Notes: generated from the sequence alone by a model not told the origin. A DNA stretch of 63,021 nt from Candidatus Thorarchaeota archaeon (GCA_048882045.1 JBHLRZ010000020.1:1-63021), one strand, 5' to 3'. Shown: positions 1 through 63,021, numbered from the stretch's first letter. Program-made: numbers and translations.

Positions 1-297
1 TTGGCATTATCAATAATTGCCAAAGATTTCATTCTTGGAATATTTGAACCTCCCTACCCAGAAACTATAGATGAGCTGGAACTGTTGCCTCGTCTGGAAA
101 TTCTCCCATATGAGTCGATAGCACTATTCAGTGACTTTGAAAAATTAAAGATGAACAAAAATCTTTGGAAGATAGATGACAAATCACCTTTTTCTGCTTT
201 TAGAAAGAACGCGAGTAGAGGTAATATCAAGTTTATCTTCGTTGGTAATCGTCCATTCAAGGATAGAAACTCTAGGTATAATGTTCTCCGACTTTGA
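1..297 (+). CDS. C-terminal part of a hypothetical protein (truncated by window start)
   Basis: Open frame from base 1 to TGA at 297; no recognisable motif. Confidence 0.5.
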   Translation: MALSIIAKDFILGIFEPPYPETIDELELLPRLEILPYESIALFSDFEKLKMNKNLWKIDDKSPFSAFRKNASRGNIKFIFVGNRPFKDRNSRYNVLRL

Positions 298-374
298 ATA
301 TGACTCAAGATAATCGGAAACCCACCAGTGACTATCAAGATTACCTTCGTGATGAACATTTCATCTGAGCCACT

Positions 375-590
375 TTACCAGTATCCGCATGTGAAGGGAC
401 AGGTTCCTGATACTCTAGCATCTCGCATACAAGGTGGTGAATCTAACATCTCTTTCCAAATTCGTGTATAGCATCGTGCTCTCTCAATATCAAGTTCTCT
501 GGGTCTAGAGAGCATTCTGTTTCTAATCTTTAGAACGCGATCAGAAGGAATTCCCTCTAACGGAATCATTCTATATTCCTGAATTGTCAT
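375..590 (-). pseudogene. N-terminal fragment of a glycyl-radical enzyme (PFL family)
   Basis: SDRVLKIRNRMLSRPRELDIERARCYTRIWKE..PPCMR.A resembles the PFL/GRE N-terminus (R..R.....ERA...T); only 71 aa versus about 800 aa for intact enzymes. Confidence 0.6.
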
Positions 591-798
591 GAAAGGTACA
601 ATATCATTCGGTCATTTAAATATCGAATCTAATTTTAGAAAATCTGCAAGCCCATTCCCAGACACTTCACAGACTGTTTATGGATGCTATCTTCTGAAGC
701 AAGACTTTTCTATCAGCTAGCGTATTGGAAATTTCAAAAGCAGAGTTCTGACATCGATTGAAATGAAGGGAAGTAGGTGAATTATACTGAGTATTAGG

Positions 799-3189
799 GT
801 GACAGCTGAATCAAAAGATCCACTTTTCAAGGAACCATACTTGGATGTTGATGAGTGGAGGGATGAGCCTATACGCCATCGATATGTCCACGGAGGTTTC
901 AAAGGTACTGATGCACGATTCTCGTTCTACTTCCCATCAAAGGAACAATATGAGGGAAGGTTCTTCCAGTATATTCAACCGATTTCTGGTGATGAGCATA
1001 CGGCAGAAACACCAGGTGCGCAGTCTTCAAGCTACTCGATAGGCTTTGCCATCGATAGCGGTGGCTATCTTGTGATATCAAACTTGGGTAGGATGGACAT
1101 GTTCACGGGAGATGATCCTACTATCGTTGGATATAGGACCAGTGCTGCAGTGGCAAAGTATTCTCGTGTCTTGGCTTCTGAGATGTATGGCGACCACCGT
1201 CCCTTTGGCTATGCTTGGGGAGGAAGTGGCGGGGCATTCAAGACTATCAGTTGTTTCGAGAACACAGAAGGCATCTGGGACGGTGTTGTCCCATTTATCC
1301 ACGCGACACCAATAGCCATTCCCCACAACTTCTCAGTACAGGCTCATGCGATGCGGATATTGAAAGATAGGATGCCCTCCATCGTCGATGCAGTAGAGCC
1401 TGGTGGTAGCGGTGATATGTATGCTAGCCTAAACGAAGAGGAACGTGCTGCTCTTGAAGAAGTGACTATGATGGGGTTCCCGCCGCGTGCATGGTTCCAC
1501 TATAGGATGATTGCGTTCGGCTACACAGGAGTATTGACCTCCCTATTTGACCAGATAATTAAACGTGATCCCACCTATTTTGATGATTTTTGGAAAATAC
1601 CCGGCTACCTAGGCGCTGACAAACCCGAGTCTCTTGAGCCTTTTCGAATCCATCACGAAACTACCATCAACAAAACGTTGATGGCAAAAGACCTGATTGA
1701 GATGGGCATTCCAGTAGCTTATTCTGCTGGAGCAAAAGGGGACATTGAAGTCCCTGCTGCATTGATGATAGATGATTTGCCAGAGGACGACCTTCAAGGA
1801 GCTTCAATATTCGTGAAAAGTGGTGATGCCGAGGGTCGTGTATGTTACATTGCAGGGGGATTTGATAAAATGGTCATGATTGGCTTTGGCGAAGAACACT
1901 TTCGTGGTCTGGCTGGTCTCAAGACTGGGGACAAAATAGAGATTGACAACTCGGTGTATCTTGCTTCTCAAACATATCATCGCCATCAGCTCCCTTCACG
2001 TGAATACTATGTCTATGATTATTTCAGAGATGCAGATGGTAATCCTCTGTACCCGCAGCGACCTACGGAGTTTAGAGCTGATACAGGTGCTGGTTCTATC
2101 CAATCAGGAAAGTTCAAGGGCAAGATGATTGTTGTACAGATGATTACAGACGAGATCGCCTATGCATGGCAGGCTGACTGGTATGGCTCCAAGGTGAAAG
2201 CCGCTCTGGGAGATCGTTTTGGAGATAATTACCGACTCTGGTATATTGACAATGCACTTCATACACCACCAGTAATCACTCCCCTAGACATCCCTCCAGC
2301 CATAACAACCAGAATGATCAATTATGGTGGTGTGTTGCAGCAAGCACTGCGCGACGTGGCTGCATGGGCTGAAAAGGGTGTGGCTCCGATTGAGAGCACT
2401 ACGTATAAGGTAGTAGATGGTCAAGTGCAAGTTCCACCCAAAGCTTCGGATCGTAAGGGCCTTCAACCGGTGATTACTGTTACAGCAAACGGAGGAAAAC
2501 GTACAGAGGTCAAGGAAGGGAAGAAGGTCAAGTTTGAAGCAGTTATAGAAGCACCACCAGATGCTGGAACGATCGTAGATGCTGAATGGGACTTCGAGGG
2601 AGAAGGAGACTACCCGGTAGTGCAGAAACTCAAAGATACAAAGAGTACTCGGGTCAATGTGAAAACCACCTACACCTTCTCTGAGAGCGGTACATATTTC
2701 CCAGCACTTCGTGCAACACTACATCGACAGGGTGACCCTCAAACCCCCTATGCGCGAGTACAGAATATAGGACGAGTAAAGGTGGTGGTGCATGAAGACG
2801 AGAAAAGGAAGGGCAAGAAGAAGAGCAAAGATGGCAAGGAACTGATTCTCGAGTTGGAAAAGCTACCAATCGATTTACAGAATTTTATGGACAGGTTCGT
2901 CGAAACAGTAACTCAACGAACTACCGTAGTGCAGGGGGTGGAAATTTCAACCATTGAAATAGGTCCCAGAACTGACCGTTCTACAAAATTCCAGCTAATT
3001 CCTGACTCTCCTATCAAAACCATCTACACCGTTACCTTGGATGATATTGACTCAGGTGTTGGAGTTTTCATTGAACTTGAGATTGAAGTCGGAGGGGCAT
3101 ACAGATTAGCGAAGAAGACCATCCAAAAAGCAATGTCCAAAAGTATTGCTGAAAATACGATAGAAGTAATCAATGAGATTTTAGGGTAA
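799..3189 (+). CDS. Tannase-like alpha/beta hydrolase with PKD-like domain and extra C-terminal SRPBCC-like domain
   Basis: GGSGG nucleophile-elbow motif; EWDFEGEGDY...YTFSESGTYFPALR PKD-like segment; Lys-rich linker followed by a ~110-aa alpha/beta domain. Confidence 0.6.
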   Translation: MTAESKDPLFKEPYLDVDEWRDEPIRHRYVHGGFKGTDARFSFYFPSKEQYEGRFFQYIQPISGDEHTAETPGAQSSSYSIGFAIDSGGYLVISNLGRMDMFTGDDPTIVGYRTSAAVAKYSRVLASEMYGDHRPFGYAWGGSGGAFKTISCFENTEGIWDGVVPFIHATPIAIPHNFSVQAHAMRILKDRMPSIVDAVEPGGSGDMYASLNEEERAALEEVTMMGFPPRAWFHYRMIAFGYTGVLTSLFDQIIKRDPTYFDDFWKIPGYLGADKPESLEPFRIHHETTINKTLMAKDLIEMGIPVAYSAGAKGDIEVPAALMIDDLPEDDLQGASIFVKSGDAEGRVCYIAGGFDKMVMIGFGEEHFRGLAGLKTGDKIEIDNSVYLASQTYHRHQLPSREYYVYDYFRDADGNPLYPQRPTEFRADTGAGSIQSGKFKGKMIVVQMITDEIAYAWQADWYGSKVKAALGDRFGDNYRLWYIDNALHTPPVITPLDIPPAITTRMINYGGVLQQALRDVAAWAEKGVAPIESTTYKVVDGQVQVPPKASDRKGLQPVITVTANGGKRTEVKEGKKVKFEAVIEAPPDAGTIVDAEWDFEGEGDYPVVQKLKDTKSTRVNVKTTYTFSESGTYFPALRATLHRQGDPQTPYARVQNIGRVKVVVHEDEKRKGKKKSKDGKELILELEKLPIDLQNFMDRFVETVTQRTTVVQGVEISTIEIGPRTDRSTKFQLIPDSPIKTIYTVTLDDIDSGVGVFIELEIEVGGAYRLAKKTIQKAMSKSIAENTIEVINEILG

Positions 3190-3238
3190 ATTGATACTAT
3201 CCTAGATTCCAACCTAGTTCAATGATCAATCGCAGGGT

Positions 3239-4969
3239 CTACTCATCCAAAGGTATGAAACCGTCAAGCGATGCAAGAACTTTCTCGCGCTCTGGTTCTT
3301 CGAGTTCAGAGTTTACAAGGTCTACCACATCTTGAGTAGTGACCTTTTCTTTCAAATAGGATATTCGCAGTTCATTTATCCCTGCATCAAGGACAATTGT
3401 CCTGTCAAGCCCTTCAGTGTTGTCCCAGACAGGCCAGACAGGCAAGTCTTCATCGTTAGGGTTCCCTGTTCTAGCGAAACTTGCTAGATACTTCATGCAA
3501 AGGTCGGTCAATTTCTCACGGCCTGGTTCGTTTTGTTTTGTATGTGTCTTCCCCATTAATAATGCCAAATCAGCCTCCCCCATTCCCAAGAAGAAGGGAA
3601 TCTCTGATGCATGATGTGCTCCAAAATCACGACCCTTGTTTCCAGGAAGAACACTGACTCCATCTTCGTCCATACTTCCCCAGTCGAATCTATAGACGTA
3701 AACAGGTACATCACTACGAGAAGTCATCTCAGTCACTACTTCATACACACCATTTGCATGCCATAGCATTGAATTGTATTTCCAGACCAAATCATATTCT
3801 CGTGTTCTCAATGGTGGATCCTTTCTGAACCACCCAAAGAGCTTCATTTCATCCTTCGTGCATCCAATAATTACCGGAACCTTGTTTGCCCACTCTCCGG
3901 ATGAAAAGATGTCATAACCTTCCTTTGGAATCACTGAGCCATCAATGAAGATTGTTCGCCAATCGGCCATTCCAAATTCTCTGGTAGGGATGGTCTTCAT
4001 GATTGTAAACGCAGATTTCGACCTCAGATACGAGTTGATGTCCTCATCACGCATATGGTCAAGAACTTGCCAAGCTTCTTCTTCAGTCCTAGCTTTTCCA
4101 TCCTTCACTAGTAGAGCTGCAAGTAGCTCGCTGCTCTGGGCTGCTGCGGTATCAGGACTCCAAGCTAAAGAAAGCCCACTCTCAACAACCGCACGGTGAA
4201 AGAGACCCTTTGCTAATGGAGAAATGAGAAGGGATAGGACATTGAAAGCTCCCCCAGATTCTCCAGCTACAGTGACATTGTTTGGATCTCCTCCAAAAGC
4301 TCTGATATTGTCTCGTACCCACTCTAAAGCCTTCACTAGATCAAGAGTCCCGTAATTGCCGCTCTGGTCTTCTGGTGAACCACTATTAGTCACAGCAGGG
4401 TGAAGAAACCATCCCATTGCACCGATGCGGAAGTTTACAGACACATACACCATGTTTGATTTCTCAGCCACTGCATTGCCATAGTATGATTTTGTGTCAG
4501 AAGATCCGATAGAATTCCCTCCGCCATGAATGTAGAGGTAAACTGGTAAATCGGTTGTTGGGCTTTTGGGCCGCCAGATATTGAGATAAAGACAGTCTTC
4601 TGAACCCAATGAACCTAGGATAAGCATTACTTGGGCTGCAGAGTTCCCAAATTTCCTTGTCTTACGTATTCCAAGCCAGGGGACAGGATCGAGTGGTGCT
4701 TTCCACCTGAGTTCTCCCACTGGGGGCGTTGCGTATGGAATCCCTTTCCAGCACCATACGTTTTCTTCTGAACGACCAGACACATTACCATATGTCGTTT
4801 GGACCACTGCATCATCATTCCAATCACCCAGTTCGTACATATGGTCAGATGGTTTCGGTGCGAAACGTCGTTTGATAGGTTCAGAAACAGCTCGTTTCAC
4901 TGAATTGCTCATTCTTATTATTGGGGAAAATAAAAGCCCTAATTTCATCATTCGTGACACTTTTCGCAC
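3239..4969 (-). CDS. Carboxylesterase type B
   Basis: KGIPYA..P.G.LRW, SEDCLYLNIW, HGGG, GESGG catalytic Ser, GAHHASE catalytic His. Confidence 0.92.
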   Translation of the reverse strand: MRKVSRMMKLGLLFSPIIRMSNSVKRAVSEPIKRRFAPKPSDHMYELGDWNDDAVVQTTYGNVSGRSEENVWCWKGIPYATPPVGELRWKAPLDPVPWLGIRKTRKFGNSAAQVMLILGSLGSEDCLYLNIWRPKSPTTDLPVYLYIHGGGNSIGSSDTKSYYGNAVAEKSNMVYVSVNFRIGAMGWFLHPAVTNSGSPEDQSGNYGTLDLVKALEWVRDNIRAFGGDPNNVTVAGESGGAFNVLSLLISPLAKGLFHRAVVESGLSLAWSPDTAAAQSSELLAALLVKDGKARTEEEAWQVLDHMRDEDINSYLRSKSAFTIMKTIPTREFGMADWRTIFIDGSVIPKEGYDIFSSGEWANKVPVIIGCTKDEMKLFGWFRKDPPLRTREYDLVWKYNSMLWHANGVYEVVTEMTSRSDVPVYVYRFDWGSMDEDGVSVLPGNKGRDFGAHHASEIPFFLGMGEADLALLMGKTHTKQNEPGREKLTDLCMKYLASFARTGNPNDEDLPVWPVWDNTEGLDRTIVLDAGINELRISYLKEKVTTQDVVDLVNSELEEPEREKVLASLDGFIPLDE

Positions 4970-5061
4970 CTGAGGCTATTACATCATTACTTTCAGGTGC
5001 AACGACACCATGATAATTGTTTTCCTCAAATAACAACATTTTTTGAAGTGCTATTCATTCA

Positions 5062-5982
5062 GTGAAATCCGAAGTGATGATTCCGATGAAAGCGGCTGTT
5101 GTGACGAAATTTGGACCTCCAGAAGGAGTTCAGATTCAAGAGATAGAACAACCTGAACCCAAGTCCAATGAAATTCTGATTAGGAACCATGCAACTACCG
5201 TCACTTATGGTGATGCAGCACTTCGCAGGATGAGATTTCCAGTAAGAGCAGTCTTTGGTCTTTTCATGGGGGGGTTAGGAAAAGGCAAGGTACTTGGCCA
5301 TGAGTTTGCAGGAACGATAGAATCTGTTGGCAACGACGTGACTCGGTTCAAACCAGGGGACCAGGTCTTTGGATCTGCAGGAATGAAAGGCGGGGCTCAT
5401 GCTGAATACATATGCTTGCCTCGAGATTCGATGGTGGCAATCAAGCCTAGTACAATGACCTTCGAACAAGCCGCTGCTGTTCCGATAGGAGGTAACACAG
5501 CTTTGCACATTCTCAAGAGCGCGAACATACAAAAATATGACAAAGTCTTGGTCTATGGGGCATCAGGCTCTGTGGGGAGTTATGCTGTTCAACTGGCAAA
5601 ATACTGGGGCGCAGAGGTCACAGCAGTATGTAGTTCAGGGAATTTTGACATGGTTAGAGAAATAGGTGCCACGACTCTGATTGACTACAGAACAACAGAT
5701 TTTACACAATCTGAAGAAAAATACGATGTCATTTTTGATGCTGTACGAAAACTCTCTTCTTCCAAATGCGCGGGATCATTGAAAGAAGATGGACAGTTCC
5801 TATCATCAAGATCTTCAACAGAGGAGAAGGTTGAAAATCTAATCTTTCTCAGAGAGCTTATTGAAGCTGGGAAAATGAAAGCTGTGATTGATAGAACCTT
5901 CACGTTGGAGGAGATTACTGAGGCTCACAGACTTGTTGATTCTGAGAGAAAGAAAGGCAACGTAGTAATCACAATTGAGTGA
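5062..5982 (+). CDS. NAD(P)-dependent alcohol dehydrogenase / quinone oxidoreductase-like (MDR family)
   Basis: GHEFAG, GASGSVG nucleotide-binding motif, KGNVVI end; start may be the ATG at 5086. Confidence 0.9.
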   Translation: MKSEVMIPMKAAVVTKFGPPEGVQIQEIEQPEPKSNEILIRNHATTVTYGDAALRRMRFPVRAVFGLFMGGLGKGKVLGHEFAGTIESVGNDVTRFKPGDQVFGSAGMKGGAHAEYICLPRDSMVAIKPSTMTFEQAAAVPIGGNTALHILKSANIQKYDKVLVYGASGSVGSYAVQLAKYWGAEVTAVCSSGNFDMVREIGATTLIDYRTTDFTQSEEKYDVIFDAVRKLSSSKCAGSLKEDGQFLSSRSSTEEKVENLIFLRELIEAGKMKAVIDRTFTLEEITEAHRLVDSERKKGNVVITIE

Positions 5983-6050
5983 TTTGACACACCATAGGTG
6001 AAATACGCAGTTGCAGCTGCTTATAATGAGATACCGAACCGTCATTTCTT

Positions 6051-6415
6051 ATGGATAGAATGGACTCAACCCTCCGTGTGTTTGTTAAGAGTAGGAAGGT
6101 GACGATAGAATCATCAGACCTAACTTGGGGAGGTAACAACTGTCGTCAACCCATGGGGACAGGCAAGGACAATAAGTCAGGAAAGGCAAGCGGGATATAT
6201 CCAGTAGATCACTTGATTTTGCTGGATGCTGTAGCTCGTGCGACGAATGAAACTGGAACAACCTTTGAAATTGTTGACATTGGTGTTTGGGGATTTCTCA
6301 AGAAACTCAAAAAAAAGGTTCGTCAAAGACTCCTCGGATTGAATACAATGGAGGAGTTCTAGAAGGCACTCCAACGGCAAGAGAGATAGTAGAGTTCATC
6401 ACTATGAACAATTGA
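6051..6415 (+). CDS. Hypothetical thioredoxin-fold-like protein interrupted by a -1 frameshift at an A8 tract
   Basis: The 0 frame stops at 6362; the -1 frame after A8 (6309-6316) reads GSSKTPRIEYNGGVLEGTPTAREIVEFITMNN* to 6415. Confidence 0.55.
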
Positions 6416-6429
6416 AAAGCCATACACAA

Positions 6430-7878
6430 TCAATTGGTAAACTTGTCAACTGAAACACCATGCTGAGATGCAATCTCTTTGAGTTGGATCTTCAATAATT
6501 TCTCCTCTTCATCTGGTAATCTAAAATGTTGGTCTTCATTGAGGTGTTGTGTCACAATTTCACTCGTTCTGGATAGGAGAGTCTTGGAACCACTTTCTAT
6601 CCAATTTTCAATACTCAACCTGTCAATAACAGCAGAGGGCATGAAATGTTCTGATCTCAGTTTCTTCGAGGTATGTTTCTGTCTTAGATAGTTTCCATCT
6701 GAACCAACCTTTGAGATTAGGTCAGTAACAATCTCAACAGAGTCTATGTCAAAACCTTTGATGAGTCGGTACGCACTTCCACATATCTCGTTATCAATGA
6801 CTAACTTCTCTAATGACTGACAGTTAAGGTGGGCAAGCATACCGGGACCAGATATGATATTGATTCGTGAAAGAGCTCCCAGTATCATTCCAAACCCAGA
6901 CTCAAATCCACTTTGTGCATCCACCATTTTTGAATCACTGGAACCAATGTACGAATGAGTTGGTATCCCATAATGCTTCCCAAGTTCTGCTGATGCACAA
7001 GAGGTAACCATCGCTTCTATTGCTCCAAATCGAGGAGTCGCATATTTCATATCGAATGATCCCGGAGCTCCTCCATAGATTATGGGAGACCCAGGATTTC
7101 TGAGCTGAGAAATGACAACACCTGCAAGAATCTCAGCATTAGTCTGTACAAGCGTACCATGAATTGTAACAGGACTCGTCGCCCCAGACAAAGGTGCAGG
7201 GACAATTGCAGCTGGGATCCCCGCAGCTGCACAATCCAAGAGGTTCTGACAGGCTGTATCACCCCATGTCAGTGGAGAGGTTGGACAGCAGTCAAATATT
7301 GATCTGGGTTTTTGGGCGAGTTCATCAGGTCCCGGCATCAAAGCTTCAAGCAAGTGCTTCATTTCAAGAATACCATTTTTTGAGAATGCTCCAGTAACAA
7401 TGGGTTTTGTTGAGTTCATCAATGTGAGATAGAGTCTGTAGTGTTCAGCGATAGGTTCTGGTACATCAAAAGGAACTAGTGCAGTACTTTGGAACTCAAT
7501 ATGCCTTAGACTTTCGACCAACTGTATTAATTCAACAACATCTGAAATGGTCCCTTTTCGAATCTCTTGAGTTCCTCTATCTTTGAAGTTTAACGCTGAA
7601 GAAGCTGGATTGAAGATTACCCTGTCTGCACCCACCTCCCAGGTTACCTTGCCATCGTAATTGAACATCCTGAAATTGGATGGGACTTTTTCTAAGCACT
7701 CCTCGACGAGGGATGAAGGGAACCTGAATATATCGCTATCAGGAGTACAACCAGTCTCTAAAAGCAAGTTTTGTGCAGCATCATTTGAAATTCGAACCCC
7801 TGTTTCTTTGAGCACACGCAAAGTCGATTCATGGATTGACTCCAAGTCATCATCTGTAAGGAATTGGATAGTAATCAT
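6430..7878 (-). CDS. mttB: Trimethylamine methyltransferase (MttB) superfamily protein, non-pyrrolysine type
   Basis: IHE.TLRVL.E.GV, SPL, GATSPVT..G.L.Q.NAE.LAG, SDSK..DAQ.G.E, EKLVIDNE; no in-frame TAG. Confidence 0.9.
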   Translation of the reverse strand: MITIQFLTDDDLESIHESTLRVLKETGVRISNDAAQNLLLETGCTPDSDIFRFPSSLVEECLEKVPSNFRMFNYDGKVTWEVGADRVIFNPASSALNFKDRGTQEIRKGTISDVVELIQLVESLRHIEFQSTALVPFDVPEPIAEHYRLYLTLMNSTKPIVTGAFSKNGILEMKHLLEALMPGPDELAQKPRSIFDCCPTSPLTWGDTACQNLLDCAAAGIPAAIVPAPLSGATSPVTIHGTLVQTNAEILAGVVISQLRNPGSPIIYGGAPGSFDMKYATPRFGAIEAMVTSCASAELGKHYGIPTHSYIGSSDSKMVDAQSGFESGFGMILGALSRINIISGPGMLAHLNCQSLEKLVIDNEICGSAYRLIKGFDIDSVEIVTDLISKVGSDGNYLRQKHTSKKLRSEHFMPSAVIDRLSIENWIESGSKTLLSRTSEIVTQHLNEDQHFRLPDEEEKLLKIQLKEIASQHGVSVDKFTN

Positions 7879-7975
7879 TGTCCTTCAGGTGACCATCTGG
7901 AACTTAAGTATTCACGATTCATGAAACAGGTAGACTGAAAAGACCTATTGACAGAGTTAATTTGGAGGAGTTCAA

Positions 7976-8461
7976 GTGGCTTTTGAGGATGATTACAGTT
8001 TTGCTCCACCTGAGAGTAGAACAGGACCCAAAGCGTTTACAGAATACAGCTTCAATGCTATCTTGGTGATGGTCGGACTTGTTGGATCGTTTCTAGCGAC
8101 GCTAGGCAGTGCATCAATAATCATCTTCTTCATGGTGGTTGTTTCATACTACCCAGGATCTATTTTTGACCCACTTATAATCCCAGGTTACATTGGAATA
8201 ATGATGATTCCTCTTGGAGTAGCGCAAGTCTATTACGCATGGAAAATACACACTGAGAATTTCAGAGACTTTCAGCGAATCATTGCTATTAGTGCAATTC
8301 TCATTATTCTGGTCTTTGCATCAATATTCTTCGCTGGATTCTGGATATTCATAATATTTCAGATTGTGATAGCACAAGTCTTTTTGAATATTCTAGTCGT
8401 GTTCTTCTTAAGCAAGAGTGAAGTACAGCAAGAATTCTATTGGGAGCAAGGAGGAGATTGA
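7976..8461 (+). CDS. Small 4-TM membrane protein
   Basis: Four hydrophobic segments; GGAGG Shine-Dalgarno upstream. Confidence 0.75.
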   Translation: MAFEDDYSFAPPESRTGPKAFTEYSFNAILVMVGLVGSFLATLGSASIIIFFMVVVSYYPGSIFDPLIIPGYIGIMMIPLGVAQVYYAWKIHTENFRDFQRIIAISAILIILVFASIFFAGFWIFIIFQIVIAQVFLNILVVFFLSKSEVQQEFYWEQGGD

Positions 8462-8464
8462 GAG

Positions 8465-8959
8465 ATGGCTTTTGAAGGAGAATATGGAGATTTTCAAACA
8501 GAGAAAAAACCTACCTCTGGAGCGATAACAACATGGGATACGAATCCGCTTTTCACATTCTTTGTGCAGCTAGTGTCAGGACTCATCCTTTTGGTTGAGT
8601 GGGGAATTGCATTAGCATTCATACCCTATATCCTGCAATTCGCCCCTGTAACTGGCCCAATCAATCCGGTTGGATTGGTCGTTATGGTACTCTTTGTACC
8701 AGTTGGTCTAGGTCAGGTCTATCTTGGATATCGACTTTACAAGAGAACACCGAAAACAATCAACCTATCATTCATGAGTGCTCTGTTGGTCATAGTCATG
8801 TCAGCGATACTCATCATATCAGGATTTATGACAAACTCAATGTCGGATCCCTCTCTACCACTCATTCAGATTGGGGCTAACCTAGTTCTAGCATACTTGT
8901 CAAGTCTTAGCGATGTTAAGGGCCATTTTGAGAGCGGAAGAACACCTCAAATAAGGTAA
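8465..8959 (+). CDS. Small 4-TM membrane protein, paralog of the upstream gene
   Basis: Same MAFE start, P.G..QVY motif and layout. Confidence 0.75.
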   Translation: MAFEGEYGDFQTEKKPTSGAITTWDTNPLFTFFVQLVSGLILLVEWGIALAFIPYILQFAPVTGPINPVGLVVMVLFVPVGLGQVYLGYRLYKRTPKTINLSFMSALLVIVMSAILIISGFMTNSMSDPSLPLIQIGANLVLAYLSSLSDVKGHFESGRTPQIR

Positions 8960-9042
8960 TTCTGCCCTCTTTGATTGACTGTAATACGTAAGCGGACCAT
9001 ATATTAGCGATAAAGTTAGTTTGAAAATTAATTCACACGAAT

Positions 9043-9447
9043 GTGGAGGGAAAAAACATAGCCGAAATACCAACACCAACCGCTGGTTATTCAGCACCTT
9101 CCGGTGAACGACCCCTAGGAGTAACCATTCTGGCAGTCCTAGAGATCATAGCAGGAGCACTTGGCTTGTTTGGAGCTATTACTCTGATTACAATTGGCGC
9201 AATGATTCCATGGCTTGGCGCATTTGCAGTGATTTTCGGAGTCGTAGTTCTATTCCTCGCCCTTATCGACCTTATCGTCGGTTGGGGCCTGTGGACACTC
9301 AAGTCGTGGGCCTGGATGGTTGCATTGATTGTCAATATCATTAACTTGATTCTCAATGCTGTCCAGTTCGCCTGGCTCGGTGCAATAATCAACTTGATCA
9401 TAATCATCTATCTGCAGCAGGGCGATATCAAGAGCCGCTTCAGGTAG
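9043..9447 (+). CDS. Small 4-TM membrane protein (RP.GVTILA family)
   Basis: RPLGVTILAVL, GWGLWTLKSWAW, IIIIYL...IK..F. Confidence 0.8.
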   Translation: MEGKNIAEIPTPTAGYSAPSGERPLGVTILAVLEIIAGALGLFGAITLITIGAMIPWLGAFAVIFGVVVLFLALIDLIVGWGLWTLKSWAWMVALIVNIINLILNAVQFAWLGAIINLIIIIYLQQGDIKSRFR

Positions 9448-9461
9448 AGCGACCATTTAGA

Positions 9462-9509
9462 GAGCATGTACCGGATTCGCGCGAATCCGGATGCTCCTTT
9501 CTTTTCTTT
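9462..9509 (+). terminator. Hairpin containing a perfect 20-bp palindrome, followed by a T-tract
   Basis: ccggattcgcgcgaatccgg at 9471-9490, flanked by gagcat/atgctc, then ctttcttttcttt. Confidence 0.65.
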
Positions 9510-9556
9510 GAATCCATAGTATTATTTTGAGGTTTATTTGGCAGAGAGTTTGTTAG

Positions 9557-10426
9557 GTGAACTGTATGCAATTACCAATGATCATCGTTCATGGTGGTGC
9601 AGGCAACTGGAAAGATGAAAGGATTCCTGTAGGAATCGAATATGTAGAGAAGGCCGCCCTTGCAGGATTCAAGGTTCTTGAGGAGGGTGGGTCCGCTCTA
9701 GACTCAGCAGAAGTGTGTACAGCCTTCATGGAGAGCTGTGGTCAACTAAATGCAGGTCGAGGGGCATACAAGAATTTGGATGGCGAGATTGAATTGGATG
9801 CACTAATCATCGACGGAAGTACTCTTGACTTTGGAGCAGTTGGTGCAATCACAGGAATCGTTAATCCAGTTTCACTGGCTAGGTATATCATGGAGAAGAC
9901 GGACTACAAGTTCTTTGCGGGGAACAATGCGAAGAGAGTCTATGACCAGATGATCGCAGAGGGATATAGAATTGAGGATAGGGAGGGAAGCATCAAACCA
10001 GCGAATGGTCCTTCAGGAGATACTGTTGGTTGCATTACGGTTGACGGAAAAGGAAACTTAGCAGCCACTTCTTCAACAGGTGGAATAAAGAACAAACTTC
10101 CGGGACGGGTTGGTGACAGCCCAGTCATGGGTGCGGGGGCTTATGCCAATGATGTCTGTGCAGCTAGCGCGACAGGCTGGGGGGAGCATATCATTCGCGT
10201 TGTCTTAAGTCGAATGACTGTCTTGTACGTTGAGCAAGGACTGGATGCGTTAGCAGCTGCAAAGAAAGGAATCGCAATGTTCGAGGAGAAGACAGGTAGC
10301 GAAGCAGGGATAATTGTAGCTGACAAATTCGGTAACTTTGGCCACGCCCATAACACGAAAGCGATGCCAATAGCAGTGATTTCAGGAGATCAGAGCAGTA
10401 TTTTCTCTCATTCTTGCCAAGATTGA
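9557..10426 (+). CDS. iaaA: Isoaspartyl peptidase / L-asparaginase (Ntn hydrolase)
   Basis: IIVHGGAG, GDTVG autocleavage Thr, STGG, GRVGDSP. Confidence 0.9.
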   Translation: MNCMQLPMIIVHGGAGNWKDERIPVGIEYVEKAALAGFKVLEEGGSALDSAEVCTAFMESCGQLNAGRGAYKNLDGEIELDALIIDGSTLDFGAVGAITGIVNPVSLARYIMEKTDYKFFAGNNAKRVYDQMIAEGYRIEDREGSIKPANGPSGDTVGCITVDGKGNLAATSSTGGIKNKLPGRVGDSPVMGAGAYANDVCAASATGWGEHIIRVVLSRMTVLYVEQGLDALAAAKKGIAMFEEKTGSEAGIIVADKFGNFGHAHNTKAMPIAVISGDQSSIFSHSCQD

Positions 10427-10542
10427 GCTTTTTCTTGCATCCGCCCAAATTCTTGCGCAGAAAATACTCTAAATAAATTCTTGCAATTTCGCCGCTGTGA
10501 AACGACCCCTTATATTCAATTAAGTTGTGGTTTTTCTTGCGT

Positions 10543-10681
10543 GGTTAGGCCTTCTAACCTCGACCCGGAACAGGTGCATAGGAATCTTTACGCATTGAAG
10601 CTCACAATCCACTTAGCTTTCTCAATTTCAATGCCATGGCCCCCTGGGGCTCATCTCGTGTTTAATGGACCTGTTCCGGGT
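10543..10681. ncRNA. Candidate structured ncRNA or MITE-like element
   Basis: 16/17 inverted repeat (10563-10579 / 10665-10681) enclosing two internal stems, plus a 5' hairpin; TTATAT TATA-like box at 10510. Confidence 0.4.
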
Positions 10682-10826
10682 TTCCCCTTAACTATACGCA
10701 CAATCCTTCAGTGATTATCCAGATATATTGTAATGACAAAATAGTGCAGAAATTTGCAATGAGTTCGTAAGCTTTTTCACACATTGTTCTCTACAGGTTA
10801 TAGCTATTACCAAAAGGTGAAGCCAT

Positions 10827-12308
10827 TTGGAGCCGATTGGTACAATCACTAGTTATTTTCAGTTCTTAGACGAAGAAACGATTGCCATTGTTAAATCATT
10901 GACAGAATCAGCAATTAACTACATGTCATTCATAGATGATCTAGTGGAGGTTGTGTGTCATGATGACCCCAGTCCTGCTCTGAGATACTTTGCATTGATA
11001 CAATCACTTACTGTTTTCAACTATGAGAATCTATCCAAGATGCGAAACATCTTTGACGATGACATTGCGATAGAGGTGTTGTCTTTTTGGTCCGAAAGAT
11101 CTGGCTTTACGGCAGATGGGAAATCGGATTTCATCCGTAGTATTGAAGAAGCTATCTCAACACAACTTGAACCATGGATTGCTATTGTCATTTTACTTTA
11201 TGCTGGAAGTGCAAGCATCCTATTTCCTGATTTCACCATATATCTGGACAAAGCTAGGGTGATGATAGAAAGCAATGAGAAGCTTCAATTTTTCAAAGGA
11301 TACCTCCATCTCCTCCAAGGAAATGTTTTGCATCAGGAAGGCAATCTTGAGGGAGCAGAACAAGAATTCGAGGATGGTTTTGCTAACTCAAAGGAATTCA
11401 ACAACCTGTATCTAAAAGCCAGACTCCTTTTTCGTCATGGCAACAATCTCAAAAATAGGAATACCCATGTGGCTTTGGAGAAATTGGAAGAAGGCTATAG
11501 ACTAAGTCTAGAACTTGGTGATGGTGAGTTTGCTAAGGTCATTTTGAATTCTATGGGTTTAGTCTATACAATTCTTGGGGAATATGATTTGGCATTGGAG
11601 GCTCAACTTGGATGTCTCGAGGGAGATGATTCTGAACCTAGTCTAACTCTTTCGTTTGTGCTAGCTCGGACTTTTTGCGATCTTAACAGAGGTAAGGATG
11701 CCCTTGAATGGATCCAATGGGGAGAATCCTCTCTGGGTGATGACTGGCCATCAATATCCTGGCATCTAGCAAAAGCACAAAGTCTAACTCAATTGAATAG
11801 AACTGACGAAGCAACCTCTATCTTGGACTCGATACGGGAAAAGGTATTGAAGAGCGGTTCAGATGTAGTGATGGCAGACTACTATTTTGTGCAAGGCAAT
11901 TATCATATGGCCATCAACGATATCGACTTAGCTTTTGAATATCTTGAGAAATCCTTGGAAATTTACGAAACAATCGGGATTGAAATTTTCATCAACCGAT
12001 GTTTATTAGCTCTCACAAGAGCTGAGATAGCCCAAGCTGCAAGAACGAAAGTAGGCGCAGATCCTGAATCGTCTGGTCGGTGGATGTCCAAGCTGAAGAC
12101 ACATGCTGAAAAAAAGAACTATCCAGGTATAAGGATGCAACATGCTCTATTGAAAGCTGAATATCAAAGTATAATGGATGATTATGAATCATCACGAGAA
12201 ACACTTGTAGCAGCTCTCAAAATCTATGAATCACTCAGTGTAAAGTCTCTAAGGAAGAAAATCCAGGATAGAATTACTGAGATTGATAGTTCAATAACAA
12301 CAATTTAG
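10827..12308 (+). CDS. TPR-repeat protein
   Basis: Repeated helical TPR-like motifs (LNSMGLVYTILGEYDLALE; QGNYHMAINDIDLAFEYLEKSLEI). Confidence 0.8.
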   Translation: MEPIGTITSYFQFLDEETIAIVKSLTESAINYMSFIDDLVEVVCHDDPSPALRYFALIQSLTVFNYENLSKMRNIFDDDIAIEVLSFWSERSGFTADGKSDFIRSIEEAISTQLEPWIAIVILLYAGSASILFPDFTIYLDKARVMIESNEKLQFFKGYLHLLQGNVLHQEGNLEGAEQEFEDGFANSKEFNNLYLKARLLFRHGNNLKNRNTHVALEKLEEGYRLSLELGDGEFAKVILNSMGLVYTILGEYDLALEAQLGCLEGDDSEPSLTLSFVLARTFCDLNRGKDALEWIQWGESSLGDDWPSISWHLAKAQSLTQLNRTDEATSILDSIREKVLKSGSDVVMADYYFVQGNYHMAINDIDLAFEYLEKSLEIYETIGIEIFINRCLLALTRAEIAQAARTKVGADPESSGRWMSKLKTHAEKKNYPGIRMQHALLKAEYQSIMDDYESSRETLVAALKIYESLSVKSLRKKIQDRITEIDSSITTI

Positions 12309-12356
12309 TGTTCTTTCCTCAGCCAATACTGCAAGTTTTTATTATTGGATCTAATT

Positions 12357-12812
12357 CTAGACGTAGCTGCTGCTGGATGGTCCTCCACCTATCAACTGCT
12401 CAAGGACAATGTCATATTGGTCATAGGGACGAAGGCCTGGAAGTTTGCCAATAGGTTTGCCATCTTTGAAGGCAATGATCATTGGGACTGATTGGACTCC
12501 AAATTGCACAGTAGTTCGTCGGTTCACATCTATGTCGATTCTACCAAAGTAGACCTTGCCTGCATAGTCTTTCGCAAGTTCTGCAAGGATGGGAGCCAGG
12601 GTCTTACACGGGCTGCACCACTTTCCGTAGAATTCAACAATCGCAAACTTGGTCTTGGAAATGCTTTCCCAAAAAGTAGTGTCATAGAGCTCGTTAACTA
12701 ATCCGTTTGACATCGGTTCGAGAGGTTTGGGTTTCTCTGCTTCCTTTGCCCTCTCCATGAGAATCTGCATCTTTCTTCTTCGAATCTCTTCGAGTTCTTC
12801 ATCATTAAGCAT
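12357..12812 (-). CDS. trxA: Thioredoxin with N-terminal charged helix
   Basis: WCSPC active site, VQSVP cis-Pro loop. Confidence 0.9.
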   Translation of the reverse strand: MLNDEELEEIRRRKMQILMERAKEAEKPKPLEPMSNGLVNELYDTTFWESISKTKFAIVEFYGKWCSPCKTLAPILAELAKDYAGKVYFGRIDIDVNRRTTVQFGVQSVPMIIAFKDGKPIGKLPGLRPYDQYDIVLEQLIGGGPSSSSYV

Positions 12813-12933
12813 GCAAACACCCTAATCGATTGTGCATCTTGGTTGCACAACCGCTTATGAATAATTCGGTAGGTGATGTACTCAGTTGGGTCGGTTTATA
12901 TCGAGGAGGTGTTTTACTGAGACGTGATTATCT

Positions 12934-13857
12934 GTGACTGAAGATAGGACCAAAAATCCACTTAGATACTATGGAATGCTTATTATAGCGATGGCATTCT
13001 GGGGAGGTTCTTGGCCATCCGCCAAAGTCACAGTCGCAATAGCTCCCCCTATGACGATAGGTTTCTTTCGCTTTCTCATTGGAGGTTTCTTGTTCCTCGG
13101 CCTGCTCTTTGTTACAGAAAAAGAACCTACCAGGATTTTCAGACGCTCCAACTTTCGTATATTGTCTATTATTGCTCTGACTGGTGTATTTGGATATGGA
13201 GTGCTTTTCCTCACAGGAATGAGATTCACAACAGCTGCACAGGGAGCTATCATCGCAGGCTTTAATCCAGCGACAGTAAGTATTGTCGCACACATAGTTC
13301 ACAAGGAAAGGCTTGCGCGAAAATGGCAATATATCGGATTCTTACTTGCATTCGCTGGTGTTGTATTCGTTGTTGGAGTTCAAGCTTTACTCGACTTCCA
13401 ATTAGACTACCTGATTGGAAACATCATAATCCTGGGTGCAATGTTCACATGGGGTCTCTATTCATCAGCAGGGAAAGAGGGGATGAAGACACTATCTCCC
13501 CTTGAGATCAATGCTGGTGGTGCACTGATTGGTGCTTTTCTATTTGGGATGGGAGCGATGACTGAGGAGATCTGGTTGCTCCCAGCTCTTGGAGATTGGG
13601 TCTTCTGGATCAACGTCTTCTATCTCGGAGGTTGTGTTACCTTCATTGGATTCTTATTCTATTTTATTGGAATCAAGGAACTCGGAGCGACTAGAGCAGG
13701 TGGATTCATCAATCTGGTTCCTGTATTTGGGACAATCTTCTCAGTTCTTCTGTTGAGTGAGGATATCTACTGGACATTCTCCGTGGGACTAGCACTAGTC
13801 ATTAGCGGTATCTTTCTCATTAACTTTCCAGAAAAGGACATGACGCAACAGAAATAA
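12934..13857 (+). CDS. DMT/EamA family transporter
   Basis: 10 TM, FWG..W...K, duplicated EamA halves, NLVPVF. Confidence 0.9.
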   Translation: MTEDRTKNPLRYYGMLIIAMAFWGGSWPSAKVTVAIAPPMTIGFFRFLIGGFLFLGLLFVTEKEPTRIFRRSNFRILSIIALTGVFGYGVLFLTGMRFTTAAQGAIIAGFNPATVSIVAHIVHKERLARKWQYIGFLLAFAGVVFVVGVQALLDFQLDYLIGNIIILGAMFTWGLYSSAGKEGMKTLSPLEINAGGALIGAFLFGMGAMTEEIWLLPALGDWVFWINVFYLGGCVTFIGFLFYFIGIKELGATRAGGFINLVPVFGTIFSVLLLSEDIYWTFSVGLALVISGIFLINFPEKDMTQQK

Positions 13858-13880
13858 CGGGGTTATTTTGCTCAGGGCTT

Positions 13881-15407
13881 GTGACTGAGATGTCTGAGGC
13901 TTATGACGAACTTGTATCCAAGATGAAGGAATTCATCCTTTTAGGAAATGTGATGAGTATTGTAAATTGGGACTTGGAAACTTACATGCCGCCAAAAGGG
14001 ATCATGCAAAGAAGTGAACAAAGAGCTCAGCTTGGAAAGATGCTCCATAGGATGATTACTGATCCGAAAATTGGGAAGCTTCTTGAGGAGACTGAGAAAA
14101 AGTCCAATGATTTGAATGAGGTTCAGAATCGAAATGTGTTCATAGTCCGGAGAGAGTATGACAAAAGAACGAAGATTCCAGAGGACCTCGTGGCAAAAAT
14201 AGCCAGGCAAGGGGCTATCTCTTTAGAAACCTGGAAAAAGGCCAAGGCAGCCAATGATTGGAAGATGTTCAAACCAGAGCTTCAGAAGATGGTCGATCTC
14301 AGCCGAGAACGAGCTGAGATCGAAGCAAAAGTGAAAGGGATTCCTATTGTCTATGACAGTATGCTTGACGACTTCGAGCGAGGTTTGACATCTGAACAGG
14401 TTTCAAAGGTTTTCAGTGAGTTAAGAAACCGTCTTGTCCCTCTTGCTGAGAAATGTGCAGATTCCTCAAAAGATCTTGACAGTTCTTTCTTGGACAGGAA
14501 GGTTCCAGTTGACATTCAGAGGAAAATTGCGACAGACTTGTCAAACTTGATCGCCTATGATACAATTACTGAACAAGCTGGTGGACGTATAGATGAAGTA
14601 GAACACCCATTCACTACCGGGTACTATGATGACGTTCGAATCACAGTCAAATATCATGAAGATGATGTATCCTCTGCCATCTATGCCATTCTACATGAGG
14701 GAGGTCATGCATTATACGAACAGAATCTGAATCAGGAATGGAAGTACACTCCGGTTGGTAATAGTGCATCTTATGGCATCCATGAGTCACAATCCAGATT
14801 CGTCGAAAATATGATTGGGAGGTCTCCTGAGTTTCTGAAGTTCTATCTTCCCAAACTGAATGATTTCACTGGTGGCACTTTCTCTGACATCGATGATTCT
14901 ACATTCATCAAAGCTATGAACATCGTTGAACCCTCACTAATTCGAATTGAGGCTGACGAAGTTACATACTCTTTACACATCATTATCAGGTTTGAGATTG
15001 AGCGCGACCTCTTCTCAGGCAAAATAACGGTCTCAGAGCTTCCGCAGCTCTGGAATGAGAAATACAAAGAGTATCTTGGTGTTGATGTACCGGATGATAC
15101 GAATGGTGTACTTCAAGACACCCACTGGGCAAGCGGATATTATGGATATTTCCCAAGCTATGCACTTGGTAACATCTATGATGGCATGTTTCTGTCGAAA
15201 CTAAACAAGGATGTTCCAGACTGGCTCAACAAGGTAGAGAAAGGAGATCTACTACAATCCATTGATTGGATGTCGAAAAACGTACACGGTCTATCAGCGC
15301 TGTACGATCCTGCAGACCTTATGGAGAAGGTTACTGGTAACAGGTTGACAGCAAAGCCCTTCCTTGACTACCTAGAGAAAAAGTATTCAGCCATCTTTGG
15401 ATTCTAG
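13881..15407 (+). CDS. Carboxypeptidase M32
   Basis: HPF, HEGGH, HESQS, IR.EADE, QD.HW, GYFPSY.LG. Confidence 0.95.
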   Translation: MTEMSEAYDELVSKMKEFILLGNVMSIVNWDLETYMPPKGIMQRSEQRAQLGKMLHRMITDPKIGKLLEETEKKSNDLNEVQNRNVFIVRREYDKRTKIPEDLVAKIARQGAISLETWKKAKAANDWKMFKPELQKMVDLSRERAEIEAKVKGIPIVYDSMLDDFERGLTSEQVSKVFSELRNRLVPLAEKCADSSKDLDSSFLDRKVPVDIQRKIATDLSNLIAYDTITEQAGGRIDEVEHPFTTGYYDDVRITVKYHEDDVSSAIYAILHEGGHALYEQNLNQEWKYTPVGNSASYGIHESQSRFVENMIGRSPEFLKFYLPKLNDFTGGTFSDIDDSTFIKAMNIVEPSLIRIEADEVTYSLHIIIRFEIERDLFSGKITVSELPQLWNEKYKEYLGVDVPDDTNGVLQDTHWASGYYGYFPSYALGNIYDGMFLSKLNKDVPDWLNKVEKGDLLQSIDWMSKNVHGLSALYDPADLMEKVTGNRLTAKPFLDYLEKKYSAIFGF

Positions 15408-15469
15408 TGCAGAGTCTCCAAAACAGTCAAATCAAGGTTTCAGCTCCAGAATCCTAGCGCGAGATTACT

Positions 15470-16993
15470 GTGGGGACCGTAATCATGGAGCTGTACGAAA
15501 GACTGAGGGAGACTACAAGGGAGATTCAACTTCTTTCAGCCTCCTATTCCGTTCTACAGTGGGATATGCAGACATACATGCCACCAGGGGCTCTCAAACA
15601 ACGCACAGAACAACATGCGTTCATCAGGCTTATGATACATAGGATGCTAACTGATGGAGAAAGAGTTTCCTTAATTGAGAATCTAGAGATATCTGATGAA
15701 CTAAATCCTGAACAAAGACGAGAAGTGTTTCTTGCACGGAGATGGCTTAATCAATACATCACAGTACCAGAAGATTTAGTTAAAGCTGAGGCCAAACAAC
15801 GTGTCTTGGCAACTCGATCATGGAATATTGCTAAGAAGGCGAATAACTGGAAACTGTTTGAGTCAGATCTTATTCCGCTTCTTGAAATTTCGAAACGAAA
15901 AGCGGAACATATGATGAAGGGAATCGAAACCACTACACCCTATGACGCTTTATTGGATGCTACAGAACCTGGGCTCACAACCGTTCAAGTTGAGAAGTTG
16001 TTCAATGAACTTAGAAAAAAGTTAGTTCCTCTAGTCCAGCTTTATTCTGAGTTGAGTAAAGAAGTTAGAATGGACTTTGTATCTAGAAATGTACCTGTGA
16101 TGGAGCAGAAAAGACTAGCCACTGACTTGGCCAGTATTGTAGGATTTGACACAACTTCTGATAATGCTATTGGGCGAATTGATGAGGTAGAACATCCGTT
16201 TTCTTCAGGCTATTATGATGATGTCCGATTGAATGTCAAGTATGTAGAGAATGAACTTATGGGCACAATCTTTGGAACTTTACACGAGGCTGGCCATTGC
16301 TTATACAAAATGAATAAGAATCCCAAGTGGAAGTGGATGGGTCTTGGGGAGAATTGCAGTGCGGGAGTTAGTGAGTCTCAAGCAAGATTTGTGGAGAACA
16401 TTATTGGACGTTCCCCAGAATTCTGGGATTATTACTATCCTCGTTTTCAGGAGTGTACCTCTGAAGTGTTCAATGACATTTCACTAGAAGAATTCGTTCA
16501 ATCAATCAACATCGTAAAGCCAAGCAAGATTCGTGTACTGGCAGATGAGATGACGCACTCATTGCACATCATTATTCGTTTTGAGATTGAGCTAGACCTC
16601 TTCAATGACAAAATTCAAGTTTCAGATATTCCAGAAATCTGGAATGACAAGTATCAGGAGTATCTTGGAATCACAATTGAAAACGACTCCGAAGGAGCCT
16701 TGCAGGATACTCATTGGGCCTGGGCATATTGGGGTTATTTCCCGAACTACTGCCTAGGTAATCTCTACAACTCAATTTTGCTTGAACAGCTAGACAAAGA
16801 CATTCCTGATTGGCGAGATGAAATGACAAATGGGAGGTTGGATAGTCCTCTTGGATGGTTAAGAGAAAAGGTCCATCTTCCCTCAAATCGGTATGACGCT
16901 CCAGAACTGTTTGAACGCATTTGCGGGAAATCGTTGTCAGCGGAACCGTTCATTAAGTATCTTAAGGAAAAGTATTCATCCTTGTTCGGTTGA
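15470..16993 (+). CDS. Carboxypeptidase M32, tandem paralog
   Basis: HPF, HEAGH, SESQ, ADE, QDTHW, GYFPNY.LG. Confidence 0.93.
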   Translation: MGTVIMELYERLRETTREIQLLSASYSVLQWDMQTYMPPGALKQRTEQHAFIRLMIHRMLTDGERVSLIENLEISDELNPEQRREVFLARRWLNQYITVPEDLVKAEAKQRVLATRSWNIAKKANNWKLFESDLIPLLEISKRKAEHMMKGIETTTPYDALLDATEPGLTTVQVEKLFNELRKKLVPLVQLYSELSKEVRMDFVSRNVPVMEQKRLATDLASIVGFDTTSDNAIGRIDEVEHPFSSGYYDDVRLNVKYVENELMGTIFGTLHEAGHCLYKMNKNPKWKWMGLGENCSAGVSESQARFVENIIGRSPEFWDYYYPRFQECTSEVFNDISLEEFVQSINIVKPSKIRVLADEMTHSLHIIIRFEIELDLFNDKIQVSDIPEIWNDKYQEYLGITIENDSEGALQDTHWAWAYWGYFPNYCLGNLYNSILLEQLDKDIPDWRDEMTNGRLDSPLGWLREKVHLPSNRYDAPELFERICGKSLSAEPFIKYLKEKYSSLFG

Positions 16994-17018
16994 TTCCGGA
17001 ATGAGAGATGAATGATTC

Positions 17019-17900
17019 ATGATACCATACGAAGGTAGCATTTGGAGACCTCCGAGCGAAGCACGTAGTTTGATCCTTCAAGCCACGGTTGGGTGTTCTC
17101 ACAATGCATGTATCTTCTGTGTGTCGTACAAACGTAAAACCTATCGAGTCAGGGGCGCCAAAGAAATCCAAGCAGATCTTGTTTCTCTTCCAGAACATTA
17201 CAAGAAAATGACACGAAGGGTTTTCCTTGCCGATGGAAATGCTCTAGCAATGTCCTCAGAAGAACTGCTGGAAGTTTTGAAAGTCTTACACACTGAACTA
17301 CCTTCACTCGAGCGTGTAGGTGTCTATAGCTATGCTAGGGACGTACGGGATAAATCTGTTGAGGACCTGAAGGCTCTTTATTATGCTGGACTGGGAATTG
17401 TGTATCTTGGACTAGAAACAGGCGATGACGAGTTACTCCGTTGGGCCAGAAAGGGAGTCGATTCAACTGAAAACATAGCAGCCTGTAGAAAGATCAGGGA
17501 TGGTGGAATTCCTCTCTCGTTAACAATAATTTTGGGATTAGGGGGACTGGAAAATTCAGAGAAGCATGCGAAGGCAACAGCACAAGTTCTGAACGAGATT
17601 GATCCCGAATACGTGGGAGCTCTCACCCTAATGACCCCTCCAGGAACGAAGATACACGAACTTATCAAATCAGGAGAGTTCGAGCCTATGGATCCCATGG
17701 ATATATTGAGGGAACTGAGAATTTTAGTTGAGAATCTCGAACTGAGTAATTGTGTCTTCAGAACCAATCATGCATCAAACTATCTGCCTATTCGAGGGAC
17801 ATTAAACAGGGACAAAGATGCATTACTTCAAATCCTCAACAATACTATTTCGACTGATGACAAAAGTCAGCTCCGTCCGGGATATCTACGTGGACTCTAA
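17019..17900 (+). CDS. Radical SAM protein
   Basis: RPPSEA.SLILQAT.GCSHNACIFC; FRTNHASNYL. Confidence 0.9.
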   Translation: MIPYEGSIWRPPSEARSLILQATVGCSHNACIFCVSYKRKTYRVRGAKEIQADLVSLPEHYKKMTRRVFLADGNALAMSSEELLEVLKVLHTELPSLERVGVYSYARDVRDKSVEDLKALYYAGLGIVYLGLETGDDELLRWARKGVDSTENIAACRKIRDGGIPLSLTIILGLGGLENSEKHAKATAQVLNEIDPEYVGALTLMTPPGTKIHELIKSGEFEPMDPMDILRELRILVENLELSNCVFRTNHASNYLPIRGTLNRDKDALLQILNNTISTDDKSQLRPGYLRGL

Positions 17901-17940
17901 AAAAGAGAGAGGGGTGTGAGCTGATGCTCACACACTCATC
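17899..17940. terminator. Hairpin between convergent genes
   Basis: gtgtgagc-tgat-gctcacac stem with an adjacent purine run (pyrimidine run on the minus strand). Confidence 0.6.
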
Positions 17941-17946
17941 AATGTA

Positions 17947-20601
17947 CTATTTTCCGCCATCCTTCCTCCGCATGATGATGACCAAAATAATGACCACAAC
18001 AACTACTCCGCCTCCTATTATTGCGAGAAGCATTGGGTCAAACCCTCCTCCAGGTGGAGGTGTTGTTTCCCCTGGCCCTTCATCTATTGTGAATGTAGCG
18101 TCTGATTCATCTTCCCCGTAAAGCATACCATCAAAGGCTCTCACTTTCACCTTCCAGTGAGGTCCTTCTACATGTGGTATCCAAGCAAGGGTAAGAGTTG
18201 CGGTTATGTTCCAAGAATACGTGTTTCCAGTAAGACCAGTTACAAGTGTATCGTAATCATTGCCATCATCAAAGCTCACATAGATATTGAACGTCAGTTC
18301 ATCACTATCATAATCAACTGCACTCCACTCAATGACCTGTGTTCCACTGAGTGTTTCGCCACCATTGGGGAAAAGAACTTCAACAACTGGAGCCCGATTC
18401 TCAATCAACCAATAGAAAGCGTTGGCAATGAAAACATCATTATCTGAGTCGTAGATATGTTCGTAGTTGTCAATATCAGAGTCTCCGTCGCCAAGGAAAT
18501 TGAGATCCGGCAGTACTACAACTTTTCCGAAGTTGTAGGAGTTAGCTACAATCACTGGTACGCCGTTGGCTGCAGCTCCAGTGTACCAGAAGGATGTGCC
18601 ATCCACATCGGTTGTGACGAGTGCGGTTCCGCCTCCTATAGATGAGAATCCAGTGCCTCTATCTATCTCAATCCGTCGCACACCATTCATGATTGGATGA
18701 TTTCCAATGTTCTCGATATCATAAGCAATATAGGACCCATTGGGAAAGGAGTCGACCCACCCATCATTTTCATCAATCAGATATGATGTATCATCAACAA
18801 CCATACCGAATTCAGAGATTATGTCATTAGTCTGATCGTTGTAAGAAGTATGATCACACAACATGAAGAGTCCACCTCCATTTGATACAAAGTTGTACAG
18901 TACTTCTTTCTCTGGTGTGGAATAGTTGATTGCACCTTCTAAGTTTACAATAACACTAGCTTCGCTGATTAACTCTTCAGAAAAGTGACTAGTCCAACGA
19001 ATGTTAAATCCATTGAAGGAGAGCAATCTTGCAGATTTCATGTTTGCATTCAGTGTGAAATACGGAGAGTGTGATTGTTCAAACAGAACTGTCTCCTCCG
19101 GAATACCCGACGCTGAGAGCCAGATCATTACACTAGAAGCAAATTCCTCATTTGAAAGGTCGAAGAAGTCGACACCACCATCTGTATCAGCATCGCTGTC
19201 ATGAAACATGCTACCGTCAGCAATAGTTACTATCCTGCCAGCCCCATGATGCTTGGAGGTTGCCAAGGAGTAACCTGAATAATCAGCTGAGAATGTTGCT
19301 GAATAATTCCAACCAGCAGTCCCATCGGTGTCAGCCCAAATTAGCGGTGTAGCATCATCCGGGACTGTAGTGAAGGCAGTGCTGCCATACATCTGAACAG
19401 AAGACACGCCAAGGGTCGCTGAGTGATTAGCGATATTCCCAGCACCGTAGAATGGTTGTGCTGAAAGTCTTTCGTTGTCATCAGTGTCAGCTGCATAACC
19501 AGCTGTCTGATTTCTCTCATAACCAAACCTTGCCAGGAGAGGATCAGTTCCGTTTCCATACCACCAGATTTCTGAGAAGATGAGAAGTCCTCCACCAGAA
19601 GCAACGAAATCGCTGACAAAGTCTACCTCACTAGTACTAAACGGAACAACTGTGACATAGTTATTTCCAGCAACAAACACCTGACATGAATCGATCATTG
19701 ACGGATTCCATGTGTTCATCGTAGCTATCGCAAATCCGAAGTTTGTTTGGATATGAGTTGCGAATGTGTTGTAACCTGAGTAGACATCATACATTTGGGC
19801 ATGTGAATTATCAAATACAGCAAGTCGTGTGAGACGGACTGCATTTGCTAAAATCGTTCTTGGATTTGGATCTATATTATACATGTCAAACCCCAGCATC
19901 ACGACATGACCAAGACCCATATAGCGATGCGCCACAACTGTCTGACCTCCTGTTCCAAAGACCTCATTTCCATCAGGTGTATCAAAGCTACTAGTGCCAC
20001 TGGGTCCTGTATATGCTGATACTCCGAAAGCCAACGGGTCAAATGAATCAGTTATTGTGACAGATGAACCTGTTCTTGTGGTTGAATTATAAATCCTCAT
20101 CAGATTGGTGCCGTTCAGAATCCTCGCAGTTGGATGATATCCGGCACCTGCTAGGGGTGAATAATGGTCCATACAAATTACGATTCCTCCATCATCAACC
20201 CAATTAACAATGAATCCACTCCAGGCTGACGCGACTGCATCCATCTGAGCGTATGTTGAGTTCTCCTGTTCAATGATGAGTATGACATCATAGTCATTGA
20301 CCACACTCTCAAGTTGAGTATGATCAGTAAGGTTATCATATTCGAAGGTATAGCCATACTCATTCTTCAGCTCACCCAAGGTATGGTCATACTCTCCTCC
20401 ACCGGTATTATCAGAATACTCATTGTAGACAAGTATACTGATTGGTTCCCTACGATTCACAAAGTCGTACTCGACTGCAGGAATCGCAGTATCAGAAAGG
20501 GTTGTTGTACTTCCAGTTGGGGTGAAAGCTACAATCTCCAACGGTGCAGTCAAAAAAAAGATCAAAAGAAGTACGCACAATATCTTCTCGTTCTGTTTCA
20601 T
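17947..20601 (-). CDS. Membrane-anchored surface protein with tandem GATase1-like (DUF4350/GIFT-like) domains and an Ig/Fn3-like domain
   Basis: Signal peptide; AVFDNSH/VLFEQSH...FV..GGGL...GR.V..D repeats; NRAP.VEV.FPNGGE; C-terminal TM plus basic tail. Confidence 0.7.
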   Translation of the reverse strand: MKQNEKILCVLLLIFFLTAPLEIVAFTPTGSTTTLSDTAIPAVEYDFVNRREPISILVYNEYSDNTGGGEYDHTLGELKNEYGYTFEYDNLTDHTQLESVVNDYDVILIIEQENSTYAQMDAVASAWSGFIVNWVDDGGIVICMDHYSPLAGAGYHPTARILNGTNLMRIYNSTTRTGSSVTITDSFDPLAFGVSAYTGPSGTSSFDTPDGNEVFGTGGQTVVAHRYMGLGHVVMLGFDMYNIDPNPRTILANAVRLTRLAVFDNSHAQMYDVYSGYNTFATHIQTNFGFAIATMNTWNPSMIDSCQVFVAGNNYVTVVPFSTSEVDFVSDFVASGGGLLIFSEIWWYGNGTDPLLARFGYERNQTAGYAADTDDNERLSAQPFYGAGNIANHSATLGVSSVQMYGSTAFTTVPDDATPLIWADTDGTAGWNYSATFSADYSGYSLATSKHHGAGRIVTIADGSMFHDSDADTDGGVDFFDLSNEEFASSVMIWLSASGIPEETVLFEQSHSPYFTLNANMKSARLLSFNGFNIRWTSHFSEELISEASVIVNLEGAINYSTPEKEVLYNFVSNGGGLFMLCDHTSYNDQTNDIISEFGMVVDDTSYLIDENDGWVDSFPNGSYIAYDIENIGNHPIMNGVRRIEIDRGTGFSSIGGGTALVTTDVDGTSFWYTGAAANGVPVIVANSYNFGKVVVLPDLNFLGDGDSDIDNYEHIYDSDNDVFIANAFYWLIENRAPVVEVLFPNGGETLSGTQVIEWSAVDYDSDELTFNIYVSFDDGNDYDTLVTGLTGNTYSWNITATLTLAWIPHVEGPHWKVKVRAFDGMLYGEDESDATFTIDEGPGETTPPPGGGFDPMLLAIIGGGVVVVVIILVIIMRRKDGGK

Positions 20602-20744
20602 GTTGTAAACCTCCTATCATAAAATACATGGTAGATTTGTGTTGGGTGCAAGAAGCAACCAACAATCTCCATCGTATACGCTTTCCTTGATGTGGGATTT
20701 ATGCGTTATAAATCTGTCAAATGAATGGTTTCACTAGAATTGAA

Positions 20745-20790
20745 AAAGAAAAGAAAAACCTGAGTGAGTTTGTCCCACTCAAGTTTTCAA
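20745..20790 (-). terminator. Putative terminator of the 20800-23394 gene
   Basis: aaaacctgagtg/cactcaagtttt imperfect stem followed by a T-rich tract on the minus strand. Confidence 0.5.
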
Positions 20791-20799
20791 TATATGCAA

Positions 20800-23394
20800 T
20801 TATTCGCCGCCTTTCTTCTTCATGATAATGACAACCAAGATGATCACAACAAGTACTCCTGCTCCTATTATGATTAGAAGCATTGGGTCAAGTGTGAATC
20901 CTGGACCACCACCTACAAAGTTGTCTAGTTCAAACGGAGCATCTGAAACATCTTGGTTTCCAAGCATACCATCTGTTACCTCTACAAGTATCATGTAGGT
21001 GTCTCCGTCGTCATGTTGAGTAGTGTTCCACTCATACTGAAGAACTGTTAGACCAGATGCCAGTAGGGACCAATCAGAACCATTATTGTCGCTGTAATAG
21101 ACATCAAAGGTTAATGGGTCACTGTCGAAGTCGACTGCTGTCCACTCAACTATCTGGATTCCATCCAAGACTTCTCCACCATTCGGGAACACAACTTCTA
21201 CTGTTGGAGCTCGATTCTCAACCAACCAATACATTGTATTTGCAAGGAAAACATCGTTTTCTGCATCATAGAGTTGAGGATATGAATCACCGTCTGGATC
21301 CCCTGTCCCAATGAAGTTGATGTCTGGCAGTACAACAATCCTACCAAAGGCGAACTCAGTCGCTACGATAACTGGAACAGCATCAGCTGCGCCATTATTG
21401 GTGGATGTTTGGTTACGCCAGAGAGAGGTGCCATCATCATCTGTGAAAACGAGTGGGACTCCTCCGCCAGTATTGGAGAATCCACATCCTCGATCAATCT
21501 CAATTCTAGTAACTCCATTCATGATTGGATGATTTGCGAAATTGCCTCCTTCATAGTGCAGATAGGAACTGGGTGCGGTATCAATATATCCATCGTCTGT
21601 ATCAGCGAGGAATGAGGTTCCATTTACTTCCATACCAAACTCAGCTATGAGATCATTGGTTGCTATATTGTAGGTACTCCAGTCACACAGAAGGAAGAGA
21701 CTTCCGCCACCCGCTACGTATTCTCGGAGATAATCTTTCTCAGGTCCTGTGTAGTTCTGACCACCATTGAAGATCACAACGATATCAGACTCACTGATCA
21801 ACTCTTCCGAAAAGTGATTCTCCCAACGGATATTGAATCCATTGAAGGTGAAGAACCTTGCAGTTTCCCACATACCTGCTGATGTAATCACAGAAAATGG
21901 AGAATGAGTCTGTTCGAACAACATTGTCTTCTCAGGTAGGCCTGCTGAAGATAGCCAGATTGCTACACTTGCTGCAAACTCAATATTATCTAAATTGGTG
22001 ATATATGACGAATGTGCCCAATCACCATCTGATATGGCTACAACACGTCCAGCTCCATAGTGCGAGGCTGCAGCGATTGCTAGTCCTGATGCTTCAGTTG
22101 GACCGCTACCCCATATGGCAGTACCGTCAGAATCAGCCCAGATGAGTGGTGTTGCACCCTGTGGAATGACCTCGAACGCTGTTCCTCCAAACATTTTGAA
22201 GCCAGAAACTCCAACTGTCGCCGAGTGATTTGCTATATTGCCGGAACCGAATGTCGGTTGGAATGGATTTCCATCGTTGTCATCGGTATCTGCAAAGTAA
22301 TTACCACTGTAGTTTCTTTCATACCCAAATCGTTGAAGTAAACCATCCGTGGTATTTCCGAAATTCCAGTAGTCTGTCATTATCCACAGTCCACTACCTG
22401 ATGACACAACTTCTTCCAACGAATCTAACTCATCAATGCTGAATGGTAATGGAGTTGAGGATGTATTGGGGACAACAAACACATCTGAATGTTGAACTAA
22501 AGAGTCATCCCAATTGTCCATTGTAGCAATCGCAAAACCATGCTCTACAAGTTTCCCGCCTAATAGATCTAGTTGAAGGAGTGGAGTAGTCTGTTGGTTA
22601 TGTGTGTTATCAAAGACTGCGAGTCTGGTCAGTCTAATTGCATTGGCAAGAAGGTCCTTTACATTTACGTCAGGAGTGTTGAAATCTGTTCCAATCAAAA
22701 CGATGTGTCCTTGACCCATCATCTTGTGAACCACAACTGCTTTGTGTGATGTACTATGCTCAAAAACGATGTCCCCATCATCCACGTCTACAGCAATCAT
22801 AGCGTTAGGCGCAGTAAAAGACGATGAAACTCCAAAGGCTAGTGCATTAGTTGTATTCACAACGCCGATACCAAGACTATTGACCAGTTGCTCATTGTAT
22901 GTCTTTAGTAGGTTTGTTGCATTCAGAATTTTTGCTCCTGTCTGACTAACTGCAGTTCCTCCATCAAGAGAGATCAATATACCTCCAGCATTAACGTAGT
23001 CTGCAAGAATTCCAGCCCAAGCAGTACCGATAGTCTCAGATTGAGCAATTGATGCAGTTTCTTGTTCTGGAATTAGAAATACGTCAAAACCGACTAGCAT
23101 TGATCCCAGTTGTGTGTAGTCTGTCAGGTTCGTGTACTGGAATTCGGGACCATAAACCTCAAGAATGGCACTCAAGGTGTTCTCCCATTCCCCACCTGCA
23201 TTAAGATCACTATACTCATTATAGATGAGTATGTTGATGGGACTCCGTCGATTCCCAAAATCATATTCAGCTGCAGGAATCGCAGAGTTTGCTGCTGTCG
23301 TACTTCCGGGCATTGAAAATGCTGCTATTCCTAATGGCGCGGTAAGAAATAAAACCGAAAGAAGTACGCACAACAATTTCTTGTTCTTATTCAT
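20800..23394 (-). CDS. Tandem paralog of the GATase1-like/GIFT-like surface protein
   Basis: Collinear with the 17947-20601 protein (LANA.RLTRLAVFDN.H, NIANHSAT.GVS, FNGFNIRW, ENRAP). Confidence 0.7.
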   Translation of the reverse strand: MNKNKKLLCVLLSVLFLTAPLGIAAFSMPGSTTAANSAIPAAEYDFGNRRSPINILIYNEYSDLNAGGEWENTLSAILEVYGPEFQYTNLTDYTQLGSMLVGFDVFLIPEQETASIAQSETIGTAWAGILADYVNAGGILISLDGGTAVSQTGAKILNATNLLKTYNEQLVNSLGIGVVNTTNALAFGVSSSFTAPNAMIAVDVDDGDIVFEHSTSHKAVVVHKMMGQGHIVLIGTDFNTPDVNVKDLLANAIRLTRLAVFDNTHNQQTTPLLQLDLLGGKLVEHGFAIATMDNWDDSLVQHSDVFVVPNTSSTPLPFSIDELDSLEEVVSSGSGLWIMTDYWNFGNTTDGLLQRFGYERNYSGNYFADTDDNDGNPFQPTFGSGNIANHSATVGVSGFKMFGGTAFEVIPQGATPLIWADSDGTAIWGSGPTEASGLAIAAASHYGAGRVVAISDGDWAHSSYITNLDNIEFAASVAIWLSSAGLPEKTMLFEQTHSPFSVITSAGMWETARFFTFNGFNIRWENHFSEELISESDIVVIFNGGQNYTGPEKDYLREYVAGGGSLFLLCDWSTYNIATNDLIAEFGMEVNGTSFLADTDDGYIDTAPSSYLHYEGGNFANHPIMNGVTRIEIDRGCGFSNTGGGVPLVFTDDDGTSLWRNQTSTNNGAADAVPVIVATEFAFGRIVVLPDINFIGTGDPDGDSYPQLYDAENDVFLANTMYWLVENRAPTVEVVFPNGGEVLDGIQIVEWTAVDFDSDPLTFDVYYSDNNGSDWSLLASGLTVLQYEWNTTQHDDGDTYMILVEVTDGMLGNQDVSDAPFELDNFVGGGPGFTLDPMLLIIIGAGVLVVIILVVIIMKKKGGE

Positions 23395-23532
23395 GTTGTA
23401 AACCTCTTACAATAAACTACAAAGTAGAAATAATTGGCATGCACGAAGCAACCAGCTTTCTCCCTCGTAGACGCGTTTTATTGAGATTGAAATGAAATGT
23501 TATAAACCTGTCAAGCGAATACTTTTACTAGA
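23395..23532 (-). promoter_or_regulatory. Conserved promoter and 5' leader, duplicated at 20602-20739
   Basis: Shared blocks gttgtaaacctc, gaagcaacca, tctcc.tcgta.acgc, gttataaa.ctgtcaa (TTTATAAC TATA on the minus strand). Confidence 0.65.
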
Positions 23533-23592
23533 CATCAAAAATGAATGGAATCATCCCATCTAATGATGAGATGACGATTGAAACAAATTGGA

Positions 23593-23911
23593 TTACTTCT
23601 TTGGAACTACCAATATTTGACCAAGTAGATCGCCCTTTAACACTGATGCCTTGATCCTGAGAACCTATGCACGCTAGATGTCCCATTCCATTTGTTCCGT
23701 AAAAGGACCTCATGACCACTGAATTTCCCGGAATTGGTATCGGTTTTATTGAAACGAAATTCGTTTCTCCCTCTGTGAAAGCCACTTTCTCATCAGCAAC
23801 AACTGGAACCAATCTTACATTGGATCAGTCAAGTCCAAAAGTTCGCTCCTCCAGACCTGTAACTGCAATCCGCATCCGTCCATTCCCAAACTCGTTAGAT
23901 CTTGTCTGCAA
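23593..23911 (-). pseudogene. DUF22-family pseudogene
   Basis: In-frame TGA at 23825-23827 (FGLD*SNVRLVPVVADE); IKPIPIPGNSVV; the DUF22-like ending KGDLLGQILVVPKK* lies in another frame. Confidence 0.65.
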
Positions 23912-23963
23912 TTGATAACATAGATTTTTTCTTTCAATTAATTCAATTTCAGTCCTTTCTACT

Positions 23964-24263
23964 CTAAAGCGAGATAATTTTGTCGTATTCCTCCATAATG
24001 AGACTGATGATTTCAGGATACTCTATCTGATTCACATCAACAACAAGACGCCCTCCGATTCCACGCTCTTCGATATGATCCTTAAGAGCGTGAATCTTAA
24101 CTGGAAGACCACTAACTTCGACTGCTTGAGAATAACCTTTGTCGACCAGATAAACACCATCTTGAAGAAGAAGAAGGTCGGTTTCTACATCCTGAGTCTT
24201 CAAGGCGTCAATTACTTCCTTGATGCTTGCACAAACGTCAGAGAGCCATATCAGATACTTCAT
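23964..24263 (-). CDS. dsrH: DsrH/TusB-family sulfur relay protein
   Basis: LLLLQDGVY, HALKDHIEERGI, IEY.EII.LI. Confidence 0.8.
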   Translation of the reverse strand: MKYLIWLSDVCASIKEVIDALKTQDVETDLLLLQDGVYLVDKGYSQAVEVSGLPVKIHALKDHIEERGIGGRLVVDVNQIEYPEIISLIMEEYDKIISL

Positions 24264-24276
24264 CTTTTTTTCCTCT

Positions 24277-24627
24277 TTAGAATGTCACCACAATTTCATT
24301 GTCCATGAACGCCATGGCTACAGCTTCTTCATCAAGAATCTCTACATTCTCGAATATCTCATCCTTGGATATGTTTCTATCTTCAAGGGACTTCTTGCTT
24401 GCACATATTTTTCCATCGAAGCTTTCGAAGGTCGACTTGAACATTCGAATATGCACGATATCTTGATCTTTCATCAGGCCATATACTCCATCACTGATGA
24501 AGAGTAATTGAGGTTCATGGTCCATTCCACACATCCCTACTGCAGCACGCCAACCCTCAGCAGCGATGATTTTTCCAAAGGGTTTACTTCCAATAAGAAT
24601 CAAAACCTGTTTTTCTTTAAACTCCAT
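24277..24627 (-). CDS. dsrF: DsrF/TusC-family sulfur relay protein
   Basis: PFG...A.EG.R, LFISDGVY.L.K.Q, SLEDR, IVVTF. Confidence 0.8.
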   Translation of the reverse strand: MEFKEKQVLILIGSKPFGKIIAAEGWRAAVGMCGMDHEPQLLFISDGVYGLMKDQDIVHIRMFKSTFESFDGKICASKKSLEDRNISKDEIFENVEILDEEAVAMAFMDNEIVVTF

Positions 24628-24638
24628 TCATATCTCTC

Positions 24639-25004
24639 CTACAGTTTAAAGGTTAAGAACCTGTCAACTTCTCCAACAATTTCAGCGAACTCTGTAAGTC
24701 CTGAAACCTCAACACCAGGTATGAAATCAGCACCACTTTGGTCATGTCCTCTTGCGGAAGTACATAATCCACAGGCTTGGAACTCCACACCCTCGTCAGC
24801 TAATTCCTGAAATTTCTCGTTCATTGGTCTATCAGGATCCGGGTCTTGGTTGAGCTTTGCGTTGTTTACGCCGTCTACAAACAGAAACACCTTCACACCA
24901 TAGCCCTTGCCAATAGCGGCTTTGCACAAGTCATACAACGTGTGGCTGTTCTGAAATGTATATGGGCCAGTGTCCAAGAGAATACCTAGAAATTTTTTCT
25001 CCAA
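24639..25004 (-). CDS. dsrE: DsrE/TusD-family sulfurtransferase
   Basis: GPY, VFLFVDGV, ACGLCTSARG with conserved Cys, SGLTEF; likely TTG start at 25004 after GGAGA. Confidence 0.85.
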   Translation of the reverse strand: MEKKFLGILLDTGPYTFQNSHTLYDLCKAAIGKGYGVKVFLFVDGVNNAKLNQDPDPDRPMNEKFQELADEGVEFQACGLCTSARGHDQSGADFIPGVEVSGLTEFAEIVGEVDRFLTFKL

Positions 25005-25160
25005 GTCTCTATCATCTCCATGACAAGATGGTCGAGCCCGCTGCGGAGCGATTAAAAAAGGTAACTCAGTGACGAAATAGCGATTTTTCCTTTCCAGCAA
25101 GCTTGAATAGTACAATGTATGTGTTGTTTTCATTGTTTAAGCACAAGAGAGGAACTATGA

Positions 25161-26234
25161 ATGGAAATGCCGATTGTGAAATTCATCGACAGGGAAGGTC
25201 TCGAACGGGAGATTGAATTCGACTATGAAGAAGAGGACACTTTGGACCTCTCCAAAAAGAAAGTCGTTTCTGTTGACTTTGATTCAATAGTTCAGATTCC
25301 TGAGATCTATGAAATCAACTTGGGGAGTAATGCGTTAGAGGAGATTGACCTCTCTCCTCTAGCTGGGTACCCAACACTTGAGCGGTTCAGTCTTTTCAAG
25401 AACCAATTGAAGAAAATAGAACTATCTCCACTTGCAGATTGTCCAAATCTGCAAGAACTGAACCTTGGCACAAATCAGTTCGAATCAATCAATCTCAAAC
25501 CTCTTGTCAAAGCAGGGAAATTAAAACGGCTTAGACTATTCAACAATGAACTTCTCTCAGTAGACCTAAGTCCATTATCAAACTGTCAGAGTCTTGAAAC
25601 ACTCGAGATTGAAAACAACAAGCTAAGTTCAATAGACCTGACACCCCTGTCATCCTGTATCGAACTTCTTCAGCTGAATTTAATGTATAACAGGATATCC
25701 AAAATCGACCTTGAGCCTATTTCTAGCTGCACAAATCTCAAGTTCCTCTACCTCCATCACAATCGGATCCAAAGGATAGATATCACACCACTAAGGAATT
25801 GTCCTGATTTCAGGATCCTCCGACTAGGTGGGAACCAGTTGGAAACAATCGATCTTTCAGGTCTGTCTTCTTGCAAGGAGCTAAGAAGATTAGGTTTAGC
25901 AATGAACAAGATACTACAATTGGACCTTTCACCACTTAGTAATGCTGAAAATCTTTCAAGTCTAGACATTGCAGGAAATCGGCTTACTAAAATCGATCTA
26001 ACTCCACTAGAGAACTGTGAGGAGTTGGGAGAACTCTACCTTTTTAGTAATCATCCTGAAGAAAATGAGTTTGAATCTCTAGACATTACCCCTTTGTTCA
26101 ACTGCTCCGAGCTTGAAGATTTTGGAGTCAGTGATGAAACAGAACTTAAGGCTGACAAAAACCTCCAAGACGAGGAAGACCTTCCATTAGCTTTGGAGGA
26201 ACTTTTAGACGACGATCGGATAACTTGGAAATAG
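25161..26234 (+). CDS. Leucine-rich repeat protein (internalin-like)
   Basis: About 11 regular 23-aa repeats LxxLxLxxNxLxxIDLxPL. Confidence 0.9.
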   Translation: MEMPIVKFIDREGLEREIEFDYEEEDTLDLSKKKVVSVDFDSIVQIPEIYEINLGSNALEEIDLSPLAGYPTLERFSLFKNQLKKIELSPLADCPNLQELNLGTNQFESINLKPLVKAGKLKRLRLFNNELLSVDLSPLSNCQSLETLEIENNKLSSIDLTPLSSCIELLQLNLMYNRISKIDLEPISSCTNLKFLYLHHNRIQRIDITPLRNCPDFRILRLGGNQLETIDLSGLSSCKELRRLGLAMNKILQLDLSPLSNAENLSSLDIAGNRLTKIDLTPLENCEELGELYLFSNHPEENEFESLDITPLFNCSELEDFGVSDETELKADKNLQDEEDLPLALEELLDDDRITWK

Positions 26235-26321
26235 ATTTCAAAAGGCGCGTTCTCATGGTAGATTTAAATAAAGGATTATCTCAACAAAAGCAGTTAAAAA
26301 TCGCAAGACTGAGGACTCGTA

Positions 26322-26540
26322 ATGTCTGAGAGGGAAAAGGACATCGCACGAATTGCGAGAATGTACTCAAAATACCTGAATGGTCCACTTGGGAACGGAG
26401 TCATGGATCATCTTCAGGAAGGTGAGAGTTTTAAGATCAACAAAGTTATCGAGATTCACAAACACCAAGGGAAAGCCTTGGTAAGGATTCTTGACTCAAC
26501 TGTAAATGAAGAGACCAATAGTGCATCTACAACAAGTTAG
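26322..26540 (+). CDS. Small hypothetical protein
   Basis: ATG with upstream GAGG and TTTAAATA TATA-like box. Confidence 0.6.
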   Translation: MSEREKDIARIARMYSKYLNGPLGNGVMDHLQEGESFKINKVIEIHKHQGKALVRILDSTVNEETNSASTTS

Positions 26541-26602
26541 GAATGAGCTATCAAAGTGGATATAACGTGCTTTTGCACACGGATTTTCAGGATGTGTATC
26601 AG

Positions 26603-27247
26603 ATGGTCGTTGAAATGGATGATGCCACAAGAGAACAGGTAAAGGAGCTTTTTTCAGAAATGGTGGACGATGTCACCATTCACTTATTTGTCATGGATCA
26701 TAATTGTCTCTACTGTAACGATGTAACTGACATGGCAAATCAGATAGCAGAACTATCAGATAAGGTAACGGTCAAAGAACACAAAGGGCCACTTGATTCG
26801 GACGATGCTAAGAAGATGGGAGTTGAGAAGACTCCCGCTATGATTCTTCATGGTAAAAAGCCCTATAATGTGAAGTTCTATGGCATTCCTGCTGGACATG
26901 AGTTTGGTGCGCTCATTGGCTCGATAATTGATGTATCAAAAGGTACATCTCCACTACCAGACGATGTGATTGAAGATATAGCCTCTATTGACAAACCAAT
27001 CAACATCAAAGTGTTCGTTACACCTCAATGTCCCTATTGTCCAAACATGACTCGTCTGGCCCATCAGGCTGCAATCATCAATCCATTAATCTCTTCTGAA
27101 ATGATTGAGTCGCTTGAGTTTCAGGAAGACACAGCAAAGTATGGAGTGTTTGGAGTCCCGAAGACCATAATCAACGAAACCACAACAATAGAAGGCCTTT
27201 CCCCACTTGAGATGTTCGTCGAGAAGCTGTTTGAAGCCATCGACTAA
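26603..27247 (+). CDS. Protein disulfide oxidoreductase (PDO / AhpF N-terminal-like)
   Basis: Two thioredoxin folds with CLYC and CPYC, GIPAGHEF; likely start 26603. Confidence 0.92.
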   Translation: MVVEMDDATREQVKELFSEMVDDVTIHLFVMDHNCLYCNDVTDMANQIAELSDKVTVKEHKGPLDSDDAKKMGVEKTPAMILHGKKPYNVKFYGIPAGHEFGALIGSIIDVSKGTSPLPDDVIEDIASIDKPINIKVFVTPQCPYCPNMTRLAHQAAIINPLISSEMIESLEFQEDTAKYGVFGVPKTIINETTTIEGLSPLEMFVEKLFEAID

Positions 27248-27283
27248 GGAAAGGAATTAAAGACAAACTGGGTTTCTTATAGT

Positions 27284-27565
27284 ATGGAAACCCAATCTTT
27301 TGTTATAATGTTGAGACCTGCGAACGATTATGGTATTGCTGAAACTGAACAACGAGTGACGGAGCACTTTGCCTATCTTCAAAAACTCCAAAAAGAGGGC
27401 AAGCTGATCATGGCAGGGAGATTCTCTGAGGTTCTAATTGGACTTGCAATGTTGGAGGTTGAATCAAAAGAGGAAGCTCTTGAGATTATGAAAAATGATC
27501 CAGCTGTTATGGCTGGAATATTTCATGCTGAGCTGTATCCTTGGAGAATTGCTCTGAAGTCTTAG
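27284..27565 (+). CDS. YciI-like protein
   Basis: EHFAYL..L..EGKLIMAGR, NDPAV.AGIF...LYPW. Confidence 0.85.
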   Translation: METQSFVIMLRPANDYGIAETEQRVTEHFAYLQKLQKEGKLIMAGRFSEVLIGLAMLEVESKEEALEIMKNDPAVMAGIFHAELYPWRIALKS

Positions 27566-27568
27566 TTG

Positions 27569-28504
27569 TCACTTTTCTTGACAAGTAAACACGAAATCGT
27601 TCTCGTTCACGTATTTGTATGCCTGATAGGCTGCGTGAACGCCTTCAGCAACTCCTGTGATAGCCTGCTTAAACTCGCTATCTACAACATCTCCAGCCGC
27701 AAAGACTCCTTCAATGTTAGTTCTGCTTGAGCGATCAATGATGATCTCTCCTTTGTCATTGACTTTCACACCCATCTTCTTTGCTAATTCAGAATATGGA
27801 ATCCCACCGATTGCGATGAATATTCCATCGAGTGGAAGAGTGTCTGAGTCATTGTATGGCTTATCGAGCTTGACACCGATGACCTTCTCGCTTCCGAGGA
27901 TCTCAGTTACATTTGTCTGAGTGATGATCTCAATCTTTGGTTCTTTCTCAATTCGGCGGCCATTCACAGGTTCTGGTCTTATCCTTTCACGTCGATAAAC
28001 CATGTAGACCTTAGGACAGTACTTAGCAAGAAGAAGTGCCTCCTTTGCAGCACTGTCACTTCCTCCAACAACTCCTACAACCTTGTCTTTGTAAAGAGGC
28101 GCATCGCACAATGCACAGTAGCTCACTCCTTTGTTCTTGAGTTCTTCATGACCAGGAACCTCGAGCTCTTTTTCCTTGAGTCCGGTGGCAAACAGGATAG
28201 ATTTTGCGAGGAATGTCTTGTTCTCCGTTACAATATAGAAGAATTTGTTTTTGTTTTGGAAGACGTCGACTACTGTTCCGATTTCAATGGTAACAGGATA
28301 GTCCAAGGCATGTTCCTTGAGCTTGTCTGCAAGCTCCTGACCAGTGAGTTGAATGAAACCAGGATAGTTTGCGACATCGTCTGTGAGAGTTATCGTTCCT
28401 CCATCAACATTTCCAATGACTGCAACACTGAGATCAAGCCTTGCAGCATACATGGCGGCACCAAAACTTGTAACACCTGAGCCTATAACTACCAAATCGT
28501 ACAT
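27569..28504 (-). CDS. trxB: Thioredoxin reductase
   Basis: GSG, NYPGF, GVSYCALCD, GG.DSA..EA, T..EGVFAAGD. Confidence 0.93.
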   Translation of the reverse strand: MYDLVVIGSGVTSFGAAMYAARLDLSVAVIGNVDGGTITLTDDVANYPGFIQLTGQELADKLKEHALDYPVTIEIGTVVDVFQNKNKFFYIVTENKTFLAKSILFATGLKEKELEVPGHEELKNKGVSYCALCDAPLYKDKVVGVVGGSDSAAKEALLLAKYCPKVYMVYRRERIRPEPVNGRRIEKEPKIEIITQTNVTEILGSEKVIGVKLDKPYNDSDTLPLDGIFIAIGGIPYSELAKKMGVKVNDKGEIIIDRSSRTNIEGVFAAGDVVDSEFKQAITGVAEGVHAAYQAYKYVNENDFVFTCQEK

Positions 28505-28508
28505 CAGA

Positions 28509-28763
28509 TCACACTCCGAGTTTTCGTTTCAGTCTACGTTCAGTTCTTCTATCAAAGCCAATGAATACATCATCTCCGATAATGATTGCAGGGATAGCTA
28601 ATTGACCACTCACTTCCTTGAGTTCATCAATAATCTCAACTGAATCGAGGACACACTTTTCCTCAATCTCTACATTGTTCTCCTCAAGAAATGCCTTCAC
28701 CTTTGCAGAATGTGGACACTCCGGTGCTGTGTAGACTGTCGCCTTGGTCATTGTCTTGTTCAA
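28509..28763 (-). CDS. Glutaredoxin/NrdH-like protein (CxxS)
   Basis: VYTAPECPHS, SGQLAIP, IGFD. Confidence 0.85.
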   Translation of the reverse strand: MNKTMTKATVYTAPECPHSAKVKAFLEENNVEIEEKCVLDSVEIIDELKEVSGQLAIPAIIIGDDVFIGFDRRTERRLKRKLGV

Positions 28764-28892
28764 CCTCTAGAGCTTTGAACGGGAAACACCGTGTAACCAC
28801 CACTGATATAGATTATGAAGTGTGTCCCTTTGAGAACACCCTTAAGTAGAGGTCCATATTCCTTATCATTCGTTATTTGGAGTGTACTGGAA

Positions 28893-29369
28893 ATGGACAA
28901 GGATGAAACTCTCGCTTTCATTGACAGACAGATCAACCTCGAAATGAAGATCATTGAGATTGTTGAGAAGAATGTTGCAGAACTGGGAAACGCTTTCGTG
29001 AAAGAACTCCTGTTAGCTGTTTCAACAGATTCGAAAAAACATGCTGAGCTTTTGAAATCGTTAAGGAAAGCTGTTGAAGGTCCAACTCCATTCATCAGTG
29101 AAGGTGAAAGAGACAAGATTGCCAAAGGCATCGAGGCGCACATCAAGATGGAAGAACAGGCTGTTGAAACCTATGGCAAACTTGCTGAGAAGACTGACAA
29201 TGACCAAGTCAAGACGATTGCTATGATGATAAGAGAGGATGAGCTTAGACATCACGCACTCTTGAAGGAACTCCATAAAGCAGTGATTGAGCCTGAAACC
29301 CTCACTGAAGACATGATCTGGGATACTATGTGGAAAGACTCGCCGTGGAAAGGAAGTCCTGGTGGGTAG
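28893..29369 (+). CDS. Ferritin-like / rubrerythrin-like protein
   Basis: DS.KH, HIKMEE, DELRHH diiron motifs; likely ATG at 28893. Confidence 0.8.
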   Translation: MDKDETLAFIDRQINLEMKIIEIVEKNVAELGNAFVKELLLAVSTDSKKHAELLKSLRKAVEGPTPFISEGERDKIAKGIEAHIKMEEQAVETYGKLAEKTDNDQVKTIAMMIREDELRHHALLKELHKAVIEPETLTEDMIWDTMWKDSPWKGSPGG

Positions 29370-29371
29370 AA

Positions 29372-29920
29372 TCACTCTTGTGTATACCTATCCACTATTG
29401 CCATGAATCCCTCATCTAGACGGTCAATACCAATCCCAGTTCTCGCTGAGATAAGTTGGCCGCCCATTCTGTACTTTTCCATGACATATCGCATTTCCTC
29501 ATTGATGAAGTCCATTCGCTCTGAATCGATAAGGTCTACTTTGTTAGCAACAATCATGAAGCGTTTCCCATCTCCAGACTCCATTCTCAGGTTGCTGTTT
29601 TCTTCGATGGCTGGGATCCAATATCCTTCAAGACTATCGAGAGTCTGCATGCGTGTCACATCAAAGAATAGCAGTCCAACTGTTGCACCCCTGATCATCG
29701 ACTTCATTTGATCGATAAATCTGAGCTGACCCCCGAAATCCCATATTGAGAGCGTAACGTCGTGTCCTGACGCTGTGACGACCTTTTTTGTATCGAAGCT
29801 GGCTCCGATTGTAGTGCGAAGAAAGTTAGGGTCTGGAAAATTGCCTGTTGTATAACGCTGAGTGAACGAGGTTTTCCCACACTCAGTGTCACCCAGTACA
29901 ACAGCTTTCAGAATCTTCAC
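29372..29920 (-). CDS. Rab-like small GTPase
   Basis: G1 GDTECGKTS, G2 TTIGASF, G3 WDFGGQ, G4 NKVD, G5 ISARTG; no C-terminal prenylation motif. Confidence 0.92.
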   Translation of the reverse strand: MKILKAVVLGDTECGKTSFTQRYTTGNFPDPNFLRTTIGASFDTKKVVTASGHDVTLSIWDFGGQLRFIDQMKSMIRGATVGLLFFDVTRMQTLDSLEGYWIPAIEENSNLRMESGDGKRFMIVANKVDLIDSERMDFINEEMRYVMEKYRMGGQLISARTGIGIDRLDEGFMAIVDRYTQE

Positions 29921-29930
29921 TTCTTACACC

Positions 29931-31391
29931 TTATTGTTCCAATTTTATTGAACCGTCTTCTTCTAATCCATATTCGCTTAGTTCATCGAGATGTTTGACA
30001 GTTCTTGATAAACGTGCTGTTACCGGTGGACTACTGAAGACTGTTATTACACTTGCCAAGGATACTAATGCAATAGCAACTATTGGAATTGCTGGAGGCT
30101 CTGGAGGAAGACTGTCCGAGAACATCGTAATCATTGCTATCATAAGAGCTGAAACAATAAACATCATCAATCTCCTCGCTGCAGCAACTCCTCCTGCTCT
30201 TGCTATTCGCATTGATAGTCGAATGAACATGAGCGTACCAAGAATACTAACTACTACAATTGATGCCCATATTAGAGCATTAGTTGCATTGACAGTAAGG
30301 GGAATAGCTGGATCGATGATGATGTCCGGATAGGTCAGATAGGCTGCAATAACTCCAAAGATAACCATTGCCTCACGGGTTAATGTCTGTACCCAATCAC
30401 CATAGAGAGTGGAAGCAGCGGCAAGCATGAACGCGATAATTGCACAAGAACCAAGGACAACATTGACCCAGGTAAGATATTGGTTCCATACAAATCTCTG
30501 GTTTAGATATAAAGTCCAAGATAGAGAACGTGTAGAAACAAGAAGTGCTACGAAAGTGATGACAGCTCCCAAAAAAAGTGGCATTCTGGCACCAGTTTGA
30601 TCTGCTTGTTCGAGGAAGTAGTCCAGTGGTGCTATCAAACATAATGCTGCGAATATTTCAACAACAGCATAGTAAAAGACGGGCCAACTTCCCACCCGGA
30701 AAGAGGCTATCAATAGTGGAACTCCGAGTGTTATCGTGAAGTACAGGATGAAGGTTGCCAAGGTGTATCTCCATGGTTTCCTTATCGAACTGAAAACTGT
30801 AGCTGCTACGATTAGGGGGAGGACTTGTAGGATATAGTATTGTGGATGGGCAAATGTCCAGCCTGTCGTTGCAATGACCCAGGTCAATATATACAAAATG
30901 AGAATCAGAAATAAGGATGCTGAGAATGTCGATGGGTTCTCGCGGAAAAGCACCGCAGAAAGGTAAATTGATGCTACCAACAAAATAGAAAGTCCAATGA
31001 TAATGAAATAAAGCGTGTATCCAAAGAATTCTCCTACAAGATTATCAACAACAACTCCAATGACGATGAAAGCTGTTGTGATTGTACCCAGCTTTGCGCG
31101 AGTAGAAGCAAAGAGAATCCATATTTCAGCGATGACGATGGCTCCGAGAAAGAAAGCTCCAGTACTAGTCATCATGAACCTTAGTGGTTCATACATAATC
31201 ATCAAAATGGCGAAAGCCATTGCAATACCAGTCATTGAATATGCTATCAACGCGCGTCTTGTACCTAGACCAATATCTGAATAGATTTCCCTGACTCGTC
31301 TCGCAAAAATGAGAAGAGACAATAATAGAATCAAAATGATGATATTTCCTGCGTCGAGATGTATTACATCAAAATCAATCGGTATTTGCAT
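29931..31391 (-). CDS. Polytopic (~14 TM) membrane protein of unknown function
   Basis: Hydrophobic throughout; paralog of 31416-32855. Confidence 0.8.
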   Translation of the reverse strand: MQIPIDFDVIHLDAGNIIILILLLSLLIFARRVREIYSDIGLGTRRALIAYSMTGIAMAFAILMIMYEPLRFMMTSTGAFFLGAIVIAEIWILFASTRAKLGTITTAFIVIGVVVDNLVGEFFGYTLYFIIIGLSILLVASIYLSAVLFRENPSTFSASLFLILILYILTWVIATTGWTFAHPQYYILQVLPLIVAATVFSSIRKPWRYTLATFILYFTITLGVPLLIASFRVGSWPVFYYAVVEIFAALCLIAPLDYFLEQADQTGARMPLFLGAVITFVALLVSTRSLSWTLYLNQRFVWNQYLTWVNVVLGSCAIIAFMLAAASTLYGDWVQTLTREAMVIFGVIAAYLTYPDIIIDPAIPLTVNATNALIWASIVVVSILGTLMFIRLSMRIARAGGVAAARRLMMFIVSALMIAMITMFSDSLPPEPPAIPIVAIALVSLASVITVFSSPPVTARLSRTVKHLDELSEYGLEEDGSIKLEQ

Positions 31392-31415
31392 AGCATTACC
31401 TCCATACTTTACTCC

Positions 31416-32855
31416 TTAGTATTCTATCTTTATCGACCCATCTTCTCCGACGCCAATCTTACTCACTTCATCCAACTTCTCAACAGTCCTTGTTATACGA
31501 GCCCAGACTGGAGGACTACTCAGTAAGGCTAGACTTCCTGCAAACAACAGTAGTGAAATAGAGGCGATTGGAATATCAGGAGGAACAGGTGGGATAGTGT
31601 CTGAGTACATTGAAACGACTGCAATCATCAGTGCAGAGGTTATAAATGCCATCAGACGTCCAGCAGCTATTCGACCTCCTGATCTGAAGATTCGTATTGA
31701 AAGTCGAATGAAGAACAATGTACCAATGGCAATCACTACTCCAAGGGCTAACCATACCATTGAATTTGAAATGAACGTGGGTTGAGTATAAGGAAATACG
31801 AGCAACACCGCAAATGTGGTGAATATGAGCATTCCCTCTCGAGTTATCATTAGTGCCCAATCACCATGAAGGGAGGACACAGCGGCTAGCATGAATGCAA
31901 TGATTGCCATAGAACCAATTATTACATCAACCCAGACTAGGTATTGATTCCATACAAGTCCATTAGAAATAAAGACGGCCCATGACAGTGAATGTGTCGC
32001 TACCAATAGTGCCACCAACGATACTACAGCACCAAGATACAACGGTGTCATTGTCCCAGTTTCAACAGCTTGATCAAGGAAATAGTTGAGAGGAGCCATT
32101 AGACAGAATGCTGTGAACATTTCAACTCCGACGAAAAAGAAGATTGTCCAACTACCAACATCAGCGGCTGACGAAAGTAGAGGTGTACACAGAGTGAATG
32201 TAAAAAGCATAAGGAACACTGCGATAGTTGTTCTCCAAGGCTTCCTGATGGAGCTAAAGACTGTTGCAGCAACAATGATAGGAATGACTTGCAATACATA
32301 ATACTCAGGATTGTCGAAGATCCACCCTGTGGCTGCAATAATCCATGTTGACATGTATAGTATCAAAACAACGAGTAGGGATGCTGAAAAAGTCGAAGGA
32401 TTTTCTCGAACTAGAACAAATGCAAAGTACGCTGAACCCAGCATGAGAAGTGGCAAACCAATCATCATGAAATAGAGGGGAAATCCGAAAAACTCCTCAA
32501 GGAAGTTGTTGGCGTAAACTCCAATTATAATGAGGACTATGACAACCGTTCCTTGATTGGCTCTTTTCTCTGGTTGAAGGATATATAGCTCTGCAATCAG
32601 AATGGACCCAAGAAAAAATGCTCCTGTTCCAGTGACCATGAAACGCATGAGCTCTGAAACAGCAGTAAACGTTGCTAATGCCATTGCAATACCTGACATT
32701 GCATACGCCATTAAAGCACGTCGAGTGCCAACTCCGATGTCAGGATAAATCTGTCTGACACGATTTCCAAATAGCATTAGTGAAAGTGCAAGAACTACGA
32801 CTATTACGTTTCCAGAATCAAGAAGCGCTGAATAGAAATCGATGGGAATTTGCAC
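31416..32855 (-). CDS. Polytopic (~14 TM) membrane protein of unknown function, paralog
   Basis: Shared motifs MQIPIDF, RENPSTFSASL, FSSIRKPWR, WNQYL.WV, EDGSIK. Confidence 0.8.
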   Translation of the reverse strand: MQIPIDFYSALLDSGNVIVVVLALSLMLFGNRVRQIYPDIGVGTRRALMAYAMSGIAMALATFTAVSELMRFMVTGTGAFFLGSILIAELYILQPEKRANQGTVVIVLIIIGVYANNFLEEFFGFPLYFMMIGLPLLMLGSAYFAFVLVRENPSTFSASLLVVLILYMSTWIIAATGWIFDNPEYYVLQVIPIIVAATVFSSIRKPWRTTIAVFLMLFTFTLCTPLLSSAADVGSWTIFFFVGVEMFTAFCLMAPLNYFLDQAVETGTMTPLYLGAVVSLVALLVATHSLSWAVFISNGLVWNQYLVWVDVIIGSMAIIAFMLAAVSSLHGDWALMITREGMLIFTTFAVLLVFPYTQPTFISNSMVWLALGVVIAIGTLFFIRLSIRIFRSGGRIAAGRLMAFITSALMIAVVSMYSDTIPPVPPDIPIASISLLLFAGSLALLSSPPVWARITRTVEKLDEVSKIGVGEDGSIKIEY

Positions 32856-32859
32856 ATAA

Positions 32860-33234
32860 TCAACCCCACAGACTGCTAATCTCTCGCCCTCTCTTTCTCA
32901 GGGCTTTGGCTATTATCTTAGTTAGCCATTCCTCAGTAGCATTTGTATTCTCCATGATGAGTGAAAGTACAGAACCAGCTTCCTTCTCGTTATCAGCTTC
33001 GCATATGTACAAAAACTCAGTTCTCTGTATGTAACCAACGACTCCCTTGTCAGACTTCATATAGTTCGCAGCCTCACCGTTAGATGGAGAACCGTCTCGT
33101 TGGAGAGCTGTTGAAACCAATTGGACAATGCCAGTAAGAAGAGCTACTCTCTCTGCACTCTGCTCTTCTGGCGGATAAAGTACCTTAGATTCCATATTGT
33201 CCAATACTACACGAACTACCATTCTTACAACCAT
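32860..33234 (-). CDS. Longin-like small protein
   Basis: Predicted beta-beta-alpha-beta-beta-beta-alpha-alpha order (MVVRV, KVLY, ALLTGIVQLV, NYMKS, VVGYIQ, FLYICEAD, EAGSVLSLI). Confidence 0.55.
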   Translation of the reverse strand: MVVRMVVRVVLDNMESKVLYPPEEQSAERVALLTGIVQLVSTALQRDGSPSNGEAANYMKSDKGVVGYIQRTEFLYICEADNEKEAGSVLSLIMENTNATEEWLTKIIAKALRKRGREISSLWG

Positions 33235-33533
33235 CAGGATTTACCTCCAAAGGCCTTTGTTAGCCAATCAATTTCTTTCGAGCCCTCATCTTTAGACTTA
33301 GTAGACTCCTTTTCAGATCGATGTGGGACAACAATGTCTCGAATACCTAATCCTTCGCCATTACGAAGATTGTACAAAGTTACTAGTAATTCATGATTGT
33401 TGATACATCGAACGATAAGTGTAGGTGAGCGGCCCTCATTCTGAATTCTGTGTTTGACTGCTTCGGCCTCGTCGTCACTAATTTGAACTAGGGCGTTGCC
33501 TTTGCATTCTGGACATCTGAAGAGAATTTCCAT
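33234..33533 (-). CDS. Small Zn-finger protein
   Basis: CPEC ... CINNH; stop overlaps the next start codon. Confidence 0.7.
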   Translation of the reverse strand: MEILFRCPECKGNALVQISDDEAEAVKHRIQNEGRSPTLIVRCINNHELLVTLYNLRNGEGLGIRDIVVPHRSEKESTKSKDEGSKEIDWLTKAFGGKS

Positions 33534-33739
33534 GTCAGTGCGCAGCCTCTAAGTATCTGGTCCCTTTTTTTCTGTGGAATCCAATTACTTAAGCCTATGT
33601 TGTTGAAAGTTACAGAATTGATGTTAAAAAATCGAAAGTTGTTTTCATAGATATCGCAACAAGAATCAAGCTTTTTTGCGATAGCTGAATGCTTATCTTA
33701 AAAGTTGCAACCTGAAACTTCACTTATAATGAGGATGAG

Positions 33740-35644
33740 ATGATGACGGTTGAAGATGTGAAGCGGACTGATAGAGGTCCAGCTCTAATGTTAGCCAATG
33801 AGGCAGTCGTACGAGGTGCTCTTGAGGCTGGTGTAAAGATTGTAGCTTTCTACCCTGGATCTCCGGTTTCAGAAATTCTTGATACATTCGGAGAAGTACT
33901 CGACCATTTCCAGGACTACAAGATGCATATTGCTGCAAACGAAAAGGTCGCGCTTGAGACTGTTGCTGGAGCTTCGATGGCGGGAATGAGGTCTTTTACT
34001 TCAATGAAAAGTGTTGGAATGAATGTTGCGAGTGATTCCATGTTCAGTATAGGATATACAGGACTCAACGCTGGTTGTGTTTGTCTGATTGCCGACGATC
34101 CTTATGCACATTCATCACAGTCAGAAGAGGATGGAAGATTCTATGGAGAGTACGCATATGTCCCCATGCTTGAACCTTCGACAGCACAAGAGGCTCTCGA
34201 CATGACTAAATGGGCATTTGAAATATCAGAGAAGTTCAAGACTCTAGTCATCATCCGAACAACTACAAGGGTTAACCATCAAAGAGGCATGGTGAACCTG
34301 GGGAACCTTAATCGTAAACCATTCAAGAAAAATAAGTGGGCTGATGTGAAGAGACAATACTTCACTGTTGGTTCAGTTGCACGAAGACTCAAAGCTAAAC
34401 TTCTCGAAAAGACTGCGGAGATAAAGAAAGAGTTCAATGCCACTGAGTTCAATAGAGTTGTACCAGGAAGCGGCAATATGGGGATACTTACAGCTGGTGT
34501 CTGTTTTCTCCATGTTAAGGAAGCACTGAAAAATCTTGAGATTGAATTACCAGTCTTCAAACTTGGCACGACATTCCCACTTCCTGATGAGAAACTTGCT
34601 GATTTTATTCGACCACTCTCAACACTAATCGTTGTTGAGGAACTTACACCGTATCTTGAAACTAGAATCGCAGCTATTGCGAAAACAGTCAATCCTTCAT
34701 TGAACATTGTCGGTAAGAAGAGTGGACACTTCAGTGAAATGCTGGAGTATAATGTTCCAATTGTAGAAAAAGTACTAGCAGAGGTCACAGACAAAAAGAT
34801 CAGCTTGGATTATGATGCAGTATTGAAGAAAGCTGAGAAGCTTAAGGAGATTCTTCCAGAACGACCTCCAATCTTCTGTCCTGGGTGCCCGCACCGTGGT
34901 ACACTCTGGGCCTTCAGACAGGCATTGCAGCAGCTTCGTATCAGGAACAACATAGTGTTCAATAATGACATAGGTTGCTACTCTATGGCATTTCTCCCGC
35001 CCAATGAGTTCTCTGATTCAATGTTGGCAATGGGAGCATCATTAGGTATCTCTGCAGGAATGGAACTAGCGCTCGAGGACAAGATCATTGCAATGGTAGG
35101 GGACAGCACACTATATCATGCAGCCTTACCGGGAATCGTGAATCTCATTCATCATAACTCGAATGTTACATTATTCGTCCTGGATAATTCCGTCACAGCA
35201 ATGACAGGACAGCAGTTCAATCCTAATTCTCCCTTCGATGCAGGAGGACACCCAGCGAGAAAGATAAACATGGAGAAGATGTTTGAGGCGCTAGGTGCAA
35301 ACACGGTTTCTATAATAGACCCCTACGAAACCAGAGACTGTATTGGTACAATAAAAGAAGCAATCGAAGCTGATGGATTCAATGTGATAATCTCAAGACG
35401 TGATTGCGCACTCTATGGAGACCGAGAGAAGAAGAAGCGTGGAGAAAAGATTGTCCCAAGCGAGAATGTGAAAGACACATGCAAAGGGCTCTATGTTTGT
35501 GTCAAGGAGTTCTATTGTCCTGCAATAACAATAGATGAATCAGATGCAAAGATGGTCATTCAGAGAGATCTATGTGACGGTTGTTTGGAGTGCAGACAGG
35601 TATGTCCTGTTGATGCACCAAGACAAGTGGAGGTGAAGAGATGA
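33740..35644 (+). CDS. iorA: Indolepyruvate:ferredoxin oxidoreductase alpha subunit
   Basis: NEA..RGA.EAG, YPG.P.SEI, NEKVALE, RPP.FCPGCPHR, DIGCY, GDST..H, C-terminal 4Fe-4S. Confidence 0.95.
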   Translation: MMTVEDVKRTDRGPALMLANEAVVRGALEAGVKIVAFYPGSPVSEILDTFGEVLDHFQDYKMHIAANEKVALETVAGASMAGMRSFTSMKSVGMNVASDSMFSIGYTGLNAGCVCLIADDPYAHSSQSEEDGRFYGEYAYVPMLEPSTAQEALDMTKWAFEISEKFKTLVIIRTTTRVNHQRGMVNLGNLNRKPFKKNKWADVKRQYFTVGSVARRLKAKLLEKTAEIKKEFNATEFNRVVPGSGNMGILTAGVCFLHVKEALKNLEIELPVFKLGTTFPLPDEKLADFIRPLSTLIVVEELTPYLETRIAAIAKTVNPSLNIVGKKSGHFSEMLEYNVPIVEKVLAEVTDKKISLDYDAVLKKAEKLKEILPERPPIFCPGCPHRGTLWAFRQALQQLRIRNNIVFNNDIGCYSMAFLPPNEFSDSMLAMGASLGISAGMELALEDKIIAMVGDSTLYHAALPGIVNLIHHNSNVTLFVLDNSVTAMTGQQFNPNSPFDAGGHPARKINMEKMFEALGANTVSIIDPYETRDCIGTIKEAIEADGFNVIISRRDCALYGDREKKKRGEKIVPSENVKDTCKGLYVCVKEFYCPAITIDESDAKMVIQRDLCDGCLECRQVCPVDAPRQVEVKR

Positions 35645-36276
35645 GCAGCACAAAGGATACATTCAACATCATGTTCGCAGGCGTGGGTGGCCAAGGACTT
35701 ATGCTACTCTCTGCGATACTGGGAAAAGCAGCTGTGGACTCAGGTCTTAAAGTGATGACTGGAGAACAGCACGGTCTTTCCCAAAGACAGGGCTCGATTT
35801 ATGTTCACTTCCGGATTGGAGAACCGATATCCCCTTTGATACCCTATGGCAAGGCAGACATGATGATTGCGATGGAAGCCACCGAAGCTCTCAGATATGT
35901 AGAATATCTGAAAGAAGATGGGGTGGTAATCATGAGTAATCGTATCATGCCATCAGTTACTGAAACCAAGAATGTTGCTTTGGATAAAGAGAAGAAGACC
36001 AAATATCTCACGGTCGATCAGGTAGTTGAGAAACTAAAGCAAGTCACGAAGAATGTCGTACTCCTCGACTCCCTCGATCTCGCTATTCAGGCAGGAAATG
36101 CAAGAACCGAGAATTCAGTTCTTGTTGGAGCAACGGTCGCTTGCGCAGACTTTCCAATTCCAGCTGAAGAGGTTCGCAAGGCTGTTCTCGCCTTAGTGCC
36201 ACCTAAGACAGTAGATGCGAATTCTAAAGCATTCGACCTGGGCCGAGAGGCAGGGAGTACCTGCCTTGGAACCTGA
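35641..36276 (+). CDS. iorB: Indolepyruvate:ferredoxin oxidoreductase beta subunit
   Basis: GVGGQG, HGLSQR.GS, SPLIP.G.AD; ATGA overlap with iorA. Confidence 0.95.
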   Translation: MSSTKDTFNIMFAGVGGQGLMLLSAILGKAAVDSGLKVMTGEQHGLSQRQGSIYVHFRIGEPISPLIPYGKADMMIAMEATEALRYVEYLKEDGVVIMSNRIMPSVTETKNVALDKEKKTKYLTVDQVVEKLKQVTKNVVLLDSLDLAIQAGNARTENSVLVGATVACADFPIPAEEVRKAVLALVPPKTVDANSKAFDLGREAGSTCLGT

Positions 36277-36452
36277 TTCATTTCCTCTTACTAGTCTTGT
36301 ATGACAGAGTCTTAGCATGAGCGCTTGGACAGTGGTGTGCAAGTAATTGCTCCAAAGAGAATAACTACTGATTCTCAAATGATTTTTAATGCCTTCTTGT
36401 CAGAGTTTCAAACCGTTTTGATAAAGAATAGATAGAGTTTGATTCTGAGCGT

Positions 36453-38201
36453 GTGGAACATATGACCAATCTATATCATCGTGCGCTGAGTATCGGTAAT
36501 CTAAATTCAGAGGCGAAGCAGTTCATTTCTCGAGCAACTAGCCTAATACTTACATACAGCTTCGTAGTGATGTTGACAAACACCTTCCTGATTCTTCAAG
36601 CTTTGGAGTTTGTAACTCTAACAGAGCTCGCCATGATCTTGGCTATTCAGTTCGTTATACAATCAATTGCTAGTTATCCCGCTGGTGCTATTGGCGATTG
36701 GATTGGACAACGGTGGGTTTTGTTTACTGCTGCAATCTCCTACGGAATTGGATTCATCGTAATTTCACAAGCAATTGATTTCCTGTCAGTTGCAATTGCA
36801 TTCATCTTAGTAGCGTTTGCTCAGAGTCAAGAGACTGGCACATACATCGCATGGTTTGATACAAACTACAAGATCTATACAGAAGGGGACGATAAGGATA
36901 GACGTACATATTCTCAGTTCTATGGTAAATTCACAATGTTCCAAGAGCTCCTGACAGCTTTCTCTTTCATCCTAGGGGGAATACTTCTGAGTTTGGTGGA
37001 TCGTCAGATGTTGTTCCTCTTCCAAGGGTTTCTGCTCATAGCTGTTTCACTATTACTCTTGAGATTCATCCAAGATCATAAAGATCTGAAACGTGAAAAG
37101 AGGAACCTAAATGCGTACTTCAGATATCTTCGAGGTGGACTAACAACAGCAGCTCGAAATAGGACACTGAGATTGATGATTCTGGGACTGATGATATCTG
37201 GTGCAGGTTGGGCTATTTGGGGAGGTCTAATTCTCTTCCCCCTCTATGCTAGTTATGCCTTTTCAGACACAGGAACTGCATTGCTCCGATCAAGTATCTT
37301 CATACTAGGCGCTCTTTGCGTTGGGTTAGCTGGTACCATATCTAAGCGAATAGGAAAATTACAGAAGTGGCTTGCGATAGCAGTCTTCCTCACAGATTTT
37401 GTCTTTTTCATTGGGATGTACATCATGTTGTCTTTGAATCCAGCTCCTTCGAGTTTCATGTGGATGTCCTTCTTCATTGTGATTCTGACCTTCACATTGG
37501 CATTTGGCCCTCGATTTTTGGCTGATGTATTAAGACCTCGGTTCTACTTGGATGTCATTCCTGACGAAAATCGAAATGCTGTCTATTCGCTCATTCCGAC
37601 TTTAGTTATGGTTGTAAGTATCTTCGCAGTGCCTACTGGCGGACTTATGATAGACATTTTGGGTCAAGAAACAACAATAATGATTCTAGCTTTGAATGGT
37701 TTGATTGGATCGAGTATCACTGCTGTGGCAATCTATAGACACACTGTCGAAACTGAGATAACAACTGAAACAATTGACCTATGTTGTCCAATCTTTCCAA
37801 GCAAACTAATAGATACTCAGACAATCGTTCCACTATCTCTCCCATGCTGTTGGTCTTTTGACCCAATCACCGAATACATCTGGAACCAACTTCGAGAAAC
37901 TGCACTAGCTGATGAGGTGATCACAGAGGAAGAGGCCATAATTATCGATAGAGTCACACTTGATGTGAGAGCCTATGGTGAAGTTCTCAAGCAAGTACTA
38001 GAAGACGGAAAGATAGACGAAACAGAGCAGAAGTCGCTAATTCAAGCTCGTGATCAAATTTGGATTGAAGCGAATAATTCAGCAATAAAATCTGGACAAC
38101 TGAGTGAAGACGCACAACAGATCCTATCGAAACTTTCAGTCCTGCTGAAGAATATAGATACCAAACGTCTATTCCAAACAACAGAAAGTGTGTCAGACTA
38201 G
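36453..38201 (+). CDS. MFS transporter with C-terminal soluble helical domain
   Basis: YP.GAIGDWIGQR motif A; 12 TM; IPDENRNAVYSL; C-terminal CCP..P..PCCW plus DEVITEEE/DGKIDETE repeats. Confidence 0.8.
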   Translation: MEHMTNLYHRALSIGNLNSEAKQFISRATSLILTYSFVVMLTNTFLILQALEFVTLTELAMILAIQFVIQSIASYPAGAIGDWIGQRWVLFTAAISYGIGFIVISQAIDFLSVAIAFILVAFAQSQETGTYIAWFDTNYKIYTEGDDKDRRTYSQFYGKFTMFQELLTAFSFILGGILLSLVDRQMLFLFQGFLLIAVSLLLLRFIQDHKDLKREKRNLNAYFRYLRGGLTTAARNRTLRLMILGLMISGAGWAIWGGLILFPLYASYAFSDTGTALLRSSIFILGALCVGLAGTISKRIGKLQKWLAIAVFLTDFVFFIGMYIMLSLNPAPSSFMWMSFFIVILTFTLAFGPRFLADVLRPRFYLDVIPDENRNAVYSLIPTLVMVVSIFAVPTGGLMIDILGQETTIMILALNGLIGSSITAVAIYRHTVETEITTETIDLCCPIFPSKLIDTQTIVPLSLPCCWSFDPITEYIWNQLRETALADEVITEEEAIIIDRVTLDVRAYGEVLKQVLEDGKIDETEQKSLIQARDQIWIEANNSAIKSGQLSEDAQQILSKLSVLLKNIDTKRLFQTTESVSD

Positions 38202-38284
38202 AGCTATACTATGACCCATCCTAGAGCAGTTCCGGCTGATGGTAGAGCCTCTGTTTGAGGAGCCGCATGCTTTGAAACGGTAAA

Positions 38285-41200
38285 TCATAGTTCCTCCATT
38301 AGGGTTGCTGGCCATCGTGTCTTCCCGACTATCTGTGCTACAACATCACGATCAAGATATCGCTGGAGTATTCTGAGATAGGCTATTATTTCTTCCTCCC
38401 CCAGGTTGGGAACAGAACGAGCTCCAAACAGAAACTCTACTGACACGTCAACGAGTTCTCTAGCTGGAACTTGTGATTCTGCAGTGTTCACAGCAACATT
38501 TCTTGCTGTTTTGAACAGACCCACAGAGATTGCTTGTGTCGCTTGAGGCTTCCACTCTCCCAGAACTTGTGAAAGGACATCTGCGAAAGCCGCCTCTTCA
38601 TCAGGGACCCATGCAGACCTTCCATATTCGTCAACTCTTAGCTTCATGTGTTTACGAAGAATTCTATCTCTTTGCAGAGGATCGTTCATGATTGTGTTTG
38701 CAGCCTCTGTCTGTTTCTCCAAGTCTATACTATTCCGCAAACATTCCAAGACAAGACGTGAGGATGCATGACTGAGAGCTCTGAAACATCCTTTGACAAC
38801 TGATAGTGAGTCAGCCAGAGGTACACTCGTCAGAATCTTTTCAGCAATGGCATTTGATGAAACCTCAAGCCAGTCAGACCCGTCTAGCTGAAGCTTGCTG
38901 GCCATGACAGCCTCTTGAATGGAGGAGCTAATTCGATTCTGAAGAGTGTCCTGGTAGCTTCTTAGCTTGAGAGGTACCTGAGGATGTACATCCGCCACTC
39001 CATACACAGCTGACCGTAAGCCATAGACATACTCTGCGAGAGCATCAATACTTGCGGATGCTGGAACGCTACCACTCAAGACCTGACGCTCTGTCTGTTT
39101 GAGAAGCTTATCTGCTAAAGCACGATCCTGTAGTCCCGCTATGACTGGAACCAATCCTGCACTACCAAATGCGTCAGGAGAAACTCCGACGCCCTCTGCA
39201 GCGGTGATCATTGAATTGACTGCTTCAATCGCTTCATCAATTATTCGAAGAGATCCCGCGCTTGAAGACTTCGAGATTGTTTGAAGAGCCGCAATGCGTT
39301 CCTTGTTTCCTGGTTCAAGAATGAGCTTTTCAAGAATAGGAGACACGGCAGTTTCCTTTGCTCGATCATTGATTTCTACAGAGGTTATGTACTTCGCAAT
39401 TTGCTTCAGTTTGATTGTTGGGAGCATTAGTCTAACTACTATAGGTACAACAGTTTCCTGTTGCACAGTTTCCAACACTTTTGTCAAAGCCGCCATTTTT
39501 GGAATGGTCTCCTTCGCGAAGATCTTTTGAGCCACCTCATCGACCTGTCTGATATTCATCAAGAACTTGACGAGGTAATCTTCTTCTACATGCCCTTCAA
39601 CCATTGATAGAAGAAATACTTGATTTACCTCTTGATTTTGCAGGGCATTTGCGAAACTGAGAATATCATCCTTGGCTAATTCAACAAAGGTTGACTGGGT
39701 TTTCTCATCCATTGACTCCAAATGACGAATTACCTCCAAACCAGGTACAACCAATCTATTGGATAGTATGTCTCTGAATGTTTGGACGGCTTCATCGATA
39801 GAGCCATCCTCTAACTCTGTAAGTGCTTTATAATGGAGACCCCTGTCGTTTTGGTTCAGAAGAAGATAGATCCTTGATGCTTTTGCATAGTCACCCTCTG
39901 AAGCTGTTTGAGCAGCAAGACTCTGCAAGTCAACTCGTACTTGATCGCCATAATAATGCATCAATGCTCCCATCATTTTTTCAGGAAGGTCTTCCTTTAC
40001 AGCTATTCTAGTCGCAGCTCTTGTCAGTCTGTTCTTTCCGTACATGTCAAACGCTTTTTCGTGATTTCCATCTTTTTCAGCCTCCATTGCTTCTTGAAGC
40101 GTAGCCACTTTTGAACCAAGTCTGCGAGTGTAGAGTCCACTGATCACAACTGCGATACCAAGGGCTGGGATTACATACAAGAGTACTGGAGAAACCCAAT
40201 GACCAATCACGAACAATGGAGTATTGTAGTTGCAACATTCGGTGGATTGAGATCCGATTGTTATTAGAACATTCAAAATCTGGTCTCCAGCGTGTCCGAA
40301 CAGGAGCATCATCTCGAATCTATTGGATGAATATCCTGGCGTCCAGGACGCATCGGCCACAAGCAAGATTTCATTGTTCAGGCTGATTTGAACAGTTGTT
40401 TCTGCAACAACATCCTGAGGGTTGTATACGGAAATATCAATCTGCCAAGTTCCAAGCTCTACGTACGAAGAGGATACAATTGATTGGATCTCTAGGTTGG
40501 GCCATTCGAGAATGATCTGATTGTAGAATGTTTCATTCGTACCTGTATCAGTAATCTCTAGATTGTATATGCCCAATGTTGCTGATTCACTAAACTGAAT
40601 TTCAAAATGACCCATCTCACTACTGGTGCTTATTGCAGTTCCTGATGTGAGAAGGTTGTCCTGAGTGTCATAGACTCTGACCTCGTAAGTACCATCTGAT
40701 GCATAGATGTTTCCTACAGGATCGTGCATACCTAGTGGCAATTGGTATGTTGACCCAGGATAAGCGCGTGGTGAATGAGAGGGACCAATGCCTAAGGTCC
40801 GCTCCATGATTGGAAATGGAGTTGCATCCCAATCGTAAATTGTGACATCAGGATCTCCGAAAATTATGAACTGAAGGCAACTAGCTCCTATCATAGCAGC
40901 ATCAGAAACGGAAACGTATGTGTCTTTTCCAATATCATGAGGCGCGTATCTATGTGAATTGATCCCAAAAGCATCATCTAATGCAGCCCCAAGCGACATT
41001 GCTGAATCCACCATATTGCTAAGGACATTATACTCCACCATATCCGCAGGACCGACCAGAGTGTCGGTACGACATGCGACAACCGCATCAGCTCCTCTTT
41101 CCATGATCATACTTGGTCCATAACTGGAACCAATCTGACAAGAATCCAAGAATGCAAACATCCCTCGGAGATTTGTGCCTACAAAGAGATCTCCGATATC

Positions 41201-43510
41201 ATAGATAAGAAGATTGGAATGGGATGGATTAACCACGCCATAGGGACTCTCTTCGGTGTCTGCATCAGGATTGGAAGCAGACCAGCCATCGTCATAAGCT
41301 CTCCAGGTATTTGTATCGAAGAGTGCTGCTTGACCATCGTACTCATAAAGGTCTGTTCCAGTTGCTCCATGGATTGTAGCAACCCATGCATATGGTGCAT
41401 CAGCTAGCTCACTGATAGTACTTGGTCCTACTTGCATGACAGATGTGAGTCCAGCACTAGACACTAATGTTGGGAAGTCATTTGAGTTGTCTATTGTTGA
41501 GTATTGATAGTTATTATTCATGATTGAGTCAATGTACGAGTAGACGAGGTAGCTTCCAAGTGCTTCATGAGACCTACTAGGTAGTGACATCAGCGGGATT
41601 CTGAGTATGGACCTCATGATCTGGACAAGAGTTGCAGATGTGTCAACTGAGGAGTATCTTCCAACATCTGCCTTGCCAGTCAAGGCTCTATCGAAAGAAG
41701 GTGGGAGAGTCTGTCCTGGACCGTAGTATGGTGCAATAGTAATTACGTCATCCACTGTGTTCACTCCGACCTGTTGAGAGAGCCATGAAAAGAAACTGTC
41801 AGCAATAGCCGTCATCGTACTCACCGGAGGATTCATGCCGCTGAAGTCTATGTCGTCAGTAAAGATATCTAGTAACGATACAGTAGCCACCAGTGGCATC
41901 TGATATTCTTGGTTCCAGTTAATCTGTTCAGGAATCTGTGAAATGCTCATCACATTTGAATCACCGTAGCTGAACGGAATCGCCGGAGCTCTCCTTTGAG
42001 CGCCTGATAGTCCTGCAGCTGCAAAAGATGTTTCAACTGAATCATAGAGTATGACCGAACCCTGAGATGAACTTCTTCCACTGAGAGCTGAAACCAACGA
42101 TTGAACTTGAGTAAAATTCTCAATATTGTGCACTGTGAATGCTAGGGATTCAAGCTCACTCTCAATTGATGGATCTACATTACCTGTAGGACTCATAAAA
42201 TAGACAGTCTGAGGTGAGACTGCGTTAATAGCATTAAGGGTGACTGCATCGAGTGATCCATCGCTGGTATAGAGTAGAGGAGCACCAAGAAGTGAAGCAA
42301 GACTCGCCCCGTTTGCTGCACTTGCAGCAGCTGCTTCGTATTCTGGATTGAGTACATTCTTTGTGATGGTCAGATCATAGCTTGTAGAGCTGTCTTCCGC
42401 AGCGAAGACATAAGCACGATACTCACCAGGTTGAGGATGAGATAGGCTTACTGAGATGTCACTGACCTCATTGATGCCTTTCATCAGTGCATACCGATTG
42501 CCACTGAGAATGAGATCACCTGATGGTCCGAGTACATTGAGACCTATGTTTCTGGGTACTCCTCCAACCACTGATAGGTCAAAGTCTATTCTGCAGTCCT
42601 GATCTGAAGGTATAGTAAACGAGTAGAAGTCTGCGTCTGGTTCTTCTATATTGAATGTACAACTGACTGTTCGTGAAGAGGGATATAGGTCAATCAAGTG
42701 TAGAGTGAGTGTCGCTCCCGAACGTTCCTGATAAGGACACATAACCGTAATCCCATCATAATAGGGGAAGTCAACTGGATAGTATTCACCTCCCTCATGG
42801 GAGAGGAGGTCGAACCATGTGAATTCGTCGCCGCCTGAAACCCGGATAATGGCTCCGCCCCCAAATGGAGTAAATCCACCAGTCCATTCCCAGTCATTGC
42901 TTGATGATGTAGTTCCAGACTGAGTACGCGTTGACATTGAACTCAGTGTGGAACTTGTATCGTACAGTACCTCGCTGGATGAGAACTGATTCAGTATCGG
43001 AGCCTCAGCGAGTACAACAGAACGAGCTCCGACGAAAAACTCTGAAGCAAGGTTTGCAGCCATTTCAACATGGTTGCTACCTGTGATTGTGTGGTGCGTG
43101 TCTGCAATGGATGTCAATGCAGTATGATCGGTATTTTGGACGTTCCCAATGAATACGAGCTCATTCATAGACCCTCCAAGAAACTCAATCCACTCGTTCA
43201 ACGGAGAAGCATAGTTTTCAATATCATCGGGGAGTAGGAGTCCAGAAGCGGTATGAGTCCGGTTTGATCTTATTGTGAAAGGCACAGCGGCCAGATAGTT
43301 GAACGCATCTGTCATTTCATTCCCAGAGTCTCCAACCATTACACTCAGATCCATTGGGATGACCCCAGAGTAGCCCGTCTGTGCAGTTTCTGCTCCTCTG
43401 AGCTGGAATGCAATTGTATTCTGAGTATCTGAAGGCAAACTCCATCCAAGAAACGCTGGTGCCATCAGCATAACTGCTATCCATCCGATAATCACAAGAC
43501 GACCCTTCAT
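38285..43510 (-). CDS. Giant single-pass membrane protein: cell-wall-binding-2-like, peptidase C25 (gingipain)-like and Ig-like domains, TM, cytoplasmic alpha-solenoid
   Basis: Signal peptide; LASLLGAPLLYT; DVGRY, IHG, LDSC, IFGDP; TM VLLYVIPALGIAVVISGLY; ~600 aa helical TPR-like tail. Confidence 0.6.
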   Translation of the reverse strand: MKGRLVIIGWIAVMLMAPAFLGWSLPSDTQNTIAFQLRGAETAQTGYSGVIPMDLSVMVGDSGNEMTDAFNYLAAVPFTIRSNRTHTASGLLLPDDIENYASPLNEWIEFLGGSMNELVFIGNVQNTDHTALTSIADTHHTITGSNHVEMAANLASEFFVGARSVVLAEAPILNQFSSSEVLYDTSSTLSSMSTRTQSGTTSSSNDWEWTGGFTPFGGGAIIRVSGGDEFTWFDLLSHEGGEYYPVDFPYYDGITVMCPYQERSGATLTLHLIDLYPSSRTVSCTFNIEEPDADFYSFTIPSDQDCRIDFDLSVVGGVPRNIGLNVLGPSGDLILSGNRYALMKGINEVSDISVSLSHPQPGEYRAYVFAAEDSSTSYDLTITKNVLNPEYEAAAASAANGASLASLLGAPLLYTSDGSLDAVTLNAINAVSPQTVYFMSPTGNVDPSIESELESLAFTVHNIENFTQVQSLVSALSGRSSSQGSVILYDSVETSFAAAGLSGAQRRAPAIPFSYGDSNVMSISQIPEQINWNQEYQMPLVATVSLLDIFTDDIDFSGMNPPVSTMTAIADSFFSWLSQQVGVNTVDDVITIAPYYGPGQTLPPSFDRALTGKADVGRYSSVDTSATLVQIMRSILRIPLMSLPSRSHEALGSYLVYSYIDSIMNNNYQYSTIDNSNDFPTLVSSAGLTSVMQVGPSTISELADAPYAWVATIHGATGTDLYEYDGQAALFDTNTWRAYDDGWSASNPDADTEESPYGVVNPSHSNLLIYDIGDLFVGTNLRGMFAFLDSCQIGSSYGPSMIMERGADAVVACRTDTLVGPADMVEYNVLSNMVDSAMSLGAALDDAFGINSHRYAPHDIGKDTYVSVSDAAMIGASCLQFIIFGDPDVTIYDWDATPFPIMERTLGIGPSHSPRAYPGSTYQLPLGMHDPVGNIYASDGTYEVRVYDTQDNLLTSGTAISTSSEMGHFEIQFSESATLGIYNLEITDTGTNETFYNQIILEWPNLEIQSIVSSSYVELGTWQIDISVYNPQDVVAETTVQISLNNEILLVADASWTPGYSSNRFEMMLLFGHAGDQILNVLITIGSQSTECCNYNTPLFVIGHWVSPVLLYVIPALGIAVVISGLYTRRLGSKVATLQEAMEAEKDGNHEKAFDMYGKNRLTRAATRIAVKEDLPEKMMGALMHYYGDQVRVDLQSLAAQTASEGDYAKASRIYLLLNQNDRGLHYKALTELEDGSIDEAVQTFRDILSNRLVVPGLEVIRHLESMDEKTQSTFVELAKDDILSFANALQNQEVNQVFLLSMVEGHVEEDYLVKFLMNIRQVDEVAQKIFAKETIPKMAALTKVLETVQQETVVPIVVRLMLPTIKLKQIAKYITSVEINDRAKETAVSPILEKLILEPGNKERIAALQTISKSSSAGSLRIIDEAIEAVNSMITAAEGVGVSPDAFGSAGLVPVIAGLQDRALADKLLKQTERQVLSGSVPASASIDALAEYVYGLRSAVYGVADVHPQVPLKLRSYQDTLQNRISSSIQEAVMASKLQLDGSDWLEVSSNAIAEKILTSVPLADSLSVVKGCFRALSHASSRLVLECLRNSIDLEKQTEAANTIMNDPLQRDRILRKHMKLRVDEYGRSAWVPDEEAAFADVLSQVLGEWKPQATQAISVGLFKTARNVAVNTAESQVPARELVDVSVEFLFGARSVPNLGEEEIIAYLRILQRYLDRDVVAQIVGKTRWPATLMEEL

Positions 43511-43662
43511 AGTCCAGCTCCCTCCTCAATGGTTGCTACCAGATTCTCTCTAGTCCTCTTCGTTTTCAAAAGTCTCAGTACTGTGATCAGTAGCAAGACA
43601 CCTAGAACTGCAACAGCAGTTAGTGTTAGTATCTGTAACATGTCTGCAATACTCTGCATCAT
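43507..43662 (-). CDS. 51-aa single-TM microprotein (absent from the ORF track)
   Basis: MMQSIADMLQILTLTAVAVLGVLLLITVLRLLKTKRTRENLVATIEEGAGL*; ATGA overlaps with both neighbours. Confidence 0.75.
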   Translation of the reverse strand: MMQSIADMLQILTLTAVAVLGVLLLITVLRLLKTKRTRENLVATIEEGAGL

Positions 43663-46600
43663 TTTTCACCCTCTTGTGTTACTTCATCCTCAGGGTTCCG
43701 TTTCGATATTCCGGACATCCTGCGGAACATTCTCTCGTTCAAAAGAACCACTACCAGTGCTGGAAATATACTCCCAGCTATAATGGCCCCTATCATAGCC
43801 ATCTCCCCGCTGGGCATTGGCATGTCATACCTTAGCGGAGTCGGATCATACAGATCGGAAATGCCATCGTTATCAGAATCAGCATCAAAGATATCTGTAC
43901 CGGCTTCCCACTCCTCCTTGTTCGTGAGACCGTCTCCATCTGCATCTGCGTCTGCGTCAGCAACAAGCGGATCTGTACCCGCTAGGTATTCCTCGTAGTC
44001 CGTCATTGAGTCTCCGTCGGTGTCTTCCAGAGTCGGATCGGTACCAAATTGGAGTACTTCGAATCCATCACTAAGTTGATCAGAGTCCGTGTCCGTCGAG
44101 AGCGGGTTCGAACCTAATATGTGAACTTCATAACCATCTTCCAAGAGATCATTGTCTGAGTCTGCTTCCACAGGATTGGTCCCATAGACTTCAACTTCTT
44201 CAAGGTCTCCAAGCTCATCTGAGTCTGTGTCTCCGTTGTTTGGTAGACAACCATTGAGGTATTCATCGAGATTTGAAAGGCCATCCGAATCAAAGTCATC
44301 TCCTGCATCATCATGAGTAAGGTTGAATCCATAGGTATACTCCCACATGTCAGGCATAAGGTCGTAATCCGAATCGCTATTCCCTGGATTTGAACCAATT
44401 ACAAACTCCTGAAGGTTTGTAAGTCCGTCAACATCGAGGTCTCCATCAGCATCATCTACATTAGGTTTCAAGCCATTGTGATACTCCCACGCATCTAACA
44501 TCATATCAGAATCTGTATCATTTGTGTTGGGGAGTGTCCCGATGAGAAACTCATCGAGATTCGACAGTGTGTCGAAGTCAAGGTCGTCTGCAGAATCATT
44601 GAGAAGCGGATTTAGTCCATTGTAGTATTCCCATCCATCTGGCATGAGATCAGAGTCCGAGTCGTTTGAGAATGGATCTGTCCCCAAAGCATTTTCAAGA
44701 TCATCATCCAAACCATCGAAATCTGCGTCGGATGGTGTCGAAAAGACCATTAGATACATATCCATGGCTCCGCTCAGTGAAGCGTCATACGCATTGACAA
44801 GTGGAAAGTTGCTGGATGCGGTCCAACCTGTGATATACACATTACCTGTTTGATCCAATCTCAGTTCTCTAGGACCATCATTACTAGAACCTCCATAGTA
44901 GCTAGAATATTTTAGGCCATTGCAGGTGCTGTTGACCTTGAATAGGAAGCCATCCTCCCCTCCGGATGAAGTGTTGGAAAAAGCATTGACTACTGGAAGG
45001 TTTGATGATGTCGTTGGACCAGTTAAGTACGTGTTACCCCATTTGTCTACATCAACACCATAAACAGTTTCATCACCGCTACCTCCGACAAAGGTAGAAG
45101 CAATCCTCGTACCATCAGTGATGTTGAACTTCGTGACAAAAGCATCCCAACCCCCATTGTAAGTATTGTCATAAGCGTTAAGAACGGGGAAGTCCGAAGA
45201 TGTTGTACATCCTCCTACATAGAGATAATCATCAAGTGCAATCCCACCTCTGCCAAGATACTCATCTCCTCCGCCTCCTAAATATGTGGAGTAAATCAGT
45301 TCGTTTCCTGAGGCATTGAGCTTACAAACAAAAATATCTGTCACTCCATTGAGTGTGTCATCCTCTGCATTGATTGTAGGAAAGTTTGATGACCATGTGC
45401 GGCCTGTGATGTAGATGTTTCCATCAGAGTCGACTGCACTCCCATATTCATATTCTTCATTGGACCCTCCTAAATACGTAGAGAAGATTAAAGTTTCAAA
45501 TGTCGGAGAAATCTTCAACGCAAAAGCTTCCCTTGCGCCATTATGAGTTAGGTCGTATCCATTCAGAGTTGGGAAATTAGAAGATGAGGTGGAACCTGTG
45601 ACAATCACATTTCCGGATTCATCAATGTGTATTTGTCCTCCAAGATCATCTCCATTGCCGCCAATATAGGTCGAGTTGAGTAATTGGTTTCCAGCTGAGT
45701 TGAAGCGTACCAGAAAAACATCTGCTCCTCCTCCATTGTGCGTGGAATCATATGCTCCAGTAGTGGGAAAGTTCGTTGAGGAGGTCCACCCAGATATCAA
45801 GATGTTTCCATCTGGCTCTATATACATCCTCTGACCTCGTTCCCTATCTGAGCCACCAATGAATGTAGAGAAAATGATTGCAGCACCATCTGGATCGTAT
45901 TTCAATAGAAAAGCGTCGTAAAGACCACTATTGTATGTAGAATCATAAGCATCTTGGGTTGGGAAGTTAGAAGAATATGTGTGCCCAGATACGTAAACAT
46001 AACCTTGGGAGTCCACCTGAATTGCATAGCCTGTGTCATCATTACTTCCTCCAATATATGTTGAAGAAAGTAAAGGATCTATGACGAGTTCTTTGGAAGG
46101 GTCATAGTCACCAATATTGAAGCAAATCATGCTATCAGATATCATATCAAAATTTGCATGTATCTCTTGATTCCCCTGAGTCACGACTAACCCATCATCA
46201 GTGAATGTCTTGTCCTGAATTTCAACACTGACAGATTCAGGGTTCGCAACAAGTCTATCTTGACCAGAGTATTGAATTCTAATCTGACTTGGATCTGAAC
46301 CAGCTGCAACAAGAAAATGATACTTTGCACCTTTTGCTGTGGCTTTATATTCAAGGTCAATTCCTGGCCATAGATTTTCATAACGAATTTTACGGAATGA
46401 AGATACGTCTGTGTAAGTCCCTCTGTTACCCAAGAAGTAGTTACTCTTCGAATTGGTTGCTCCTTGCTTTGTAGGAATCACTTCTGCTGCTTCTACGAAG
46501 GACATCATAATACAGTTCGTGGTGCCTTCGAGCCAGAGTAGAACCTTATCCACTCCAAAACCGATCATGCCTCCTGGGAATCTTCCATAGAAAAGGACTT

Positions 46601-46826
46601 CTTCGTTGTCAACCTGTCCCAGATTCTCCTGAAAGATACTCATCATCATATCTTGGGCTGTCTTAGTGATTTGTTCCTCGTTGAGTCCTAGCTCCTCTCT
46701 TGTAGAACTCTGGATATCATCACGCAGAAGGGATAAATCCTCTGTCATCTCGATTAATGGTGTTATTGAGATCGAGAGTGATGCAATGAACAAGAACACG
46801 AGGAATACACTATGCGCCCTCTTCAT
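43659..46826 (-). CDS. Surface protein with SBBP beta-propeller repeats, thrombospondin-3-like Ca-binding repeats and C-terminal TM
   Basis: EN.GQ, LVIDP, repeated STY.GG...D....I.VD..GN.Y.TG.T.S.NFP; many DSD.D.L.D..E...GT.P repeats. Confidence 0.85.
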   Translation of the reverse strand: MKRAHSVFLVFLFIASLSISITPLIEMTEDLSLLRDDIQSSTREELGLNEEQITKTAQDMMMSIFQENLGQVDNEEVLFYGRFPGGMIGFGVDKVLLWLEGTTNCIMMSFVEAAEVIPTKQGATNSKSNYFLGNRGTYTDVSSFRKIRYENLWPGIDLEYKATAKGAKYHFLVAAGSDPSQIRIQYSGQDRLVANPESVSVEIQDKTFTDDGLVVTQGNQEIHANFDMISDSMICFNIGDYDPSKELVIDPLLSSTYIGGSNDDTGYAIQVDSQGYVYVSGHTYSSNFPTQDAYDSTYNSGLYDAFLLKYDPDGAAIIFSTFIGGSDRERGQRMYIEPDGNILISGWTSSTNFPTTGAYDSTHNGGGADVFLVRFNSAGNQLLNSTYIGGNGDDLGGQIHIDESGNVIVTGSTSSSNFPTLNGYDLTHNGAREAFALKISPTFETLIFSTYLGGSNEEYEYGSAVDSDGNIYITGRTWSSNFPTINAEDDTLNGVTDIFVCKLNASGNELIYSTYLGGGGDEYLGRGGIALDDYLYVGGCTTSSDFPVLNAYDNTYNGGWDAFVTKFNITDGTRIASTFVGGSGDETVYGVDVDKWGNTYLTGPTTSSNLPVVNAFSNTSSGGEDGFLFKVNSTCNGLKYSSYYGGSSNDGPRELRLDQTGNVYITGWTASSNFPLVNAYDASLSGAMDMYLMVFSTPSDADFDGLDDDLENALGTDPFSNDSDSDLMPDGWEYYNGLNPLLNDSADDLDFDTLSNLDEFLIGTLPNTNDTDSDMMLDAWEYHNGLKPNVDDADGDLDVDGLTNLQEFVIGSNPGNSDSDYDLMPDMWEYTYGFNLTHDDAGDDFDSDGLSNLDEYLNGCLPNNGDTDSDELGDLEEVEVYGTNPVEADSDNDLLEDGYEVHILGSNPLSTDTDSDQLSDGFEVLQFGTDPTLEDTDGDSMTDYEEYLAGTDPLVADADADADGDGLTNKEEWEAGTDIFDADSDNDGISDLYDPTPLRYDMPMPSGEMAMIGAIIAGSIFPALVVVLLNERMFRRMSGISKRNPEDEVTQEGEK

Positions 46827-46974
46827 GTACCTTGCCTCCCTATGGCATTCTCAGTAATAATATCGTACCTTAAGTTTCTTCGGGAATTCTTCTCAGCGCT
46901 GGAAATCCGGGGTATGCACCCAACATAGAGTTCTTAACTGGATTAACTGACAAAAATATTGAGGGTTCTTAATT

Positions 46975-47979
46975 ATGGTTAAGATTTATGACACTATCAT
47001 AATTGGTGGTGGGCCTGCTGGTACTTCAGCAGCACTACACTTGGCTTATCATGAGAGAAAGGTCTTGGTGCTTGATAGAGGAACCAGCCCAATGCATTTC
47101 CATACCAATTCAATCCTCAACTTCTCAGGATCTGTCTACCATGAAGGCAGAAGTCTCCTTCGTAATCTACAAGGAGAAGCACGAGCTGCTGGAGCAGAAT
47201 TCAAAGCTGCTGATGTAGTAGAAGTGTCTGGGCGGTTCCCCAAATTCACCGTCCGGACTGAACCTAGCTATCGCACACAGGACAAGAGTGAGTATCAGGC
47301 ACGAACACTTCTCATAGCTACTGGCACCTCTAGAAAACATCCAAAAGTGGACGGTCAGTGGCGAGGATGGTTGCCTGTAGCAAATGTGGGTAATGGAGCC
47401 TTCTATTGCCCAGACTGTGAGGCACCACTCTGTAAGGATAAAGAAGTTCTCATTGTCAATGCTGGTACAGCTGGTAGTGCCATACATGTAGCAAATTCAC
47501 TGACTCGGTTTACTAAGAAGATCAAGATTCTCATGACTGAAGATGCTTACATGCCATATGAGATGAACGACTTTTCGAAACTGGATGAATCACCGTACGA
47601 GTGGACCTCTGGAAAGATCAAGTCCATAGACTTCCCAAGGCCTGGAGTTGCTCAGTCTGTAACTCTAGAAGATGGTCGAAAGCTGAAAGCAAACGTGTTT
47701 TTTGTTGCCTATATAGATGTCACAAGGTCAGAACTAGCTCAACAGATAGGTGTTGAAGTTGATAGGAAAGGAAATGTTCTGACAGACCACCGAGGCAAGA
47801 CCAATATCGAAGGAGTATGGGCTGCTGGTGATGTGAGACCCATAACTCAGCAGGTTGCCATGGCTGTAGGCACGGGCAATTATGCAGCATTGATGATGAA
47901 CCAGTTCCTTGGAAATGACTACGAACAGGGAGAAGAATTTGACCATCCAGATTATAGACGGGCCTTGCACATTGAATAA
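46975..47979 (+). CDS. TrxR-like NAD(P)/FAD-dependent oxidoreductase
   Basis: IIGGGPAG, YCPDCE, TNIEGVWAAGDV. Confidence 0.85.
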   Translation: MVKIYDTIIIGGGPAGTSAALHLAYHERKVLVLDRGTSPMHFHTNSILNFSGSVYHEGRSLLRNLQGEARAAGAEFKAADVVEVSGRFPKFTVRTEPSYRTQDKSEYQARTLLIATGTSRKHPKVDGQWRGWLPVANVGNGAFYCPDCEAPLCKDKEVLIVNAGTAGSAIHVANSLTRFTKKIKILMTEDAYMPYEMNDFSKLDESPYEWTSGKIKSIDFPRPGVAQSVTLEDGRKLKANVFFVAYIDVTRSELAQQIGVEVDRKGNVLTDHRGKTNIEGVWAAGDVRPITQQVAMAVGTGNYAALMMNQFLGNDYEQGEEFDHPDYRRALHIE

Positions 47980-48074
47980 TAGGGTAGAGCTCCATTCATC
48001 GCTGCCACAGAGCTATGCTTATATGTTGATATATAACTATTGTTAACTATCTCGCGTTAAGGAGATTCGATCAA

Positions 48075-48557
48075 TTGAGCGGAATAGATGCAGAGATACT
48101 TTCGATTCTTGACGAACAGATTGAGGTTGAACAGAGGGCTCTGGAGAAACTAGCACGTCTTGAAGATGATTCCCAGGAAGCAGTAGTAAGACTAGTTTTC
48201 CTAGATTTGAGATTGGACACATGGAAGCACATTAAGTTCTTGGAAAGTATGAAGGAGATGATTACTGCAGTCCCATGTGATGAGTGGTCTGCTAAGGTAG
48301 GCCGCTATACTGGGAGAGTCAAACTGGACAGAGAATTGGAGTCACTCGCCAAGGACGAAAAAAAGATGATTGAATTGCTTGACAGAGCACTAGAGAAGAT
48401 GAAAGATCCGGTCGCACGGTTACTCATTGAGCATATGAAAGACGAGGAGAATTCACACAACAAAGACCTGATAGAACTTAGTAGACTGATTCAGATGGTT
48501 CCCCTTCAATCAAAAAAAGGTCAGAAGGGAACAGATATAGTGTGTGAGCCAGACTAG
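48075..48557 (+). CDS. Ferritin-like / rubrerythrin-like protein
   Basis: DTWKH, DE, DEENSH motifs. Confidence 0.75.
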   Translation: MSGIDAEILSILDEQIEVEQRALEKLARLEDDSQEAVVRLVFLDLRLDTWKHIKFLESMKEMITAVPCDEWSAKVGRYTGRVKLDRELESLAKDEKKMIELLDRALEKMKDPVARLLIEHMKDEENSHNKDLIELSRLIQMVPLQSKKGQKGTDIVCEPD

Positions 48558-48583
48558 TAGAGCAGTCAAGGAGATTTCTACAG

Positions 48584-49060
48584 ATGCCAACAAAGAGTGA
48601 TGTTAGAGAAGACGCACCTGCAGCGAAGGAGGCAATTGAGAACATCTCACCAGCTTACAAGGGAGGCTTCATTCGTCAAAAGCAGGATTATAGTCTAAAT
48701 CAGGAGGCAGTGAGTAGAATCAAGGCGTTCGTCGAGGAAGGCTATTCTTTTGCAGCAATGTTTGCCGACTGGTGCGGAGACGCCAGAAGGGCAATTCCTG
48801 TTCTAGCTCTTCTGGAAGATGAGATCGGCATAACTATTCCATGTCTTGGTGGGATGAGGAAACCTCCGTATGGTTCTGGCAAACTATGGGATGTACCGCC
48901 ATCTCCGGTCGAAGTGGACATTTTTGATGTGACCAGTAGTCCAACGATTCTGATCTTTGACAAGGAGGGAGAAGAGATAGGACGTATCAAGACCAAAGCT
49001 AGAATGACCCCCTCTATTGAGGAGGAGATTGTCAAAATCATAGAAGACTCTCGTTCATGA
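48584..49060 (+). CDS. Thioredoxin-family protein (monothiol WCGDA)
   Basis: ADWCGDARR..P, SPTILIFD..G.EIGRI. Confidence 0.8.
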   Translation: MPTKSDVREDAPAAKEAIENISPAYKGGFIRQKQDYSLNQEAVSRIKAFVEEGYSFAAMFADWCGDARRAIPVLALLEDEIGITIPCLGGMRKPPYGSGKLWDVPPSPVEVDIFDVTSSPTILIFDKEGEEIGRIKTKARMTPSIEEEIVKIIEDSRS

Positions 49061-49066
49061 CATACC

Positions 49067-50050
49067 TCATTTCAAAGCAGACATTATGTGCTCTCTAAAG
49101 AGTTGCAGACCTCGCTTGCTGGGCAAGTCTTCAAACCGTAGAGTAAAGTATGTTATTCCAAGATCGATGAGGGATTCAAACTTCTCGAGCAACTCCTCCG
49201 GTGTACCCATGATGATGACTGAGCTCCAAAGGTCATCTGGATATGCTTCAAGTCGCTTGATCTCGGATACATAGCGGTCTCTTTCCTGCTCATTCTCGTA
49301 GATCCAGAACCAACAACCCCATGACTTCACAATGTCATTGTAGTTACGCCCATGTTCTGAACACACCTTTTCTATGTAGCTGAGTCGATCCTGCAGGACA
49401 TCCAGATCCATACCTCCATAGATGTCAATGTGGTCTGCATGCTTTGCTGCAACACCAAGCGTTCGATTACCACGTCCTCCAATGACGATGGGAAACGGTT
49501 TCTGGACTGGTTTTGGTTCACAGATGACATTCTTGATCTGGAAGTATTTACCTTCGTAGGTGCTCAGGTCTTGAGTGAACATCATGTTCATCATCTCTAT
49601 CGTTTCCACGAGCTGAGCCAGTCGTATCTTGTGGTTTGGAAAGGGGAATCCGAATGCTTCATATTCTTTAGGAGTCCAACCAAGCCCCAGTCCAAAGGGA
49701 TACAATCGACCATTGGAGATGTGGTCAAGAGTGGCAATCTCCTTTATGAAGAGTGATGGATTGGGGAGATATCTCATTGTGTTTGTAGTGAGAGTTCCCA
49801 CAGTCACTTTCTCAGTTACAGCTGCGAGAGCTGCTAACATGGACATACAAGCGTACCTGGATACATCATCCATTGGATGATCCGGTACGATGATAGAATC
49901 GAATCCAAGTCGCTCACACTCTTGGGCGACATCTTTGATGACAGGCCACTGAATCCTGTCGTAGGGAGTGATGTTGATGTTCTCACTGTCCGGTGCAACA
50001 GTTGAAATGACACGACTCAATCTTACTCCGAACTTGATCTTGTCTTTCAT
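49067..50050 (-). CDS. LLM-class (F420/flavin-dependent) oxidoreductase
   Basis: GFDSI..PDH, ATLDHISNGRL..GLG.GW...E, PKPVQKP.PI.IGG. Confidence 0.9.
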   Translation of the reverse strand: MKDKIKFGVRLSRVISTVAPDSENINITPYDRIQWPVIKDVAQECERLGFDSIIVPDHPMDDVSRYACMSMLAALAAVTEKVTVGTLTTNTMRYLPNPSLFIKEIATLDHISNGRLYPFGLGLGWTPKEYEAFGFPFPNHKIRLAQLVETIEMMNMMFTQDLSTYEGKYFQIKNVICEPKPVQKPFPIVIGGRGNRTLGVAAKHADHIDIYGGMDLDVLQDRLSYIEKVCSEHGRNYNDIVKSWGCWFWIYENEQERDRYVSEIKRLEAYPDDLWSSVIIMGTPEELLEKFESLIDLGITYFTLRFEDLPSKRGLQLFREHIMSALK

Positions 50051-50147
50051 AGAATTCGACTTCCTATTTGAGAACGTCGTCTATGAAATGCGAGATTTAA
50101 GACCTTTGAACTAAGTCAAAAAATAATTGATAGAAATACTGATTCTC

Positions 50148-50552
50148 CTAATGTTGGCACTCTCGACAATTCTCAAATCCCTGTCGTTCGCAAATTGCAA
50201 CAACGTGTCCTCCATGTTTCTGTCCCCAAGCCTGCATCGCTTCTAGGGAGTCTTGAAGGTCTCGACCTTTTTCTGTTAATGTGTACCAGACCGCTGGCGG
50301 GATATTAGTTGCATCCACTTCACGGGTAAGGATTTCAGCCTCCTGAAGTTCACGTAGTCGCTGAGTCAAGATTTTCGGACTCACCCAGCTTAATTCTTTC
50401 TGAAGCTCATTGAAGCGAAGACCTATCGAAGCCTCTGGTCTCAGTAAAACTTGTATGATGAGTATGGACCACCTTTTGCCCAACACACGAGCTGCTGCAA
50501 ATACCGGACACATCTCCACAGATTCTTTTGATCGCACAGTCATCCTATTCAC
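50148..50552 (-). CDS. HxlR-family winged-helix regulator with Cys-rich tail
   Basis: CPV.....LG..WS.LI, RFNEL, LTQRLREL, PP.V.Y.LTEKG; tail C......C..C. Confidence 0.9.
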   Translation of the reverse strand: MNRMTVRSKESVEMCPVFAAARVLGKRWSILIIQVLLRPEASIGLRFNELQKELSWVSPKILTQRLRELQEAEILTREVDATNIPPAVWYTLTEKGRDLQDSLEAMQAWGQKHGGHVVAICERQGFENCRECQH

Positions 50553-50555
50553 TTA

Positions 50556-50614
50556 CCAAATAGTAACTACTATATTTATAATAGTAATGATGTTAAAAAA
50601 AGTTAACTATCATT
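50556..50614. promoter_or_regulatory. Divergent promoter with palindromic putative operators
   Basis: atagta-ac-tactat (50560-50573); aatgatgttaa...ttaactatcatt (50586-50614); TATA-like tatttata. Confidence 0.5.
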
Positions 50615-50634
50615 AAGAAGAGGGATTTCACACT

Positions 50635-51375
50635 ATGAGTACTGCAAAACGTCTTATGATCCACATTGATGAAGAACTATGTACTGGTTGTGGGAATTGC
50701 GTTCCTGGTTGTGCTGAAGGGGCATTACAGATCATAGACGGAAAGGCAAGATTAGTTTCTGAAACATATTGTGATGGTTTAGGAGCATGTCTTGGCGAGT
50801 GTCCAGAAGGGGCTCTGACTCTTAGAGAGGTTGATGCTCTCCCATTCGACGAGGAAGCAGCTCAGGAGAATATACGAAGAGCAAAGATAGCTAGTAAAGA
50901 TGTGAATTGTGCAGGTAGTGAAGGGTACACATACTCTGGTACTGAAGATGTTCATGATGGACCGGACCACCTGCTTCCTGAGTCTGTGTTGAAACCAAAA
51001 GAATCAGCACTGACACACTGGCCTGTGAAGCTGAAGCTCCTAAGCACTCAACATCCAGCTCTCAAGAACTCAAGCCTCTTGATATTAGCAGATTGTGCTG
51101 CTTTAGCCTACACTGCAGTTCATGATGACTTTCTGAAAAACAAGACTGCAATTCTGGTATGCCCAAAGTTTGAGAACGCTCAGGAGAACCTATTCAAACT
51201 CACTGAGATGTTCAGAATAAATGCGATCAAGGACGTGTCTGTAGTCCACATGGAGGTTCCGTGTTGTCACGGGCTTGCTAGACTAGTTGCTCAGGCAGTA
51301 ATAAACTCCGGACTCAACATACCTATGAGAACATTTGAGATTGGAGTCAAAGGAAATATCAAGGCAGTCACATAG
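50635..51375 (+). CDS. 4Fe-4S ferredoxin-domain protein
   Basis: CTGCGNCVPGCAEGAL, CDGLGACLGECP, WPVKL, ADC, CPK, MEVPCC. Confidence 0.9.
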   Translation: MSTAKRLMIHIDEELCTGCGNCVPGCAEGALQIIDGKARLVSETYCDGLGACLGECPEGALTLREVDALPFDEEAAQENIRRAKIASKDVNCAGSEGYTYSGTEDVHDGPDHLLPESVLKPKESALTHWPVKLKLLSTQHPALKNSSLLILADCAALAYTAVHDDFLKNKTAILVCPKFENAQENLFKLTEMFRINAIKDVSVVHMEVPCCHGLARLVAQAVINSGLNIPMRTFEIGVKGNIKAVT

Positions 51376-51393
51376 AATGAGTCTGGCGATTCT

Positions 51394-52569
51394 ATGGCAG
51401 CAGAACGTAAGAAGATTCTGAAAGAGATAGTGGAGAAGATAGGTGCTGGCGAAGACCTAGCTAAACTGAAGCACTACTTTGTGAAGAATCTTGGAGCTAT
51501 TAATCCTGTAGAAGTAGAATTCTATCAAGAGGAGTGGGCGAATGAAGGAGTGAAAGAGAAACACTTTCTTGTCCTTCATGAAATGAGTCTAGAAGTGCTC
51601 AGGGAATCGATCCAGAACCAGGATCCAATTGTGGAGAAAGGTCATCCCCTTTACACTCTGATGAAAGAGCATTCCGTGCTCATGGAATATGCGAACGAGT
51701 TGCATTCACTTGTCAGCACACTGGCTTCAGGCGATAGGGAGAAGAGATCGGAATTTATAGATCGAATTCGCCAACTGATTGGTTTCTTTGAAGAATCAGA
51801 ATCTCATTATCTGAGGGAGGAGAACGCTCTCTTTCCAGTTATTGAAAAGAAGGGACTTACTGGACCGCCAGCTGCTATGTGGAGTGAGCATCAAGACGTT
51901 CATACACTCGAAAAGAGTGTCTTCGAATTGAAAAACGAAGCAGAATCAAATCTAGAGAAGTTGAACTCACTCTCAATCAATCTTGCTAATCTTCTTGCAA
52001 GTCATTTCAATAAGGAGAACAACATTCTGTTTCCTGCATCCCTAAGATTGCTTAGTGAAGAAGAATGGGCAACAGTTGTAAAGGACTTCGATGACATCGG
52101 ATATTGTAGCTACTCCATTAAGCCTATTGGAACAGGGATGACCACTGAGACCGTGTCTGAAGAAGGCGAGGTTGTCTTTGGGAGTGGTAAACTCTCTGTT
52201 GAAACGCTAGAGGCAATCTTCAGTCATTTACCTGTTGACATAACCTTCGTGGATGCGCAAGACAGGGTACAGTTCTTCAGTGAGTCTCAAGAGCGAATCT
52301 TCGTGCGATCTCGGGCAATAATCGGGAGAAGTGTTCAGCTCTGCCATCCTCAAGCTAGTGTTCATATTGTTGAGAAAATCCTCAACGACTTCAGAGACGG
52401 AAAACGTGACTCTGCTGAGTTTTGGATTATCCTTAGAGGGAAACTAATTCACATCCGATATTTTGCAGTGAGAAACGTTGATGAGAAGTATCTAGGTTGT
52501 TTAGAGGTAAGCCAAGATATCACTGATATTGTCAAAATCAAGGGTGAGAAAAGACTTCTAGATGACTAA
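51394..52569 (+). CDS. DUF438/hemerythrin/PAS-domain protein
   Basis: GHP..TL..EH, HY.REEN.LFP, MWSEH, KENNILFP, IGRSVQLCHP, YLG.LEV.QDIT. Confidence 0.9.
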   Translation: MAAERKKILKEIVEKIGAGEDLAKLKHYFVKNLGAINPVEVEFYQEEWANEGVKEKHFLVLHEMSLEVLRESIQNQDPIVEKGHPLYTLMKEHSVLMEYANELHSLVSTLASGDREKRSEFIDRIRQLIGFFEESESHYLREENALFPVIEKKGLTGPPAAMWSEHQDVHTLEKSVFELKNEAESNLEKLNSLSINLANLLASHFNKENNILFPASLRLLSEEEWATVVKDFDDIGYCSYSIKPIGTGMTTETVSEEGEVVFGSGKLSVETLEAIFSHLPVDITFVDAQDRVQFFSESQERIFVRSRAIIGRSVQLCHPQASVHIVEKILNDFRDGKRDSAEFWIILRGKLIHIRYFAVRNVDEKYLGCLEVSQDITDIVKIKGEKRLLDD

Positions 52570-53435
52570 GGCCAGGATGGTCGCATCGACACATAGGGTT
52601 CTTCCATTTTCTTCGTGAGTATGGAAACTGGCATGTGGGGAGTGTCAAACTGGACAGCAATCTCACCCTGATTATCAATGAGGATTAGGCCAGCCTCTCC
52701 ACTCGTCTTTTGACGAAGTTCAGCCATGACCAGTCCCACTGCCTCACGAGTAGACATTCCCTGTTCCACATGGAAGACTGCTAATCTTCCCATCGTGATC
52801 CGGAGTATCTGTTCACCTTTACCAGTGCAGCTCGCACCAGCAACATCATTGGCATAGACTCCAGCACCAACTATGGGACTGTCACCAACTCGACCTGGGA
52901 GCTTGCCAGGCCAACCACTCGTTGAGGAAGCCGCTGCTATTCGACCATTCTCATCTACAGCCACTGCTCCCACTGTGTCACACTCTCGAGATATGAGAGG
53001 TCTCTCAGTCCTTGCAATCTCAATCGCCTCACGATAACCTTCATCGACCATTTGTTTGTAGAGCTTGTCAGCGCCTGATCCTACAATCTGAGAGTTGGAT
53101 GTCCGGTCCAAAACATATCTGGCTAGGGAAATGGGATGAATGATATCTCGAACTGCCATAACTGCTCCACTCTCGAGGCGCTTTCCATCCATAATGACAG
53201 CATCGAGTTCAATTTCTCCATCTCGGTTCCTGCATGCACCTTTTCCTGCTGTAAAAAGCTCAGTCTCCTCAAGGACCCAAATTGCAGTTTCCACAGCGTC
53301 CAATGATGATCCCCCGTTGTCCATAGCACACATCCCTCTGAGAGCTGCGTCTTTTGCCGCATCAAGAATTGCAGGGTGATGTACTTCTTCGAAGACTGTT
53401 GCACCACAATGGACAACTATCGCGGGAACCTTCAC
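52566..53435 (-). CDS. Isoaspartyl peptidase / L-asparaginase, second paralog
   Basis: IVVHCGA, DTVGAVA, STSG, GRVGDSP. Confidence 0.88.
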   Translation of the reverse strand: MKVPAIVVHCGATVFEEVHHPAILDAAKDAALRGMCAMDNGGSSLDAVETAIWVLEETELFTAGKGACRNRDGEIELDAVIMDGKRLESGAVMAVRDIIHPISLARYVLDRTSNSQIVGSGADKLYKQMVDEGYREAIEIARTERPLISRECDTVGAVAVDENGRIAAASSTSGWPGKLPGRVGDSPIVGAGVYANDVAGASCTGKGEQILRITMGRLAVFHVEQGMSTREAVGLVMAELRQKTSGEAGLILIDNQGEIAVQFDTPHMPVSILTKKMEEPYVSMRPSWP

Positions 53436-53489
53436 TCACTACACCGATTCAAAATGTCCCAAGTCGGGACAAAAAGATATCGTAAAGGG

Positions 53490-54392
53490 TTAGAGTCCTA
53501 ACCTGTGTAACTCTTGTTCGAAAACTTCTTTCCTATAGTTGAGTTCATACCTCTTCTCTGCAAACTTCTCAAGATCGATGGCTTGTGCCCGTGCCTGTTC
53601 ATCAAGACTAGCGATCTCTTCCTTGATCTCAGCAAGTCGTTCTCGAATCACATCAACCCTTGATGCAGCACCCATCTGTGTATCATTGGTGGGTGTCTGA
53701 ACAGAGATGATCTGCCCGTCACGTATTCTGAAGATACGATCAGCCTGCCGTGCTATCGATGGGTCATGTGTGACCATGAGGACAGTCTTCCCATACTCCT
53801 TGTTCACTGTGTGAAGATACTCAACGATAATTCCTCCAGTTTCTGTGTCCAGGTCTCCTGTGGGTTCATCAGCTAGTAGAACTTGAGGATCATTAGCAAG
53901 AGCAGAAGCAATTGCCACACGTTGCCGTTCGCCACCAGAGAGTTCATCGGGTTTGTGCTTCATTCGGTCATCCAAACCCACTATTGAGAGCAATTCCTCT
54001 ACTCGCCTCTTTCTGGTACTTCCATCTGCTTTAGCGGCAAGCATGGGCAACTCTACGTTTTCATAAGCAGTCAAGGTTGGAATGAGGTTGAGTTCTTGAA
54101 AGACGTGTCCAACTATTTCTCTCCTAAGTGCGACGAGCTGGACTGGTGATGCATTGGTCACGTCGTAACCTGCGACAACAGTGTTCCCAGCTGTTGCTCT
54201 TGTGATGCCGCCGAGTATGTTTAGCAACGTGGTCTTTCCAGAACCACTCGCTCCCACAATGGCGACCATTTCTCCCTTATCAACTCTCAAGGAGAGTCCC
54301 CTAAGAGCCTGTACCTCTACAGTTCCTAAACGGAAAACCTTGACGAGGTCATCAACTTGAATGTATGATTTATCTTTCATCATCATTATCAC
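53490..54392 (-). CDS. ABC transporter ATP-binding protein (LolD/MacB-like) with C-terminal coiled coil
   Basis: GASGSGKT, LSGGERQR, LADEPTG, VTH. Confidence 0.93.
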   Translation of the reverse strand: MIMMMKDKSYIQVDDLVKVFRLGTVEVQALRGLSLRVDKGEMVAIVGASGSGKTTLLNILGGITRATAGNTVVAGYDVTNASPVQLVALRREIVGHVFQELNLIPTLTAYENVELPMLAAKADGSTRKRRVEELLSIVGLDDRMKHKPDELSGGERQRVAIASALANDPQVLLADEPTGDLDTETGGIIVEYLHTVNKEYGKTVLMVTHDPSIARQADRIFRIRDGQIISVQTPTNDTQMGAASRVDVIRERLAEIKEEIASLDEQARAQAIDLEKFAEKRYELNYRKEVFEQELHRLGL

Positions 54393-57182
54393 CTACGACC
54401 GTAATAGAATCACTTTGCTTTCTGCTCTCCTTGAGGCCCACCAGACTGGGATTATTGCTGCCAAAAGTACAACACCCAGAAGAATCAAGATTGTATTACC
54501 TGCTGCTCCGCCTAAGACAATCTGATATCTGATTAGACCTGGTTGGTTCTGGTTTAATTGGGAAACCTGTCCGAGATTTTCAACATATCCGACGAACAGC
54601 CCCATAAACAATGCGAAGACAATTGTCACTAATACCTCAGCAAGTAGCGTCTTGAATAGCTGCCACCGGTTGAACCCTCTGACAGAAAGTAATGCAATCT
54701 CGGTATCCTTCTCTCTCAGAGTGAGAATCACCACGATTGCTGTTCCGACGACAGCAAGTATTACCGCAAATGAAATCGCCATCCACTGAATCTTGACGGT
54801 CCCACTCCTTAGTGGACTGCTATTGTAATCTGCAAGTTCAGATGTCACTGAGTAGCTCGCATAGACCTCTGAGATGTCAGTTGCGAACTGCTCTTGGAGA
54901 AGAGTACCATTTGCCCCTTCAGTAGTATCTACAAGAATATTGGCAGTTGAGGTCATCAACAACATACTTGAGTTCAGAAATCCTTCAGAAACATATGAGA
55001 GATATTCCCCACCCGTTGCAAATGTAACACCACCAAAGATCACCTCGATAGTTGTCACATATCCAATCAATCCAGCAATAGTCAGTTCATAAGTTCCAAA
55101 TCCAAAAGGACCTTCTACGAATATCGAATCACCAATTTCCAGCTCCAATTGCTGAGCGACGTCTCGAGACAGGATTATCTCATCGTCGCCCAAATTTGAA
55201 ATCATTTCACTGAAGTCGCTCACTCCCCATTGAGGTTCCCAGAATCCGATTCCAAGCCATTCATCTGGTCTAATTCCTCGAGTATTGATTGTAACCTGTC
55301 CAACATTGAGATCGAGGTAATACTCGGGTGTAGCACCTCGTACCGAACCGTATGTTTCAACAGTTGACAGAATTTCACTAACATTGGCACCAGGATTCAG
55401 CTGAAGTCGCACATCTGCTCCAACATCATACTTCGCAGTTCTCTCGGTTTGATCATATTGAGAGTAGAGACTTCCAGTAGCAAATATGCCGTATGAAACA
55501 ATCAGGGCTATGATAAATACAAGCGAAGCTGTTCTCGAGGGATTTCTCTTCACATTTCTGGTCGCCAAATTTCCGAAGGCACCGAAGAATCTTCTCCCAG
55601 CATTGACCACTGCCTCCTGAAATCTCAGAGACCCCTTCATGAAAACTCGCGTTGCGCCATAGAGAAACATCAATGGACCAAATGTACCAAGAATACCATC
55701 AACAGCAAGCCAACCTGCAATTACTAAAACAATAGCGAAGTTACCTGAAGGTATTGTTGTGAAAAGTGCGGACACATTGACTCCGAGTATCCAAACTATC
55801 ATCTTGTATGTGCCAAGAATCAAACATATTGTTGGTAACAAACGTTTGTACTCAGAGGTCTCTTCAACAAATATGTACTGCTTCAATGCATCAAGAATCT
55901 CCAACTTTGATGCACGACCTGCGGGTCTCCATACTGAGAAAAGACCCAAGAACATCCCGAGAATGATCGATAAAATGACCGATATTATATTGAGCAGAAC
56001 ACCCGAAAGTATGTCAACATTGGTCACGCCTAGAACGTAATAGGCAGCCCAAGTGCCTAAGAATATAGAGATTCCTCCTGCTAGTCCGCCAACAAGAGCA
56101 CCTTCGATGAGGAACATTCGTTTGATGGTATGACGTTGGTATCCCTTTGTGAGTAGTAGACCTATCTCTCTTCTTCTGAAGTTATATCCTACATCACTCA
56201 CCATAGTTCCGACAAAATATGACAACAGAAAGATTGGGAGCGACAACACCAGAAACTGTGCACTCATTCCAATCTGAGTAAACTGATAGAACATAAGGGG
56301 AAACTGAAGGTTAGAGATTACACTTGCATCATAAACTGATGTTCGAGTACTGATTAACTGACCAAGGTCTTGTAGTCGAGTCACCGAGGCACTAACATCG
56401 TAGGGGTCCAAATATAGAGCCCTGTCTATCTGTAGATGGACAATATTACGGATATTCACTCCAGTATGTGAACCGACCGTAGCCGCCTCTTCCAGTATGG
56501 AAGAAAAGACCATATTCCAGTCGGTTATCATCATGTTATAGGTGGGATCAATCGAAAAGCCAATCGCACCACCCTCTCCCAAACTGGCAAGCAGTGCAAA
56601 AAGACCACCTATTGCACTGGGAGTTATTGATCGTCGTGTATCATCTGGAAGAGAAACAAGCCCTGCTATTGTAAGATTTCTCTGAATTATATAGGGTGGG
56701 TAAAATCCTCGTGAAACAGTCACGTTGACTTCTACAACTTGATCAAGAGTAAAAAGAGACTCATTCCGAGACCCGCTCACAATATAGGTCTCATTTGGAC
56801 CCAAAGAAGATCTCCCTGAAATTAATTGCAGCTGTGATGCAAATTCTGAATCAAGCTCTACTCCAGCCAGTGTGAAATTCGTATTCGTTCCATTTGTCAA
56901 GAATGTCAGTGATGAAGTCCGAGATGCTGTTGTAATTCCTTCCAGATCGAGTAAATCAGCTTCTAGATTTCCAAAATCATCTACGGTCCAGTTCGATCTT
57001 GGCGAGTCTACAGAAAAGTCGTAGGGAATCCCTTCCACACTAGCATCAAGTGCATCTCTTGAGAGTATGTCAGCCGCAACATTGGTTGATGTGAAGAAGG
57101 TTGTAGCAAGAAGGACTCCTATGGTTAGGGCAATGAAGAGTCGATAGCTACGGACAACTCGTTTTAGGGCGTACCTGAACAT
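54393..57182 (-). CDS. FtsX/MacB-like ABC permease
   Basis: Two FtsX halves (RRREIGLL..KG; EIALL..RG), VGADVR; likely ATG at 57182. Confidence 0.85.
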   Translation of the reverse strand: MFRYALKRVVRSYRLFIALTIGVLLATTFFTSTNVAADILSRDALDASVEGIPYDFSVDSPRSNWTVDDFGNLEADLLDLEGITTASRTSSLTFLTNGTNTNFTLAGVELDSEFASQLQLISGRSSLGPNETYIVSGSRNESLFTLDQVVEVNVTVSRGFYPPYIIQRNLTIAGLVSLPDDTRRSITPSAIGGLFALLASLGEGGAIGFSIDPTYNMMITDWNMVFSSILEEAATVGSHTGVNIRNIVHLQIDRALYLDPYDVSASVTRLQDLGQLISTRTSVYDASVISNLQFPLMFYQFTQIGMSAQFLVLSLPIFLLSYFVGTMVSDVGYNFRRREIGLLLTKGYQRHTIKRMFLIEGALVGGLAGGISIFLGTWAAYYVLGVTNVDILSGVLLNIISVILSIILGMFLGLFSVWRPAGRASKLEILDALKQYIFVEETSEYKRLLPTICLILGTYKMIVWILGVNVSALFTTIPSGNFAIVLVIAGWLAVDGILGTFGPLMFLYGATRVFMKGSLRFQEAVVNAGRRFFGAFGNLATRNVKRNPSRTASLVFIIALIVSYGIFATGSLYSQYDQTERTAKYDVGADVRLQLNPGANVSEILSTVETYGSVRGATPEYYLDLNVGQVTINTRGIRPDEWLGIGFWEPQWGVSDFSEMISNLGDDEIILSRDVAQQLELEIGDSIFVEGPFGFGTYELTIAGLIGYVTTIEVIFGGVTFATGGEYLSYVSEGFLNSSMLLMTSTANILVDTTEGANGTLLQEQFATDISEVYASYSVTSELADYNSSPLRSGTVKIQWMAISFAVILAVVGTAIVVILTLREKDTEIALLSVRGFNRWQLFKTLLAEVLVTIVFALFMGLFVGYVENLGQVSQLNQNQPGLIRYQIVLGGAAGNTILILLGVVLLAAIIPVWWASRRAESKVILLRS

Positions 57183-57393
57183 CGCGGCTGTTTCCTCCAA
57201 CGCATCAAGAATTGGGTTCAAATTCTTATAAGTTGTTTGGTATTTGACAAAAACCAAACAATCTTAACGATTCCTCGCATGTCGATCAAAGGGAGATGGT
57301 CATGTTCGGATTACTTGTGTAGCAATGTTCTTGAACTTATAAGATTCTCGATTATATCATATGTGATATAATTTTCCTAATATATGAACTGAC

Positions 57394-57930
57394 TCACGCA
57401 ACAGGGTTGCGTCGCCTATCATAGTATCGAGCCAGAATAATGACAACTACGATGAGTCCAATACCACTAGTGACCACGATTGGCATTGTGATATTGGGAT
57501 CAATAGGAATCTCAGGTTCAGCCTCAAAATCGATGTTCACATATGCGGAATTCCTTGTGTTATTTGCCAAATCAAAAGCACGGATTCTGACTCTGAACGT
57601 TCCATCGTTTGGAAAAGCTGGGACTGAACCAGTATAGAAAGTGCCGTTGAAGGCCATTAATCCGTTGAGTGTCATGTTTGGACCTGTGACCTGGACAGTG
57701 ACGTTCCTTAATGCAGGATCATCATCGTTCAGGATCTCATCATCTGACACATTTGCCCAGACATCAAATCCAAGACCTTCCATTGGATCTCCTTCAATAC
57801 CCCACGCGTGAATGGTGGGTGCAGTGATATCTTGGCTGATTGTGAAGCTGGCTTTGGTGGGTGAAACAAATAGAGCCATGACAACAAAGATACCGATGAA
57901 GGTCAAAAGTCTAAGTCGGTCCATGGTCAT
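57394..57930 (-). CDS. Small secreted Ig-like protein with C-terminal TM anchor
   Basis: Signal peptide, D.TAPTI, VWANVSD, AFDLANN, TM plus RRR. Confidence 0.7.
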   Translation of the reverse strand: MTMDRLRLLTFIGIFVVMALFVSPTKASFTISQDITAPTIHAWGIEGDPMEGLGFDVWANVSDDEILNDDDPALRNVTVQVTGPNMTLNGLMAFNGTFYTGSVPAFPNDGTFRVRIRAFDLANNTRNSAYVNIDFEAEPEIPIDPNITMPIVVTSGIGLIVVVIILARYYDRRRNPVA

Positions 57931-57982
57931 CAAACCGCAGAACTCTTTTCCCTTAATTAGGCCACTCATTCACGCACAATCG

Positions 57983-58022
57983 GAAGAAAGAGAAGACTGC
58001 TTCGTGCGAGCAACGCGGTCCT
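57983..58022. repeat. GC-rich intergenic repeat, copy D
   Basis: gcttcgtgcgagcaacgcggt identical to the core of the 62933 copy. Confidence 0.8.
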
Positions 58023-58109
58023 TTGCTGTATATGTCAGAAACCCTTCTAGAATGTAGAAGAGGAAACAAAATCTCGATTGCTTCCTTTTCCGTCCATGTT
58101 TTTCATATC

Positions 58110-60200
58110 CTAGGTCCTTCTCTTCTTGACGATTACTAATGCAATTACAAGAATTCCTATCGCACCTGCACCCACCGCAAGAATGAGAGGGTCAAATTCG
58201 ATAAGACCTCCTGGACCAGGTCCTGCGGTGTCTCCCAGGGTGAGCATGACTGTATCAGATACTGTGTTACCAAATAGATCCGTTAAAACAAGAGTCGCAT
58301 TGTGAATTGGACCCATCGTTACATTGATTGCAAACGTTAAACTGCCTGAACTCCAGATACCTTGGTGAAGAATCTCATTATTGTGGTATAGCCAATACTG
58401 GTATGGAAATGCATCACTGACCTGCCATGTAACGTTGACTACAGTTACGCTAATTGGATAGACTACATCATTAGGATGACTAACCTCGGGTGAATCTAGG
58501 TCTGCAATAGGATACCTATCCTGACTACTAGCAGTCCCAGGGATATTATAGGGTCCACCTACCACCTGATCATAATCGCTCCATCTGTTGCCAGAGCTGA
58601 TGCCATCATCCCATTGATTCGAGAATCCGTTGTCGAGAGCATTACCACCATAGTTCCTGTCGAACAGATTTCCATAGACACTATTGTTTGTAGACCCAGC
58701 GTATATCTCAAGTCCAATTCCAAAATTGTCACTGAATCGATTTCCTATGAACTGGGTACCATTTCCTAAATACAAGATTCCCCAATCATCGCCTTTCAGA
58801 AAGTCGTTATCAGTAATCGTTGAATTCCAGAGAGGTGCTGCGAGGATCCCATGAGAAAAAGGTGGTTGGACATGATCATCAGTGGACTCTAGAATTGTGT
58901 TGCCTTCGATGGTCAACCGAGCTCCTGAGAGCCGGATTCCAGTGTTACAATCGGTCATTGTATTATCGACAACAGTGCAATCATAACCTGAAACTTCAAT
59001 TCCCTGAAAGAGTCCTGAGAGGTCATTTCTCTGTACTGCTGAGTCATAGCATGATGCCAAATAGATGAGCTTCTGTCCCCCTTGATGATATCCAGACAAC
59101 GTATTGTCTTGAACAACACAGTCATAGGAATAATAAACTGCAATTCCAAAACCATACTCGACTTCGATTGTACATTCAGAGATTGTAGTGGAGTTAGACT
59201 CGATAACTATCACCGCTTGGGTATTTCCAGATGAACTCAAGCTTTCAACGGAACAAAAGGTTGAGTAGAGGATCTGAACACCATACGGAACATTCGCCAT
59301 CACCCCATTCTCAACGACAACATTGTCACATTGAAGTAATATCACCTGAGCGTAGTCAGCAGCATTGACAGTGGTGTCCATGACATCTTCAAGATACAGG
59401 ATTGGCTTTCCATTTGCTGTATTTCCTGCTATTTCATAGTCCCAAGGTGGATCATAGAGTATGTGGGTGTTGACCACGATACCGCCATTGACGAAGATGT
59501 TGTCCGTAATAGTGAGGTTAGGTGACCAACCAATCTGCAGCACCGCAGAATCGAAGTAACACTCCGTTACAATTGAGTCTTCACAGTTTCCGAGACCAAC
59601 TCTCATGGGATATGTTGTAGCCTCACTCTCAAAGAAATTGCATCCAGTGAGATTGACATAGTTTGAATATTCGATCGATGCTACCGCTAAATCTGTTATC
59701 GTGAAATTGGAATCTACAATTGTTAGATTGTCACAATACTCAACTTCGATTCCTCGATATGGACTATCAATTTTGCAATTATCGATTGTTCCATTGTCAG
59801 CGTGAAACAAGTTTATTGTGTAGTTTAGCTCAGTTGGTCTGAGGAAACAATCACGGATGACAAAGTGTACATCAACATAGCGGATATCAATACACACGTG
59901 AGTGCTGGTGATATTCAGACCCTCTATGAGATAGGGATGAGTTTCGTTTCCACTCCCTGGCCATCCTTGGTCTATGAAGTCCTGATTTCCAGTGATCAAA
60001 ATCGCTCCGTGTGGAGTATAGGACAAATCAAAATTGCGAGTTCTATCAGTGACCACTCCGGTGACATAAAAACCATTTAGAATTACGAAGTTACTTGTTA
60101 AGAGTAAAAATACCAAGAAGTATATTGAAACTCGAGATGTATTCAGTTGACTTTGTGTTATCAATGCTCTCCCCTCTTGGTTAGAGGCCAGATTATTCAC
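58110..60200 (-). CDS. NosD/pectin-lyase-like right-handed beta-helix surface protein with TM anchor
   Basis: GWPGSG....PY.IE, NG.PI.YL, PbH1-like repeats, DNG..N.WDDG...GN.WSDY, D.YP. Confidence 0.85.
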   Translation of the reverse strand: MNNLASNQEGRALITQSQLNTSRVSIYFLVFLLLTSNFVILNGFYVTGVVTDRTRNFDLSYTPHGAILITGNQDFIDQGWPGSGNETHPYLIEGLNITSTHVCIDIRYVDVHFVIRDCFLRPTELNYTINLFHADNGTIDNCKIDSPYRGIEVEYCDNLTIVDSNFTITDLAVASIEYSNYVNLTGCNFFESEATTYPMRVGLGNCEDSIVTECYFDSAVLQIGWSPNLTITDNIFVNGGIVVNTHILYDPPWDYEIAGNTANGKPILYLEDVMDTTVNAADYAQVILLQCDNVVVENGVMANVPYGVQILYSTFCSVESLSSSGNTQAVIVIESNSTTISECTIEVEYGFGIAVYYSYDCVVQDNTLSGYHQGGQKLIYLASCYDSAVQRNDLSGLFQGIEVSGYDCTVVDNTMTDCNTGIRLSGARLTIEGNTILESTDDHVQPPFSHGILAAPLWNSTITDNDFLKGDDWGILYLGNGTQFIGNRFSDNFGIGLEIYAGSTNNSVYGNLFDRNYGGNALDNGFSNQWDDGISSGNRWSDYDQVVGGPYNIPGTASSQDRYPIADLDSPEVSHPNDVVYPISVTVVNVTWQVSDAFPYQYWLYHNNEILHQGIWSSGSLTFAINVTMGPIHNATLVLTDLFGNTVSDTVMLTLGDTAGPGPGGLIEFDPLILAVGAGAIGILVIALVIVKKRRT

Positions 60201-60253
60201 ACCTTAATAAATTTCATCCCAGTCTTGAAGCATGAATTAGAGTGCATAAGTGT

Positions 60254-60300
60254 ATGAAAAGAAGGTAGGCGCCGCTTCATGCGAGCACCGCGGTGCACTG
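60254..60300. repeat. GC-rich intergenic repeat, copy B
   Basis: atgaaaagaaggtaggcgccgcttcatgcgagcaccgcggtgcactg. Confidence 0.85.
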
Positions 60301-60306
60301 TATCAA

Positions 60307-61437
60307 TCAGTACCATTCAACAACATCCAGACCATATCTTTCTTTTTCATGAGGTAGGAGTCTTGGCTCTGTACGTGTACCGACATTTCTTGTACCATGA
60401 TAATATTGTGTAAAGACATGCGATTTGTACCCCGTGGAACCGATCTCTTTGCCATAACGCGTGGATGATTTCATCGTTTTAGAGGCTTTTGCAACTGTGT
60501 CGGGGCCAAACGTTAAAACATGCAGCTCAGGGGATATGACATGCGTAATATCTACTTCTTGTAATGGATTATGTGATAGGAATAAGTTCTCAAGTTGTAA
60601 CGGTGAAAGTGGTGCTAAATCTATATCTTGGATACTATTCTTTGAGAGGTCCAATGAACGCAATGATGTGCATGTTTGTAAAGGAGTCAGATCAATATGT
60701 GACAACTGATTACAAGCCAATTCAAGAACCTCCAATTCTGAATAGCCAGCAAGAGGAGACAGGTCAATCTCTGTTAACTTGTGATGATTTAGATAAATTG
60801 CCTGGATACGCGTTTGACTTGATATCGGACTGAGGTCAAGTTTAGTGATATTAGAGTAATGCATCCCAATTCCTTCGAGCTTAGCGTTTGACAAGAAATC
60901 AAGACTGAGATGTTGTAGGTTATGTACGTCGTAGAGATATAGAATCTTTAGTGGAATACTACTTTCACTTGAATCACCCTCTATTTTGGTCAAAGGCATT
61001 TTTTTAATATCCAAACGCTCGAGATTTTCCAGTTCAAGTATGGGTTGTATATCCAGTTCTTTGATACTATTTTTCTCAATCCATAGTTTCTTGAGTGAGC
61101 TGCATTTTGATAGCGGTGATAGATCAAGAGATGTCAGGTTAGGAATGTCGACCAAGAACAACTCCTTGAGCTCAGTCATTCCTGACAGCGGCATGAGGTC
61201 CAGACTCTCAATGTTCTGAGCATCGGAGATCTGTAATGATTCAAGGCCAGGACAATCATGTAATGAAGCAATATCAATAGTATTTGCTTTGTATCCTTTT
61301 ATAGCAAGCTCCTTGAGATCAGGACAGTTTCTCAAATGGTCAATGTTCTTCATGGTACTATACTTAGAACCAAGATATATACAAGTTAGATTGCTTTCAA
61401 AGTCAGGTGGACTTGCTCTGAATCTCTTGAGTTCCAT
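60307..61437 (-). CDS. Leucine-rich repeat protein
   Basis: Repeated L.LSPL..C..L..L.L..N. Confidence 0.88.
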   Translation of the reverse strand: MELKRFRASPPDFESNLTCIYLGSKYSTMKNIDHLRNCPDLKELAIKGYKANTIDIASLHDCPGLESLQISDAQNIESLDLMPLSGMTELKELFLVDIPNLTSLDLSPLSKCSSLKKLWIEKNSIKELDIQPILELENLERLDIKKMPLTKIEGDSSESSIPLKILYLYDVHNLQHLSLDFLSNAKLEGIGMHYSNITKLDLSPISSQTRIQAIYLNHHKLTEIDLSPLAGYSELEVLELACNQLSHIDLTPLQTCTSLRSLDLSKNSIQDIDLAPLSPLQLENLFLSHNPLQEVDITHVISPELHVLTFGPDTVAKASKTMKSSTRYGKEIGSTGYKSHVFTQYYHGTRNVGTRTEPRLLPHEKERYGLDVVEWY

Positions 61438-61512
61438 ATTTTGAAACTTCCCCCAGCATCATCTTTCATCTTCGGTATTAAGTTTGATGAAGAAATGTCC
61501 GAGTATACAGAA

Positions 61513-61545
61513 ATGAAAAAGGTGGGCGCCGCTCTGTGCGACACT
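61513..61545. repeat. GC-rich intergenic repeat, copy C (truncated)
   Basis: atgaaaaaggtgggcgccgctctgtgcga. Confidence 0.75.
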
Positions 61546-62886
61546 CTACCAAAGTTTCCTTTGCCATTTGATCTTCTTCTTCATCTTTCGAAGTCTGGGT
61601 GACAATATCTCTTTTGACATCTTGCGATTAGCAACTGGTTTAATCTTTCCAAATTTTATGTCTTTCAACGCAGGACATGAGAGGAGTGGAGTAATATCAA
61701 TCTTCGACATGAGCTTCGAGGTAATTCTAAAAGACCTAAGATTCTTCAGTTCTGATAAGGGAGATAGATCGATACTTTCAAGACTTGAATGTTCCAAGCC
61801 CACGCTCTCTAGACTGGTACAAGCTGACAGTGGTGATAGGTCGATGTCAACGAGGTGTCTTGTGCCGAGGTTGATCTCCCTCAATGATGGAGAAACGATA
61901 GGAGCAAGGTCAATTGTCTGCAACATATTTCCAGATATGTCTAAAGACTCACACGTAAGCCTTGCTGGAAACACGAGCTCGCTAATCTTGTTGTCTGCAA
62001 GGTTGATCTTTTTGAGATGCAGATGTTCAAGCGGAGTAAGGTCTACCTTAGTAAGGCCACATGCTTCAAAATTGATGTGTTCTAGCTTAGTGCATGTACT
62101 AAGAGGAGAGAAGTCGACCTCCGATATCTTCTGTTTTGAGAAGACGACTTCCTTGAGGTCTTTGGAGGCACGCAATGGTGACAGGTCGATTGACTTGAGA
62201 GTATTGGGGTCTCTCTTCCTCCCCCCGGCAAACGAGATGCTCTCAAGTGATGATATTGAAGGAAGAACAACCGCTTCAGGCACCCATCGTAGAACATGAA
62301 CATGAGTAATAGATTTTGATGTGTTCAACCATGACAGGTCAGACTCTCTCAGAGAGTGATAGGTCAGGCTCTTTAGACTAGGAAGGAGTGGAATGGTCTT
62401 TCTATCATGCTCCACATTACCATGTATGAGCAGACTCTCAAGACGACTAGAGTCAGGAAATATGACATTTGTAACATATGCGTCACAAAGAATGGGTATG
62501 TCATCAATACTGACAATGATTGATGAGGGATGAGTAAAGGGAGACAGGTCGATTGTACCGTCCAATCCTTTTATGAACAATTCTCTGACTGACTCGTTAC
62601 TACTATACTTACTGAAGTCAATACCATCTAGAGTCCCGAGCCTGTTACCTTTTAGGACTTCTCTTAGAAAAGAGTACCCACAAGATATGAACAATTCTTC
62701 AGCAGCTGAAGCATATCTGGCCAACCCATCTATCTGTTCTTGAGTGATGTTAGTACCGCTTATCATCAGTTTACTCTTTTCAAATTTCCAATCGAATTTT
62801 GTAGGTATTCTTTCATACCAATTTCTCTTCCTAGTCTTCATCCTACTCATGCACTTGAACGACATCGAGTTTAAGAGTTTGGTCAA
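61546..62886 (-). CDS. Leucine-rich repeat protein
   Basis: IDLSPL repeats; basic C-terminus ending KIKWQRKLW; start may be a downstream ATG. Confidence 0.88.
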   Translation of the reverse strand: MTKLLNSMSFKCMSRMKTRKRNWYERIPTKFDWKFEKSKLMISGTNITQEQIDGLARYASAAEELFISCGYSFLREVLKGNRLGTLDGIDFSKYSSNESVRELFIKGLDGTIDLSPFTHPSSIIVSIDDIPILCDAYVTNVIFPDSSRLESLLIHGNVEHDRKTIPLLPSLKSLTYHSLRESDLSWLNTSKSITHVHVLRWVPEAVVLPSISSLESISFAGGRKRDPNTLKSIDLSPLRASKDLKEVVFSKQKISEVDFSPLSTCTKLEHINFEACGLTKVDLTPLEHLHLKKINLADNKISELVFPARLTCESLDISGNMLQTIDLAPIVSPSLREINLGTRHLVDIDLSPLSACTSLESVGLEHSSLESIDLSPLSELKNLRSFRITSKLMSKIDITPLLSCPALKDIKFGKIKPVANRKMSKEILSPRLRKMKKKIKWQRKLW

Positions 62887-62932
62887 ACACGTTACAGAGT
62901 CTAAACTGAACCGATCATTCGCACATAATAGG

Positions 62933-63021
62933 ATGAAAAGAGAGAAGGTGGGCGCCGCTTCGTGCGAGCAACGCGGTGCATTGCCGCGCCACCACCTAAT
63001 GTTTTGTGCAGCCGCGTTCCG
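62933..63021. repeat. GC-rich intergenic repeat, copy A (longest, runs off the window end)
   Basis: atgaaaagagagaaggtgggcgccgcttcgtgcgagcaacgcggtgcattgccgcgccacc...tgcagccgcgttccg. Confidence 0.85.

Follow-up and report, generated by a model that had tools for sequence, protein, structure and literature searches.

A tightly packed Asgard gene cassette that probably encodes a membrane-associated small-GTPase switch module

Do five adjoining archaeal genes, for a small zinc-binding protein, a longin-like protein, two polytopic membrane proteins and a Rab-like GTPase, encode one signalling device, or do they merely share an address? They lie in a window, by which we mean the whole analysed stretch of 63,021 nucleotides, from a Candidatus Thorarchaeota archaeon (GCA_048882045.1, JBHLRZ010000020.1:1-63021), and we found no published description of this cassette. 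Since the Asgard cassette keeps its GTPase beside longin, zinc-ribbon and membrane-protein genes, the genome lets us name a switch together with a probable regulator and a probable membrane partner, and the assignment can be tested. From sequence comparison and structural models, we consider that the genes probably encode one membrane-associated small-GTPase switch module.

The ORF coordinates (Table 1) agree with the first-pass annotation in placing five co-oriented genes on the minus strand, running from 33533 to 29372, the first two overlapping by 1 nt and the later ones spaced 4, 24 and 10 nt apart. The overlap consists of the base shared, within TGATG, by the stop codon of the zinc-ribbon gene and the start codon of the longin gene. 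From its sequence, the divergent intergenic region preceding the operon is presumed to be its promoter region.

Table 1. Features of the cassette and the adjoining intergenic region
Feature	Coordinates	Strand	Basis
Brz-like zinc-ribbon protein, 99 aa	33234-33533	-	ORF; C7, C10, C43, H47; Brz-like similarity
Longin-fold protein (modelled), 124 aa	32860-33234	-	ORF; AF2 model and structural matches
Membrane protein A, 479 aa, 15 TM helices (modelled)	31416-32855	-	ORF; AF2 model
Membrane protein B, 486 aa, paralogue of A	29931-31391	-	ORF; pairwise alignment
Rab-like small GTPase, 182 aa, GTG start	29372-29920	-	ORF; Pfam Ras
Divergent intergenic region, 206 nt, between the zinc-ribbon gene and iorA (presumed promoter region)	33534-33739	.	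ORF coordinates and sequence

The gene order, which the earlier proposal expected to be conserved in related genomes, is indeed conserved: zinc ribbon, longin, one or two membrane proteins and GTPase follow one another in 22 of 22 complete cassettes examined, from 14 genera. The longin and membrane-protein families occur in the identical 40 of 400 Asgard genomes, none discordant and all belonging to one family, and each of the 48 full longin matches has a membrane-protein gene immediately downstream; chance falls far short of explaining this arrangement. The cognate GTPase subfamily is limited to the same Asgard family (278–327 bits, the next best score being 165 bits), and in the four cassette genomes that lack it the cassette ends at a contig edge. 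Three cassette types (I, II and III) were defined on the membrane-protein tree, and the GTPase, longin and zinc-ribbon trees reproduce them with as few changes as possible; these types co-occur within one genome and split one genus, yet they stay congruent in all four trees. The presence of the same three types in all four genes therefore indicates that the cassette genes diverge as units.

It is extremely improbable that unrelated genes are held together here by inherited synteny alone. Such an explanation draws on the fixed position of the cassette across the family, between a rubrerythrin-like gene and iorA, because of which the neighbours are conserved by descent as well. It is countered by the congruent paralogue types in all four trees, by start and stop codons that share a base or are only a few nucleotides apart, by the four genes being gained, lost and duplicated together between flanks that remain in place, and by another Asgard class, in which the same four-part architecture recurs with barely detectable sequence similarity and with different neighbours. 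Three congeners cleanly lack the cassette at the corresponding site but retain the flanks, and it is dispensable. At the loci of genus g12 (two fetched, with a third genome inferred from searches) only the zinc-ribbon and GTPase genes are present, the longin and membrane-protein genes being gone. The four families thus evolve as a single, tightly packed cassette: together they are inherited, and together they have been duplicated, have diversified and have been lost. Very divergent cassettes occur sporadically in two other Asgard lineages, and the flanks, which are redox and oxidoreductase genes in the family, differ in these distant cassettes. The further suggestion that the system is a prokaryotic precursor of membrane-regulated GTPase switching is unsupported: outside a single Asgard family the membrane-protein and longin families turn up only sporadically, in two divergent lineages, and Pfam and PDB sequence searches connected them neither with eukaryotic GPCRs nor with any particular eukaryotic longin GEF.

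Among Pfam profiles, Ras (8.7e-24) and Roc (5.7e-19) match the GTPase, which carries G1 GDTECGKT, the switch-I TT, G3 DFGGQ with the catalytic glutamine of DxxGQ, G4 NKVD and G5 SAR; residues G15, K16, T17, D61, G64, Q65, N126, K127 and D129 do not vary among 21 orthologues. The closest solved relative is a Thorarchaeota Rab (7ezb, 5.2e-18), followed by Ypt7 and Rab7, with Rab28 and Rab27 also present and no MglA among the best 60. A C-terminal cysteine prenylation motif is found in none of the 21 orthologues, and glycine at position 2, lacking in the window protein, is found in one. Judged by its sequence, then, the protein is Rab-like and without a lipid-anchor motif, as was first reported together with its intact G1–G5 motifs.

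The neighbouring 124-residue protein had been called longin-like at first sight, and the model upholds this. Its AF2 structure (pLDDT 87.4, pTM 0.81) is an alpha/beta/alpha sandwich of topology b-b-a-b-b-b-a-a (E3-10, E16-20, H27-46, E57-61, E64-70, E74-80, H83-95, H101-123), and the C-terminus of the protein, E..LW(G), is invariant. The best 50 structural matches of the model are longin, roadblock or SRX domains without exception. The longin matches, led by the DENND1A longin domain (6ekk_A, Z 10.0) and including 7q3d_C (9.9), 3cue_C (9.5), 8zwc_B (8.7), 8jbe_B (8.6) and a Lokiarchaeota longin (8yqg_B, 8.2), align 110–117 residues at Z 8.2–10.0 and span residues 1–124; they are better than the roadblock matches (Z ~7–8.3), which stop near residue 100 and miss the last helix. 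Pfam and NCBIfam gave no longin, Robl_LC7 or other family at E<=1, and no PDB sequence match fell below E 0.2. The protein is therefore assigned a longin fold on the strength of its predicted structure.

Aligned end to end, the two membrane proteins show 56% identity; both have RENPSTFS, SIRKPWR and an EDGSIK tail, and B retains the motifs conserved in the family, so the earlier description of clear paralogues with common loops stands; the estimate of about 14 TM helices does not, as 15 are modelled. In the AF2 model of protein A (pLDDT 85.5, pTM 0.82), a seven-helix bundle (residues 1–206), a linker helix (207–233) and a second seven-helix bundle (235–445) precede a cytoplasmic helix and tail, with the N-terminus out and the C-terminus in. 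The charge distribution agrees with this orientation, each protein having 18.7 Lys plus Arg in predicted inside loops versus 1.9 outside. In a structural search, residues 1–209 match GABA-B (9jqx_A, Z 13.9) and residues 235–464 match ADGRL3 (8jmt_A, Z 15.1), Z values at the level typical for helical bundles, which indicate shape and not homology. The best 50 bundle matches of a wide search are GPCR or GPCR-like folds throughout, and a repeat search added one further, non-GPCR 7TM protein, alkaline ceramidase. The membrane proteins are thus modelled as 15-helix proteins with two receptor-shaped seven-helix bundles, the 2x7TM form that had been listed initially as one option. Foldseek against the PDB returned no match at E<=0.001, and Pfam returned none at E<=1, whether a 7tm or transporter family or HisKA/HATPase; the initial remark that these proteins match no recognised transporter motif stands, as neither Pfam nor the structural searches assign them to a known transporter family.

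A transceptor or regulated transporter, in which the polytopic proteins would move a solute while the GTPase–longin pair regulates or reports (cf. SLC38A9-Ragulator-Rag), appears very unlikely. The first-pass annotation suggested it, the 15 TM helices have no annotated function, and there is a weak atlas match (TM-score 0.35 by query) to GPR155/LYCHOS, a transporter–GPCR fusion. Against a transport function, no transporter fold is among the best 50 in either structural search, no internal sequence repeat was found in the membrane protein, and the TM family has no family-wide conserved charged or polar intramembrane residue, in addition to the Pfam result given above.

The two best-conserved segments of the TM family are cytoplasmic loops; over all positions, inside-loop conservation is not significantly above that of the outside loops (p=0.43). 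Between A and B, identity is 0.67 in the cytoplasmic loops and 0.60 in the inner helix halves, versus 0.49 in the outer helix halves and 0.54 in the outer loops, a difference that is modest and absent in old paralogue pairs. The tree groups A with the single-copy orthologue of a congener and puts B next to this pair as their sister (support 100). The TM gene has been duplicated twice independently within the cassette, the window duplication being the younger. On these phylogenetic data the ancestral cassette had one TM gene, and the second copy in the window is a young duplicate; a heterodimer, proposed at first, is therefore not a general feature, and the pair in the window is lineage-specific.

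Whether these proteins sense anything has to be weighed against a role as mere anchors, which would localise the GTPase–longin pair for trafficking or membrane remodelling, as in SR-alpha SRX/SR-beta or Sec12-Sar1. The longin-fold model also matches SRP receptor SRX domains (6frk_y, Z 8.0; 1nrj_A, Z 7.0) and small subunits of vesicle-coat adaptor complexes, the closest GTPase relatives are trafficking Rabs, and neither a ligand-binding domain nor a conserved pocket residue was found in the TM family. Such a platform nevertheless seems unlikely to us, as the cassette, with its redox and oxidoreductase flanks, has no linked gene for a coat, tether or SNARE, the repeated TM duplication and outer-side divergence suit sensing better than anchoring, and the cassette can be dispensed with.

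The zinc-ribbon protein has C7, C10, C43 and H47 as its ligands (CPxC...CxxxH; C2-CH), invariant in 20 family members, and beyond a charged linker its C-terminus bears the conserved motif (E/D)(I/L)DW(L/V)xxAFGG. At E<=0.01, 17 of these 20 members match Pfam Zn_ribbon_Brz (PF23454; best 6.3e-7, with nearly the whole profile covered), and the CPxC and C/H pairs are ~30–40 residues apart, the Brz-type ligand spacing. Brz-type proteins are known transcription regulators, and for this reason the protein may not be an adaptor; it could control the operon or act as the output of the pathway. The study of Brz, the bacteriorhodopsin-regulating zinc-finger protein of Halobacterium salinarum (PMC2253796), describes a small protein in which Cys11 and His52 are essential, whose gene lies directly upstream of the 7TM gene bop and which is required for bop transcription. 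The persistence of the zinc-ribbon and GTPase genes in genus g12 would also suit a regulator. We nonetheless hold a Brz-type function to be quite improbable: the window protein scores 22.6 bits, below the cut-off of 27.9, CPxC zinc ribbons are very frequent among small archaeal proteins, and the C-terminal DW..FGG motif is lost exactly where longin and TM genes are lost, a correlation drawn from the single lineage g12 that points to a protein contact.

The preferred reading, a membrane-associated switch module, can be put in mechanistic terms. The 15-helix protein would be a membrane-embedded receptor or platform, with a docking face possibly formed by the conserved cytoplasmic loops RENPSTF after TM5 and SIRKPWR after TM7 and by an Arg-rich loop after TM13. 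The longin protein would set the nucleotide state of the GTPase, either as a GEF-type platform (cf. Mon1-Ccz1, TRAPP, DENN) or as a GAP-type partner (cf. MglB), and the anchor-less GTPase might be kept at the membrane only through the complex. The zinc-ribbon protein may act as adaptor or output, its core binding the GTPase and its C-terminal peptide binding the longin or TM protein. The recent TM duplication, with copies that differ more on the outside, could yield a pair of receptor variants or a heteromer that feeds into a single GTPase.

How does such a module compare with known systems? Eukaryotic longin platforms that regulate Rab and Arf GTPases (DENN, Mon1-Ccz1, the TRAPP core, CPLANE and BLOC-3) provide the best full-length structural matches of the longin-fold protein, whose putative partner is likewise a Rab-like GTPase, but they are multi-longin or multi-subunit complexes whereas the cassette has a single 124-aa domain, no sequence similarity was found to them in Pfam and PDB sequence searches, and the membrane protein of the cassette has no eukaryotic counterpart. 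MglA-MglB, a bacterial Ras-like GTPase with its roadblock GAP, resembles the cassette in that a small GTPase is encoded next to a roadblock/longin-superfamily protein, and MglB structures match the longin-fold model (6hjm_A, Z 7.2; 3t1r_A, Z 6.8). Unlike the longins, these roadblock matches cover only residues 1 to ~100; the cassette GTPase resembles Rab more closely than MglA, and MglAB lacks a dedicated membrane protein. With Brz the cassette shares a small Cys...His zinc-ribbon gene that immediately precedes a co-oriented gene for a 7TM protein, besides the family-level profile match; it differs in its additional linker and C-terminal motif, and in a membrane partner that is not an opsin, with no conserved lysine in TM7 or TM15.

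The membrane proteins recall eukaryotic 7TM receptors (class C, class B and adhesion GPCRs) in the modelled seven-helix halves and the N-out, C-in orientation, in best matches that are GPCR TM domains with 190–216 residues aligned, and in being encoded beside a G protein. GPR155/LYCHOS, for its part, is a 7TM protein that signals to a longin-containing GTPase regulator. Unlike GPCRs, the membrane proteins of the cassette show no sequence similarity to any GPCR family in Pfam, consist of two bundles joined by an extra helix, and accompany a monomeric Rab-like GTPase, not a heterotrimer. Among Asgard archaea, an operon encoding a LAMTOR1-like roadblock protein together with a Rab-like GTPase and a DENN-domain protein (Liu et al., bioRxiv 10.1101/2020.10.19.343400) also pairs a Rab-like GTPase with roadblock/longin-superfamily proteins; it has neither membrane protein nor zinc ribbon and occurs in most Asgard archaea, whereas the present cassette is limited to one family and two sporadic lineages. 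The actinobacterial conservon CvnA-CvnB-CvnC-CvnD (Mfp operon) comprises a histidine kinase, a roadblock protein, a small protein and a GTPase (PMC4316618), and its parts differ from those of the Asgard cassette: CvnA is a kinase whereas the membrane protein is modelled as a double 7TM without kinase domain, CvnB is a Robl_LC7 roadblock and MglB homologue whereas its counterpart has longin topology in the model and no Pfam hit, and CvnD is MglA-type whereas the cassette GTPase is Rab-like with DxxGQ. In logic only, the bacterial operon is alike, joining a membrane sensor, a roadblock/longin-superfamily protein, a small protein and a Ras-superfamily GTPase, and the reference list of PMC4316618 contains a 2006 study whose title likens the membrane-associated heterocomplex of conservon proteins to a G-protein-coupled system.

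Small GTPases are encoded by the dozen in Asgard archaea, alongside numerous roadblock/longin proteins, and it is largely unknown which regulator serves which GTPase. The operon studied here provides a genome-encoded pairing, in which one Rab-like GTPase is placed with a longin-fold protein, a membrane partner and a zinc protein. The sequence comparisons show that four families descend, duplicate, diversify and disappear together as a single compact cassette: a lipid-less Rab-like GTPase, a longin-fold protein, a polytopic protein whose cytoplasmic face is conserved, and a Zn ribbon that ends in a conserved peptide; all folds in this work are predicted. Homologue names assign the window to Thorarchaeota, within the Asgard archaea. 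The five co-oriented genes described in the first-pass annotation are all present in the ORF listing with the spacing claimed for them: the Zn and longin reading frames share one base (TGATG), and the remaining intergenic gaps are 4, 24 and 10 nt.

Coordinates of the operon, its surroundings and the variant loci (plain numbers, window; G, Asgard genome; C, contig within a genome; L, fetched locus; g12, a genus of the window's family)
Feature	Location	Strand	Basis or remark
Zn-ribbon gene, 99 aa	33533-33234	minus	ORF listing
Longin-fold gene, 124 aa	33234-32860	minus	ORF listing
Membrane gene A, 479 aa	32855-31416	minus	ORF listing
Membrane gene B, 486 aa	31391-29931	minus	ORF listing
GTPase gene, 182 aa	29920-29372	minus	ORF listing
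Conserved N-terminus of membrane protein	32835-32855		first 7 residues
Leucine-rich-repeat protein, 357 aa	25161-26234	plus	upstream
Flank with rubrerythrin-like gene	27569-29369
Flank with oxidoreductase pair	33740-36276
Polytopic protein, 582 aa	36453-38201		downstream of iorB
Zn + GTPase loci, g12	L025:6668-7643; L026:5973-6911
Empty site, window's genus	G356:C79:2744-5357		no cassette
Empty site, window's genus	G362:C2:29545-32200		no cassette
Empty site, window's genus	G340:C26:103432-106023		no cassette
Divergent version, G001	L027:3825-6678
Divergent version, metagenome contigs	L031 and L032:4325-7120
Rearranged version	L028:6140-8686

The GTPase matches Pfam Ras (8.7e-24) and also Roc, and its nearest solved relatives are a Thorarchaeota Rab (7ezb, 5.2e-18), followed by Ypt7 and Rab7. 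None of the G1-G5 residues varies among the 21 orthologues, nor does the catalytic Gln; a C-terminal Cys motif is absent from all of them, and Gly2 is not conserved. Given these motifs and relatives, and the missing cysteines, the protein is Rab-like but lacks the prenylation motif of true Rabs. The cognate subfamily scores 278–327 bits in the cassette-bearing family, the next Asgard GTPase reaching 165 bits; four cassette genomes have no GTPase, and in all four the contig edge adjoins the membrane gene.

No Pfam, NCBIfam or PDB sequence match was found for the 124-aa protein. Its AF2 model, built with 35 homologues and confident (pLDDT 87.4), has the longin element order, b-b-a-b-b-b-a-a. A structure search independent of Foldseek (48,161 chains) gave only longin, roadblock and SRX domains among the best 50 matches, led by the DENND1A longin domain bound to Rab35 (Z 10.0), CPLANE (9.9) and the TRAPP core (9.5), with BLOC-3 and Mon1-Ccz1 also among the leading matches; roadblock proteins align only as far as about residue 100. 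Foldseek returned the same families with weak E-values. Model and structural matches thus agree on the longin fold that had been proposed from the sequence. Longin and roadblock proteins elsewhere form GEF platforms in DENN, TRAPP and Mon1-Ccz1, and a GAP in MglB.

The two membrane proteins, A and B, are 56% identical over their full length, which upholds the paralogy claimed for them; the count of about 14 membrane helices gives way to 15, plus a C-terminal helix, in the model of the 479-aa protein (pLDDT 85.5). This protein matches no Pfam or NCBIfam family. In its model, residues 235–464 resemble ADGRL3, an adhesion GPCR (Z 15.1 over 216 aligned residues), and residues 1–209 a GABA-B receptor transmembrane domain (Z 13.9 over 204), and because helical bundles often reach Z values at this level, we read the predicted structure as two receptor-shaped seven-helix bundles joined by a linker helix, a likeness of shape and not homology to GPCRs. 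The best 50 chains in the wide structure search were all GPCRs or designed GPCR-like folds; Foldseek gave nothing significant, and re-scoring its candidates agreed with the wide search, adding one other 7TM protein, an alkaline ceramidase. An atlas search returned single-7TM bacterial hypothetical proteins, GPR155, TMEM87 and 7TMR-DISM sensors. An opsin or PAQR-type enzyme was rejected for want of a conserved Lys in TM7/TM15 and of a conserved His/Asp cluster, and a transporter because neither search placed a transporter fold among its 50 best structural matches and there was no Pfam hit; a transceptor, the alternative to a receptor in the first-pass annotation, is accordingly rated very unlikely.

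In 59 non-redundant members of the membrane family, Lys and Arg average 18.7 in the predicted inside loops vs 1.9 outside, which places the N-terminus outside and the C-terminus inside for both bundles. Sequence conservation is highest in two cytoplasmic loops, one with RENPSTF after TM5 and the other with SIRKPWR after TM7; overall conservation does not differ significantly between inside and outside loops, and no charged residue within the membrane is conserved family-wide in the 59 members. The predicted extracellular N-terminus, MQIPIDF, is also among the better-conserved segments, Asp6 being invariant and Phe7 nearly so in a 24-sequence alignment, which is unusual in an outside tail. An internal duplication of the two bundles was rejected, as comparing the profiles of the N and C halves revealed no sequence similarity (E 0.064 global, 0.46 local). 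Among 1.84 billion representative proteins, the family comprises 60 clusters only, with full-length hits of 440–482 aa and no fused or split forms.

In the 99-aa Zn-protein family, C7, C10, C43 and H47 are invariant. Against the Pfam profile of the Brz zinc beta-ribbon, which 17 of 20 relatives match, the window's protein scores just below the cut-off, and in Thorarchaeota a charged linker is followed by a conserved terminal (E/D)(I/L)DW(L/V)xxAFGG. In Halobacterium, Brz is a small protein whose gene immediately precedes that of bacterio-opsin; transcription of the latter needs Brz, in which Cys11 and His52 are essential (PMC2253796). That the Zn protein has a transcriptional role like that of Brz, to which the profile matches point, is judged quite improbable.

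The longin and membrane profiles match an identical set of 40 genomes among the 400 from Asgard archaea. These represent 14 genera of a single GTDB family (39 of 85 genomes besides that of the window), and the 315 genomes of other families give no match. A second Asgard phylum, suggested by the NCBI label "Lokiarchaeota" on GCA_014728035.1, was rejected, as GTDB puts the matching genome in the window's family; the locus fetched from that assembly (WJMJ01000148.1; 149,227 bp) is identical in size and genes to contig C121 of genome G337, and the NCBI name "Candidatus Lokiarchaeota archaeon" is probably wrong. By coordinates, every one of the 48 full longin matches has a membrane-family gene immediately downstream on its own strand. 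The order Zn, longin, one or two membrane genes, GTPase is invariable across the window and 20 fetched loci spanning the 14 genera, and the gene order, whose conservation had been proposed as a test, is found in every complete cassette (22); tandem cassettes are present in some genomes. Mere synteny, which would leave these genes as neighbours without a shared function, is hardly credible to us.

On one side of the window's operon, a rubrerythrin-like gene convergent with the GTPase is followed by glutaredoxin and thioredoxin reductase genes, and on the other lies a divergent 2-oxoacid:ferredoxin oxidoreductase pair (POR_N/TPP, POR). A functional link to these redox and iorAB genes was rejected, since they are conserved within the family only, are not co-oriented, persist without the cassette and differ at distant cassettes; the flanks look like inherited synteny, outside the system. 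Farther out are a leucine-rich-repeat protein and a polytopic protein with a soluble C-terminal region of about 150 aa.

Three cassette types (I–III) are distinguished on the membrane-protein tree. Type III carries an old tandem duplication of the membrane gene; in six genera the downstream copies group as a single clade (support 99). Protein B of the window is an independent, younger duplicate, placed with support 100 as sister to protein A plus a congener's single-copy gene. Types I and II reappear as clades on the GTPase, longin and Zn trees, at the minimum possible number of changes. Types co-occur in single genomes (G325, G324 and G337), and the window's genus has both I and II; the congruence of the trees is therefore not simply species phylogeny, and the four genes diverge jointly, as units. 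Proteins A and B are more alike on the cytoplasmic side (identity 0.67 in loops, 0.60 in inner helix halves) than on the exterior (0.49 in outer helix halves, 0.54 in loops), a modest bias of change towards the outside; in the old pairs, divergence has gone too far for such a bias to show.

Presence of the cassette varies even within a genus: in three congeners of the window's genome (92–97% complete), the rubrerythrin-like and iorA genes stand 160–250 nt apart with no cassette between them, which makes the module an accessory one. Two g12 genomes (G372 and G377) have only the Zn and GTPase genes at this chromosomal site, between iorAB and rubrerythrin-like genes; a third genome of the genus (G375) has the GTPase with no longin or membrane match. 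The g12 Zn protein ends in a Lys-rich tail in place of the DW..FGG motif; retention of the pair together with loss of the motif suggests, in this one lineage, that the ribbon core belongs with the GTPase, and the terminal tail with the longin or membrane protein. A very divergent four-part version occurs in G001, of another Asgard class, and on two metagenome contigs (L031 and L032), with other neighbours and the order Zn protein (E 4e-12 to the family), 135–138-aa protein, 494–505-aa polytopic protein and Ras-family GTPase. Atlas look-alikes of the 135-aa protein include roadblock/longin clusters, TRAPP sybindin and Thorarchaeota proteins of 271–283 aa with Arf/Ras GTPase domains, and the nearest feature match of the 505-aa protein is a 472-aa Thorarchaeota cluster. 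Sequence homology of these two proteins to the Thorarchaeota families was rejected (profile E 0.013–0.61, not significant), the support for kinship coming from language-model and structure look-alikes only. In a genome of the same order, a rearranged version has Zn and GTPase genes convergent with membrane and longin-like genes.

From the roles of longin and roadblock proteins elsewhere, we infer, and consider reasonably probable, that the longin protein would set the nucleotide state of the GTPase, the membrane protein would be a receptor or docking platform, and the Zn protein would serve as adaptor or output. True receptor-driven exchange on the GTPase is a narrower proposal and rather unlikely. 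It is likewise doubtful that an external or membrane cue is sensed by the double-7TM protein, which with the longin protein would form an exchange platform coupled directly to a monomeric Rab-like GTPase; the output would then pass through the Zn ribbon and might reach transcription, as with Brz. If true, this would be a receptor-to-G-protein switch of eukaryote-like parts in a wiring known from no organism. Should the membrane protein be a receptor, archaea would have their first candidate for 7TM-to-small-GTPase signalling. A platform for trafficking or anchoring is rated rather unlikely; even a membrane protein that was only an anchor would show how a lipid-less GTPase could be held at the archaeal membrane. 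Natural variants, with one or two membrane genes, three cassette types and a reduced Zn-plus-GTPase form, could guide experiments. None of the five proteins was matched by PADLOC, and an anti-phage defence system was rejected on that ground.

No description of this operon was found in the literature searched. The genes for GTPases and their regulators in the cultured Asgard strain MK-D1 as a rule stand outside operons (Tran et al. 2024, PMC10933270), which makes their pairing hard to predict. Liu et al. described a different Asgard operon, of LAMTOR1-like, Rab-like and DENN proteins, which, unlike the present cassette, is without a membrane protein. Among described systems, the actinobacterial conservon (PMC4316618) comes closest in its logic, but three of its defining components differ here.
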